DNA of 63,969 nucleotides, filler included, from Blastocystis sp. subtype 4 (lineage: Eukaryota), in NCBI RefSeq assembly GCF_000743755.1. It is 3 parts of 3 records of this genome, joined end to end, with 100 filler letters (N's around TTAATTAATTAA, not from the genome) between each part and the next. Parts side by side here need not be neighbours in the genome. Positions count along the whole stretch, not along the records: positions 1 to 25,865 come from NW_014569396.1; 2 more parts are not named here. The stretch is one strand, 5' to 3'. How positions within the stretch are numbered: the stretch's first letter is position 1; each line of letters begins with the position of its first letter. This document shows positions 1 through 63,969 of this stretch, one piece after another. The position numbers were made by a program, and so were the translations under genes. The notes beneath the pieces were generated by a model, which made no database searches, was not told the origin of the DNA, and saw only the letters and a program-made list of their open reading frames with translations.

Positions 1-35
1 AGGAAACCAGGGTTAGGAACTACAAGATAAGCTCT

Positions 36-559
36 TCAATTGATTACAATCTTACGGAAAGCCTTAATAGCCTTTTCAGCAGTGTTTACGTTCATTCTAG
101 GTAAGACAATGTTTAATGGATTCTGGATGCCATGTACAGGTATTATGGCTTCTTCATAATCAAGAGTTACTGTAGATATTCCACAATAATCATTCCGCTC
201 GATTTGTGATTATTCCGCGGTGAAATAGTAAACACCATTTCTGTTACATCGCCAATCTGTACGATAGGATCCCTTGAAAGAATGTAAAACAACGAATATT
301 GTCCTGTAGAAAGAAGATCAGCACAAAAGAAGCACTGTCTTTCCCAGTTATGCTTATTCCTCTTGGATGAATAATAGCATCTACCAACACCTAGTTGAGC
401 GATTGGGACCATATGACAAAAAACCAAAGGATTTTGCGATTCCATAAAGAAATACGAAAATGTGTCTAATCCAATCTCGCCAATTCTTAGAGCTATGAAG
501 ACAATAACGCTTTGGGATGTTTCCCTTCTTCTTGAAGCAGTTGTATTTCTTGTTTTCAT
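36..559 (-). CDS. Hypothetical protein (spliced)
   Basis: ORF 167-559 from an ATG; apparent continuation after a short intron to TGA at 36-38. No family recognised. Confidence 0.4.
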
Positions 560-621
560 AGTCTTTGTCGCTCTCGAATTTTGTTCTACCTCGTATTCTA
601 TGTAATCGAATTGGAATAGGA

Positions 622-1705
622 ATGAACCGTAGAGATACTAGTCTAGGAAGCGAAATTCGGAAGACCATTTATCTCTTTGTACTGATCGGATCCATATTCC
701 GTATTGTATCGTATAGATTTATCGATTTTATGAGACTGTAGGATTATTTGTCATGTCTTTCTGGTGTTACCAGAATACAGCCGTTTGTTTGTCGTTACAA
801 TGTTAGAAGAAACGACGAATCTGATTTTTATTACGGGGTATTAGTGTTCTCTTGAAGATATGTAGACTATCCTTGCAAGTCGTATTCCTAGTTCAGATTT
901 ACTATGCCTTGCTTGGTTTATCTCAGCCAGCACTTCGAAAAGTATTTATTATTGTGATTATGTCGGTTGGCGTTTTGTGATGTTGGTTATTCTAGTCCTA
1001 TGTTGCTTCGTTTCTTCTCATATTCTTATGTTTTTTTGTTAGGACGACTACGATTCTAGACTGGATTCAGTAGAGTTCGTTTGTGATAATAACTATAGTA
1101 TTGTGATTTCTGTGCTGTGTATTTTCTGTCTGGTGTCACTTCTTACATATGGAATTCAAGTCACATCAGCTAGATTGAATCAACTGTAGATCTATCAAGA
1201 AATGAAACGTATCGATGTTTCTAAAAATGTAATTCGCAAAGTAAGAGTTGGAGATATGGTAGTATGAAGATGTTCATCATCATGAGTATTTCATCCTTCA
1301 CATTTGCCTTTCGTGCATTAGTTGAGTTTTTATTTCTTTTTGATGTAATTGTTCTGGATTTTGAGTAGTCCTTCCTATTATGTTGATATGTAGTGAGACT
1401 ACAAATGGAAACATGCATGTGATTGGATCTCATCTCTATGCATCGTATTTGTGTATGTAGAAGTAAGACATAGTGCCATGTACTTTTTCTTCTTTTATTT
1501 CCTCGCTGAGATCAATCCTTTATCTATTCTTTTACTGTCTACCTACATCCGTCCTCATTCGTCTCCTCGCAACAAACCGCGAGTTGAACCTTCCACTCCT
1601 TCTGTACGTGGTCGATTTGCTGTTAAGAATGTATTCCGGAGGAAAGAGGAAGATCCTGATGATGTTCATCAAGCGGTAGGAAGAGAAGAGAGTGATTATA
1701 TCTAG
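622..1705 (+). CDS. Multi-pass membrane protein (multi-exon, hypothetical)
   Basis: Series of hydrophobic exons split by ~30-nt GT-AG introns; final exon ORF 1451-1705 has a TM stretch and a polar tail. Boundaries approximate. Confidence 0.4.
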
Positions 1706-1798
1706 TTATTGTCTCCGGGAACAAGTTATTCATCAATTTCAATTCAGTTGTCAACTCATGTCAACTCTAAGAAGAATTTGTAACATGTTCTGTTTATT

Positions 1799-2415
1799 TC
1801 ACATACCATCATTGGTGCAACAAAGAGAAGAACAACTGTAAGTAGTAACGGTGACAATAACGATAGCTACAATCAGTCCGTAAAGGGCAAGAGCTTCTCC
1901 GAAAATGAGCATAAGAATCATTCCGACGAAGATCTTCTCCTGCTGACCACAAGCGCGAACACCAGCATCTCCAGCAATGCCAATAGAGAGACCAGCAGCT
2001 AAACAAGACAGACCACAACTCAAGCCAGCAGCCAGATGACCGTATCCATTGAAGCTCGAGTAGTGGGTAACACCACCAGTAGGAGCCTTAACTACATATT
2101 ACCGAAGAATTCCATTCTTACTAGCATACACCATAATGATCGAGGCAATCAATCCATAAATACCCAAAATACCAGCCATAATGACAGGAAGCATATTTCG
2201 CATCACAGCTTCGGGTTTGAATACTCCCATGGAACATACACCTACTCCGGCCTTTGCAGTTCCGTAAGCAGAACCCAAATCTAGGAGACAATCAGATACA
2301 GAGAAAAGAACCTACTAGCAAAGATGATAGAAGCAGCAACTCCCATGAAGCCAAAGAAGGGCGCAGAAGAGGGGCAAAGGTCAGAAACAGCAGCCTCGAA
2401 TACAGTGGACAGCAT
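1799..2415 (-). CDS. ATP6V0C: V-type ATPase 16 kDa proteolipid subunit c
   Basis: [48 protein letters not shown] signature. ATG at 2415; two short introns. True end possibly 1831 (poly(A)-made stop). Confidence 0.95.
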
Positions 2416-2880
2416 TCTATTCACAGTAAAGGAATCTAAGCCTTCATATGAAAAGTGGAAACGTGGAAACGATAATGGAATAGGACTTGGAGAAGAAGAT
2501 AGAGATAATAGTACAAAGGGAGGGCATAACTACAGTCGAAACGAGAACAAGAATCTTTGGTGAATTGCTATGTTCTGAATAGGATCTATGCATAGCCATC
2601 TATGTATGTATTTAAACAAAGTGGATGAAAGGAACAGAAAATGATAACAACTCTTCATAACACAGGTTTGTGCAATGAGAAATGCAAGTATATATGGTAC
2701 CTAATAGAGAGGATATAATTAGGGAAATAGGGACCAATTCTCCAAGTTCTAAGAACCGATGTTAATTGGATTCATCTCAAAAAGTATCTCAAAAGGAGTC
2801 GAAATAAAGGTAGGTTGAGATGAAGAGTATTTGTATTGTCGAATGTGTGTGTTTGGAAGTTCCTTGCTAACACTTTGCAG

Positions 2881-3525
2881 ATGCCACGCCCAAACAAGGA
2901 TAGAGACGAATTTGATGATGACGAGGAAGAGGAGGAGGAGGAGGAGGTCGAGGAAGTGGAAGAGGAGGAGGAAGAAGAGGAGGAAGAGGAGGAAGAGGAA
3001 GAGGAGGAAGATGACCTTGAGGAGGTTGATATCGATGAGATGGGTGTGCGTAATGAGTCTGAGGAAGAGGAGGAGGAAAGAGAAGACGTATGGAAAAATG
3101 GTCCTCATCCCGTTGACCAGGAAGTCGATCCTGAGAAATGTTACATTCATTCATACACGAAGGAAGGAGTGGGTCACTTCATTAAGAAGACCAAACTGAA
3201 GATCACTTGGGAATTGGTGATTGAAGGAGAGGAACACACGATTGCTGTTTATCACAGCCAGCTTTCTGGAAAGAAGGTGGTACTATTGGATGGAGACACA
3301 GAATATGAAGAGGAGGAGTTCTTTGATGCCGGTCTGGATTTCACGTTCCCCTTCCGTATTGAGGGCCGTGAGGTATCTGTGATCATCTCAGATGCTCTGG
3401 TTGATGGAAAGGTGGGATGGAACTATGATATTCTCATTGATGGACAATCCCTCAATGAGTTGAACGAGGAGAGATCTATGGGAGCTGGCGGCACGTATGA
3501 GGAGGATGCAGAACTCTTCGAGTAA
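2881..3525 (+). CDS. FAIM1-like domain protein with N-terminal poly-Glu tract
   Basis: ITWELVIEGEEHTIAVYHSQLSGKKVVLLDG...F.F.I...YDILIDGQSL resembles the FAIM beta-sandwich. TGTTTGTT at 3582-3589. Confidence 0.65.
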   Translation: MPRPNKDRDEFDDDEEEEEEEEVEEVEEEEEEEEEEEEEEEEEDDLEEVDIDEMGVRNESEEEEEEREDVWKNGPHPVDQEVDPEKCYIHSYTKEGVGHFIKKTKLKITWELVIEGEEHTIAVYHSQLSGKKVVLLDGDTEYEEEEFFDAGLDFTFPFRIEGREVSVIISDALVDGKVGWNYDILIDGQSLNELNEERSMGAGGTYEEDAELFE

Positions 3526-3694
3526 CTTGTTATCGCTTATTCGCGTTACTCCAATTGTATGCAATCTATATAGTACTCGATTGTTTGTTTGTACATGGTC
3601 GTTCTACTAGGAGTCATTTAAGAGGTAAAGCTAAATACTAGGATAATCACATTTGTTCTTTTAGTTAGGGAATTCGTTGATCGACTCGTATAGC

Positions 3695-6600
3695 ATGAAA
3701 GAGAGGATGATGATGTGTGCGGGAAGAATACTCCTGCTCCTTCTCTGTCTTCTATTGGTCAGCGAAGCAGGACCTAAAGGGAAAAGTAAATTCAACATAT
3801 ATGAGTGTTTTATCTATAGAAACAAATACGAGGAAGGTGAAGGGTGACGATACAGGTATCTTGGTTGTTTCGTGTCGTTCAAGCATTTAGTTGACTCAAA
3901 AGTGTATACTGCCGAAGTAGTGAGTGGCTATCCATTTGAAGACACTCTTTCTTCCAGTTCTGGTTGTTTTTCCAATGTCATAGTATTATTGCGTAGATGG
4001 CATTTTTCGTGTTCATATGGAGCCTCCCTTACTTGATTTCTCAGAGAAGGCCGTGTGTATGCAATGGGAGAGTGTATGTTCGTTCGAAATGGTGTAATTG
4101 TAGAAATTCAAAATACATAATTCAAATAAAATGACAAATTTGCGAATTCGTTCAATTGAGTTTTCGAATGAGTTGCTGTTCACCATGGTTAGCAATTATC
4201 CCAGAATTGTGAAAGCGAACTCAGAAGCAATCTTTGACATTCGTTTCATTCCTCACATTATTGGTACCATCGAGGTCACATGTACCATCACTACCAATAT
4301 TGGCGTTCTTGAATATCAAGTTGATCAATCTGGTTGATTTAATCAATAGATTACTGGGAAGGGTGTTCGGAATACCTATGGAATCTTGCCTATTCTCAAT
4401 GAACACATTCCCCGAGGTAGTGAGTATCAGCATTCTGTTGTTCTCTACAACCCAAACAAGGATAAGAAGATTGTAGTTCATCGAGTTGGAGGTTCAGATG
4501 ACCTTGATATCTTTATTTCGGCAGCTACAGAAATCGGTACATTTTATGGAATTCTATGAATTGCAGAATGGGTAGTAGATGAGCGTCGATCTGCAGAGAT
4601 ATTTAGCTTTGGATATAAGCAATCAGATCAACGTCGGTATTTTGTGAGTGTCAGATAGTCTTATGATCTCTAGGGTATGGTTCATGCTGTGACAAATGTT
4701 GCTACGTTTTTCATTCCAGTGGAAATCTATTGTGATGAAGGTTCACTAACAGCTAGACCTGCTGAATTCGCTTTAGGTTCAGTTGCTTTATCAGAGAGGC
4801 CTCTAGAATATGATTTGGAGCTTCTAAATAGTAATTCTTATCCGATCCACATCGATCGAATTGATCTACGCAGTCGACGAAGTGATTCTTCTCATATTGA
4901 AGTACGAATGGGTAATGAGACTCTACCAAGCTTTAAATATACTGTGGCGATGCGTTTATTATTCCATTGTGAAGAAGAAGGAGAGTATCGAGGTTCCTAT
5001 GTTATAACAACAGATCAGGAGAGTCCTGTTCTTCACACAATCATTATCTCATTCTCGTATAAGTTGATATTCTCTCTTTCAATTTATCTGATAGAGTATT
5101 GAATGGATCTATTGCTACAATCTCACCAATCTATTATCAAATTCCTTTGGATCTGAATACTCGAATTGTGTCAATTCCTGTGACTATGCACAATCATTAT
5201 GCAGTTCCAGTTGCAGTAACACATGTTGGAATTCCAGAAATAGCAGCTACTTTAGTTAGTATATCTGACCGAGCTGATTTTAGTCGTTTCATTGTAAATG
5301 TCTCATTTATGTTGACATTCAGATGAACTACACAGTTAGTTGTATAGCTCAACCTAATTCCGATTTTTCACCATTTTTCTTCCTCTTTCACTTATCTCGT
5401 TACCGTCCACGAAGGTATTCAAATCTCCTTGTGATTAGATTTAGTCAGAAAGGCATCTTTGCAACCACAGTTCACATTATGACAAACATCACTTCATTCG
5501 ATATAGATTTATTGGTGTTTGATGGGCTTATTGCTTCGTATCTAGGTAATGTGATTCTTAAATCACCGTACGATATGTTGATCGAAGTTCCTAATTCTAG
5601 TCAATTGGACCATGAACGTGTTATGTGGGGAACACGATTACAGCCTATTCGTTCGGCTGTTGGGAGTAGTGATGTGTATCTTAATATCGATATGGGTTAT
5701 TTTTACCCAAAGGAACATCATTATCAAACTCTTGTTCTCTATAATCGCAATCCTGTTGCTTCTCATATTCTAATCAATTCTCCTCAAGTTCCAGGCATTT
5801 CACTTACTCCAATATATCGAGCTCTTTTGACAAATCAAACACTTACTGACAATTCTTCTCAATCCAGTATACATGCGTGTTCTCTCTTACGTTTAGTGTT
5901 CACATTGCCAGCCAATTACTATCAGTTGGCTCCTTGGGAGTATCTAATCTTCCTTCTCGATGTCACTGCTGACATTCCTTCTCCTGAGCTCTCTAGCTAC
6001 CATTCACAGTCCTCCTCTATTCCTTCCATCACAACTTACAATTACTCAACTGTGATCAGTATGGAGAATGAGATTCAACGAGTTGAAATGAAATGTGGAT
6101 TTGATGCATAGTTGGACTTAGGTGTTCACTACTTATTCCTGAATGGAACACTGCTCTTTGGAAAGAATAACACAATTGATTTGAAAATTTATTTTGGTGT
6201 ATATTCCCGTGGAATTATTCATGTATAGCAAGATAAGGTATTTCATAATATTCATTATGTGAATACTCTTCAAGGATCGTTAACTGTCCAATCAGTCGAA
6301 GTATCATCTCCATACTTAGGATTCCAGTATCCTTCAATCACTTTACAGCATGATCCGATCGATCCTGAAGCTTCATTCTTCTTTGGAACTCTGTCATATG
6401 ATCCATCAGAGGAATATAAGGCTTGTAAGACGTTGTTATGTCACGTACTGCCTGCTAAACATGCATATGGAACTTCTTTGGATATGCTTCCCTCTACACC
6501 CTCAGCCACAATGCTTCAGCGTCGAGTCAAGCAGAAGAGCTTCCATGAGAAGGTAGTTGAGAGTTATGAATCAGAGACACTAGCGTAAGTGTAGGCTAAA

Positions 6601-9600
6601 TTCTTAAGTCTAGAATCACAACTGATTTGGCTAGTGTGATTGAAGTGGAGGTTCGGATTCGGCCGACAATAGTTAACCTTTTGAAGGATCCTCGTCACCA
6701 GCGAGGTCATTTGATAAGTCGAGGGATTTATGGTGTGCTGGATACATTAGGATTTCTCGTGGATTGGCATGGGAGTAGGCCATCAGGAACACAACGAAAA
6801 TATCGAGATATGGTTGAAGTAGATGTTGATCAGGAACAGTTGCTTGCGTATTACGCAGCTTCTGATGACGAATCAGTAGACTATTCGCAGCCTCATCGTG
6901 TAACTGAACTGCTAGACATGCGAAGTTCTTCCATTCGGAATGGAGAGCATGTGTTGGTTCAGGGACATGATGTAATTCTCTTTGCTAATACTGTTGTGAA
7001 CACCACTCGCTCGCTGTTCGTATCTCTCTATAATCCTCTGGAATACCCAGTTATCGTTCATCTTACTGACTACACAGATTCTCTTCCTGAAGGATTACTT
7101 CCAGGGAACCAAAGTGACTTCTTTTCACTTGCTGAAGAAGGGAGTTACGAGGGTCTGATTCCTCCAAGCGGGAAGTTATCACTTGGTCCTGTGTTCTTCC
7201 ATCCGACAGAATTTGGAACGTTTAGTCATTACTTCGTAATTATGAATAACTATACTGGATTGGAGCCAAGTATTCGTGTGTCAGTTGAATCAAACCTAGT
7301 TCTTCTCGCTGGTCGAAGCATCCTTCAGCCAATTCTACTTCGTGATAGTGTGGGTTATCTTGAGAAAGTAGGAATAACGGAAGAAATTTATCCAAGGCGC
7401 TACAATTGGCAGTAACATATGCAGGGACTGTCGCTCAAACACGGGAATCTGAGATTAATCGCAATATTATGAGTTATCATCGAATCGAAGTATCGTTGCG
7501 TCGTGATTACTCTGTCCGTGTCTTTAATGCTTCCTTACTCACATCGAGTGAGGCTGCAACTCCTCGTGCTCATGTCTTGATGAAATTTGGATCGTTTTTG
7601 TCAACTGGAGTTGAAAAGCGTGTGAACACAAGTATAACAGACACAGAGATGCGACGAGTTGTGATTCCTCGCACAGGAATGCCTCGGCCTCTTGTAGCAG
7701 GGTTTGGTGAGTTGCCACCAGAAGGGCTAGTGTTGAATGGAGACAGCCATTTGACTCTGCTTCTTACAAATTACCCCATTTGCATGCCAACAGAAACACT
7801 TATTCTTCGAGTTAGAATATGATGGAGAGATTGATTGAATAGCTGAATACATCCGTGGGAATTCATGATTTACAGATTCAATTTGTATATGAACCTCTAA
7901 TAGAGATGACATGTATTCATAACTACTCTGTAGCAACATCCATCTATCTCGAAGAGTACTTCTTCTGATTCGATTCAATACTTAGAATGAAAATGGTGAT
8001 TCTCGCTGTATTGGCTCTGGTTATGGCTTTCCTGGCTCTTCTGTATCTGAATCTGCAGCCTGATATGGAATGGACGCTTGAAGGAGGAATTCTTCGTGTA
8101 TTGAGTAGTACTGATGTTTAGTGATTATTGATAGATATGGTTACTTCTCAACAGAAGTGTTATGTTATGAGAAGTTCAACCGGTTTTGTTGAGGTACCTA
8201 TGAGTGAAGTGGCAGAGAAATTGGCTTCAAAGATGCATACTCTCTCCAACGGGTCCTCTGTCACTCCTACGAAGAAAGAGCCCTCACTTCAGCCGCCGGC
8301 TCGGCCTATTCTTACACCCCGTCCTCCTCCTGTGGTACTAAACCGTCCACAGCCTCGAGAAGAGAGTGTGTTGGATGTGGTAGTGGCGAAGAATCGAGAG
8401 AGTGAAGAGGCGGAAGAGAGAGCCCAAAAGCGAAGACTGAAAGTGTTAGTGGAACAGATCAATCAACGTGCAGAGAAGGAACGGAGGAAGAAGGAAAAGA
8501 AGGAGAAGGCCAAAAAGGAGATGGAGAAGAAGAAGGGAGGCTCGAATGTGAATGAAGCTGTGGCTTCAGTGAAGGAGCCAGCGAAGGAATCTGTGAAAGA
8601 GAGTATGAAAGACACAGTAGCTCCAGTGAAAGAGCCAGTAAAGGAATCTCTGAAAGAAACTATGGCTTCAGTGAAAGAGAGTGTGAGAGAGATAGTAGCT
8701 CCAGTGAAGGAATCTGTGAAGGAATCTGTGAAGGAACCTGTTCCAGCATCGAAGTCTATGAAACAGAAGACTGATCGTAAGTCTGAAGGAAAAGCAAAGT
8801 CCACGGAGCCCAAATCCAAACCTACTTCAGCTCCTAACTCTGAATCTAAACCAATTCCTGTTCCTGAGTCCAAGCCTGAGCCTGAACTGGAACCTGAACC
8901 CACTACTGCTCCTGTAACCACACCACCACCCGAATCCCAGCCTGAATTGTCCCAACCCATCTCCTCTAATGCTAATCCATCTCCAACAGACTCCACTTCT
9001 ATTGCTCAACCCTCATCAGAGAAAGATACCATGTCTCCTCTGGTTGTAGCTCCTTCTATTCTCTCTGTTCTCGAAGACTCCAGCACACATGTCCAACTTG
9101 CTGCCTCTCATTCCAACAATGATACTCCAACATCCAAAGAGAAGCGTCTCTTCGATACAGATCGTTCTTCTCTTGGAGAAGGAACGAGTGAGATTTTCTC
9201 CTCAATTGCTCCTATGGCTTCACGTCCGCCTACAACAGGAACAGGAAGATCTATCTCTGATCGAAAGAACTCACGGTCTTCTACTCCAGCAAGGAATAAC
9301 CAGGTCAAAGAAACAACTCGAAAGAATCGAACCAATCTGTCTGTGGATGCAGCCGCTTATATTCATCCTGAGCCTTCTGTATGTGGAAGTGTTCAGTCTT
9401 CTCAAGGCGTAAATGATTCTATCAATGGAGAAGATGAGAGTCATTCACTACGTCTCGACCAGGATTTATTTGTGCCCCAGTACGAAGGTATGTTGGATTC
9501 CATGATGTCAAATGCCAATTATTCTCAACGAATTGGATGGCCTATGTATTCTCGCTATCCAAATGCTTCTCAATCTTCCTATCTCTGTGATTCCACTGGA

Positions 9601-10274
9601 TATAGTTATCCTTTCGCTGACCCTTATCTTCAGTCTAATCCCCGCGGTTATCATGATGGATTCAGTCGAAGTTTGTATACTGAATATGATACATTCTTGG
9701 ACTATCGAGCTCCTATTGCACATCGAGGAACACGACCATCTCTCTCGTCATCCTCGTATCGAGACCCATTGATGACAGGAGCAACCTCTAGAATGGATTT
9801 GTGGGATGACAATACTCGATTGAATGAGAGTCGAGGGTTTTTGGATCGAGATGACATTCTGGCTGATGACTATGAGGATACGCCACTGAATCTCCGGGAC
9901 CCGGATTCGTTGATATTCCCGGGATCTCGTAGCAGTTCTGTGAATTTGTATAACCCAGTTCCCTCAGTATCTCGATTTGGTAGAACTTGAAGAAGAACGT
10001 GATTTGTAGGAACTTCAGGCGAGAGGAGTCAGAGTCGTGGACGGATGGATTTGGATTTGAGTCTGGATGGAATGGGACAAGGATTAGAGTATCCAACCTA
10101 TCGATCTCCAAGTCGCATGGAATATGGTGGTAACTGTAAGTATAGATAAGAATGGTCATATGTAGTGTCCTTCCAATCTACTCAGTATCCAGATGAACGT
10201 CGGAATACTATGAATGCTCCCAATTTTGACAACTATGGATTTGATGACCCATATGCCTTTGGTCATACCTATTA
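3695..10274 (+). CDS. TMEM131-like large type I membrane protein (many exons)
   Basis: Signal-peptide-like start; Ig/PapD-like segments (LYNPLEYPVIVHL...LGPVFFHPTEFGTFSHYFVIMNNYTGLE); TM near 8000; long Lys/Pro/Ser-rich tail. Predicted poly(A)-completed stop at 10273-10274. Confidence 0.7.
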
Positions 10275-10321
10275 CTTGTGTTTGTTAAAACACTATATAG
10301 AAACAAACATACAACCTAAAG

Positions 10322-10430
10322 GACTATTAGTGACTTCGCATATTGATACAACGATTAGTCATTCTATCACACCAAAAAATCACTTGTATCTGCTCTAGTT
10401 TGAATTCTGATACAACTCGGTAGAAACAAG
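10322..10430 (-). ncRNA. Candidate box H/ACA snoRNA
   Basis: On the minus strand: hairpin (TGTTTCTA..TAGAGCA), ATACAA hinge (ANANNA), hairpin (GTGATTT..GAAGTCAC with inner TGATAGAATGA/TCGTTGTATCA), then an ATA tail. Confidence 0.45.
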
Positions 10431-10459
10431 TCTATCAGGGACTCTAGAGCGACAAAAAG

Positions 10460-10560
10460 GTGGTCAGTGATCAATGCATCCTGGCTTAATGTGCATTGAC
10501 ATGTGATCTTTCAATCGAATCATAGTCGATCATACGGGGAAAGAATTATAATCATCCCAC
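10460..10560 (-). ncRNA. Box C/D snoRNA, copy 1 (LSU CGGGGAAAGAA guide; snR190/SNORD12-like)
   Basis: Terminal GTGG/CCAC stem, C-like ATGATT, D box CTGA; guide TTCTTTCCCCG before an ATGA D' box is antisense to conserved LSU CGGGGAAAGAA. Confidence 0.75.
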
Positions 10561-10565
10561 ACAAC

Positions 10566-10628
10566 ACCATCAGGAGAATAACACAGTATAGCGATCATGA
10601 TTCACGCTTTCATATTTCATCATACAGA
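10566..10628 (-). ncRNA. Box C/D snoRNA, target unassigned
   Basis: ATGATGA (10623-10617) and CTGA (10573-10570) about 55 nt apart, lying between other snoRNAs. Confidence 0.6.
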
Positions 10629-10635
10629 TAACAAA

Positions 10636-10736
10636 GTGGTCAGTGATCAATGCATCCTGGCTTAATGTGCATTGACATGTAATCTTTCAATCGAATCATA
10701 GTCGATCATACGGGGAAAGAATTATAATCATCCCAC
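10636..10736 (-). ncRNA. Box C/D snoRNA, copy 2 (duplicate of 10460-10560)
   Basis: 101-nt direct repeat of copy 1 with one substitution (10505 g vs 10681 a). Confidence 0.75.
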
Positions 10737-10743
10737 TACACAA

Positions 10744-10822
10744 GGAAACTCAGACAAATGCCTCGAATGAAATCATGCAATGGATTATCATACTCGTCAT
10801 CTATTTCCTCATCATGGTTTCC
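10744..10822 (-). ncRNA. Double-guide box C/D snoRNA (U15/snR13 plus snR75-type sites)
   Basis: GGAAAC/GTTTCC terminal stem; C box ATGATGA; guides TAGATGACGAG-t-ATGA and CGAGGCATTTG-t-CTGA, both antisense to LSU CCAAATGCCTCGTCATCTA. Confidence 0.9.
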
Positions 10823-11097
10823 AATGCAATCCACACACCTTGTCATCCAACATACCTGTAACGAGATACTGTCATTCTCTATATGTACGTAAGCAAAAGA
10901 AATACACTATCACACAATCAAGCAATTCGAGTAGCCCACAAATGTCTATCGCACATTCCTTAGAGTAACTACTATGAAGTAGCCATCTTACACAACGGCG
11001 AATAGAAATCTCAGGTGATTCAGACTCCGCATTCACTATCAAACAAAAGGTCTGATAGAGTTGGAGTGGTGATACATTCTTTCATCCTTGATAAACA

Positions 11098-11180
11098 AGT
11101 ATCAGCAACATCTTCCTTAAATCATTTGGGCTTTGCCCATATTAAGACCGTCGTGTAGAAGATGTAACTCATCATGTACA
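11098..11180 (-). ncRNA. Box C/D snoRNA (LSU AGACCGTCGTG guide; U29/snR69/snR71 region)
   Basis: C box ATGATGA at 11175-11169, D box CTGA at 11105-11102, guide CACGACGGTCT antisense to LSU AGACCGTCGTG. Confidence 0.8.
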
Positions 11181-11257
11181 CACACAAATAGACACATTCT
11201 CACACTACATACCTGCTTATCTGGATAGCCCAGATGATATACTTCTACAAACGATTA

Positions 11258-11564
11258 GATTGTTTCCACTATGGTTTGTCCTCAATATCCATGTTGCATA
11301 GCAACTCATCCGGAATAGGAATATAGTAGCAGGGCAGGAGCAAGCTTACGCGAGCTCAACTGTCCATCAATCTAGGATCTGCTTGCTGCCTGGGACTTCA
11401 CCAAACGGTAGTCAGACTACCTTCCATGGCGTGCAAGAGCGGGAGTCACATTAAACAATATCGTCACCGCCGGATCCATGTCATGCAATCTAGGCACGAT
11501 GAGAATATACTCTACTAATTTGGACTTCATCCATAAAGATGGTCACCAAAAGAATTAATAGAAA
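11258..11564 (-). ncRNA. snR30: snR30/U17 H/ACA processing snoRNA
   Basis: Motif m1 ATATTCCTA (11324-11316), m2 AAACCAT (11277-11271) exactly 7 nt before the ACA box (11263-11261). 5' hairpin (CTATTAATT/AATTAGTAG) followed by H-like AGAGTA (11513-11508). Confidence 0.88.
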
Positions 11565-11727
11565 TCTCTTGCATGACTATTTGCGTTTCTAGTCAAATAT
11601 GATAAGAAACGAGGTTACCCATGCGACGGTTACCATTACAAATGTACACTGTCATGGAATACAAACGACTCCTCACATTTGCCTTAGGAACACGCATATA
11701 GTTTAATCCTCCGTGTACAAATCAAGA

Positions 11728-11790
11728 CATGTCAGATCAAGTCGTCATCACAAAAACTATGACTGGGGCGACAAAAGTTCATCATCAATT
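11728..11790 (-). ncRNA. Box C/D snoRNA (LSU TGACTGGGGCG guide; U31/snR67 region)
   Basis: C box ATGATGA at 11785-11779, internal TGATGA C', D box CTGA at 11735-11732; CGCCCCAGTCA is antisense to LSU TGACTGGGGCG. Confidence 0.75.
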
Positions 11791-12406
11791 ACATACAATC
11801 ACTATCACACTTACCTTCCAGGACCGCTTGAAGAAGAGACACTACAAAGAGTTAGTGTTTGCATTCTCCACACATAGAATAACCCAAAAAAGTATTCTCA
11901 AGAGGAGGATAACGCAACATTTGGTCGTCTTGCGGCTCTCAGGTACCACAAACAATTACCCGGATTCCTATAACGACAAGCGCATCACTCTTGAAAAATA
12001 ACTCACAACACTTCAAAACCAAATACATACGTATCCAAGCACCTAGAATCCTTTCTACACCTTTGGACGTTCCAGATAATCAGTTGACATCAACTAGAGT
12101 ATTCAAGAACAAAAGAAAAATGAATGGAAATCGTGGAGAGGGAATGAATTCAATGACTGATAGTAGAATCCTTATTATCAGAAAATAGTTCCCAATAATG
12201 CTGTCATCATTTTAATTTACAGGATTCCAGAAGGAGATAGAAGTCCCTAAACAAAATAATTGGAACATTGTGGTACTATAGGAATGAAGTTGAAATCCTG
12301 TAATCACATTGTATAGACAACTGGATAGAATTCGCATCTATTTCTTTTAGCAACATAAATACAAATAGATAATAGGTAGAGAAAAGTTATTGACAAATAG
12401 AAAAGA

Positions 12407-12478
12407 TGAGGACAGGGTGATTCGAACACCCAACCTTTTGATCTGGAATCAAACGCGCTACCGTTGCGCCATGCCCTC
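12407..12478 (-). tRNA. trnW: tRNA-Trp(CCA)
   Basis: Cloverleaf GAGGGCA...TGTCCTCA, anticodon arm TTTGA-TT-CCA-GA-TCAAA, GTTCGAATC T-loop. Confidence 0.95.
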
Positions 12479-12558
12479 TCACAAGTTGTCTTCTATTTTT
12501 GTATATAAAGACATTCTTGTAAGTGAGAAGTGTTATTTCTTCACAACCATCCATCGAC

Positions 12559-14700
12559 ATGGCTAAGGGAGACGATAAGAAGAGTGTAACCATATATTGA
12601 AATGGGATGATGACTCTAGAAGACGGCATCTAGTGAGATGAAGCCATCAACTGGAAATCGAAAGGAGAAATCGGGAGGAAATCACTCAAAGGTACTATTT
12701 ATGGTTTGTAGATAAGTATTAGAAGATGGTTGAATGTAAATTCGGAGCAAAATGTACAAAGGGGAAGAATTGTCCCTTCTTACACACTCAAGTATTGCAT
12801 ATTATCCATACTTGTTATATTAGAAGGGAGAGAAGAAGGAACTTACTGGGAGAGAAGCCAAGAATGAGCAAAAGAAACTGCGAATGGAGAGGAAGATGAG
12901 AAAACCAGAGGGCGAACTTGTGTTTAAGGTAAGTATTGTGGTTGCTATTTGATGGGAAGGCAAAGGAAATCTGGAATCGACTCCGTCTTATCGATTTGGA
13001 TAAGAAGGAACGAGAAGTACTTGTTCTAAAGTTGACAAAACTTCTCGGTGGCAAGGTGGTTGATATTTGTTTGAAGCATGATGGAAGTCGTATTATTCAA
13101 TCTCTCTATAAGTATGGTACTCCAGAACAGCGTTCTGCCCTGACAGCTGAGCTACTGAAGTCTGTAGTTCCCATTTGCAAAACCAAACATGGTCGTTTCT
13201 TAGCCATATCAATGCTTCGTTACGGCTCAAAAAAGGATATTGAAGCATTCGTCGATGCAATTCGTGGTAAGCTCTTTTCAATGGCAACTCATCAAATTGC
13301 ATCAGTGGGATATAGGATTGATCGTTACTATGTAGCATGTGATTGAGTATGCATATGAAGAGATTCTCACAGCACGTCAGAGTTTCCTCCTGTTTGAAGT
13401 AATGATCCATTACAATTCTGATTCATAGGAATTATATCATCGTCAGTATATCAATGTGAAAGATACAGAAGCGGAATCAATTCATGATATTCTAAAGAAG
13501 GTTCCATTTCTCAAGAGTCAAATCATTGAAAACCTCTCAAATGTGATAACAAAGTTGGTTGGTTTATTCAGATTCTCTTCATTATTCAGATCAACAAGGG
13601 TCTTCTGGATCATTCTTATGCTCATAAATTGATATATGAGTTTATTCAGATAGCTGATCCAAAGGTGATCTTGTTCTTATTGGCTCATTGTTAGAGAGTG
13701 ATTATCTTAATGGATCAACTTGATACAGCCTTCCCAGCCTTATCAACAACAGCACTTGGTTCTAAAGCAGCGGTGGAAGGACTTAACTACTGTAACAATA
13801 AGGTATTATTTTGACAAATCCATTATTCGTAGAATAAGAAGAAGATTATCAAATCATACAAGGGTATTATTGTGGATACTTGTGTGCATCAGTTTGGGTA
13901 TTGAATGATTGAACAGATTAAGTCTCTAGATTTGCAATTATGATCAAATTGCTTTTCTGTGTGGATGATATGGTGATACTAACAAAGTCTGTCTTCTCTG
14001 AGATATCTCAAGGCTATGATCGTCTTCTTGCATCAAGTCGAGTAGCTTATAGTAAGAGAGTCTTAATAATAGGGTTGTCGTGTCCTTCTCTCTATCATTG
14101 CACCAAGTACGAAGTGATGAATATGTCTTGATCATAGAGTCTCGTCGTTACTTCTCTGACATGTCTTGGTTTGAAGTTCCTACGGTAGTTTCGTGACCTT
14201 CACATGAATTGTAGTTTACTATCAAGAACGATAAGGGAGAGAATGAAGAGATATGTACTGCAAAGAAGGACTATGATGTGCGTGTGAAGGAATTACAGGC
14301 CAAGTTGAATTTAACTCCTGTCTTACTGGATTCTGCATCAATCATAGCTTCTAATCCGAAGGCTGTTCCTGTTTTGATGGAGTGTAGAACTGAGAGACCT
14401 TGGTGAAGCATAGATATGAAATTGACTGATGAGGAAACTCAGGAGAAACTGGCTGCTGTGCGAGTGGAAGCTCAAAAGATTGCTGCTGATCCGAATCTTC
14501 AGAAGCAAGAGGAGGAAAGTGAGCAGATCCAGAAGAAGGAAAGCGAAGAAGAGGAAGACGATGAAGAGAGAGAGGATGATGAGGAAGAAGAAGACGGTGA
14601 AGAGGATGATGGAGAAGATGACGACGAGGAAGAAGTCAATGAAGATGGAACAGCCGAGGAAGGCGACAGCGACGAGGATATGGAAGAGGAATCACAATAA
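12559..14700 (+). CDS. PUF6: Puf6/PUM3 (Puf-A) ribosome biogenesis RNA-binding protein
   Basis: KEIWNRLR...KHDGSRIIQSLYKYGT..QR..L..EL, VDDMVILTKSVFSE; acidic tail; N-terminal CCCH finger. Confidence 0.85.
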
Positions 14701-14814
14701 GTTGTTTATTCATTGTGTTTTTTCTACACATCATCAAGTAATAAGATAGATAAACCTTTCTTGGTTTTCTAAATCTTCTGTTTAAATAATGTAAGTAAGG
14801 ACCCCTTACAAGAA

Positions 14815-14898
14815 GCACGTTTGCCCGAGTGGTCTAAGGGGGTAGACTCAAGTTCTACTGTACAGGAGTACTCGTGGGTTCAAATCCCACAGCGTGCA
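14815..14898 (+). tRNA. trnL: tRNA-Leu(CAA)
   Basis: GCACGTT...AGCGTGCA, CCGAGTGGTCTAAGG D-arm, GTAGA-CT-CAA-GT-TCTAC, long variable arm. Confidence 0.95.
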
Positions 14899-14977
14899 TG
14901 TTTCTTTTGGGAACAAACCTTTCCTTGATTTGTGAATTTTTACCAAATGTATTAATTCTTAGATTAGAGGTAAATTA

Positions 14978-16594
14978 ATGTCTCTTCAGGAAGGGTATCA
15001 GTTCTTTTTATATCTAAATGATGGTTCGAGAAGATGTGGATATGCTCTCAAGTCAGGGTATGTATTTGATTTGATTCTTCTAAGGAAATAGCGAAATCAA
15101 GCTCCATCGCAAGCATTATCCCGTTTCAGATCTTATTGGGCATCCATATGGTACTGTCTTTGAAGTTCAAGGCAGACATTTGATTCCTGTAGACCAGCCT
15201 TTGATTCCTGTTGATGTAGCGGATGGTTAGAGCATATTTTTTGTGTGACGGTTTAGTGGATGTGAATGATGAGAATGATAATCGCGAATTGATTGATGAT
15301 GTCTCACATCAGACACTCCAACAGGAGGACATCGAAAAGATGAGAAAGGATGGAGTCAGTGGCCATGTGATCATCCAGGAGTTGGCATCTAGTAGTATTT
15401 CGTTTGAAGGCAAAACGGATTTCTCCAAAAAGAAGTATCTAAAGAAGAAATCCGAGAAGTATATCATGCGCTGTATGCTAGTAGAGGCGAATTCACAAAC
15501 GGTCTGTGAACAACAATACATGAAACTTCCTGTTAAGTTGAAGTCATTTTGATGGAATATTATCATACTTAGTTACCTTCGTTTTGATACTCTCGCTTAT
15601 ATGCTCTCAGTAGCGAATATCCAAAGTGGTCAACGTGTGATGGTATTTGATGATTGCATGGGAATTGTTGTTGGGAGTATAATGGAGCGTTTAGGAGGTT
15701 ATGGATTGGTATTTGCTGTAAATGAACACGAGAATCGAATTCCTGCATATGACTGTGTGAATCGTCTTAATTTCAATGTGATTGTGGATAACAACACATA
15801 TATTGTGGACCATGAAGGAACCCATTCTACAGAAGATGAACCACAAGAGACATGTCCTCTAACTCTTGCAGATTATCAAAGTAATATTCGTAATACTCTC
15901 TTGATTTGGCATATGTCTGATCTCTTAAAGATTCAACCTTATAGTATGTGATTCGTCTGTGTTCATTATGATAGATCATTTCGAAACTTCTCCTAATCTC
16001 GATATTCCTTTGCCTCTTCCACTTCATGTACCTTCCTCAAGAACTATCTATGTTCCTGCTAAGCTCTATCACACAGGTACTGGACTCCCTATGATTCATA
16101 AAGATGGTACTCCTCTGAGTGATGCTGAGCTGATCAATGTCTTTAAGAAACGGCAGGATCGAAAACTACGGGATGCATGGCAACCGTCAATAGAGGCTCA
16201 AGAGGAGATGCTACGTCAAGGAATGAATAGTCTTGTGGTTGCTTCTAATAACCCCTTGCAAGATGTACCACGAATGCTACCATATCTGGCACCTTCAGGT
16301 ATTTTAGTGGTCTATTCGCAGTACCAGACTCTGCTAGCAGAGTTGTTTGCAGGATTAAAACGCAGTGGCCAGTGGATCAATATTACAATGAGTGAGAACT
16401 TCATGAGAAAGTACCAGGTTTTGCCAATGAGAACACATCCATATATGAATATGTATAACAATAGTGGATTTGTTCTCACTGCTACAAGGGTTTTGAATAC
16501 AAATGGACCGGATAACTCCAAAGAGATGAGTGGTATCCGAACAGGAGCTTCTTTTGCCTCCTCTCTCAAGAAGAAGAAACTGAAGTTGATGTGA
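14978..16594 (+). CDS. TRM6: tRNA m1A58 methyltransferase non-catalytic subunit
   Basis: LIGHPYGTVFEV, DNRELIDD...QTLQQEDIE, FEGKTDFSKKKYLKKK, LRFDTL, RKYQVLPMRTHPYM...GFVLTA. Confidence 0.92.
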
Positions 16595-16646
16595 GATCCT
16601 TAATATGTTTCGTTTTAAATACCATATAGGATAAGATGCAATAGGT

Positions 16647-16719
16647 GCCTCAATAGCTCAGTCGGTAGAGCACTCGCTTAGTAAGCGAAAGGTCGGGAGT
16701 TCGATCCTCCCTTGAGGCT
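16647..16719 (+). tRNA. trnT: tRNA-Thr(AGT)
   Basis: GCCTCAA...TTGAGGCT, CTCGC-TT-AGT-AA-GCGAA, GTTCGATCC, followed by an oligo-T terminator. Confidence 0.95.
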
Positions 16720-16828
16720 TTTTTGTTTGTTTCTATTATTCATTAGAAAGAGTGAGAATCCAGTTAGCAATGTTTTTGCAGTTTTACAGTCATCCATCGT
16801 TAATCACATTTGAATCTGACTAAAGACT

Positions 16829-18664
16829 ATGTATGTAATTTTGAAAGCTTTAGAGGGTCCTTATGCCGGAAAGACGCGTACCATCCTTCTAAAAGCACCG
16901 AAATACACATGTCGTTTTGGACGAACTGTAAGCGATCGTAGATCCTTTTACTGAATACAATCACCTATTAGAAGAATTTCTATTAGATGAGGATCCCGAA
17001 ATCAGTGGACATCATGCGACATTTAAATGGAATGTTGAGAAAGACTGTCTTCAAATTCGGGATGAGCACAGCTTTAATGGAACGGCATTGGATTCAAAAG
17101 TATTGGAACCAGGAAAGAGTTATTCTGTTGTTGATGGAAGCGTTCTATTTGCTGGAAAGTCCAAGTTCTTAGTATGTATAAAGGAACACTTAGAAGATTC
17201 AAAGGAAAAGGAGAAAGAACCGAGTGGAACTAAAGAGGGTGATTGTTCTAATGAGGTGCCACCAGCTCTATATTGTCCTATTTGTTTCCGCGATCTTCAT
17301 TCAATGACACTCACAGGTCGAACTCAGCATGTGAACAACTGTCTAGGAGGACGAGAGGATTCTAAGGTGTGTTCGACCATTGAATCTAACAAGTAGAAGA
17401 ACCAGGAAGAAGCGATCCCAGAAACGACCTATATTGCAAAAGCCCGTCAACTGTCTAGCGAAGATAATTTCGAGTTGTTCTCATATGTTGGTTTGATTGA
17501 TAGTAAAATGAGTGTTCCTCAACTTTCTGGCCTCATTCAACGTATGGAAGATGCTAAGGCAAAATTAGAGGTGAGAGAAGGATGTGGTAATTAGAGCTAG
17601 ATCCAGCTTCAAAAGGCCCGTGTGATCTTCTATCGCAAACGTTCGGCTGAGATCCTGCAGCGTCCCTTCTTGCAACACACTTCATCATCAGGAGTCCAGG
17701 AGGATCCAGGGACAGCTATTGATATGATGTTCACACAGACAAGTGAATGTAGTCAGGCCATGAATCTCTCATCTTCTTCGATTCAGGCTCGTCTCACAGG
17801 AGGTAGAACTATGTGGTGGAACTGAAGAATAGCCACACTAATCCCAGAGACAACCCCAAAATCAAAGCGGCAATGTATAGACTCTGATGTTCTGAATCCA
17901 GAGTCCAGCGATGATAGTATTCTCGGTACACCGCTTCAGACACCCACACGAAGTCGACGGAGTTCACTACCTACATCTCCTTCTCGAGGTGTTCCGCGTC
18001 TAACTTCTCGTCGCTCCAGTATTCTGGTTACACCCACAAAAGCCCCAGTATCTCCTCGGCCACTTTATCTCTCGCAGCTAGAACGCAGTCAGAGACTCCA
18101 GTTCTTCATGAAACAAATCCCTCCAGATCTTCCAGCTGCTGAGATTCGCACCCAAATCAAGACATTTTTAAGCCAGTCGCTGAATGAAATCCGAGAATCC
18201 CACGAAAGTCTCCAAGAACAATTAAACGCAACAACGGATGAACAGAAGAAGAATATGCTGGAGTTTCTCCTGAAGATCACGGAAGACCTGATTACAGAAC
18301 TGGAGACCATCAAAGAGACGCCGACACGAAATCGAAGAGTAACAATAGGCGACACGTCCCTCACATCACCTTTGAAAAGTCCCCAGAAGTCTCTTCCTGC
18401 AGATCTTGTTTCTCCATCAAAAGGGCTTAGTCGGCGACCTATGGTCTCGGAAGATACTGTGAATCGGGTAAAAGCAGCCATCGAGAAGGATCACGGTTTG
18501 TCGTATCTAGTTTCAACAAAGCAGATTGTCTCGTTTGATAAACTTGCTTCTTGTGTATGGATTGGGAGTTTGTTTGAGTATAGGTTCGTCGCTCCATCCC
18601 TTCATTGTCTTCAGAGTCTATAAAACTTGTGTTCGATAGCGAGGGAATTAAATACTCGCTCTAG
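16829..18664 (+). CDS. FHA + UBZ4 zinc finger + SLX4-like C-terminal domain protein
   Basis: N-terminal FHA (RFGR...ISGHHA...S.NGT); CPICFRDLHSMTLTGRTQHVNNCL; spliced C-terminus VKAAIEKDHGLSYLVSTKQIVSFDKL...IKLVFDSEGIKYSL ending at TAG 18662-18664. Confidence 0.65.
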
Positions 18665-18827
18665 AGACTGTTTGTTCTGTATGTACAAACGATTCCACAT
18701 TAGTTGTCAATCCCGCGGTTATTTGGAAATTCAACGATTTGAATTCAAGTATCACATCCAAAAGAGATTGTATTTCTTTTTCCCCAGTAGTTGTATAACA
18801 TCTAGAAATACGAAATCCAACAATATA

Positions 18828-19813
18828 ATGGAAGCTGTTCCTGTTGATTCCAAGGTGGTTCCGGAGGCTGCTCCTATCACTGATCCGGTGCCTCCCACGT
18901 AAGTGTAGAGTGATATGGAAGTGACTTGTAGTGAAGCTCCTTCTACAGAGGTTGCTGCTCCAATTCCAGAGACTGCTGGAACTGAGGTTCCCAACAATAA
19001 GCCTTCCGAAGAGACCAAGATGGAGGGAACTGCTGCTAACACGAAGCAGACGGTATTTGGTTGTTTGTCAGTTTTGATGGGGAATAGACTCAGACCACTC
19101 AAGAGGTAGAGGAACAAGAAGAGGATGAGTATATGGAGGAGGACGAAGAAGAAGAACTCCTTCCGGAGGATGATGAGTGGATTTCAGATGAGGAGCCATA
19201 TGTAGGTGTCCTTGATCTTTCTTATTCTAGTCTCGCAAACGTAGTCGAAAGTCACAAATGAGCGAAAGTGAAGAGGAAGATGATGAAGAATATGGAAGAG
19301 CCAAGAAGAGAAAGATTGTGCCCATTAAGAAGCCTGTGAGAAGAAACTTGACTGCTAATGAGCCAGCTGGAATGAAGGCTCTCCGTGATTACACGTCGGC
19401 ACTGAAACTGGGGTCTTGAATTCTGGTTTTACATGATCTGTAGACCTCGTTGCTTCCGTAACCTCACCAAGATCTCCAATGTCAAGGAACGCGAAATGGA
19501 GCTGATCCGACGTCTTCATGATAATGGCCGTCAATGGGAAGGTGAATATCCCACTCCTAAGGAGGTAATCATGAGAACTGGAATGTCATGATAGATCGAA
19601 GATGCAAAGGAGGAGACGCGTGCCAAGAAGGCTGAGAAGGCAAGGCAATATATCCTAGAGGAAGAAGTTACGGGTCTGAGGACTTCCAGAAAGGCTGCTC
19701 AGAAGGCTCGTGACTTTGTAAAAACTCTTGGAGAGGAAGAGTCTGAAGAGGATACGAAGGATGAGGAGATTGATGCGGAGTCTGTTGAGGATGAGTCTAA
19801 GGATGAGGAATAA
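18828..19813 (+). CDS. Acidic nuclear protein, possibly HIRIP3/CHZ-like histone chaperone
   Basis: Glu/Asp tracts, KKRK NLS, helical core GMKALRDYTSALKLGPRCF...LIRRLHDNG..WEGEYPT.KEIEDAKE. Confidence 0.45.
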
Positions 19814-19939
19814 ATCCCTTTTCAGTCTTTTGTTCGATTGTTATGATATTGTGATATGTTTTTTTACGTAAACTGGGTTTGAAAGTTGAGTGCAAAACGA
19901 ATCTTTGTGGAGTTGTAGAAGTATTTTCACAGGTTATTC

Positions 19940-20980
19940 ATGATGAATGATATCAAAGGATCACGATGTATGATTACAAGTATCATTCTAGCCAATACAT
20001 TGTTCATTCTCTCTCCAAGTACAACTTTTTTCTTAATCTGTTGTATTCGTTTTGGCCTTCGCTTTTCTACTCCAGGAATCTTCTGGATCTTTGTAGGTTT
20101 TCATTGTGACTCTTATCTGTAGTCATCAAGCTTATTGGGTATTATTAGCTTTATTTTGTCGATTCCGTATGCTATCAAGTGCTTTTCTTACTTTACATTC
20201 AAGACGTTGTCATCCGAAACATGACTAATGTGTAGGTGTAGAGCTAAAGTATACTCGTTTCTTCACACGGTCGTTTGTATACTCCAGTTCCTGATATTAC
20301 TCCTCGGAACCATTAAGATGGGTTTCTGGAGTGGAGAGCATTCCTATGCTTATTGCCTTATATTAATGATCTTGGAATGGGTATTCTTCCCTTTGTATAT
20401 GATAGTTGTAATTACATGTGAGGCTGTCTTCAAAATACGTGTGAAACACTTTGAATCGGATAGAGCCCTAAATTCCATGGCAGATCCGTCGCATGTTCCC
20501 ACTTGTTGTTGTCAATCTGAAATTGGACAAGAAGATTGCTGTCACTGTTGTGAATTGTGTTGTACGGGATATGAAGTCGATCCGAATCGAAAACGCTTCA
20601 ACAATTCGGTCTGTTGTGATGGTTGTTGCAATTGTTGTATCGATTGCTGTATCGAGTGTTGCGGAGAAGCTAATCGTCCCCTTCCTCCAGGAGTTACGGA
20701 AAACGATGTTGTTTATATTACTGGAAATCATCGTGTTGTATATATGCCATATAGTCAGAATGTACCGATGACTCCTCTCTTAGTCAACTCTGATATCCCC
20801 GTGGCAATTCCTGCCTCTCAAGTGCAACCCATTGAGTATAAGCCGGTTGTGTTTTATTCCGATATGAATAACCAACAGCCGAATCCCCCTGTCTATTTGA
20901 TTCCATCGAACATTCCGAATCAAACTACTTTCTATCAGAATACAGCCGCTCCTGTCGTGATGGTTCGCGACTCGAACTAG
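19940..20980 (+). CDS. Multi-TM protein with Cys-rich cytoplasmic domain, paralogue 1
   Basis: Hydrophobic exons, then CCC...CC.CC..CC.GYEVDPNRKRFNNSVCCDGCCNCCIDCCIECCG; TGTTTGTT at 20994. Confidence 0.7.
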
Positions 20981-21047
20981 CCTTTGTAGTATTTGTTTGT
21001 TAAGATATCTTATGTTTCAATCAGTAATTCATCTGTTTGTACTAAGA

Positions 21048-22311
21048 ATGGCAGGCAGTGTAGTTGATGATACGATTGGAGGGTCGTCGTGTCTGATATC
21101 TATCCTATTGACCTTTAACACGATGCTAAATCTCTGTCACCCTCTTACATTCCTCTTGATATGTTTTTTGAGGCTTCGACTCTCTCTACATTATCCTGGT
21201 GTTCTCTGGCTGCTTGTACGTCTTGAGATTACTGTTTTCCCTAGATCAACTGTACTATTGGTATTTGCCAATTCTTTGTCATGTCAAGTTTTACGTTCAG
21301 ACATTTCAAGAATAATATCTCCCATAAGTATGAATGGTTCGCTGGTTATATATAGGAAACTGACTGTTTGTAGCTCCTTGTCGTTTTATTTGTTTTTTGC
21401 TATTCAGTTGTGTTCGATGATAGTGGGTTCTGCGAAGTATCGAAAGTGGAGTAATATCGGAACTCACAAGTTTCATAGCATTTATCTAGTTTATATGATT
21501 CTTTCTTGGTCTTTTCTGGGTGCTCTTATTATTGTAACTATGATCTGTTGTTATCGTTTCTCTTTATGATTTCTAGGCATGATTATTTATCTTGTCCGAA
21601 CGAAACGAGCATCCGGAAGCAGAAGTCCACTCCTAGATGAAGATGAGTCAAGAAGATCGTGTTGTTGTTGTTGCCATACGAATGGAGAGAAAGAGTGTTG
21701 TAGTCGCTGTGGCCATTGCTGTCTTGGATACGAAGTGGATCCGAATCGGCAGCGTATCAACAATTCATGTTGCTGCGATAACTGCTGTTCTTGTTGTATC
21801 GACTGTTGTGTGGACTGTTGTGGTGACAAGCTCAGAGTATTTCCTGAAGGTGTTACTGAAGCAGACATCGTGTATGCGAGTCCAAGTCATCGAATCATCT
21901 ATCAGCCTGATCCCAATGCTCCTGTTACAATGAGTAATCATCCGCCGACATCTGAATCGTTTGAGGGTCTTGCTGGAGTTGGTACCTTGGGAAATCGACA
22001 TTATGTGTATGGATTGGTGAGTATATGAATTCATAGACCTGCTGTATTCTATTCAGATTTGAACAATACGGCAGTGAGGTTGAATGATAGAGATCATTTG
22101 TAGGCAGGTACGAAGACACCATTGTACATCATTCCAGCGGATATTCCCAATCAACAGACGTTATTTTCAACAACAATGGCACCTGTGGTACCAATTAGTA
22201 GTGTGACAGCTCCTCAGGAATCTTCTTCAGTTGAACCTCCTGTGGTAGTTCAGGCAGCAGAAGAGCTGCAATATGTAATAATTGATGGTCAAAAGTACAT
22301 TATGCGTACAT
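21048..22311 (+). CDS. Multi-TM protein with Cys-rich cytoplasmic domain, paralogue 2
   Basis: Same layout as paralogue 1 (GYEVDPNRQRINNSCCCDNCCSCCIDCCVDCCG; YIIPADIPNQQT). Predicted poly(A)-made stop at 22311. Confidence 0.7.
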
Positions 22312-22334
22312 ATCATGTTTTGAAACAAACACAT

Positions 22335-24363
22335 CTATTCCTGCAAACAAGGGAATGTACGATAGAGATGATTCACAGGTCCTTGTTTTCCCTTGCCGGT
22401 ATGAAGGAAACGGCTTGCCATCACAGCACCATTCACATAATCCTTAGCTTCCTTGACAGCATCTTCAACAGAAAGACCCTTGGCCAATCCCGCAGCAATG
22501 GATGATGCAAGTGTACATCCAGTACCATGGGTATTACGAGTATGCACATAAGGGACCTCGAAAAGTTCGTAGTCACCCTTATCGCCATGACAGAATACAT
22601 CAAGAGCCTTATCTGTTCCTTCCACCATTCCTCCCTTCAAATACACATTTGGACAACCAATCTTCTGGAGTTCCTTGCAGGCTTCAATCAATCCCTCCTT
22701 TGTATGGGGAATACTTCTCTCCAGAAGTTTCTGGGCCTCGAAGAAGTTAGGTGTGATGATGAGGGCCTTCGGAATCAGCTCCGCCTTCACAACAGGAATC
22801 GTAGCATCATCCATAATTTTGTGGCCACTTCGGCAGATCATGCAAGGATCTACCACCACCGTCTTCACCTTATACTCTTCCAACTTACGAGCCACCAGAT
22901 GGGCTACATCCTTGCTTCCCAGCATTCCTGTCTTAATACAATCGATGCGGAAGTCACGCATCACAGAGTCAATCTGCTTCTCAATGAACTCCAAAGGAAG
23001 CAGATATACATCCTGACAACCCTGTGTATTCTGAGCAGTCATAGCAGTGAAAGCAGTAGTGGAGAAAACACCCAGAGCAGCACAGGCCTTCATATCAGCC
23101 TGCATACCAGCACCACCACCAGAATCAGATCCAGCAATAATTAGAGCAGTAGGAAGACGATCAAAGTGCTGCTTCGGATAGAAAGCAGGACCCATCAGCA
23201 TCATGCCCAATTCGAACAAATCCTCGACGAAGAAAACAGTATCCTTCGGCAGAGAAGTCAAACTGAAGCCTCCACAAGTCAACAAACGACGCACCTTCAG
23301 GCCATAGCTCTCCACAGCGGTAATCTCACTAGTGGAAGGAGCCACGAGCACAGCAACGGATGCCTTCAACAACTGAGGTAATTGACAGAAAGAACCATAA
23401 GCGAGGGATACCTCTTCACCCTCCTTGAGATCAGCCAAGTCAATTATCGTCTTCGCATACTCTACACCCATCTCCTGGATCTTTGCATCCAGCTTCTTTC
23501 TCTTCTCACATTCCTTCTTCTCACGAGGGGCCAGATTCTCGACAAAAGCAACCAGTCCTTCCTTGTCCACCTTTCCTTCACTGACATGAGAACACTCCAC
23601 TTCTCCCATAACACAAGACACATCACCATGAGCCACTAAAAAGATATTGCTGGTGGAGAGAGCAGGAACATGAGACTGCTGGTTGAAGAACTCAAACTCC
23701 AAACGCATGGCCTCAGAGTAGTAGAAGGACAATGATTCCTTGTTATCCTCTGTAGCAATCTCATCGATAATCTTCTCCAACAACGCCGTATTCTTCTCGA
23801 TTCCCTCAGCTGAATACACATCAATCCACTCCGAATACTGATGATGATGATCGGGAATAGCCTTCTTGATCTCACGACCAATGAAAGCATACAGTTTGTT
23901 ACATGGGCAGATAGCCGCGGCAATATCAGCAAGCGTTCCCTCAGTGTATGCCTTTGTCAACAACGCAGTGTATCCCTCAGTAGCACGAAGAATTTGAGCC
24001 TGCTCAATCTTCTCTCCACGCTCAGCAGCACGCTTACGATGCTTGTTCTTCTCTTCCACGATTCCCTTAATCATCTCCGTAAAGTAGTTCTCGTACTCCT
24101 TGTTGCCAGCAGCAGCACTGAGCTCAGCAGCTTTCTTGTATGCCTTCTCGTACACACTACAAATCAAAAACACTTCGTAGCCTATACTCAAGATAGTAAG
24201 AGTCCTGCTGGATGTATTCCACAAACGATGCTTGTGGAAGAGTCCCAGTTGCTAGACCGATGACAAAAGGATTATAACTAGAGATTATCTCATGACACTA
24301 CCAATACAGAGATGCAAGAGCATCGTGATAATTGTTCTCCCACAGTTGGGCACTGAAAGACAT
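22335..24363 (-). CDS. TenA (thiaminase II) - degenerate HAD - ThiD (HMP/HMP-P kinase) fusion
   Basis: [12 protein letters not shown]...[30 protein letters not shown] (TenA); [33 protein letters not shown] (ThiD). Two 5' introns; ATG at 24363. Confidence 0.93.
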
Positions 24364-24651
24364 AGTGAAACACAAATAAACGAAAAAATGACGTCTCTAC
24401 TACCGTTTCCCTGATGACTCCAAAAACCCACGGGAATTCGGAAGTCAATAGAAAAGTAGAAAAGACTGAAAACAACATAATAGGATGTTATCTGTCCAGA
24501 ATAAGAGCCACATATGTGTCAATTCTGTTGGCACTCAACTACACTAACACGACAATTACCTCTAATACCCAACATTTCCGTTCACACACAGTTCATTTAC
24601 CTTTTTGTATTAGACAGAAGCGATCTCAACAACATACATTAATTCGTCACT

Positions 24652-25626
24652 ATGATTTCTAATAAGGTATTTATCTGTATCTTTTGCTTCTTTGTTATGG
24701 GAATCATTTACACAGGAGCACAAATGTTTTTTGTATGTTTGACGGATTTCCTGTTAGAGTAGATCTTACCTAAGTTGCACTACAGTGATATATCCGAGGC
24801 AACATTTCGATCACAAACAACGATGGAACGGATGGGTCCGATCCGTCCTAATGTGATTAACCGATGGACACTCTTTCAGGCCAAAGAACATCCAGATCAA
24901 TATGACCTAGATGATGGGATTGTTGTTGTCAAGGGAGATGATGAAAAGACAAAAAAGAAGTCAAATCTACGCAATTCTGAGGGTAAAGTACTGTATAGTG
25001 ATAGTATTGTTGTTCATATGGGGGATAAGCCAAATAAGACTGTTGAATTGGTACCAGTAGTGGAAAAGAAGCCCACTCAGTACTCTCCTCCAGTTCGTGT
25101 AGATTTGTATATGGAGAGTCTGTGTCCCGATACTCATTACTTTGTTAGGAGTGCTCTTAGCAAGGTTGCGCACGATCCAACCATTATGGCCATTACGGAT
25201 CTTCATATGTATATCTTTGGAAAAGGTGAGCAATTATCTCAGGAGCCACAGAAGTTCAGATGCCAGCATGGTCCAGCTGAATGTTATGGTAATCTAGTCG
25301 AGAACTGCATCGTGAAGCATTCAAAGTCTGGTGATGCAGTTGACATCATGATTTGTTTACATCAGAAACGGAATTTTGATGAATCAAGCATTACTTCTTG
25401 TACCCATTCGATTGAAGATGGAAAGACCATCAAACGAGATGTGATGCAGTGCATTCAGGGAGAAGGAAAGTATCTATTACAAAAGGCCTATGATAAGACT
25501 CCTCGTTCACTTGGTTATGTCCCTTCGATGCGTATAAACAAAGGTCCTGTTACTGCGGCTACTGTGAATCTGAAGGATGTAATTTGTAAGAATTATAGTG
25601 GGGAGAAGCCACTATCTTGTCCATAG
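24652..25626 (+). CDS. GILT-family (IFI30) thiol reductase
   Basis: VRVDLYMESLCPDT and FRCQHGPAECYGNLVENC signature. Confidence 0.88.
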
Positions 25627-25814
25627 TTTCTTTACTGTAATTATTGCTGTACTTTGTTATGGTTTGTTCTAAGCAATCTTTGAAGATTCTCGTTTCTCAG
25701 TACTATTCTAGCAATTCACCTAACACTTTGCAAGGCAAAGACACACCACACTTGTGCTCTCATCTCTCTTGTTGGAACAAACAACTCCTCCCCGACGAGG
25801 CGAAAACCTCATCC

Positions 25815-25865
25815 TTAGATGCAATACAAGTTGCGATCCACTTCCTTGGGGAATGGCTGGACCTC
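25815..25865 (-). CDS. 3' fragment of a probable DDX6/Dhh1 DEAD-box helicase (rest lost in gap)
   Basis: EVQPFPKEVDRNLYCI-stop resembles the DDX6 C-terminus; TGTTTGTT on the minus strand at 25783-25776. Only 16 codons visible. Confidence 0.45.
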   Translation of the reverse strand, partial: EVQPFPKEVDRNLYCI

Positions 25866-25965
25866 NNNNNNNNNNNNNNNNNNNNNNNNNNNNNNNNNNN
25901 NNNNNNNNNTTAATTAATTAANNNNNNNNNNNNNNNNNNNNNNNNNNNNNNNNNNNNNNNNNNNN
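25866..25965. other. Assembly gap with TTAATTAATTAA stop linker
   Basis: 44 N + TTAATTAATTAA (25910-25921) + 44 N. Confidence 0.97.
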
Positions 25966-25966
25966 T

Positions 25967-26011
25967 GGTGTTACTGGGTTATTCCCAGAGAACTATACAC
26001 AACCAGCTTAG
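25967..26011 (+). CDS. 3' fragment of an SH3-domain protein
   Basis: GVTGLFPENYTQPA-stop is the SH3 G-x-F-P-x-N-Y motif; TGTTTGTT at 26057. Confidence 0.6.
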   Translation, partial: GVTGLFPENYTQPA

Positions 26012-26112
26012 GTGACCTGCTTTCACTGTTTTTCTCTCAGTGAAGGTTGAACTTTGTGTTTGTTCAAAGTAATCTTGATCAGTATTGAACCATTTTATTG
26101 GCACACAATAGC

Positions 26113-27517
26113 ATGCAACCAGTGAACATTGAACGAGGGCTCGCTGCTATTGAAGCAAAGCTTCAGGATCGCAAATGTCTTCCTCATTTACTGGCTTTGG
26201 CTAGAGAGCATCCTGAAGATATCAATAAATATCTTTCATTGGCTGAGAGTATTGACTCGGATCTAAGTGCAAGATGTACCTTTTTCAAATTGTAGTGTAA
26301 TCGAATAGCAACAACGGTAAAGGTAACAGAGGAAAGAGAAAAATGTAAAACAATAGATGTTGAATTAGGATATAGATATTGCCTTTTTTGTCTTACCAAG
26401 TATTACAGGAATGGTTCCAAAAGGGAAATATTTGGTGGCTTTCTGTGATTCATGCTTCTATCTCGATTCTCCTTCTCGTCAGATTAAAATCGAATACAAC
26501 AAGTTTGAGGAACTGTTAGCAACTGAAACATAGTATCCGAAATGTCATCAGTATCGGGGCATTAGATGTGAAGGAAGTGATGAATGTTGTCATTTCTCTG
26601 AAGACTCCTCTTGAAGTGCTCAGAAAGTGAAAGTGTTAATGTTTAGATCGGAAAGCGTCATTTTGACTCCCTCTGTCTCTCACTGGATAACCACACGAGT
26701 AAGAAAATATTTTTTGAAGATAAGAAACGGCAAATTTCAGGAAAGGCCTATTCCATCTTCTTGACAGTGCTAAAACTAAAGTTTCCTTTCACAGTAAGCC
26801 GCTCTCTTGTGTTGAGACAAAGCTTATCAAGCCTGAACTTACCTTTTTTATCAGTAGCCAAAGAACAGCCTTTATCAAATGTTATCATGGTGTTAGTATT
26901 GTCGTTATGGTGGACTGTAGACTTCTCCTTGTTATCTAATTCCCTTCCGTTCAGGCTTGGTTGTTCTGACGTCAACGATTGTCCACTATCTTCCTAATGA
27001 ATCAATCACTGCGTATTATCTGATTTTGAATGATACAAAGACTGAATTTGGATCGACTTGGGGGAAATACGTTTGATTTCACCGTGAAAGCAGGAAAACG
27101 GGTAATCGATGTATGTATGCTTGGAAACTATAATAGACAGTTGACAATGGTTTCTCGAGAAGAGCGGATGTGTTTGGAGGAGTAAGACAGGAATGTGTAA
27201 TTGATGAATAGGTATTCCAAGGAAATTATTCATGAAAATCGACGGAAACGTATGAACACAAGGAAGGTATGTCTGAATAGAAAATGGAATAGTTATGAGC
27301 GAGGAGGAGTCAAGGTAAAGAGAAAATAGAGGAATTATGTGTAGTGAGGAAGAGTTTTCGGAAGAATCAGAAGATGAAGGAGAAAGGGAACGGGACGCAG
27401 CTGCATTGAAGGAATTAGTGAAAGAAGAACCAAATGAAGAATTAAGTGGGGTAGGTGATTCCAGTGATGAGCAAACAGATGAAATGAGTGAAAGCAGACG
27501 AAAACGGGTCTGTTTGT
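26113..27517 (+). CDS. Rtt106/SSRP1-like double-PH histone chaperone (tentative)
   Basis: Spliced reading IKCYH..SPCYLIPFRSGLVVL...YLPNESI...FDFTVK...MVSREE plus an acidic tail and terminal RRKR. Confidence 0.4.
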
Positions 27518-28230
27518 TTTGTGTTTGTTATAGTGGAAACTAGCAGTATCGTAAACTCAATAGCCTATTTTACATTTGTGCACCACCTTCTTTGGAATAG
27601 TGGTAATATGTCAAGTTGACACATAACCACCTTTTCAAATCCTTGCTTGTTCGGCTCCTTTCTATCGTTCATGAATAATCGAAAACTAAAGTATACACTA
27701 CAGGTCTAATGGATACACTTATGTCATCATAATTGCGATGATAACAAAGAACCCACCAAAAGGTCTCTATCTCGATCTACGAACGATCAAAATCCTATTT
27801 CGATGTCGAACGTGACCATGAACATGCAATACATTTGTGTTTTTTTTCTACAAGATGGCCACGATGAAAAGATGCTGTCAAACATCCAATGAGGAGAAGT
27901 TGATATTCTTTTCTACAGAGACAAAAATCGGGGATATTTTTGCGTTTTACTGTTCAAGGAGTATTTATCGAAACCTTGACTGGAAGGACCAGAAATAACC
28001 ATCCATGTCTGAAAGTGGCGTTCCTAATATCCGTGCTTTTAGGGGTAAGCCTTTTTGAAGTGAGTAATGGCAGGTTCTGGGACTGAGCCAGCGGAGAGGA
28101 GAATGGATTCGTTGAATGATAACTCTGTGATAGTTCCACAGAGAATCACCTCGGATACGGTGTTTTCTTTGTTGGATATGTTTATGGGCGGTAACTGTGT
28201 AGAGACTTGCAGCATGAAAGAGGATGCAAT

Positions 28231-30250
28231 ATGACTTCGTTTGACTCTTCAATGAACAGGCCTGGAGAACGTCAAATTGAAACGGAGTATAGTTCTTTAC
28301 GCGGAAGCCGTAGCTCAGATGAGCGAAGTGAGAGCTATGGTCGTAACTATTTTGTCAGTTTCGAAAGAAGTGATTATCCTCAGGTCCCTCCATTTACATC
28401 TTCTACAGATGCGGGTGTGGGTGAATCGATTTTTTATTATCCTTTTCCTAAGGATTATGGATATAGAGATAGAAGAGTGACCTCACCTTCAATGTCATCA
28501 CGAAGATCCCCGGATATTCATCAGGACTATGAGGAAAACTATGTCGAAGAGTAGTAATAATATTCGTTGTTGATGTGTAGGAATTATAATTCAAGTTATA
28601 AAGGATATCCTCCAAATAATCCAAATAACTCTACTCGTAGCAATTGCTTAAGTGCACCTCCCGATGCCGTGCCATTTGTTCCTATTCCTATTGTTTACGA
28701 TAATTGTATTTATGTTGAAGTGTATTTATTATTAGATGCATATGGAATGAATAGCAATGGTTCTGGGCCATACCCTGATACTATGCCACCTGTTCCTGTG
28801 TATCCTCAGCGTAGCCCTCCTGTTTTTATTGCTCATCCTGATTATCCGCCTCGGATGCCTTCAGCTCATGCTTATCCTGTTTATCCTTCCGATGATTATG
28901 AGCCCCATCCTTCGTACTATCCTCCACGAAGACTGCAAATAGAATCTGTGCCTCCTTTGTCTGTTATGGATACTTCTACTTCAACTAGTTACTCGAAACC
29001 CCGTCATAGTCGTCATTCGCAGCCCAATCCTTCTACGGATTCTTCAGGATCGTGTCACCCACAACGTTCTGATTCGCATAACCGACGGAAATCAAATCGC
29101 CGAACCAGTGATCGATCTACTCCTAATGGTCGTCATTCTTCTCATGCCCCTTCTCTCTCTGATTATGAAGATAGCATTCTTGATTTAGCCTTGCAACAGA
29201 AGGGATGTCGTATGCTTCAAAGAGAACTGGACTTGAAAGGAGTATCCATGGTCGATATTATTTATCGAGCGATTGGAGACCAGATCAATCTATTGGTAAT
29301 GGATCAGTATGGAAACTATCTATTTCAGAAGCTTATTGATTTGAGTAATGATGATCAGAAGCGGGAGGTCGTCGGTGATTGTCTTGTGATTCAACTGTAG
29401 TTACGACGTGTTCAAATGCAATTGCCTGTTGCTTCTAAAAGTGATCAAGGAACACGCTGTGTCCAGAATCTCATAGCTGTTAGTATTGAAGATTCTTCTC
29501 ATTCATAGAACTGCAAGCAACCAGATATGATGGAAATGATTATTCAAGGATTGGAGGGACACACTGTGGAACTGTGTGCTGATAGTAACGGGAATCATGT
29601 TATCAGTAAGTGTCTGGAAATTAAACCAGAAAAATTGCGTTATCCATTGTATGAGCATATAATTGCTCATTGTTCTACTGTAAGTATGATCAAATAGGTT
29701 GACTGTAGATTGCTCAAGAAAAGTATGGTTGTTCAGTAATAATCAAATGTACGAATATTATGACGGGCCCATACCGTTCTCGTTTAATTAGTGCGATTGA
29801 ATCCTGTGTCATGGTTCTGATTGATAACAGCTACAGCAATTATATCATTCAGAACATCATCAATACATCTCCAACAGAAGAAAGTCAACGCTTCTGCCGA
29901 TATGTTCTTGGTCATGTGGTTGAGTTTTCGATGCAAAAATGTAGTAGTAACGTTGTGGAATGTGCAATTAAGAATGGGGATGACTCCACACGCGATGCAA
30001 TTATTGATGAGTTATTGGAGTATGGCTCCATGCTCAATCTTCTGGAGGATCAGGTAGGTGTTGACTGGGAATGTGATTATAGTATGCGAATTATGTTGTT
30101 CAAAAAGCCCTTGTATTGACAACGGGCGAGAAGAAGAAGGAATTGGCATATGCTATTAGACCGTATTTGGAAAAGCTGAAGGAATCTCGCTCTGGTCAGT
30201 TCATCATACCAAAAATTATGGATATGTTGCACGACGAGGACGAGCAATAA
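28231..30250 (+). CDS. Pumilio-family (Puf) RNA-binding protein
   Basis: Pro/Ser-rich N-terminus, then Puf repeats: QQKGCRMLQ, DQYGNYLFQKL, DSNGNHVI, SNYIIQ, QKCSSNVVE, YANYVVQ. Confidence 0.92.
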
Positions 30251-30373
30251 GTATTGGTTATGCTCCTTTTATGTGGTCGCTCTAGCTTTTGGAATCCATC
30301 TTTCCTTGTTTGTTAAAATGACCTTATCCCCGTGGGTTTGTTACCATCGATGGAAACCACTTATTCGATCATC

Positions 30374-31100
30374 ATGAGTGAAGAGAAGAAAAAGAAGGAA
30401 GTGGTGCCAGAGCCAGAATACTACATACCCCCCGAAGAGCTTCAGAAAGCGTTTGAAGAAACCAAAGCACTATTTGATCTAAGTAACAAGAAGAAGTCGA
30501 AGAAGAGGGCTGCTGCTGGAGAGAAAAACATGGGTGGACTAGGAAATGATGGTAATCTTGCTCATATGAAAGCAGAGACCGCTGGAGACCAGTATCACAA
30601 ATACATCGACGTAAAATATGTGATAGCGTATGTTCTGTAGATTCTAGATCGTGTGTATGAACAAATCCAAGCCAATAATCCAGAATTGACTGCAACGAAG
30701 AAGTATACAATGTCAGTTCCCCAGGTTGCTCGTGTCGGAACTACGAAGACTTGTTGGATCAACTTCGTCGATCATTGTAACCGTATGAACCGTGACTACA
30801 AGCATGTTCTCAGCTTTGTCCTCAGTGAGTTGGGAACCGAAGGATCTCTGGATGGAAAGAATCAACTTATTATCAAAGGTCGTTACGTAAACAAGAAGCT
30901 GGAGTCTATTCTGAAGAAGTATATTAGTATCTATGTTGCATGCAGTATGTGCCATTCTCCAAACACCATTTTGGAACGTGATCATGTCAATAAGCTGTAC
31001 TTCGTCCTCTGCAAGAATTGTGGTTGTAAGAGGTCAGTGGCAGCTATCAAGAGCGGTTACCATGCAGTTTCAAAGGGTGAAAGATACAAGAGTCGTCAGT
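30374..31100 (+). CDS. EIF2S2: Translation initiation factor eIF2 beta
   Basis: Lys boxes; PQVARVGTTKT.W.NF, ELGTEGSLDG, C-x2-C...C-x2-C zinc ribbon. Genomic TGA at 31112-31114, predicted poly(A) stop at 31100. Confidence 0.96.
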
Positions 31101-31121
31101 CATTTGTTTGTTGAAATCCTC

Positions 31122-32193
31122 ATGAAAAGACTGAAATGTGTTGTTCATATTCATAATGTTGATGAAGAATACAGAATTCTCATTGCAGTCCAACAAAACA
31201 TGAAGACGGTGGAGGATCTAGTAAATAGTGTTATATCGCGGTATACGCAGAGACCCATTGTAGTGAAAAATGTAGCAATATAATTTTAGATAAAGGCAGC
31301 TGTTTATGTAGATGGCTATTCGGTTATGCTTTCAGATGAAATTGATATTCTTTTAGAAACTGATATCGTGAATATTATATGTACACTAAAGGAAAGGAAG
31401 AAAGAAAAGGGATTGAAGAAGAAGAAGAAATCAAAGAAAGATGCTGAAGACACAAATCGAAGATCTGAAAAACGGGAGTTAGAAGTAAAACCAAGGGTGA
31501 TTGACAACTCTCAGGAAACGTGTGATAATAATGAGTATTCGATTCCTCAAAACAAGATCATTCGGTTTGAAGAAGTCGCACATGAGACTGGAGACAAAGG
31601 GGTCCCTCTTCGGATTCGGAAACCATCCTTTTCTCCAAGAGAGAATACAAATACCCCAACTGTAAATATCCGAGATGAGACAAAGCGTCGAACGAGAAGG
31701 GGCAAACGAGCAGGGAAACGGGTTAACAATAGAAATGGCGAATTGGAAGAGAATACGAAGTCTCAACAATCCTTTTTGGATTTTATCGTTGACAATGACC
31801 CAGAAATTACCACGAATACTGAAGCTTTACCAGGATTCTCGTTGATGGAAGATACTGGTGGTGCTTCTCCGATTAAGCACTCTAAGGAAGAAGATAGTGT
31901 AGAAGATCTTGGACCAGCTGTTCCCCTTCTTCATGATGTTGTTTCTTGTAATCTCTTGCATTTGGACCGAGTATCTAAGACGCCTGTGATTGGTCGAGTT
32001 AAGGGGAAGGTAATCAAGTACGATTGGATTCGACATATTATGGATAGTGTGACAGGAGATCGAATTCGGATATATTCGGAGGATCTAGATGACATTTTTG
32101 AGGTAACCATAGTACCATAGAAATGATATATAGTTTTTGCGGAGTGACACACCTGATTTGATCATTCATGAGGGCCCATCTCTAACTAAATGA
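31122..32193 (+). CDS. COIL: Coilin-like Cajal body protein
   Basis: N-domain (KTVEDLVNSVISRY..VYVDGYSV...IDILLETDIV), basic RRTRRGKRAGKR, Tudor-like C-terminus (VPLLHDVVSCNLLHLD...TPVIG..KGKVIKYD). Confidence 0.6.
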
Positions 32194-33181
32194 TCTGTTT
32201 GTTCTCAACAAGAATGCACATATCATACTCTGTAGAAAATCATATTCTTGAGTAGCAATACTGTCTTTATTGATTGATTTCACTTTCTTTTGTCTCTTTG
32301 GAGACTGTATCCTAACTGCAGTAGTAATAGAATCCTTTACATTGAATGGTATATCCAAATCTGGCCAAAACTGCTTCTTCCATTCCTTGATAGTACTCTT
32401 AAATTCATCTTCATTAACGTGGTAAAGATGGGTACAGAGACTAATCAAGGAGACAACTCCATAATAAAGGACAAGATTGGCAAATTGACAAGAAACGTGA
32501 GAAGGCTTTTGATCGAATGAAGCAGTGATAAAACTATAGGATGCACTTATAGTATACCAGTAACTACATCAAATATTCGTCAAAAAGGTACTTTCGCGAT
32601 GTAGTATAAAAATCACGTTCCATAAGTAAACTTCGTTTATTCATATAGGAATAATGTGTCTACATTATCAAACAACTCTTTAACATACTTGGAGAATCCT
32701 GTCCACATCCTTTTGAAGAGATTCATCGATATTCTTTGAATTTGGCTTTGAAATAGAACTAGTATCGTCTTCCAATTCCGAATAGTCACTAAACTGTGAT
32801 TCTGACTCTTCACTTTCGTTTGTTTCTAATTTTGAGGAGTGCTTTCGGTCGTTGTAGTAGCGACAGTATATTACCCAATAAGAAGGATATAGCTGATGCA
32901 AATACTACTCCTAAGGGGGCAAAAATAATCCATACAACATATGGAAGACATTGTTTGGTTTTCACCTTCACTGGAACAGTGATGACCAATAACCATTCCT
33001 TTATCAGATTGCATATAGTTTCAATAACAGTTTTGGAAACATCGTCATATCCCAACGCATGGAAAAGTTGAATGACATATGATGTTTCATTAACGAACTT
33101 CTGATCCTGAAGTAGTAAATCACTCTCGTTGGAACCACCTTCGACAACTTTTGGCCGTTTGGATAAAGGTCCTGCATCCAT
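32182..33181 (-). CDS. Hypothetical protein (spliced)
   Basis: Chain of minus-strand exons from MDAGPLSKRPK; no family recognised. Confidence 0.5.
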
Positions 33182-33240
33182 GCTACAACAAACACTAATA
33201 AATGGATACAACTATAAAAATCCATAGTAGAAAAACACAA

Positions 33241-34089
33241 CTAAAGCTTGCCATAGACTTCACCATCCTTCTTCTTGTATTTAGGCTTAATGACCTTCAC
33301 CTTCTTTTGCTTCTCAGGGACAACTACCTTCTTACTAAGATCCTTGAGATGGCGACGAGCTTGTTCCTCTTCCCATTCCTCATCCACATCACTGACTTCT
33401 ACGCCAGCATCTTCCAACTCCATCTCAAGTTTCATTGCAGCCATCTTCTCCTGAAGATTTTCAAAAACGGTGCTCTTGCGCATCTCCTCCTCATCCATGT
33501 CACCGAACCCTTGTGATGATAGATAATTGTGATGCTTTCTATTAAGCACTCTTCGTTCAATAGGAGCATCAAAGTCAATATCCTCCTCATCCGAGGAAGT
33601 ACGTTTCTTCTTCTTGGGAACTTCGCCACGTTCGATACACAGTCTGTCTTCTTCGTCAAGATCAAAAAGAGAAATGAGATCCATGTATGGAATACCATCA
33701 ACGAACAGATCTACTAGTCAATTCTGAATTCTAGAAATACCATATACAATTACACCATCCTCCTTGACAAAACTCACTTCCATGAGATAGTTATCCACAG
33801 TAAATGAGGTGGAGAAGGTTTTGGCCATCAACTAGAAATGAACTAAATTATTCGTACCATACACCTCTGGACTCATGAACAACAACTTCATTCACACGAA
33901 TAAGTCTCTTGCCAGAAACGGTAGAATGCTTCAACATAATCTCAACCTTCTTCAGATTAATAATGAGTCCCCATTTGATCATCTTCTTGCTGGAGGGAAC
34001 AAGTTTACCAATATTCTTGCCCATTACCTCACTACATCAAAATCTGCTTCAATTGCATACGTTCTAAACAAACCACGTAACTGAACCAT
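33241..34089 (-). CDS. Second FAIM1-like domain protein
   Basis: Spliced IKWGLIINLKKVEIMLKHSTVSGKRLIRVNE...FSTSFTVD...YDLFVDGIPY, then a charged tail. Confidence 0.6.
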
Positions 34090-34668
34090 TTGGAATTACA
34101 GAATGGAATAAAATATGTTTCCAACGGCACAACAATTCCTCATGTACGTCCAGTGATTCTTATTATCAAGTAGTTCCAGTCAATCTAACGAAACTGTTAT
34201 CCGATTGTTTATTCTGTTCTAATACTATGTGTTGCATACTCTTTGGATCACGATAAGGCAGATTCGAACATAACAAATCATCTGTTCTAATGGGAGCCAA
34301 AACACATGAAATCTCCTCCAGTTACTATTTGATTGCTTCAGGAATGCAATACAAAGAACTAGTGTGTTTTCTCTCTTGATCCTACACTATTGTATAGTAA
34401 TCTTCCAATTGCCATTTTATCTGGTCTATATTCATTTTATTAGCGTAATTCGGGTATTTGTAGCTAAAGATCACATAAAAATATGAATAGCGGGAATTTT
34501 GCCATTCTAACGGTAATTACAGTTCTCAATACTTAAGACAAAAAAGATCAAAGTTGAAATTCCGATAGTTTCAAAGTGATCCCAGTTGTGTATTGATCCT
34601 ATCATTTGCCTATTAACAGACGGTATGTCCAACTAATGATACCATGATCATACAGATATTTCTAGAGA

Positions 34669-36290
34669 ATGGACCTATCTAATTCTGCTGAACCAGTTCC
34701 AATGAAGAATACTGATGCTCAGCAACAAGGATCAACATATTCTCCTTCTTGCAGTTTTATTTGCCAAGATGATTAATAATAGATAATCCTGGTCAAATGA
34801 ATATCGAGGTTATGGTTGATTCCCCTAGATTGCCTTCGCCAAACGATATAGCTATAAAATCTGAAGTTGTAGAGTTACCAGAGAAGGTTTCTAGTCCTAT
34901 CACTGACAATTCGTCGGCTCTGGAAATTTCCAGGCCTGTTGATACAAATATAAATGTTAACTCGTCCAAAATGGAGATCCAAGCAAAAGATAATCCATCG
35001 TATATACCCGTTCAAATCAAACAAGAGGATGAAGTTACAGTTAAAGATGAAAAGGATGAATCAAGGGCAATTTATGGTTGGCAGTATTCTTTCCCACTCT
35101 TATCAACTGAGGAAGTGAAGAAAGCGTTGGACAAATGTTCGAATTTCCTATATATTCCACCAGATCCGCCAGCACCTCAGTTATCTCGGAAATCTTCCAA
35201 AGTGGGTATGCGACGAATGAAGCGATCCTCTCCAGGAGTTGAAGCCTTGGGTATTTTTCTTGATGCTGTTCTAACATAGATCTCAATGATTCAGTACCAA
35301 CCGATCAGATAGATCTGGAGAATGAGGTGTTTAATTATCAACAGCAATCGGATATGCTACCTCAAGGTTTGTTTTCACTCCGCACAGATCTTGACAGTCT
35401 TCGAAAACGAGTGAAGACTGGGTTCTATCGTCCAAAACCACGTCGTATTGATCAGAGTGTAAATGTCTGGGAAGAGGAGGATGGATTTCTGGGATGGGAT
35501 GATCATGAAGGGAGAGAGATAAACATGAGTCAAACGGAAAGGAAAGAAGAGGAGATATCCTATGAATCAGGAAATGGAAACGAAGTGGAGAGTACAAAAC
35601 AAGTGGTAGAAGATGTAAATCAAGTGAAGCCAACCGAAGTAGATAATCAGAACGAAGAGAAGGATGTAGAAGCAGTAGAAACACAGTCTGTTGCAAGTGT
35701 ATCTCAACATGCACTGGAGGTCTCTTCTTCGTTGTCCTCTCAAATGGAATTTCTACGACAAACTCCTGGACTTTCTTCAATTCTACCAGCACTGAATCTC
35801 TCAGGAACCTCTCCGATTCAATCCCAAGAATCATCTCTAAAAGAGGTTCCTCTTTCAGGCAAGTCAGAGGCAGTAATTGACTCTAAAAGTGATAATGATC
35901 CCTCTTCCACTTCCAGCCGCCATTCGAGTTTTAGCAAGGCTCCAACACCCAAACAGCGAACACCCCTGGATATTGATTGCTCATTTGAAGCTGAAGAAGA
36001 TTTGCAGACTGTTGTTAAGAAAATCCAGCCATATATAGGTCCCAAGTACAAGTCGATTCAGTTACCATTGATTCCTGAGCCTGAGTTAATCTTTCAGAAG
36101 GATCAAGAACCTCAGCAGGATGAAAACAAGGAGAAACTCCTAGACTCATTATATTCGGCCCTAGTAAGTGGAATATTATCAAACACACCTCCTGAAACGA
36201 AACCATCAACGCCTATCATAACAGAGTCAAATCCTCTCTTTAAGGATTACAAAGTCTATTGTCTTCCTCCTCTATATAATGTTTCACCCT
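34669..36290 (+). CDS. Hypothetical low-complexity protein
   Basis: ORFs 34797-35279 and 35327-36328 joined by a short intron. Predicted poly(A)-made stop at 36290. Confidence 0.6.
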
Positions 36291-36319
36291 ATCTTGTTTC
36301 TTACAATAACAAACACATA

Positions 36320-39300
36320 TTACATTGAGCGGAAACGTTCCAATCCCATTGTCGTCTTTCTTCGATCATTCTCATCATCATCCTTCACAAAACGACCCAT
36401 GGAAGGTCTACCCGTCATGCTTGTACGAGGAGCGAAGCTTGTTCGTCTCATCGGTGTGTCGTCTTCACTATCTGAATCAACCAGAACTGGATTACGACTA
36501 CGAGGAGCCATATTGTTACGAGTGAACTGGCTGCTACGATTAGCTCCGAAGGCCGAAGCACCAAAACCACTCGTTCTAGTAGGTCCAGAAGGATTCAAAC
36601 GAGAAGCAGACATCGATGGTCGTGTAGGCGAGGCGAAAGAACGGGTACCAAGAATGCTGGTACGTCCAAGGAAAACAGGATCCTCATCATCTGAAGAGCT
36701 AATCGCTTCAACGGTCTTCTGAGGAACGAACTTGCGACCAGGAGCCACAACAATGGGTCGACGACCCATCGGAGTAGGAGAACGAGATAAGCGAGTGATT
36801 GGAGCTGCAAATGTGTAGCTGGGAAGATTATCTTCCGATTCACTTGCAGAAATAGCTTCCTTCTCTTCTGCCTTAGCAAAGTCACCAAGCAGATTCTCTT
36901 CAGCCTCACGTTCACTCTTTCTGTGGTGATGACGATGCTTTTCACCCTTATGATGGCGACGACGAGGTACTGACTCTTCACGAGGTTCTGAGGTAACGCG
37001 ATGGCTACGCTGACGAGGTACTCTCTTTGCCACTGGTTCTTCAGGCTCTTTCTCTTCATCAGATTCATCTTCGGGAACTGGAGTACGAACCTTAGGAACT
37101 TCATCTTCAGATTCTTTCTTTGGTTTCTCTTCTTCGGATAATTCCTCTTCAGATTTTTCTTTAGGCTTTTCTTCTTCCTTAGGCTTCTCTTCCTTGGGTT
37201 TCTCCTCTTCAGAGAACTCTTCCTCAAATTCTTCTTTAGGTTTCTCTTCCTCCTTAGGTTCAGATTTCTCTTCCTCCTTAACAGGAGTAGGTTCTTCATC
37301 AAAATCTTCATCATCAACGGCTTCCTTCTTAGGTTCAGATTTCTCTTCCTTCTTAGTAGGAACAGCAATCTCAATCTCATCTCCAAACTCTTCATCATCA
37401 ATGGCCTCCTTCTTCTCCTCCTTCTCCTTCTTTCCTTTCTTTTCCTTCTTTCCCTTCTTCTCCTTCTTAGGCTTTTCTTCCTTAGGTTTCTCCTCTTCCT
37501 TCGCCTTACGACCACGACGACCACGTCGTCCCTTCTTCTCTCCTTCTTCTTTCGCTTCTTCTTCATCAGCCTTCTTAGCGGCTTCCTCTTCTTTAGTCTT
37601 CTTAGCAGCCTCTTCTTCTGCCTTCTTAGCGGCCTCTTCAGCAGCCTTCTTAGTGGCTTCCTCTTCAGCAGCCTTCTTAGCAGCCTCCTCAGCAGCCTTC
37701 TTAGCAGCTTCTTCTTCTGCCTTCTTAGCGGCCTCTTCAGCAGCCTTCTTAGCAGCTTCCTCTTCGGCCTTCTTAGCAGCTTCTTCCTCAGCCTTCTTAG
37801 CAGCCTCTTCAGCAGCCTTCTTAGCGGCCTCTTCAGCAGCCTTCTTAGCAGCTTCTTCCTCAGCCTTCTTAGCAGCTTCTTCAGCAGCCTTCTTAGCGGC
37901 TTCCTCTTCGGCCTTCTTGGCAGCTTCCTCTTCGGCCTTCTTAGCAGGAGCAGCTTCTTCATCGAAATCGAAGTCTTCATCTTCAATAACTTCCTTCTTC
38001 TCCTCTTTAGGCTTCTCTTCCTTCTTAGCAGGAGTAGGTTCTTCATCGAAATCGAAGTCTTCATCTTCAATGACTTCCTTCTTCTCCTCTTTAGGCTTCT
38101 CTTCCTTCTTAGCAGGAGTAGGTTCTTCATCAAAGTCGAAGTCTTCATCATCAACGGCTTCCTTCTTAGGTTCAGATTTCTCTTCCTTCTTAGTAGGAAC
38201 AGCAATCTCAATCTCATCTCCAAACTCTTCATCATCAATGGCCTCCTTCTTCTCCTCCTTCTTCTCCTTCTTTCCTTTCTTTTCCTTCTTTCCCTTCTTC
38301 TCCTTCTTAGGCTTTTCTTCCTTAGGTTTCTCCTCTTCCTTCGCCTTACGACCACGACGACCACGTCGTCCCTTCTTCTCTCCTTCTTCTTTCGCTTCTT
38401 TGGGCTCTTCCTCCTTAGGCTCTTCCTCCTTAACAGGTTCCTCTTCCTTAGGCTTTTCCTCGACAGGTTCTTCCTTAACAGGCTCTTCTTCCTTAGGCGC
38501 TTCCTCGATAGGCTCTTCTTCCTTAGCAGGTTCTTCTTCCTTGACTGGTTCTTCCATTACAGGCTCAGCAGCCTTCTTAGCAGCCTCTTCTTCTGCTCTC
38601 TTAGCAGCTTCAGCCTCTTCTTCAGCCTTCTTAGCAGCCTCTTCCTCTGCTCTCTTAGCAGCTTCAGCAGCCTTGATAGCATCTTCCTCAGCCTTACGCT
38701 TCGCTGCCTCCTCTTCTGCCTTCTTGCGTCGTTCAGCCTCACGAGCCAAACGCTCCTTCTCTTTGATCTCACGTTCAGCTCGTCTCTTTGCCTCACGTTC
38801 CTCTCTTGCCTTCGTTTCAGCCTCATCTTCCACCTGTTGGCTTCGTCTCTTAATCGGTCTGCGCATCACCGGCTTCAATTTCTGCTTCACAATAGTAACA
38901 TCTTCTTCCACATCTCCAGCCTCTTCCTCAACAACTTCCATCTTGAAAGACATCGTCTCTTCCTGTTGAGCCTCTTCAGCAGCCTTCTTCGCGGCTTCCT
39001 CTTCCGCAGCCTTCCTTGCTGCTTCTTCCTCAGCAGCCTTTGCAGCTTCCTCTTCAGCACGACGATTACGACGACCCATCTTCTCACGGCGCTTTGTACA
39101 AGCTTCGCACGTACAGTTACGATCATGAATTACCAGACCCTTCATTTTTCCCTTTGTCTCAGCTAGATCCAGATAAGCCTTGCTGAAATCACGAATATCA
39201 TCATCAGAACGCTCCGAGGCCCAGTAACGAACTTCAGTAATACGAGCAAATGTTCCCTTGCCTCCAATCATAATCTGATCATTCTCATCTAGGCATAATT

Positions 39301-42300
39301 CATAACCAGTAACTCCTACCAAGAGGCTCACGTTCAGGATTCACAATCTTATTCTCCTTCACCATCTTTCCATCCACAAACAATCTCACTGAAGTCATCT
39401 TCTTGTTTGTGCAATCGACTACAGCACCAATGTGTTTCCAAGTGTCTGCAGGTACCACTACGAATCAATCATCAATCACTTTCTCACAGGAAGAATCTGT
39501 GAACATTTTTCCAGTTGTTGTCTCAAATACCACATAACCATTCTCCAGACCGAAGGACCACATACGATCACTTTCAGTACCACGTGTAATCAGAGGCTAA
39601 TTTTTAATTGTTACTTCTAATCATACCATGTAACCATTACGACCATCTCGCTTCACCCACATTTCAACAGTGAAGTAACGACGCTGAGGATCTGGATGGA
39701 AGTAAGCAACACGAAGAGTATTGCGTTCCATTGTAATCTTAGAAGTCAAAGTACCAAGAGCTTCCTTTCCATCCTTGTCCCAACCAAGGACCAACTGACG
39801 TAACACCTTCACCTTGTCACCATCACCCTTATCAATTGGAACATCGGAGTCCTCAATGAATGCAGCTCCATTAATTGTCATGTTATTACTGTAATTACTA
39901 TCATCGAACACAGTGTTCTGGGAACCATCCTCACGATCCTCCATACGTAGATACAGGACACAAGAGTCTTCACCTTCGTTACCAACCATCATAGCAGCAC
40001 CACCGAAACGAGGATCTTCTTGGGCTTCACCTTCGTCTTCTTGTACCTCCACAATCTGACGAGCTCCTACCCAAGCAGCGACATTGCTCATTTCCAACAA
40101 AGGATATACAGAAGGAAGAGGCTCTGGTTTAGGAATTTCAGGAATCTAAAGCTTATCCTTCTCTTCATATCACATACACGAGGAATCCGCTTCAACTTCC
40201 ATGAAGGGAGAGAGGCTTGCTCACCTCCCACAAGGAGAGTAGGAATACGCTGGGGCAAATTCATTGCAGTGATACTCTCATTACCTCGCTTCTTACTCTT
40301 CAGTGTCTTACCTGACAAAATCTCAGCAGCTTGCTTAATATCAGGTCGAAGACCATCAGCACGAGATGCCTGTTGTTGCAGCAAATTCGATGTAGTCTCT
40401 CCTCCAATATTCATTAAATTCATCAGCTCCCAATCATCACCACACAGATCAAGACATTTGCGAGCAGTATTGAAATCACCACTAATAGCAGCAATTGAAG
40501 CCAATGCACGAAGACGCTCAGCTAGTGTTGAACGAGGATGAGGCAGTAAGGCTGTGAACGGTTTACCTTCTTCTGCTGATTTGAGATATTCCTATTTGTC
40601 ATTCCATACTTCGATCTGTACCATCAGTTGAGGAGCATCACTCAATAGTTCCTGGAGTGCATCATCCAATCGATGCAATGACATAGCAAGATCACTCTTC
40701 ACCTCAGGCGCAATTTGAGGATAATCAGGGAACTCCTTATTAGTGTTATTACTACGAACAATAGCATAAGCAATACTCAGATAACCCTTCTTTCGGAACT
40801 CACGAATCAGTTCACCTGTCACTCCAGCATTATATCCAGGACCCGTAGGACGAGGTCCATTAGGATCTTCCTCTGCAGGCTTATAACCGTATTGCTTGAT
40901 GATCTTCATCATAATCTCCTCACGGTTCTTCACATAACCCTCAGGAGCATACAGAAGACCCATCACCAGAGGCTCCAGAGGAACCAAAGCACGCGACAAT
41001 AACTGAGTCATACGATGATCACGATGCTTACAGGCATAAAGAACACGATCTGGAAGAACAGACATCAGAATTGGTTCTGTAGCATGAATATCCAGAGAAC
41101 CAATAGGACGCTCACGAGAATCAGCCATCATATAATAGAGACGATTATCTGAACAAGAGTAAACAATTGTGTATCCCAACCACTGCATTGATGTGGTCAA
41201 ACGAGCTGTTCCTCCAATCATCACTACAGCAGGACGCTGAGCAATAATATGATACTCCAAATCCACCATTAAGATACGCTATAACTAATATTCCATTCTC
41301 ATATCTACCTGATTGGTACGAATAGCACATAGAGGCTTCTCACCCTCCTCAAGCTGTTGCCAAGCAACTTCACATACAACCTCACCTGCTCGGAAGTGAA
41401 GGCCCTTACTCTTATGCATGGGAGTATATCCTTGCTTACCATCAGCATAATTCTTGCTGAATACCAGCCATTCTGTCATATCTGTATCCTCAATCACAAA
41501 TTGAACCACCTCCAAATTATTTGTCGTTCGCAGAGGCGTTGCAAAGATTCTTTTGATTTGTGATTTGACCTTCCAGATGGTGCGAGTCACCATCGTCATC
41601 TCTAATGGATCTTCTGATTCATTTTTCTCTCCTGTAGGTGTCCTCAGATTCTTCACAATACACTCTCGAAGTTGCAACTCTTTACCATCTCCAACAACCA
41701 AATAGCTATTCATCACTCCTCTTCATAATCACTACTTGTAGTTGTTCAGAGGTAGAACATCCTGACATGGTGCCTCTTTTGGCATTGTAGAAAACATTAC
41801 TTCAGCGAAGAAGTTTCTTATCTTCTCCTCCGACTGCTCTTCCTCCTCATCTCGCTCATTCATGCTATTCACAACCTTCTGTGCCTTCTCTGCTGGAAGG
41901 AAAATGAAGTAACGACGAGGATCATCTCCCTCAATTGGTATTTCTTGATAATTATTCTCATCATTCTCATCAAAATTCGGATCATCCTTATCCACACCAC
42001 TAATAAGGACACGTTGACGAGCTATGCATCACTCTGTTATCTAAATGATACGTTTCTCAGAAGCTTCTGGACGCAAAAACACAACGACACTCTTTCCATC
42101 TTCTGATACCTTCAGACCATCAGCACGCACAATAACTCCTCCATCTTTGGTCTGAATACCTGACTTCAACTCTACAAGATAGTGTGACCAGGCTTCACGC
42201 ATTCCTCGATAATTTACCATGAAGCTAGGGGTAGGCTTGTTCCTACGCAACTCCAAATCATAGTTCGTGAAGTAATGAATCAGAGGAACATTCAGAGGAC

Positions 42301-43567
42301 GCAAGGACTCTTCCGTTGTACCTTGATAGAATGCTCTGAATGGAACCTGACGAGGAGAAGCATTAGTCATACCACGTGCCAAGTGAGTATATTTATCCCA
42401 CAAAGACAGACCAATCACACGACCATTAGGGAATGATAACATAATAATATTCTCACGAGGATGACAAGATAATGAGGGAACACTATTTGCAGGTAGATCT
42501 TCAGCAAGTTCCGAAATCACATATTTCTCGCAGAGTCTCATGGACTTACGAGGGGCGTATCTAATCATAAGAAGAATTTTCAACTCCTACGTCCAAATGG
42601 TTAAGAGAGGAGGATTCTCATCTCCTGTGACAATAGCGAACAAAAGAGGCTCAGTAGGATGGAAGCACAGAGATACAATATTATCTCCAAATGGACAAGT
42701 GTCCAGTTTGGCACACCAGGCTCCCAAAGGACATGAATACACGACAATCGAACTATCGGAACGACCACAAGCAAACACTTTCATTTGAGGATGCCAACTG
42801 ATACATGTAATGTTATTACTCTCCACTCCATATCCCTTAAGACGATCTTCACTAGCTTCTAGACCACGCCCCATATCAATGATTTTCTCCAGTGTTGCTT
42901 CGGCTACATATCATTTGTTCATTCATTCCGTACGTGCATCTTCTTCTTCCTGATCGTCTTCAGCAATATCACCAAAGCCACGCTTACCAATCTGATACAA
43001 CAAGACGAGATTATCACTAGTACCAACAGCTAGCGTACAACCACGATATGAACACGCAGCAGATGTAATATATATACTATAATCGATCTTTGCCTTATCA
43101 CAATCAATTTGGTTCATCATTCCCGACAGACACATACCCTATCTATCAACAACTCAACTCAAACCAACCTCTATCTGATTAGCATTGTAACCACATCCAA
43201 AGGAAGAAGGATTGATTCCTCCATGAGTAGCAGCAAACACTGTTACACACGACTCACCATAACCCTCAGTAGATGCGACAAAATGACGACGTGACATATC
43301 GTAGACAGTCATCGAAGCATTATCTTGACAAGCGATAACGTATTCCTGCCCTTTCTTTGAGAAGGATGCACACATCTGCGCGACATTTCGATTTGAAGGA
43401 ACTCCAGAGGGAATCGTAGCAAGCAAGCCTCCAGTGAACAAATCAAACTCCTGAATTGACTGTTTTGTATGTACATAGTAGCTTGGCTTTCGATTATGGA
43501 AACAGACAGGAATGGGAATATCTCCTGTATAATCGAAGCGTCTATCAAAACGAGTTTGCAAAAACAT
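36320..43567 (-). CDS. TSET complex scaffold TTRAY/TWD40-like protein with LamG-like domain and long charged repeat tail
   Basis: EFDLFTGGLLATI; GEVVCEVAWQQ; SMQWLGYTIVYS; VLPDRVLYA; SRALVPLEPLVMG; RLRALASIAAISGDFNTARKCLDLCGD all parallel my recollection of plant TWD40-1. WD40 repeats (ISWHPQ, CFHPTEP). Confidence 0.75.
37300..38400. repeat. Intragenic repeats: ~260-bp duplication, EDEDFDFDEE units and (K)AEEEAAKK tandem array
   Basis: ~37300-37560 is nearly identical to ~38140-38400; ~14 AAKKA(A/E)EE units at ~37570-37945; three DFDFDEE units at ~37950-38150. Confidence 0.9.
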
Positions 43568-44613
43568 TTCTACATCTCAATCAAAACAGATTCACTCACT
43601 TATCTAATGATAAAACCTCGTTCGAGTTAGATTTTGTCCAGCAAATGGGTCATCATCACGACACACAAAACCCATTATAAGCATGATTATCAGCGCATCG
43701 ACAAATAGATTGAGAACACAATACACATATTTGATTTAGAAGATTCATTCGACAAGTGAATTCAACAAACAAAACGAAAGAGTAGATTACAATCCATCTC
43801 GAGAATGGCAAATAAAAGGAGTACACGTTTGTTCCTATAGTGAAATCGAAGGTAATCGTAGTCGCTTCTCCTCTGAAATGGATGACAAGTAAGATGGTGA
43901 GACATCACATAAACCTAGCTTCCTCTACAAATATAACTAGGTGCTCACACAAACTTTTGGCCGCTTCGGAGTCTGAAGACAAGTTGAAGCTTCTTCCTTG
44001 TGAGAAGGATACAGTTCAATAAACAAATTCATCCTGGAGTAGATCGAATCAATCTGAACTGAAACAAATGATTCAAAGTTACAATCTCAGAAAGAGGAGG
44101 CAATGAAGAGATGAACTCCGACTTCCGACGCAAAAGGGAACTCGAGACAAGTAAATTCCTATCTCTTCGAAAATCCGAAATGGGAGTCGAGTCAATAACA
44201 GCAGAATTTCGAGATTCTTTCGTATCACACTATGTATTCAATATTACAGAACTACTCATACGTTTTTCGGGGAATCACATGGATTGTAATCAATCGACTG
44301 TTGAGAAGGTAAATCTAAAGAGAATTCAGTCACCAGACTGCGGTTGCGAGACTTAAAAGTCAATAACCACAAAACAATCTTACAAAGCTAAGAGAATCAC
44401 CGTTGTCTATATCCTCGTCGCTACTACATGAGACAAAGATCTACTCCGATCAGACTCTACAAAGGACCATTATCCAACCTGAGAGACTTCAGAGAGGTAA
44501 TCTTGAGAATACTCGATTGACGGACGTCGGAGACACTGCATAGTGAGTAAGATCACCCCAAGTATCGCGAAGCACTTTTCAATGATAAATCAATATGACA
44601 ACAAACAACATTC

Positions 44614-45166
44614 TTATCCCCAATCACATGGAGGAACACTATCAAATACACTACTGTGAACAGGAAGAAGTGAAGGAGGCAAATCCACTCGAAGTGGGAG
44701 AAGTTTTTCTTTATATGCACTGGGAATTATATCATCTGTTGATGTATCCATATGTTCTTCTTCTTCTCGTACTACTGGAATCCAAGGAGTATCTTCAATA
44801 GGACGAACAGTTGTTTCAATGAGTCCCACTATGGTCATAACATCCAATAACAAGTACAAGGAATCACAGTCCCTCCAGAACGCATTTCCTCCGTAACCGA
44901 TAGATGACGATATGGACAATTATTTCCCATTTGGCAGAACCCATTTCGTTTAAAATTCTCACAAATTGGAGTAGCTGAAGTTGCTTGAAGGATTCCTGCG
45001 GTTTCTACCCCATAAATTATGGATCCCATGAGTTACCTTTTCGGGATTGAAACCACATCTTGACATTGTTCTGATGTTGTAGAGACTGAAAATGCTGTTC
45101 TCGTTTTTGTTGTGAATCTACAAACGATCTGTCGCAGTAGTCACAGTAATAACGTCGTTGTGGCAT
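44614..45166 (-). CDS. ZMAT5: U11/U12 snRNP 20 kDa protein (minor spliceosome)
   Basis: RRYYCDYCDRSFVDSQQKREQHFQSLQHQ matrin finger, CCCH finger (CENFKRNGFCQMGNNCPYRH), LPPSLLP...DWG C-terminus. Confidence 0.9.
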
Positions 45167-45246
45167 GATAGATCAACTACAAATCTCTCAAATCTAGCAG
45201 TCATACATCGGGAATGGGATTGTACTACCTGAATCCCTCCAAACTA

Positions 45247-47218
45247 TGAATATCAGTGAACTGAGACTAACGAAAGAGACGAGATTTGGGTGTCAGAAAT
45301 ATGAAAGAATCTTGTCATGATGAACATCGAGCTTATTCTTTGGATTTTGGTCTCGATCCTGTTCATTTGTATTTTTGGACTCGATTTGGCAATACTGAGA
45401 AGTTATCTTTGGAAGTGATAGTCATTCCCGTAGATGGTACAAGAAGATTATCGTTCAGATGAGAAAAATAATACTGAAAGTGTTTCAGAAAGTGGTAATA
45501 GTCGATGTTTAATTTGTTACGTTAGAAGTTGGTTCTCAATACCATAATGAACAGGAAGGAACCGATGTGGTTCCACCTGAAGAAGTGGAAGAAGAATGTC
45601 CTTCACCGAAATGTGCCCCTCCTCCAATTCCTGATCGTTGGGAAGGAGAACATATCCCAAAAGCATATACCCTTGGATATGGTACCATTTTTGCAGACGA
45701 TTTCATACACAGATGCTGATTGGCCGTTAGATGATGACTTGGAATATGAGGATCAGTCATATATAAACGATGAAATTATGCGAACTGTGCCTCAAATCCC
45801 TGCACCACTCCCTCCTTCAGCTCATGAAAGGAAATCAAGCCCCTCCTCTCCTTTCTCTGAGTCTTCATCGTCGCCCTACGATTATAGATCACCTTCATAT
45901 AATTTTCAGTCCTCTACAACTATGCCTCAGTCTTCTTCTCTGGATTCAGTTCCACAGAAACCCACAGTGGCACCTCCACTTCCACCTATATTCGATGTAC
46001 CGGAAGGAGATTCACTTGAGAACATGTCTATTGATCAAGTGATTGGATTAGCCCCAGAGACAGACGAATCTAATTCTAAATCCATCATCAAGAAATTCCA
46101 GTCTTCTGTTGGAAGTGCTGTCAAAGAAACTACAACAGCTCTTAGTCGTATACTACGTCGTTCTTCTGCTGAAGAGGATCTGTTGGGTCTTCAGAAGGAA
46201 GTGGAGTCGCCACGACCCGAAGAACCCTTTCCTTATGATGCTAGTATGGACTTTGTCCATGTTGATGCAAGTGCTCCAAGTGCATCCAATGAGGATGTCA
46301 GCGAGATTTTCGGTGTTATTTCGTTTGATGATGATGTTGTGGAAGAAAGTGACTCGGAACCAGAACATTGCGAACAGCCTAAGAAGCGAAAATCGTTCAA
46401 TTCAGAATCCAATAAACTTGAAGCTTTGTTACGCTTCCTGACTATATCGAAGCAAATTACAGCTGAGGAGACACTCAAGATACAAGAAGCTGCTCGGATT
46501 GATAAGCAGAACACCGAACGTATTCTTCAAAGTTACATTGATTCGTATTGACAGAAAGTGTTGTTCATGAGTAGAGGATTCACCATTGAATATAATAAGC
46601 TCCTTGGACGCACTACTGATACTCTTCCCTCTAATGAATTACGTGTTAAGGTTCTTAAAGTATTGTCGTTCAATGGATACCATATAGGAATCGAATGGCA
46701 ATCGATTTGAGATCAAACATCTCAGTACTATTTCGTTTTCTGTACCAAAGATATTCGTTTATCAAGGCTCGTATTTCTATCTTGCTGAACTACGTCAAGG
46801 AAAACTTAATTTCCTTAATAAATGGTGTCCATGTGTAGTTCAAATCTTGCAGCACCAAATACGTATTTTTAAAGGTCTTGGAGACATCTCACAGGAGTCA
46901 ACAATTGTTCGTATTAATTTGCATTCTCTTATGGTATCTTTTTGATTTGATTTTCATATAGACTCTTGGTCCTATCATGAAGAAGACTTACAATAAATGT
47001 ATGTACTTCTATATCAAGTTATTTGAAAATGACCTAACCAACCATCGTGTGCTTGAAGAAAAACCTAGTCATTTCCGACGTGACTTAGTCTGTAAGAATA
47101 GATCATGATTTTCACTTTAGCAATCCAGGCGCTAAAGATTGGAAGTAAAGAAGAATTGGTTCTTCGTGCTTTTGCTTATGAGTTGAATCAACGTCTGATA
47201 TCATTGGGACAGTTATAG
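45247..47218 (+). CDS. Hypothetical protein (spliced; Pro/Ser-rich middle, possible C2-like C-terminus)
   Basis: Long ORF 45529-46551 with flanking exons; TGTTTGTT at 47261. Confidence 0.5.
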
Positions 47219-47285
47219 CGTATTCTACGCTTTCCCCTTGTAGAATTATTCATTGTTAACTGTTTGTTCAAACAATCTCTTGTCA

Positions 47286-48110
47286 ATGAATAACGACGTG
47301 GAAGAAGGAATCATCGAGAAGAACGAACCAACCAAAGTGTGTCCATGGTGGGCTGAGAGTATTCCCATCGTCCTTTTGTTAATTGTCGATGTACTCATCT
47401 GTAAGTACTATATCGATCCCAGAAATGTTACATGGAAGTATCCGATTTATTCTTACATTTTTGGATCTCTATGTTTGGTATGGTTTGTGTACATGATAAC
47501 AGATCGTACAATAATTGGTGGTATTGGTGGATTTTATGACGCATATTGGTTTTGTAACATTGGTCTTCTTCTCACCGCACTAGGAGCGTTTTTCTCTTTA
47601 CCAACTCTCATCGGTCAGTCTATGTGCCTGTTATTGATGCCACATGTATCGTTTTGGATTGACTTCATTTGTTTCCCTTGTTTAAAGCGATGTGTTGTTG
47701 GAGCTTTTCCCTTTATGTTCGATGATTCTACTTCGTTCCGTGAAAAAGTTACGTCCTACCATCACTTCTGGTTCTTCCCTGGACTTGCTTTTCTTCTTTT
47801 GGGGCAGCCGCCAATCTCCATCTCCAGCTTCTACCTTTCAGTTCTTCTCTTCTTGCTGCTTATTATTCTTTCTCGGTACATGACTCCTCTAGAGTATGTG
47901 AATCCTGATGGTTCGAGGCGATATCTGAATGTATGTTGTGCCCACGAATTTCCGGAGTTTGCAAAACACATTCAACCATTTAAGTGGGCCATTGGAAAAC
48001 CGTTCGTGGTGTATGTAAGTGTAATCTTCCTATTTTACGTTGTTCCTGTTAACTTTATTTCCTTTATTGTTCTTGTATTGGTTCAGAAGGGCATCAACAG
48101 TCTTTTATGA
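47286..48110 (+). CDS. Intronless multi-TM protein (TMEM164/YwaF-like, tentative)
   Basis: Six to seven hydrophobic segments; YWFCNIGLLL, SYHHFWF, YLNV. Confidence 0.55.
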   Translation: MNNDVEEGIIEKNEPTKVCPWWAESIPIVLLLIVDVLICKYYIDPRNVTWKYPIYSYIFGSLCLVWFVYMITDRTIIGGIGGFYDAYWFCNIGLLLTALGAFFSLPTLIGQSMCLLLMPHVSFWIDFICFPCLKRCVVGAFPFMFDDSTSFREKVTSYHHFWFFPGLAFLLLGQPPISISSFYLSVLLFLLLIILSRYMTPLEYVNPDGSRRYLNVCCAHEFPEFAKHIQPFKWAIGKPFVVYVSVIFLFYVVPVNFISFIVLVLVQKGINSLL

Positions 48111-48245
48111 GTGAGATAAGTCCTTATAAAGGTGACTGCAATCACTAGATATTTCGTAATATAACATGTTTGTTAACAGTCGTTCAGTATTTGTTCTTTG
48201 GAAGTGGGTCCTTCATCGTAATTCCATTTCTTTTTTGCCGAATCA

Positions 48246-51200
48246 ATGTCTCGCAGAGTTCCACTTCCTCTGATACAAAAGTTGCAGAGCAATCCTAATC
48301 ATGTCAGAAACATCTGTATTCTGGCTCATGTGGATCATGGAAAGACAACGTTGTCTTTTCTTTATTCTGTTTATTTCTAGTCTCGCTGATGGCCTAATTA
48401 GCTCCAATGGGATTATTTCGACGCGATTAGCAGGTGAAATACGATATATGGACAGTTGGTAATGGATTTATTGGAATATAAGATGAATTAGGGAAGAAGA
48501 ACAGAAGCGAGGGATTACAATGAAATCAAGTTCTATTTCACTGTTCTTTGAAGATGAAACAGCAGTGACAGATGAGCAGTCAGGAGAGAAAGTGACTAAA
48601 AGAGTTCCTTATCTGATCAACTTGGTAGATTCTCCTGGACATATTGACTTCAGTTCAGATGTTTCTGCTGCTGTTGAAATTCCTCATCTTCTTTTACAAC
48701 TAGGTACGATTATGTGATGGTTGTCTTGTGGTTGTTGATGCTATTGAGGGAGTGTGTACACAAACACTTACGGTCATTCAGCAAGCTTTTCAAGAAGGAG
48801 TGAAGCCAATTCTCATCATCAACAAGATTGATCGACTGATTCTCCATCTAAAACAGACACCTCAGGATGCTTATCAGCATATCCGTAATATTATTGAGCA
48901 GGTCAATGCATGCATTAGTAGTCTGTATACTGCTGAGGTTATTAGTAATACAGCCACCACAGTATGAACAATCTTCCACTCACTTATCTAGTCCTATATT
49001 ATCGATAGTGATAAGGAGGAGCAGCTATTTGTATCTCCAGCCAATGGAACTGTGCTATTTGCGAGTGCTGCTCATGGCTGGTGTTTCTCTCTTCGTCAAT
49101 TTGCTGATCTCTATGCTCCTATTCTAGGTATAAGTAAAGCTAAACTTATGAAGTATATGTGGGGTGACTATGTATACAATGCAAAGACTAAGACTGTCTC
49201 TACATGGACCTTAGCTAGTTCATCTCCTCCCATCTTTGTTAAGATGGTGTTATCTACACTGTGGAAAGTATATAAGAGTGTTTATCAACGGAATGAAGAA
49301 ACATTGAAGACAATTCTCAACACTATTCAAATCACACTCACTCCTCGAGAACTTAAAACTAATGACGATGGAACTCTCGTGAAGCTCATTATGTCGCGAT
49401 GGCTGCCATTGTATAAGGCAATATTAAGTAAGATCATACTCTTTTGATAACCTGTAGAGACTGTAGTGAAGATTCTTCCATCTCCTTCTTTAGCTCAAAT
49501 TGCACGATATGATTGGATATGGGATCCGCTTGTACGGAAGCAAGGTAGTCTTTATTGAAACGATTAAATAATAGTTCGGGATCTCGAAGATCAAGCTGAT
49601 GATACAGCAAACTCTCTTCTTTCCTTTAAAAAGAGTTTTGAGACTTGTCAATGCGATGGTCCTCTTATGGTATATATTTGTAAACTGTTTTCTGTTCGAG
49701 GATGTGATATTGTTGGAATGCCTGTTTGTATGTTCATTGATATTTCACATATTAGACAGATCAAAATAAGGATTATGAGATTGCGTTGTGTCGATCTTTC
49801 AGTGGTCGAATCACAAAGGATACGCCTCTTTATATCATCCCTTATCATAATGAGTTGAGATTGAAGGATCTTCTTAATCATAGTGATTCATCAGTCATAC
49901 CTACTGCTATCACAACACCAATTCAACTGTATTTTTATTTCCTCTTCATTATACATAGATTCCTTCTCATGGGAAGAGAAATTATTGCTGTTGATGAAGT
50001 ACCAGCTGGAAACATATTCGGTGTGTATGGATTGGAAGGATCAATCATGAAAATGGGAACACTTTCAAATAATCCAGATTGTCCTTGTCTATCATCTCTT
50101 CGTCTTGCAGTAGGTAATCAATTCTTATTCTTATTCTCAGAGTGATCCAATTGTCCAAATTGCTGTGGAAACAGAGAAACCTAACGATATTCCACTCTTG
50201 TTAGAACAGTTACGTATTCTTGATAACAATGACAGTAGTATACGAGTGTTTCAAATGGTATGTGAACTCAATTGAATGTGATTCCTAGAAGACAGGTGAG
50301 CACATCATTAGTGCTGTTGGAGAACTTCAATTAGATGTGATTATCCATGATCTCAAAAAACGATTGGCTGGTGTAAGTTTGGTTGTATCACCTCCTATTA
50401 TCAATATTCGAGAGAGTTGTGATCTATTACCTGCTTTGGAAGAAGGAAAAGAGCGGCGTATTCCTCCTAGTGTTACTAACACTAATAAGATCTATGCTAA
50501 GGTTTGAGAACACGCAGGAAATGATTTCTAGATGCGAGTATTGCCCATTCCAGCTGAACTAGCCTCATTGTTGTACAAGGCTTCGAAGAATCAAACCCAA
50601 TTGGTTAATTCCATTATGACAATGACTCCTCCTTCAGGGTAATCACGAGTGAAGGGTATGATGGATAGAGAGATTATTCTCTTCTTACAGAGTCTACAAG
50701 AACAGTTTGAGGCATCACCTCTTCTGAAACCCTTCTTCCCGTTTATTGCTCTATTTGGTTACAAGTCAATCGATACCAACATTCTGGTAGTGGATCCAAA
50801 GATTGGAGACAGTAGCGCATTTGTGTTTGGTCGTCAACTTCGTTCTTATTACGAGCAGTTCATCTGGAAGACATCTTCTGTATCGAAGGAGAATGAGGTG
50901 AAGGATACATTACAAGGGAACGAAGTGAGTCAGTATATTCTGCAACAGCTCCATACGCCAATTGCAAATGGTTTCAAACTTGCTTGTGAAAGCGGTTGTA
51001 TTTCTTCTCCTGACTGATCTCTAGGTCCTCTGTGTGGAGAAGTTCTGTGGGGCAATCTGTTCGTTCTGGAAGATTTGTTCTTTTTGCCAGAAGTTGCAAG
51101 TACTGATGATGGTATGACGATACCTGAACAAGAACGGATTCTGGGTGAAATCAATGAACTGGAACACGTTTCTTTTACAATTGAGGAAGTACAAGAGCGT

Positions 51201-51707
51201 CTTCGTTCGATTCAATCAGGTAGTGTGATTACCCTTACTAAGCAGTTGTGTCATCAAGCCTATGAACAGGCTTCAGCTCGTATTGCTGAGCCCATGTATC
51301 GATGTGTCCTTCAATGTAGCAGTGATCAACTGGGAAAGTTGTACACTGTCATCAATCAACGAAGAGGTATTGTGCAGAATGAAGATATTTGGGAGGGAAC
51401 GGATATCTTCACAATCACTTGTTCACTTCCGGTTACTGAAAGTTTGGGTCTTGCAAATGATTTGAGACAGCAGACATCTGGAGCTGTCAATCAACCTCAA
51501 CTACAATTCTCTCATTGGCAGATCCTAGACGAAGATCCGTTTGCTATTCCAGTAACAGAAGAAGAGAAGGAGGAATGGGGAGAAGCGTTTGGTACTCGTA
51601 ATCGTGCAAAACAAATTATCGACAGTATTCGTAAGCGAAAGGGAATGCAGACCGATGAGAAGATTGTAGAGAACGCTGAGAAGCAACGAACCTTAAAAAG
51701 TAAATGA
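48246..51707 (+). CDS. EFL1: Elongation factor-like GTPase EFL1/Ria1
   Basis: [80 protein letters not shown]. Confidence 0.95.
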
Positions 51708-51813
51708 GGAAATTCAGTTGTGTTTCCTTGATTGTTATAACAAACAAGCAACTTCAAGTCACTACAGAAAATGAGACTGGATAAGAGCTAACCGATTCAG
51801 CCACCACGTAATC

Positions 51814-51913
51814 NNNNNNNNNNNNNNNNNNNNNNNNNNNNNNNNNNNNNNNNNNNNTTAATTAATTAANNNNNNNNNNNNNNNNNNNNNNNNNNNNNNN
51901 NNNNNNNNNNNNN
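51814..51913. other. Assembly gap with TTAATTAATTAA stop linker
   Basis: 44 N + TTAATTAATTAA (51858-51869) + 44 N. Confidence 0.97.
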
Positions 51914-52037
51914 AGTAACAGTAGCAATTAGAAGAAGGACCGAAAAAGCAGCACGATACATCATTCCTTGTTGCATTTCTGAGAAGAAAGAAAGAGAATA
52001 AAACCCCGAGCACATCGAATAGTGGAACAAACAATCC

Positions 52038-53833
52038 TTAGCCAACGATTTCACAAGTATCATGGTCAAACCATTTACCAATTCTCAAATATATCTCTTC
52101 CATGTTGGGACGCCGATCCTACAACTAAGGCCTTTTACTAATTCTTACACACTCCTTCATACAGTCAGCAACAACTTCGTAGATTTCTACACATCACTTC
52201 AATAATCCATCATAACCTGGATCTTGCTTCAGTAATGCATTGGGTCTGTAGCGATATCCTTCTTCCATGTCAATTTCCCACTATTCATCACATGTTTCTT
52301 GAATTCTCACAGTAGTACCAACAGTGTTCTTTGATTGATTTCCCTTATATGTCGTAGTTTCCAGATATCCAGTCAATATCTCTCCCACCAAAACACCAAA
52401 AGCATAGACATCAGCCTTCATCAATGTCTTCTTTAGTTCATCCGAATCCATTTTCACGCGATAGTCAATCTTATACAGTTCTGGAGCTCGACTACAATTA
52501 CAAACATAATTCATTCCTACTGTTGCTTGTTCCCAATGTCTCCGACACGTGATACTGTAATATCGACGTCTAAATATCAATTCCATGTAAACAAACTACC
52601 TTCCTCTATCACTTTCGACATGCCAAAATCAGCAATCTTACAGTTTCCATTTACAATAAGAATATTATCAATCTTCAAGTCGCCATGAACAACCCCTTCA
52701 CGGTAGGTATACAGCAATCCAGTGGCAATCTGGTAGATATACAGTTTCTTTGTCATATAATTGATTTTGCACATATTTGCCTTCTTTTTCTGTCCTACGG
52801 GAGTCAAAGGACCCAACAGATCTTCCAGACTTCCCTCAGCCTTTTCCATGATGAATGAGATCACTTCTCTCCCATCTTCATCCTTGTGAATATTGTATCC
52901 ATAATTGCGAATCACATTCTCGTGACACAATTTGGTCATCACCTCCAATTCAAGAAGGATCTGTTTCTTTGGCAACATACCACAAAGACACTCTTTAATA
53001 GCCACTTCATGGTCATTATAGATACTAAACCTAAGGAACAGTAGTATTCATCACCCTTTATAGACAACACCACAGGCTCCTCCACCAATGAATTTTAATT
53101 TCTTATACTTTTCTGAAGGAATCATATATGTACAATCTACTCTTCAAAAGACGGATTCCTGATACCTTTCATTCTAGAAATGAGGAGGCAGAAATAGAGT
53201 ATACGCATGCAATACAGGTGGAGTATGGGAAAAGACACTCGAAAGGTCATTGATGAGACCGCAAAGACCTGCTTTCTTTTCAGATAATTCTCACCATATT
53301 CGATTACTTTATTGTTCACCCAATCTCTCATATATGGAGTACATACCTTGTTACTATCGAGGTTCAAAAAGGGACAATCTTGGTTCACAATAAGACCTAT
53401 AGATAAGAGGCGATTTGATGTCTCACTTTGGTCATAAAAAAGGAAAACATCTGGACACTGATTATACGTCGCATCATAGGGATTAATACAAATCTTGATT
53501 GGAACTGCATACAATTCTCGGTCTGTATAACAAGCAACAGACAGAACTAGACTGAGATAGTCATTCGAACTTCCTTTGCGAGGAACTAGATTAATCAATC
53601 AAAAGTGAATATACTGTGAAAGGCATCGTAGATATATATCTTCTTGTTCGTGACTAAGGCATACAAGTCCTGAATCAAAACTTTACACTAGGAGTCATTA
53701 GAATTGTGGTAGTATACCCTTGCGAAATTTGGGTCATCCAATATTACATCAACAATCGATGAAAATCGGTCTTTCTGCGATTCCGCATCCTCATCTGTAT
53801 GAAACTCTAAACAGTTTTGAACAGTGTAGCCAT
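52038..53833 (-). CDS. Non-RD protein kinase with UEV-like N-terminal domain (K1)
   Basis: GGGACGVVYK, VAIKE, HGDLKIDNILI, KIADFG, APE, DVYAFG, RRPNMEEI; stop TAA at 52040-52038. Confidence 0.85.
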
Positions 53834-54391
53834 TTCCTGAAGACATTATCGAAATTAGTTTTACACTATATAATGAAACTTGTGGGAGTTACGTCATTCT
53901 ACATAAGGGTAAATAATAGCTATTTGTCTTTCTACTAGGTACTTCTCCTACAACAGAATCAATAGATTAATTGTTTCTAGAGAATGTGATGAAACGTATT
54001 AGGAAGCAATCACTTCGCAATGGGTTGTCCTCCAATATTATATATTATTGTACATTAAATGGCTATGCAGAATTCTCTATCCTCAGATATTGATTCAAAA
54101 GTATTATAAAACCTCGAGCACATGTACAACGGTATAATGAAACCAGTAATACTTTCAAAACCATTGCTACAGTTGATTTAGTACTATCATTAACGTATTC
54201 GTAGGCGCATAACTGATGTGATTTTCCTCTTCACCAAACCTTGCATTATTGTTGTAATAGTCATTGGTCCACATTGAGCGATAGGAGAATCATTATGAGA
54301 ATGATGCAGTATTCACAAAAATAACGGGTATTCCAAGAAGATAAACTATTTTGTCTTCGGCATATCTCACTTTTCTTCTTATTGTGTAATT

Positions 54392-55154
54392 ATGTCTTGT
54401 AAGAGTTGCTTATCGGCTACGGGAGTGGTCATTATCAATGTGTTCAATGCGATTCTGTTAGTGGTATTGTTCCATATTGAATTCCCATTATTAGGTTGGT
54501 TTGGTCATGATAGGAGCAACCGGTTACTTCTGGAGTGCTGTTGTATCGATGTTGGGTAATTTCTTACGAATAGCAAAAATCCATGGGAACGAACATCTAC
54601 ATCGGTCTGGGAACAGGATTTGTTACATTTGTAGGAGAATTTTCTAGTGTTTCCTGTAGTTCTTCCCTATGCTTATTGTATGTGGTAGTTACAAATCTCG
54701 TTGCTTCCTCATTTTTGTATGCAGTTATGATTGTTATTGAGATAGGATAATATCGTGTTGATTCTTCTTACCATCGCAGAGAGTGTTTTTGTAGCCCTCT
54801 ACAGTACTCCAAGTACAGAAGAGAATATTAAGAAGCTTCTAAACCTCCCTGAAAGTTATATTAAGTATTTGGACGATCATTTGGTGTTTGCAGTACTTAA
54901 GAAAGATTACAAGTAGATTGGTAATTGCAGTTGCTGGAGCCATTGTTGGAATTCAATTCCTGACTATCATTATTCAAGGTATTCGTGCAAGTGAGCTGAA
55001 GAGAGATAAAATGCTTGAAGAGCCGTTAGTTGAAGATGTAGTTGTCATGAGGATCGTCGATGTATAGGTTGAGAGTAAGAAGAGTACTTATCGCGAAAAG
55101 GCGATCGAGAAATATGAATTAGGAAATTACCTGAATAATTCATCACAAATGTAG
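54392..55154 (+). CDS. Small multi-TM (tetraspanin-like) protein
   Basis: Four hydrophobic segments across short exons; C-terminal YREKAIEKYELG. Confidence 0.45.
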
Positions 55155-55176
55155 TTTGCTGCCGAAAACATGTTTG

Positions 55177-57460
55177 TTAGATATCCAGTAATTCAATTGT
55201 TCCATCATCTCGCCACAGTCCATAGAGGTTTGTATTGATCCATCCATTCATTTCCTCACTGCTTCCTGTTGACGACAAAGCAACGCCACGCATCCAGATT
55301 TCACCTCGTCCTTGACATGACGAGCACAACAGGACATGAGTATTAGAGTTATGGGAAGGATCCATCACATCTTCTTCGAATTCTTCAGCCATTTCTTCTT
55401 CTGAACTCACTCCACGCACCTGGAGACGATCTGTGATGTGTAATCGACGAGATGGAACAGATCGCATCTTCGTATAAGGATAATCGAACATAGTACCATG
55501 ACCTCCATTCCCATTAGTGGTCCTCCTACATGACCGAAGGTATTATTGTCTTTGAAGGAGGACGAAAAGAGGAGATTCCCCAACTCTTGATGAGCATAGG
55601 CCTGGATTACAGGACACCTATCATTTACTTATCTATTCGATACATACAACAGAAAAGCACGAAGAAAGAGAATACAGTTGCATGTCGGTAGGTCATTCAT
55701 GTTCACTACAAGCTGAAGACGATCCATTCCTGTCTGAATGAGTAGTGGTTTTATCAGACGCTCTGCTGGATCGATTGGAAGTGTATTTGTGTTTAGAATC
55801 ACATTCTTCTAGCGATTACATTGGCATCCACCACCTACTCGTCGAATAAACTCTTTCCACACCTGCTGTTGAGTGGATGCTTTGAGTGAATTAATCGAGT
55901 TTATGATCCAGTCTGACATTTCAAAGCACTGAATATCATTTGTTAATACAACTGAGGGACGCACTTCCATGAAGAGTGTCTCACGTCTGATGGCATCCTT
56001 TTGATTACTCTCTCATTTCTCACATACTGATGCATACACAATCGCTCCTTTCTCTTGAAGGATCATAATTTCCATCAATAGTTCTTCAATGGCACTCAGT
56101 GGTCTTTCAGCCAAAAACACTAACTCTTGATTTGTAGGTAAGATCCGTTGCTTCCATAGGTCACACTGAGAAAGGAGCTGCAGATGTGTACGAGTGGTAG
56201 TCTACTTTGAATGTATCTATATTGCACTACATGAATGCTTTGTGTGCGACTAGTTGAGATCAGAATGACAGCAGTATCAAGGAGGCCTGGATCATAGGCA
56301 AGGAAAGGAAACACTAAGGTCTCTACAGGTTCTTCCGAATCATTGTCGTCGTAATCATCCACACTAGCAATATGAAAGGCACGCTCCTTCTTCATCTGTT
56401 TCCGAACTAAACGAAGTCGTCTTCGTCGTGAGGTTACCTGAGGAGAGTTTAGGGGAGGAGGTTGGAGACGTCTATCTTCGGTCTGTGGTGGTGCTTCGAC
56501 AACTCGAGTTCTCTCCTGTCGTGTTATCTACTCAGGACTTTTCCATTTCTTATATACAGTAATAGTTGGGTTCAACAGATCAGTACTCTGATACAGAGTA
56601 ATACTAAAGAGTTCTGCCACTTTCTGAGAGCTTTCGGATATCCATGGATCATTCTAGATGAGAATACTGCGACAATCTAACAAGAATGATAGTTGTAAGA
56701 CTCGTCATCACCGTAGGATCATCCCGAATTAAGGATAACAACACCTCAGCAAATTCCGAAGTTGTGACGATCGTGGTGACACCATATTTCTCGATCTGGG
56801 TTCTATATTAGAGAGCAATAGAATGAATTACTTGATCTGGGATGGAGAAAGGAGGGGAGAGAGGGAGAGAATCGTTCCTCCAATTGACCACATGGCGAAG
56901 TGAGATATGAGACTAAGAGAAGAAGGAGGGAGGAGAACAGCCAGATAGAGTTGCTGAAAATCAGGAGAATGAATCAATACAACTGGTGAATTATCGATAC
57001 GACAACAATCAGGTGATGCTGAGTAGAGTCGAAGTGTGGTAATTCGGGTTGCAAGGGTTAATATATCCTCCAATACTTCAATGTATCTAATTTGAATGCA
57101 GTTCATTAACATACGATTGCCACATCGGAGTGCATTGGGTATCGGTTACATTTTTTACACATTTCATATTCTCTTTGGATTGGAAATTGTCTCTATACGT
57201 TAGATTGTGGAAACAATTATACAGAAAGAGATCAAATACATTACGGATAGCTGAAGGACGGAAATAATTATGTTCCATCATTTCCTCTTCATCTACTATA
57301 TGGATTGGACAAGGTAACCCTTTCTGCGCTTGGGGATTCGCAACTGCTACCACTGTTTCTCCACTTATTCTCGTATATCGTTTCTCTGAAATGAGATTAA
57401 GTAGTTCGTATTCCGATAACATTAGTGGAGGAGGAGGGATAGAAATCGGCTTCGTCAGAT
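55177..57460 (-). CDS. Hypothetical protein (multi-exon)
   Basis: Chain of minus-strand exons (57087-, 56828-, 56120-, 55177-); start uncertain. Confidence 0.45.
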
Positions 57461-57524
57461 TGATCCCTTTCAATTCGGGACTATTTTTGTCACCGAAAAA
57501 GATCCACTCTGAAACAAACACAAA

Positions 57525-59157
57525 CATCCCATAATAGTGATTTCTGGAGTAGCGTGCTGATACCAATGCTCAATAAGAGAAAAATTGTCTCCATGAGAGG
57601 GCGTTGTGCGAAATCCTCTAAACAACTCCCAACAATCTGATAGATTTCTACTCATGAACCCTGTTACCCAGCTTTCACCATTATCTTGTCGTAGCCCTGA
57701 ATAGGTGGAAACACGGAAGAGACTTCTTTCCATAATATACTTTCTGTTAATGTATTCATAGATTGTTTTGTATCCTATGAGAATGTCCATGATAAGAATA
57801 CCAAAAAATAAACATCTTCCTTTCGTTGCAGATCTTGCTTTTCATCAAATGAAAAAGAGAATAATTCACAGTTTCTTGAATGAGACGATCGGCTATTATG
57901 AAATTAATTATCAATGTGTACTGCATCACATTTCCATGATTCAATTGTGTATCCCTAATTTCATAAGCCCTGATATAGCAGGAACTATATCCAAAGTCAG
58001 CAATTTTTGGAACTCCATTCACCATCAAGAAGTTTTCAGGCTATCCTATCAGATGATCATTTTCTCTCACCTTCAGATCATGATGACAAACACATAGTTC
58101 AGCCGTATATTTGAGGCCACAAGTTATTTGATATATTATCCATTTTCGTTGTTGGAATGTCACATGGTTGTCCTCATTCTCTAATATATGCTTTCAAACT
58201 GCAACATCCCATTCCATCACAAAGTAGTAATAGTTATCTTGCATGTAGATGCAATGAGTACAGATCACATTTGGATGATTCAACATTAGGCCAATCTGAA
58301 CTTCTCGTTCTTGTGAATGCAATTCTGGAATGATGCGTACTCTCTTAATGGCTGCCAGAGTATCCTTATATTCTCTATCTTATACCACGATTTCAGTGCA
58401 TACCCTTTAAATACAACGCCAAAATCACCTTTTCCAAGTAGTACTGTTTCAATCACAACATCTTCAGGAGGGGGTAACTATAACATCCACCAAAGGTGCA
58501 GGTATGAGAATAATACGATTTACTCTAAAGTGAATTCTCAGAACATAGACTTTTTATAAGGAGAGCAGTTGTCAAATACCTCAATCAAGTCTGCAGACAA
58601 TCCTCCAATACTTCCATTCTGTGAATAAACCGTCTCTCCTCCACTTGCAAAGTCAGAATCACAGTTCCATTTCTTCATAAAAGGCGTAAGGATTCTTCGA
58701 TCATTAACAGTATAACCTTTAATATCCGTATTAATGGCATATTCTTGATATCATTATGGCTTCTAAGCAATACCTTCATTGGGAAGCAATTCAACGACCG
58801 GACAGGTACAATCTGCAAACGGATAGATATAATACAGAATAGGATAGAAGATGTTAGGACGTATTGATGGTAGTGTCAACCCAATCTTTAGGAACTTACG
58901 CCTGCTCTCAAATAATTGAACTAGTAATTAGTTGTATAATGGTAATATACCATAATCAACAGTATAGACAACGATAAACTATTTGTTAATTAGATGTTTC
59001 AAAGTTTCTAAATATGGTTTGAGCTTATCATTATCAAGAGATGGTAGTGGTATAAGTCGGAATCCAAGAATCGTACTGTTCAATCGTTGAAAGTATTCCA
59101 ATGTACCAAGCTGTTCGGATATAGTTCGAACAGGATATTTGGAGCGATATCTTGCAT
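57525..59157 (-). CDS. Non-RD protein kinase with UEV-like N-terminal domain (K2; apparent frameshift near C-terminus)
   Basis: LGKGDFGVVF, HPNVI, HHDLK|PENFLMVNGVPKIADFG; C-terminus parallels K1 and K3 only if one base is added at 57580-57584. Confidence 0.75.
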
Positions 59158-59359
59158 TAATAAAGATTAACTGAAACTAATTAAGGTTCCACAATTCGGC
59201 ATTCCTTAGAGCCACATCATAATAATCAAAGATAATTATCAACACGACCACTGAACGTTCGAAGTCCCCAGGAATATCAACTAAATGGAACCAAAATCCT
59301 TAGCCCTCTTATCAAATAAAGGAGTAAGAAATGATGAATACGCAAACAAACAAAACGAC

Positions 59360-60985
59360 TTATTCTCGTTTATGGAAGTGGATCTCAGGGGTCTCTTTAT
59401 TACACCAAACTGAAAGTTTTTCATATACTTCTCCAATAGTGGGCCGATATTCGTAACTTTTAAGACAGTCAGTTACGATAGATTTTATCTCTGTAGTTAA
59501 ACCAAATCAAGAATCAAACCTGGATCCACATCTAATTCGGTGGGAACACTCACTTCGTAGAGATAATCCTCTTGATTCTGCTGAAGACCAGAAATGTATA
59601 TCTTCATGAAATCAAATCCAAGAAGAATATCCAGAATCAGAATTCCAAGGCCATAGATGTCTTCATACTGTTGAATTTGAAGTTTTTCAAATTCTGTGTA
59701 GATTTTCGGTTTTTTACTGTAATGGAGAACACGAACATCATGGGATTGACTATCTCTCAAGCATCCATTTAATTACCCACTGCATTCTATTACCACTAAT
59801 CAATGCAGTCTGTGTAAGATCTATTTATCAGGGATCGTATCACTACTTACCAGAAATCTGACGAGCAATGGACCCTACACCAAAGTCCGAGAGCTTGTAA
59901 ACACCATCAACAAGTAAAATGTTATCAGGCTAAAAATCAGCATAGAGGTAAACCATGACTTTAAGATCATGATGCACAATTCCTCGTTGAAGAGTATATG
60001 ACAAGGCTTCTGCGATTGTAAGAATTATGTTCTTTCTGGTTTCCATTGTTGGAACTGTCTTAGCAAGTTCTTTCTCCAAATCACTTGTAGCCCTCTCCAT
60101 CACAAAATAAGTGGAACCATATTTCTTAAAATAGCCATATGTCTTGATGATATATTTAAAATCAAGTTGGGCGTTGATCTCGATCTCGCGTTCCACTTTC
60201 CTCCGAATCTTCTCTCGGATAAAACATTCTTTAACTGCTACATCCATTCCATTATATTTCCTTTGAGTGAAGTTCATTCCTAATTGATACCCTGCATACA
60301 CTAGTGCATAAGAGCCTTTTCCGATAAGTTGATCATAGTCAATGAATACTGTTGTTGAGTCACTTGGTAATCGAAAGGAGAGAACTACAAATTACTCCTC
60401 AAGAAAGAAGGAACTCTGATTTCTATACGTTAACAATCAAAAAAGAGTTATACTTCATATATGGGTTTATTAAAGAAAATACATTATGTAGATCCTTGAT
60501 TAGAGATCCGAAACTAACATCCTATGTATTATTGCTTCCTATCACTGTAACAAAATCGGGGTCCTCTTCCCATCGTTCCATATACTTTGTTTTCACAGTT
60601 TCACCAACAACATAATCTGCATCTGGATTGATTCCATACACTATTACTAAAAGAGAACATAATGTAATACCTGCGTCAGGAAGGAGAATGATCTTTGGGG
60701 GACTGCTATCAGAATAAGGATATATATGCATAACTAATGGAACATAAAGAATCTTCACTTCTTTAATAATTGGGATAGATAAAAGAATTTGAAGGTAATC
60801 CCGTTCCCCATCAACAAGTCGTACTACAAATAATGCAAGGAGATTAATACAGTACCCAATTCCATTCCGTAGAAAAATATCTCTTGTTTCTCACTCAGTT
60901 CTGAGATTACTTGTAGGTACTGTTCGCACTACAATTTATACAACTAGTAAATATATACAAGACGGAATGAAGGACATGCTGTCAT
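59360..60985 (-). CDS. Non-RD protein kinase with UEV-like N-terminal domain (K3)
   Basis: IGKGSYALVY, VAVKE, HHDLK|PDNILL..YKLSDFG, DIYGLG, RPTIGEV; TGTTTGTT at 59352-59345. Confidence 0.8.
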
Positions 60986-61137
60986 TCTTTGCTTATCTGA
61001 GTTGAACTTATCACTTTGCCGTTTTCTCGATTCGCTATCATGAAAGAGTGCGTATTGTTCAGGTATTCTCTCCATAGGAATTGGTCAGTGAAAAAACAAT
61101 TACAAAGAGACTCTTTGTTATTCAAACAAAAAGGTGA

Positions 61138-62608
61138 CTAATTAGTTGCTACAAGTATAGCTGCAACACAAAGTAAAGATGATATGAGACAAGAGTGTTG
61201 TTTGAAGACTGAAGCTCCATCTGAAACAGCGTTGTTAACAAAATTGACCATTCGTTGTCGTTTATCTTCATAACTATCCTGATCTAGCTTATTACGTTTG
61301 GTAGTTGGTTTCTTTGGTAGATCAACACCATCAAAAAAGAAGGGAGCTTCTTTGCATTGGTTATTCGTTTCAGAATTGGTGTATGTATCAGTTAGTTTGC
61401 TTTCTCCAGCTTCTTTCTGAGCCTTCTTTTGTTCCTTCTCTTCTACCTCTATTCGAGCCTTTTCTTCAGCTTCTATTTGAGCCTTCTCTTGAGCCTCTCT
61501 TCTGGCATTCTCTTGAGCCTCTCTATGAGCCTTCTCAACTTTCATCCGCCTTCTTTTCGTGGCCTCCTTATGAGCCTTTGCTGCTTCTCGAGCTTTCTCT
61601 TCAACCTCCTTATGTTCCTTCTCTTCAGCTTCTATTTGAGCTTTCTCTTCAGCTTCTCTTCGAGCCTTCTCTTCAGCTTCTCTTCGAGCCTTCTCAACTT
61701 TCATCCGCCTTCTTTTCGTGGCTTCCTTATGAGCCTTCGCTGCTTCTCGAGCTTTCTCTTCTTCCTCGTTCAGTAACTGTTCTTCTACACTAGACCTTCG
61801 TTTCTTGGTCTTTCCAGACAAATTCACTCCATTCTCCCTAAGTTCCTTCAATTCCATATTCCTCTTCCTCAACTTTGTCTTGTCCATCAAGTCCATAATG
61901 TCTATGTCTTTCTTGTCTTCCTTCTCCTCCTTTCCTTTTTCTAGTACACTATTCACCTTTTCATCTTCACGACCTTCTGTTGCTAGCATATGGGTCTTTA
62001 TCACCTTGATAGCTTTTTCACGTTCGGCACGGGATTCTCTTATTGCATCCTTTATACTCTGACTCTTCATACTTGGCATTATACTTTCATTTCCATCCTT
62101 CTCCATAGGAGGAAGAATAATCTTCTTCTTCAACTTATGTGGTGACAATGTTACAGGCCTCTCTTCAGTGACCATTATAGGATTCAGAGTCAAATGACTA
62201 CTTCTAGCAGGTTTGACAGGACTGGAAACTGGACTAACGAACTCCAAAGGTTTCGATAGACGAATATCTTCCATCTACACATGAATGATTATCGAAAAAC
62301 GCACAATGGATCCAATATCTTCGGCTTCATGCTTCTTCTTTGTATGCATTTTATGAGCTTTTCTGTCTCCATCTTCAGGTGAATATTGAATATCTACACT
62401 TCACATGGACCAAAAGCAATACTCTCCTTCAATGGCTTATCTCCACGTAACGCATCTAAAAGATCCTTCTCAGTATCCTTTACACTCTGTATCGGAACTA
62501 CAAATCTCAAACAACAACAAACTGCTAACCAGTAACAGGTGATGCAGATCGATGGTCTGTTTTCACTCCCACTTTTGAAACAAGCTTTTGACCTCTAGAA
62601 CGCGGCAT
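61138..62608 (-). CDS. Tail-anchored charged coiled-coil protein
   Basis: Glu/Lys/Arg repeats (EEKAREAAKAHKEATKRRRMKVEKA twice); hydrophobic C-terminus LISSLLCVAAILVATN. Confidence 0.65.
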
Positions 62609-62742
62609 TTTCCCTTTCAATAACCATTCCAAAAAAGGGAGCCAGAAATAATACAGATTTTGTAATACTCATACCAGACGATCAAACATCACAATTATAG
62701 TACTTGTAGACAGTTCTATTTTGTAACTAGATCAATCATACG

Positions 62743-63284
62743 ATGTCTGCCGCTAATGCCTTCTCACTTCTCAATGAAACCGAGGGTTCTGATACCTCTT
62801 ATCGAACTATTCACTTGACTCGCCATCTTCACCTGACACAAGGTATGGCCTGGACTGAAACTCTCAAAGAGGATTTTGGTGTTGAAACAGACACTGTTGG
62901 TAATGATCTTGGTTTACATAGTAGATCCCCGTTATTCAAGAGGTACAAGAAGTTGTGCCCACTGTCGTGGAGGAGAAGCCTGCTTCTAAGAAGTCTAAGA
63001 AGTCAAAGAAGCCCCAGCCCAAGAAGGTTGTTGAAGAGGACTTGGACAGCATCCTTAAGGAAATGGGACTTGAAGGTGAGTGTGTGTATGAGTACTGAGT
63101 AATAGTACAAGAAGAGGAGAAGAATGAGGAATCTACAAACAAAATGGAAGAGGTGAAAGAGTGAACCAAAAATGATCCATAGGGAACCAGAAAGAAGATG
63201 AATAAGAAGACAGTATCAAAGGCTGCAGCAATTATTGCTAATGAATCTGCTCAGAGAAAGAACAAGAAGAAGAGTAAGAAGTAG
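62743..63284 (+). CDS. Small Lys/Glu-rich hypothetical protein
   Basis: MSAANAFSLL start, short introns, KKKSKK-stop. Confidence 0.5.
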
Positions 63285-63365
63285 GGGTATTACCTGTCTT
63301 TGTTCGGATACAAGATGATACACGAAATTAGTAAGGTATGTTCATAACATGATAGCAAAAAGAAT

Positions 63366-63438
63366 CGCCCACCGAGGGGCTCGAACCCTCGACCACCAGG
63401 TTAAGAGCCTGGCGCTCTACCGACTGAGCTAGACGGGC
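63366..63438 (-). tRNA. trnK: tRNA-Lys(CTT)
   Basis: GCCCGTCTAGCTCAGTCGGTAGAGCG...CCAGG-CT-CTT-AA-CCTGG...GTTCGAGCC...GGGCG. Confidence 0.96.
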
Positions 63439-63969
63439 CTAACATTATTTGTTACTTCATCTATATATATAAATATATGGTCTACTTAATCATTAGGATA
63501 ATCTATCTTCTGTGGTTGTATTTGCTCCCTTTCTGGACTCGTTATAGTTCATTAGTAATGATAATTGTTCGAGACAGTTTGGTGGTCAAAGGATGAAGTA
63601 TGTATTCATGGAACTGATATAGCTATTAACACTGTTTTCATAAGTTGTGAAGCTGGTATCACAGCATTCATAATCCAGAAGAGATCTACAGCAATTTGAC
63701 CAAATCGCTATGTATACTGATGATTCAAGTTATTTATAACCATTATACCAATTGCTTCTTGTATCTATAGTCATGTTTCTACAATAGCCATTTCTCACTT
63801 TTATAACCTTATTTCCATTCTATATCTCGTAGAGTTCTAACTTTGAAATAATATGTAATATGCAAAGAAATGGCAATTAGGACAGATTCATTCAAAAGGA
63901 ATTAGGAACGGGACAGTCGATTAACGGGAATTCAGAGATTATTGGGACTCTGGCTTATGGTTCTTGGTT

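Follow-up and report, generated by a model that had tools for sequence, protein, structure and literature searches.

Non-coding hosts of the UHG/GAS5 kind and clusters of intronic snoRNAs are already known, and the locus described here is a gene of that familiar kind. The intronic clusters of rice and Drosophila (PMC2780460), Arabidopsis (PMC2875012) and Ostreococcus (PMC7671301), as presented in the available text of these papers, place several snoRNAs in one intron and need cleavage between the units, as does the arrangement that we propose. Clusters I-V of Neurospora crassa, in the accessible part of their description (PMC2780460), are spliced, contain short ORFs only and carry their snoRNAs in introns, with alternative splicing of the host and an occasional exon-encoded unit, a layout that the present locus probably shares. 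The annotation of snoRNAs in protists is thin, according to the available text of PMC11028025; the snR30 table in the accessible portion of a review includes no stramenopile member (PMC7601244), and the available text of a diatom paper (PMC4247016) does not describe snoRNA organisation. Our literature search, which lay outside most subscription journals, found no study of Blastocystis snoRNAs, nothing on polycistronic intronic clusters in stramenopiles and nothing linking a terminal exon, a branch point and an ACA box.

We analysed a stretch of 63,969 nucleotides from Blastocystis sp. subtype 4 (the window), which agrees with earlier descriptions as far as their available text goes. Blastocystis has a modal intron of 30 nt, with 39.6% G+C in subtype 4 (PMC5608401), and a poly(A) site marked by a motif four bases downstream (PMC4159000); the window has 40.2% G+C, its flanking-gene introns seen spliced are 30-32 nt in 16/16 cases, as an earlier note on this DNA had assumed, and TGTTTGTT occurs 25 times where 3.4 are expected. 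We conclude with good confidence that a locus on its minus strand yields a non-coding RNA that is spliced and polyadenylated and whose long introns likely carry about twelve snoRNAs.

A spliced, polyadenylated minus-strand transcript

The RNA evidence consists of assembled contigs from sequencing runs X1, X2, X3, X12 and X13. X1 is taken as RNA on its missing short introns and its poly(A) ends, the RNA label itself being a guess, and 6 of its 11 loose ends at the locus are listed. The locus is transcribed from the minus strand, loses three introns of 189-334 nt, is polyadenylated at 10314 and has no credible ORF, in line with the host that the earlier note had foreseen. The three introns, all GT-AG and all spliced in X1, are intron 1 (11842..12030, 189 nt, joint 11841/12031), intron 2 (11490..11814, 325 nt, joint 11489/11815) and intron 3 (10879..11212, 334 nt, joint 10878/11213). 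In X2, from a different study, a contig stops at 11213 with 10 loose letters that are the start of the next exon, which is the intron-3 junction. Unspliced X1 contigs are also present for introns 1, 2 and 3, X3 covers 10565-10828, and X12 and X13 hold short unspliced pieces only. Contig depth sums a tandem repeat and apparent paralogues and is therefore unsuited to ranking expression. The minus-strand donors (GTATGT at 12030, 11212 and 10855, GTAAGT at 11814) all lie where the earlier note had placed them, and three are used in X1, the use of 10855 being unseen in the contigs.

The host transcript (10314..12120, minus strand) shows three CT..AC joints and takes its 3' end from a poly(T) loose end in X1, the poly(A) tail following 10314 exactly four bases before its own TGTTTGTT (10302..10309, minus strand, claimed in the earlier note and located there), with the spacing given in the available text of PMC4159000. 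X1 cover ends at 12120 by depth-bin arithmetic, contigs by their nature being unable to show a start, and the span first proposed for the locus was right at the 3' end and too short at 12050, since the transcript reaches at least 12120. The 5' end of cover (12120-12100) is a pyrimidine tract, recalling 5'TOP hosts, of which U17HG is reportedly one. Within 10302-12400 the minus strand has no ATG ORF longer than 41 aa and the plus strand none longer than 90 aa; the longest ORFs of the spliced models have 11-37 aa, and the fully spliced model (174 nt) has none above 11 aa. Internal exons of the host are 27 nt, plus 23 and 32 nt if the inferred splice sites discussed below are used, and exon lengths and sequences vary among relatives, with no conserved protein-coding frame.

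On the 3' side lies a convergent plus-strand gene polyadenylated at 10274, 40 nt from the host cleavage site at 10314. The two have their own TGTTTGTT each (10279-10286 plus, 10309-10302 minus), and the relative L057, introduced below, keeps a similar convergent pair. The other neighbours are a gene with a weak PUF match, a Gcd10p gene and a tRNA-Trp (12478-12407, Rfam) on the same strand as the host. A dicistronic tRNA-snoRNA reading was rejected, since after the tRNA-Trp come a T-run and some 290 nt that X1 does not cover. Elsewhere in the window, at 16724-16731, a TGTTTGTT that overlaps the T-run terminator of a tRNA gene (16647-16719) lies five bases after that gene and on its strand. X1 contigs leave the locus for other sequence at 10563, 10802 and 11244, the edges of the Z103-like, SNOR75-like and snR30 units, one departing contig having a donor-like motif and one an upstream D box, with small indels at 10777-10787. 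These departures point to a second, paralogous host elsewhere; within the window no second copy was found.

Candidate snoRNAs and their conservation

Relatives of the locus were collected by a metagenome scan with the SNOR75 double guide (10 of 64 parts, 123 loci examined); the double guide followed by a D box gave at least 38 matches in at least 35 loci, and a Z103-like unit is present too in 5 of those 35. L077 equals the window over 4397 nt save a 25-nt insertion. L057 is 76% identical over 1.6 kb and has its units in the same order, with the Z103 duplication, the tRNA and the flanks on both sides retained. L064, L119, L063 and L127 stand further off, L063 and L064 having a different downstream gene in common. 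Conservation tracks the RNA units and the splice signals and falls in the exons. The host in L063 is reshuffled, with six donor/acceptor pairs and exons of 8, 32, 20, 27 and 13 nt; its cargo is partly different, and snR30 and Z103 each lie alone in their own intron. The synteny that the earlier note had proposed to check holds in L057, whereas L063 sits in a different gene neighbourhood; cargo and address change, therefore, and the architecture stays. L063 also holds (2474-3900, minus strand) further candidate snoRNAs absent from the window, several hairpin RNAs among them, a C/D unit at 3853 with a 10-nt guide matching 4/4 proxy LSU, and at 2893 a second C/D unit after SNOR75, followed by an internal TGTTTGTT.

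At the gathering score Rfam finds only tRNAs in the window and no snoRNA, and likewise no snoRNA in the L057 and L077 copies. The check by Rfam that had been suggested came back empty at that threshold, and below it the snoRNA matches (SNOR75, snoZ103 twice and snoU31b, with weaker snR73, snR55 and SNORA73) are all on the minus strand. The candidates are invisible to routine annotation because all of them score below Rfam thresholds. Guide targets were sought in proxy rRNAs, that is, in rDNA of unrelated eukaryotes contaminating prokaryote assemblies (7 of 17 loci scanned, 5 used), and a C/D guide was accepted if it lay between boxes C and D and its 10-21 nt ended one base before D or D'. The source assemblies (L010-L026) hold an estimated ~280 stretches with eukaryote rDNA, and two of those scanned carry group I introns; a scan of viral contigs for a proxy gave 9 chance matches and no rRNA. 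Antisense 10-mer runs to conserved LSU number 6 on the minus strand and 0 on the plus strand, against maxima of 4 in 1000 dinucleotide shuffles and 5 in 68 control tiles. Canonical C...D pairs number 4, a weaker signal that is reached by 5/1000 shuffles and 1/68 tiles.

Seven C/D units are present, the earlier note having counted six and missed one. Five of them (U31-, U35-, SNOR75- and both Z103-like) have guides of 11-12 nt to conserved LSU, as it had claimed, which match 4/4 proxy LSU and sit one base before D or D'; the D' boxes of these five are degenerate. The U31/snR67-like unit (11732..11785, minus strand, as are all units below; Rfam snoU31b E 2.7e-4) has a guide at 11773-11762 that pairs over 12 nt, with 1-2 G-U, in the four proxies, and its L057 copy matches Rfam SNORD31 (E 7.5e-4, below gathering). 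The unit at 11102..11175, presumably U35-like and also like snR73 (Rfam E 0.76 only), forms 11 Watson-Crick pairs with LSU through its guide at 11155-11145 and is kept in L057, L064 and partly L063. The unit at 11011..11085, with degenerate C and D' boxes, pairs over 11-12 nt (two G-U) with the SSU helix sequence GUGGUGGUGCAU through its 5' guide, a site that we take to be of the U33/snR55 type; its D guide pairs over 8-9 bp with LSU in 2/4 proxies, and its 3' half is invariant in the window, L057, L064 and L119. The SNOR75/snR75-like unit (10750..10815) has two 11-bp LSU guides, at 10803-10793 and 10765-10755, and scores 49.9 bits against a gathering score of 50 (E 1.2e-8). The snoZ103/SNORD12-like unit lies in two tandem copies of 96% identity, a (10640..10731, guide 10721-10711, Rfam E 9e-5) and b (10464..10555, Rfam E 1.8e-3), a duplication common to the window and L057. 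Between them is a short orphan unit of 54 nt (10570..10623) with canonical boxes, kept in L057, missing from L064 and L119 and with no good target in the proxy rRNAs. Another possible C box, at 12210 (Rfam GlsR14, E 3.7), was rejected, being outside X1 cover and not kept in L057. The C/D units resemble SNOR75 (RF02539), snoZ103 (RF00149)/SNORD12 (RF00581), snoU31b (RF01285)/SNORD31 and snR73 (RF01207) in guide sequences and box order, and differ from these families in their scores, all below gathering, and in the degeneracy of several C, C' and D' boxes.

The candidate snR30/U17 (11258..11478), already named in the earlier note, has m1 (11324-11316), m2 (11277-11271) and ACA (11263-11261) all exact against the motifs tabulated in the available text of the review (m1 AUAUUCCUA, m2 AAACCAU; PMC7601244), and as in known snR30/U17 RNAs described there m1 and m2 lie at the base of the 3' hairpin, ahead of the ACA box. 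The m1...m2...ACA order recurs in L057 (with an m1 variant), L063, L064 and L077, the window and L063 being 88% identical over 206 nt, and 11/74 predicted pairs change on both sides. Rfam SNORA73 matches the 3' part only, at 13.7 bits in the window (E 1.9) and in L077, against a gathering score of 74. In two proxy SSU rRNAs, from unrelated eukaryotes, GGAAUA and UGGUUU, which would be the complementary sites in 18S expansion segment 6, lie 27-35 nt apart. The window copy is without a 25-nt UUCG-capped hairpin between 11452 and 11451 that is present in X1 and L077, one letter apart, and that has a homologue with covariation in L057 and L063; it was more probably lost in assembly than truly deleted. 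The length here is about 245 nt, compared with about 240 in Tetrahymena and 207 in human (PMC7601244, in its accessible part).

Besides snR30 we recognise four H/ACA-like RNAs through their conservation in relatives, where the earlier note had one candidate and missed the other three. Their folds were predicted from the same alignments that were used to count pairs changing on both sides, and the counts come from two sequences each for units 1, 2 and 4 and from four for unit 3. On these predicted folds and both-side changes, units 1, 3 and 4 have the hairpin-hinge-hairpin-ACA form; the H boxes are mostly degenerate in the alignments relative to the canonical ANANNA, and AT-rich DNA has many A[CT]A triplets. 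Unit 1 (11853..11980; two hairpins, ACA 11858-11856) is kept in L057, with 3/33 predicted pairs changing on both sides and an ambiguous pocket search. Unit 2 (11503..11718; up to three hairpins, AUA box 11508-11506), an orphan of tentative class, has conserved blocks in L057, a less clear fold with 4/42 such pairs and no convincing pocket target in the proxy rRNAs. In unit 3 (10881..11001; two hairpins, ACA 10886-10884) 9/25 predicted pairs change on both sides, and the 5' pocket fits SSU CCCUU[U]GUACACA over 6+4 bp, the best match in 2/3 SSU proxies and the second in the third, at a site that we assume to be of the SNORA70 type. Unit 4 (10322..10450; two hairpins, AUA box 10327-10325, ACA in L057) is an orphan with 7/28 such pairs between the window and L057 and no convincing target in the proxy rRNAs.

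Inferred splice sites and the predicted last exon

Introns seen spliced contain 6/12 units, which upholds for these the earlier claim that long introns hold polycistronic snoRNAs; snR30 and the last five units are still attached in the transcripts seen, and their intronic position rests on conserved inferred sites. A second branch-point and acceptor motif at 11245 would make intron 2 570 nt long with snR30 included, and a predicted intron 4 (10316..10855, 540 nt, minus strand) would leave a last exon of 2 nt (10315-10314). Both intron-2 acceptors, 11490 and 11245, are kept in L057, the latter also in L063, L064 and L127, and the position of donor 10855 is conserved in L057, L064 and L119. For intron 1 the acceptor is kept in L057 and the donor shifted. 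In the X1 and X2 contigs and their listed loose ends there is no joint from donor 10855 or into acceptors 11245 or 10316; X1 contigs run unbroken across 10749-10880 and 10314-10489, and an X2 contig continues from the spliced intron-3 junction through 11245 into snR30.

These contigs could mean that introns 1-3 are the only ones routinely spliced and that snR30 and the last five units are exonic, cut directly from the polyadenylated RNA as in plant-type polycistronic precursors, an arrangement that we think rather unlikely. The sole joint observed for intron 2 uses 11490, upstream of snR30, neither the window nor L057 offers a GT donor from there to snR30, contigs are unbroken over 10855 and 10444 to the poly(A) tail, and an exon-encoded snoRNA is described in a Neurospora cluster, in the accessible part of PMC2780460. 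However, divergent relatives retain donor 10855 as well as the acceptors at 11245 and 10316, snR30 and Z103 have introns of their own in L063, neither poly(A) selection nor contig assembly would keep a 174-nt RNA that closes with 2 nt and a poly(A) tail, and the loose ends bearing on the question are the 6/11 listed for X1. Intronic and exonic routes of release may coexist. Past acceptor 11490, where the window (11489-11478) has no GT donor ahead of snR30, L063 has one after an 8-nt exon, and a GCATGA kept in the window and in L057 (2268-2290) could be a GC donor after a micro-exon of 3 nt (window) or 12 nt (L057). An acceptor at 10444 was rejected, being without a branch point, within H/ACA-like unit 4 and not conserved. 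A small plus-strand protein (the 90-aa ORF from 11729) or a chance set of snoRNA-like motifs is very improbable: that ORF aligns to L057 without a stop (42% over 69 aa), the cluster in L057 contains an antisense ORF of 170 aa, and on the plus strand a loose end resembling poly(A) follows 12120, but the ends of all three joints at the locus are those of the minus strand, stop codons in relatives interrupt the other ORFs, the guide count is above all shuffles and tiles, and the run at 12120 adjoins a genomic A-rich tract on what depth arithmetic makes a spliced minus-strand contig and is more simply read as oligo-dT mispriming.

If the whole set lies in introns of one spliced host, as we prefer, its last exon is predicted to be two bases long. 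A branch-point motif and YAG end 5-7 nt before TGTTTG(T/G)T in the window (AG at 10316), L057, L063 and L064, a layout that persists in the four though the last snoRNA differs, and that with a 4-base motif spacing gives predicted last exons of 2, 1, 2 and 3 nt, respectively. It is found at 1/25 window motifs, the host's own (0/24 others), and at 1/3 in L063; the 643 nt of L119 contain no such motif. The absence of a product with a 2-nt last exon from the contigs is weak evidence because it would be a short tip in an assembly graph. All 5 window acceptors directly follow an H/ACA-like RNA, its ACA or AUA being about 10 nt or less from the branch motif. The pattern is no more than a tendency, since in L063 and L064 it is a C/D unit that closes the last intron. 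We put forward, as an evenly balanced proposition, that the host has shed nearly all 3' exon sequence: its last 3' splice site would lie 1-3 nt from the cleavage site in four divergent lineages, the poly(A) tail serving as last exon, and as H/ACA boxes lie against or across the branch points, the same 20 nt would be contested by splicing, 3' cleavage and snoRNP assembly, a competition that could meter snoRNA output via intron retention. Such an exon would be the non-coding counterpart of the stop codons made by polyadenylation in this lineage. If real, it would be a natural test of the minimum length of a terminal exon and of the sequence in which cleavage, polyadenylation and removal of the last intron take place.

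Proposed maturation and comparison with known hosts

We propose that the host is transcribed by RNA polymerase II, as the available text on known snoRNA biology suggests (PMC11028025, PMC7601244), and that the fourth intron (10855-10316) and the alternative acceptor at 11245 together put every unit inside an intron. Each intron would contain one to five RNAs, C/D units first and H/ACA-like last, the ACA or AUA lying no more than about 10 nt from the branch point. After debranching of the lariats, cleavage would separate the units and exonucleases would trim them to protein-protected ends, and the spliced remnant of about 174 nt would be a by-product. The snoRNAs are predicted to methylate and pseudouridylate rRNA, with snR30 aiding 18S processing. 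A dedicated host with long introns is the likely solution because ordinary 30-nt introns cannot hold such RNAs, and a genome with 30-nt introns would in this way still use intronic snoRNA expression. The locus yields about twelve snoRNA candidates at once, the essential snR30 included.

The comparison with known hosts, as described in the available text of the papers cited, sets the locus beside three of them. Mammalian U17HG is also non-coding and has U17 in an intron (PMC7601244), where snR30 would be placed here by an inferred acceptor; unlike U17HG, the present host is common to about eleven other snoRNAs, and the H box of its snR30 is AGAUUG. The Arabidopsis intronic clusters lie in protein-coding genes (PMC2875012), whereas the host here is non-coding, in a genome whose ordinary introns are about 30 nt. 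The Neurospora clusters are C/D only (PMC2780460), whereas here both C/D and H/ACA-like units occur together, as many as five in one predicted intron, the exons measure 8-32 nt and the last exon is predicted to have 1-3 nt. Relative to these systems the novelty lies in the lineage, in a load of about twelve units of mixed class and in a last exon predicted to be nearly absent.
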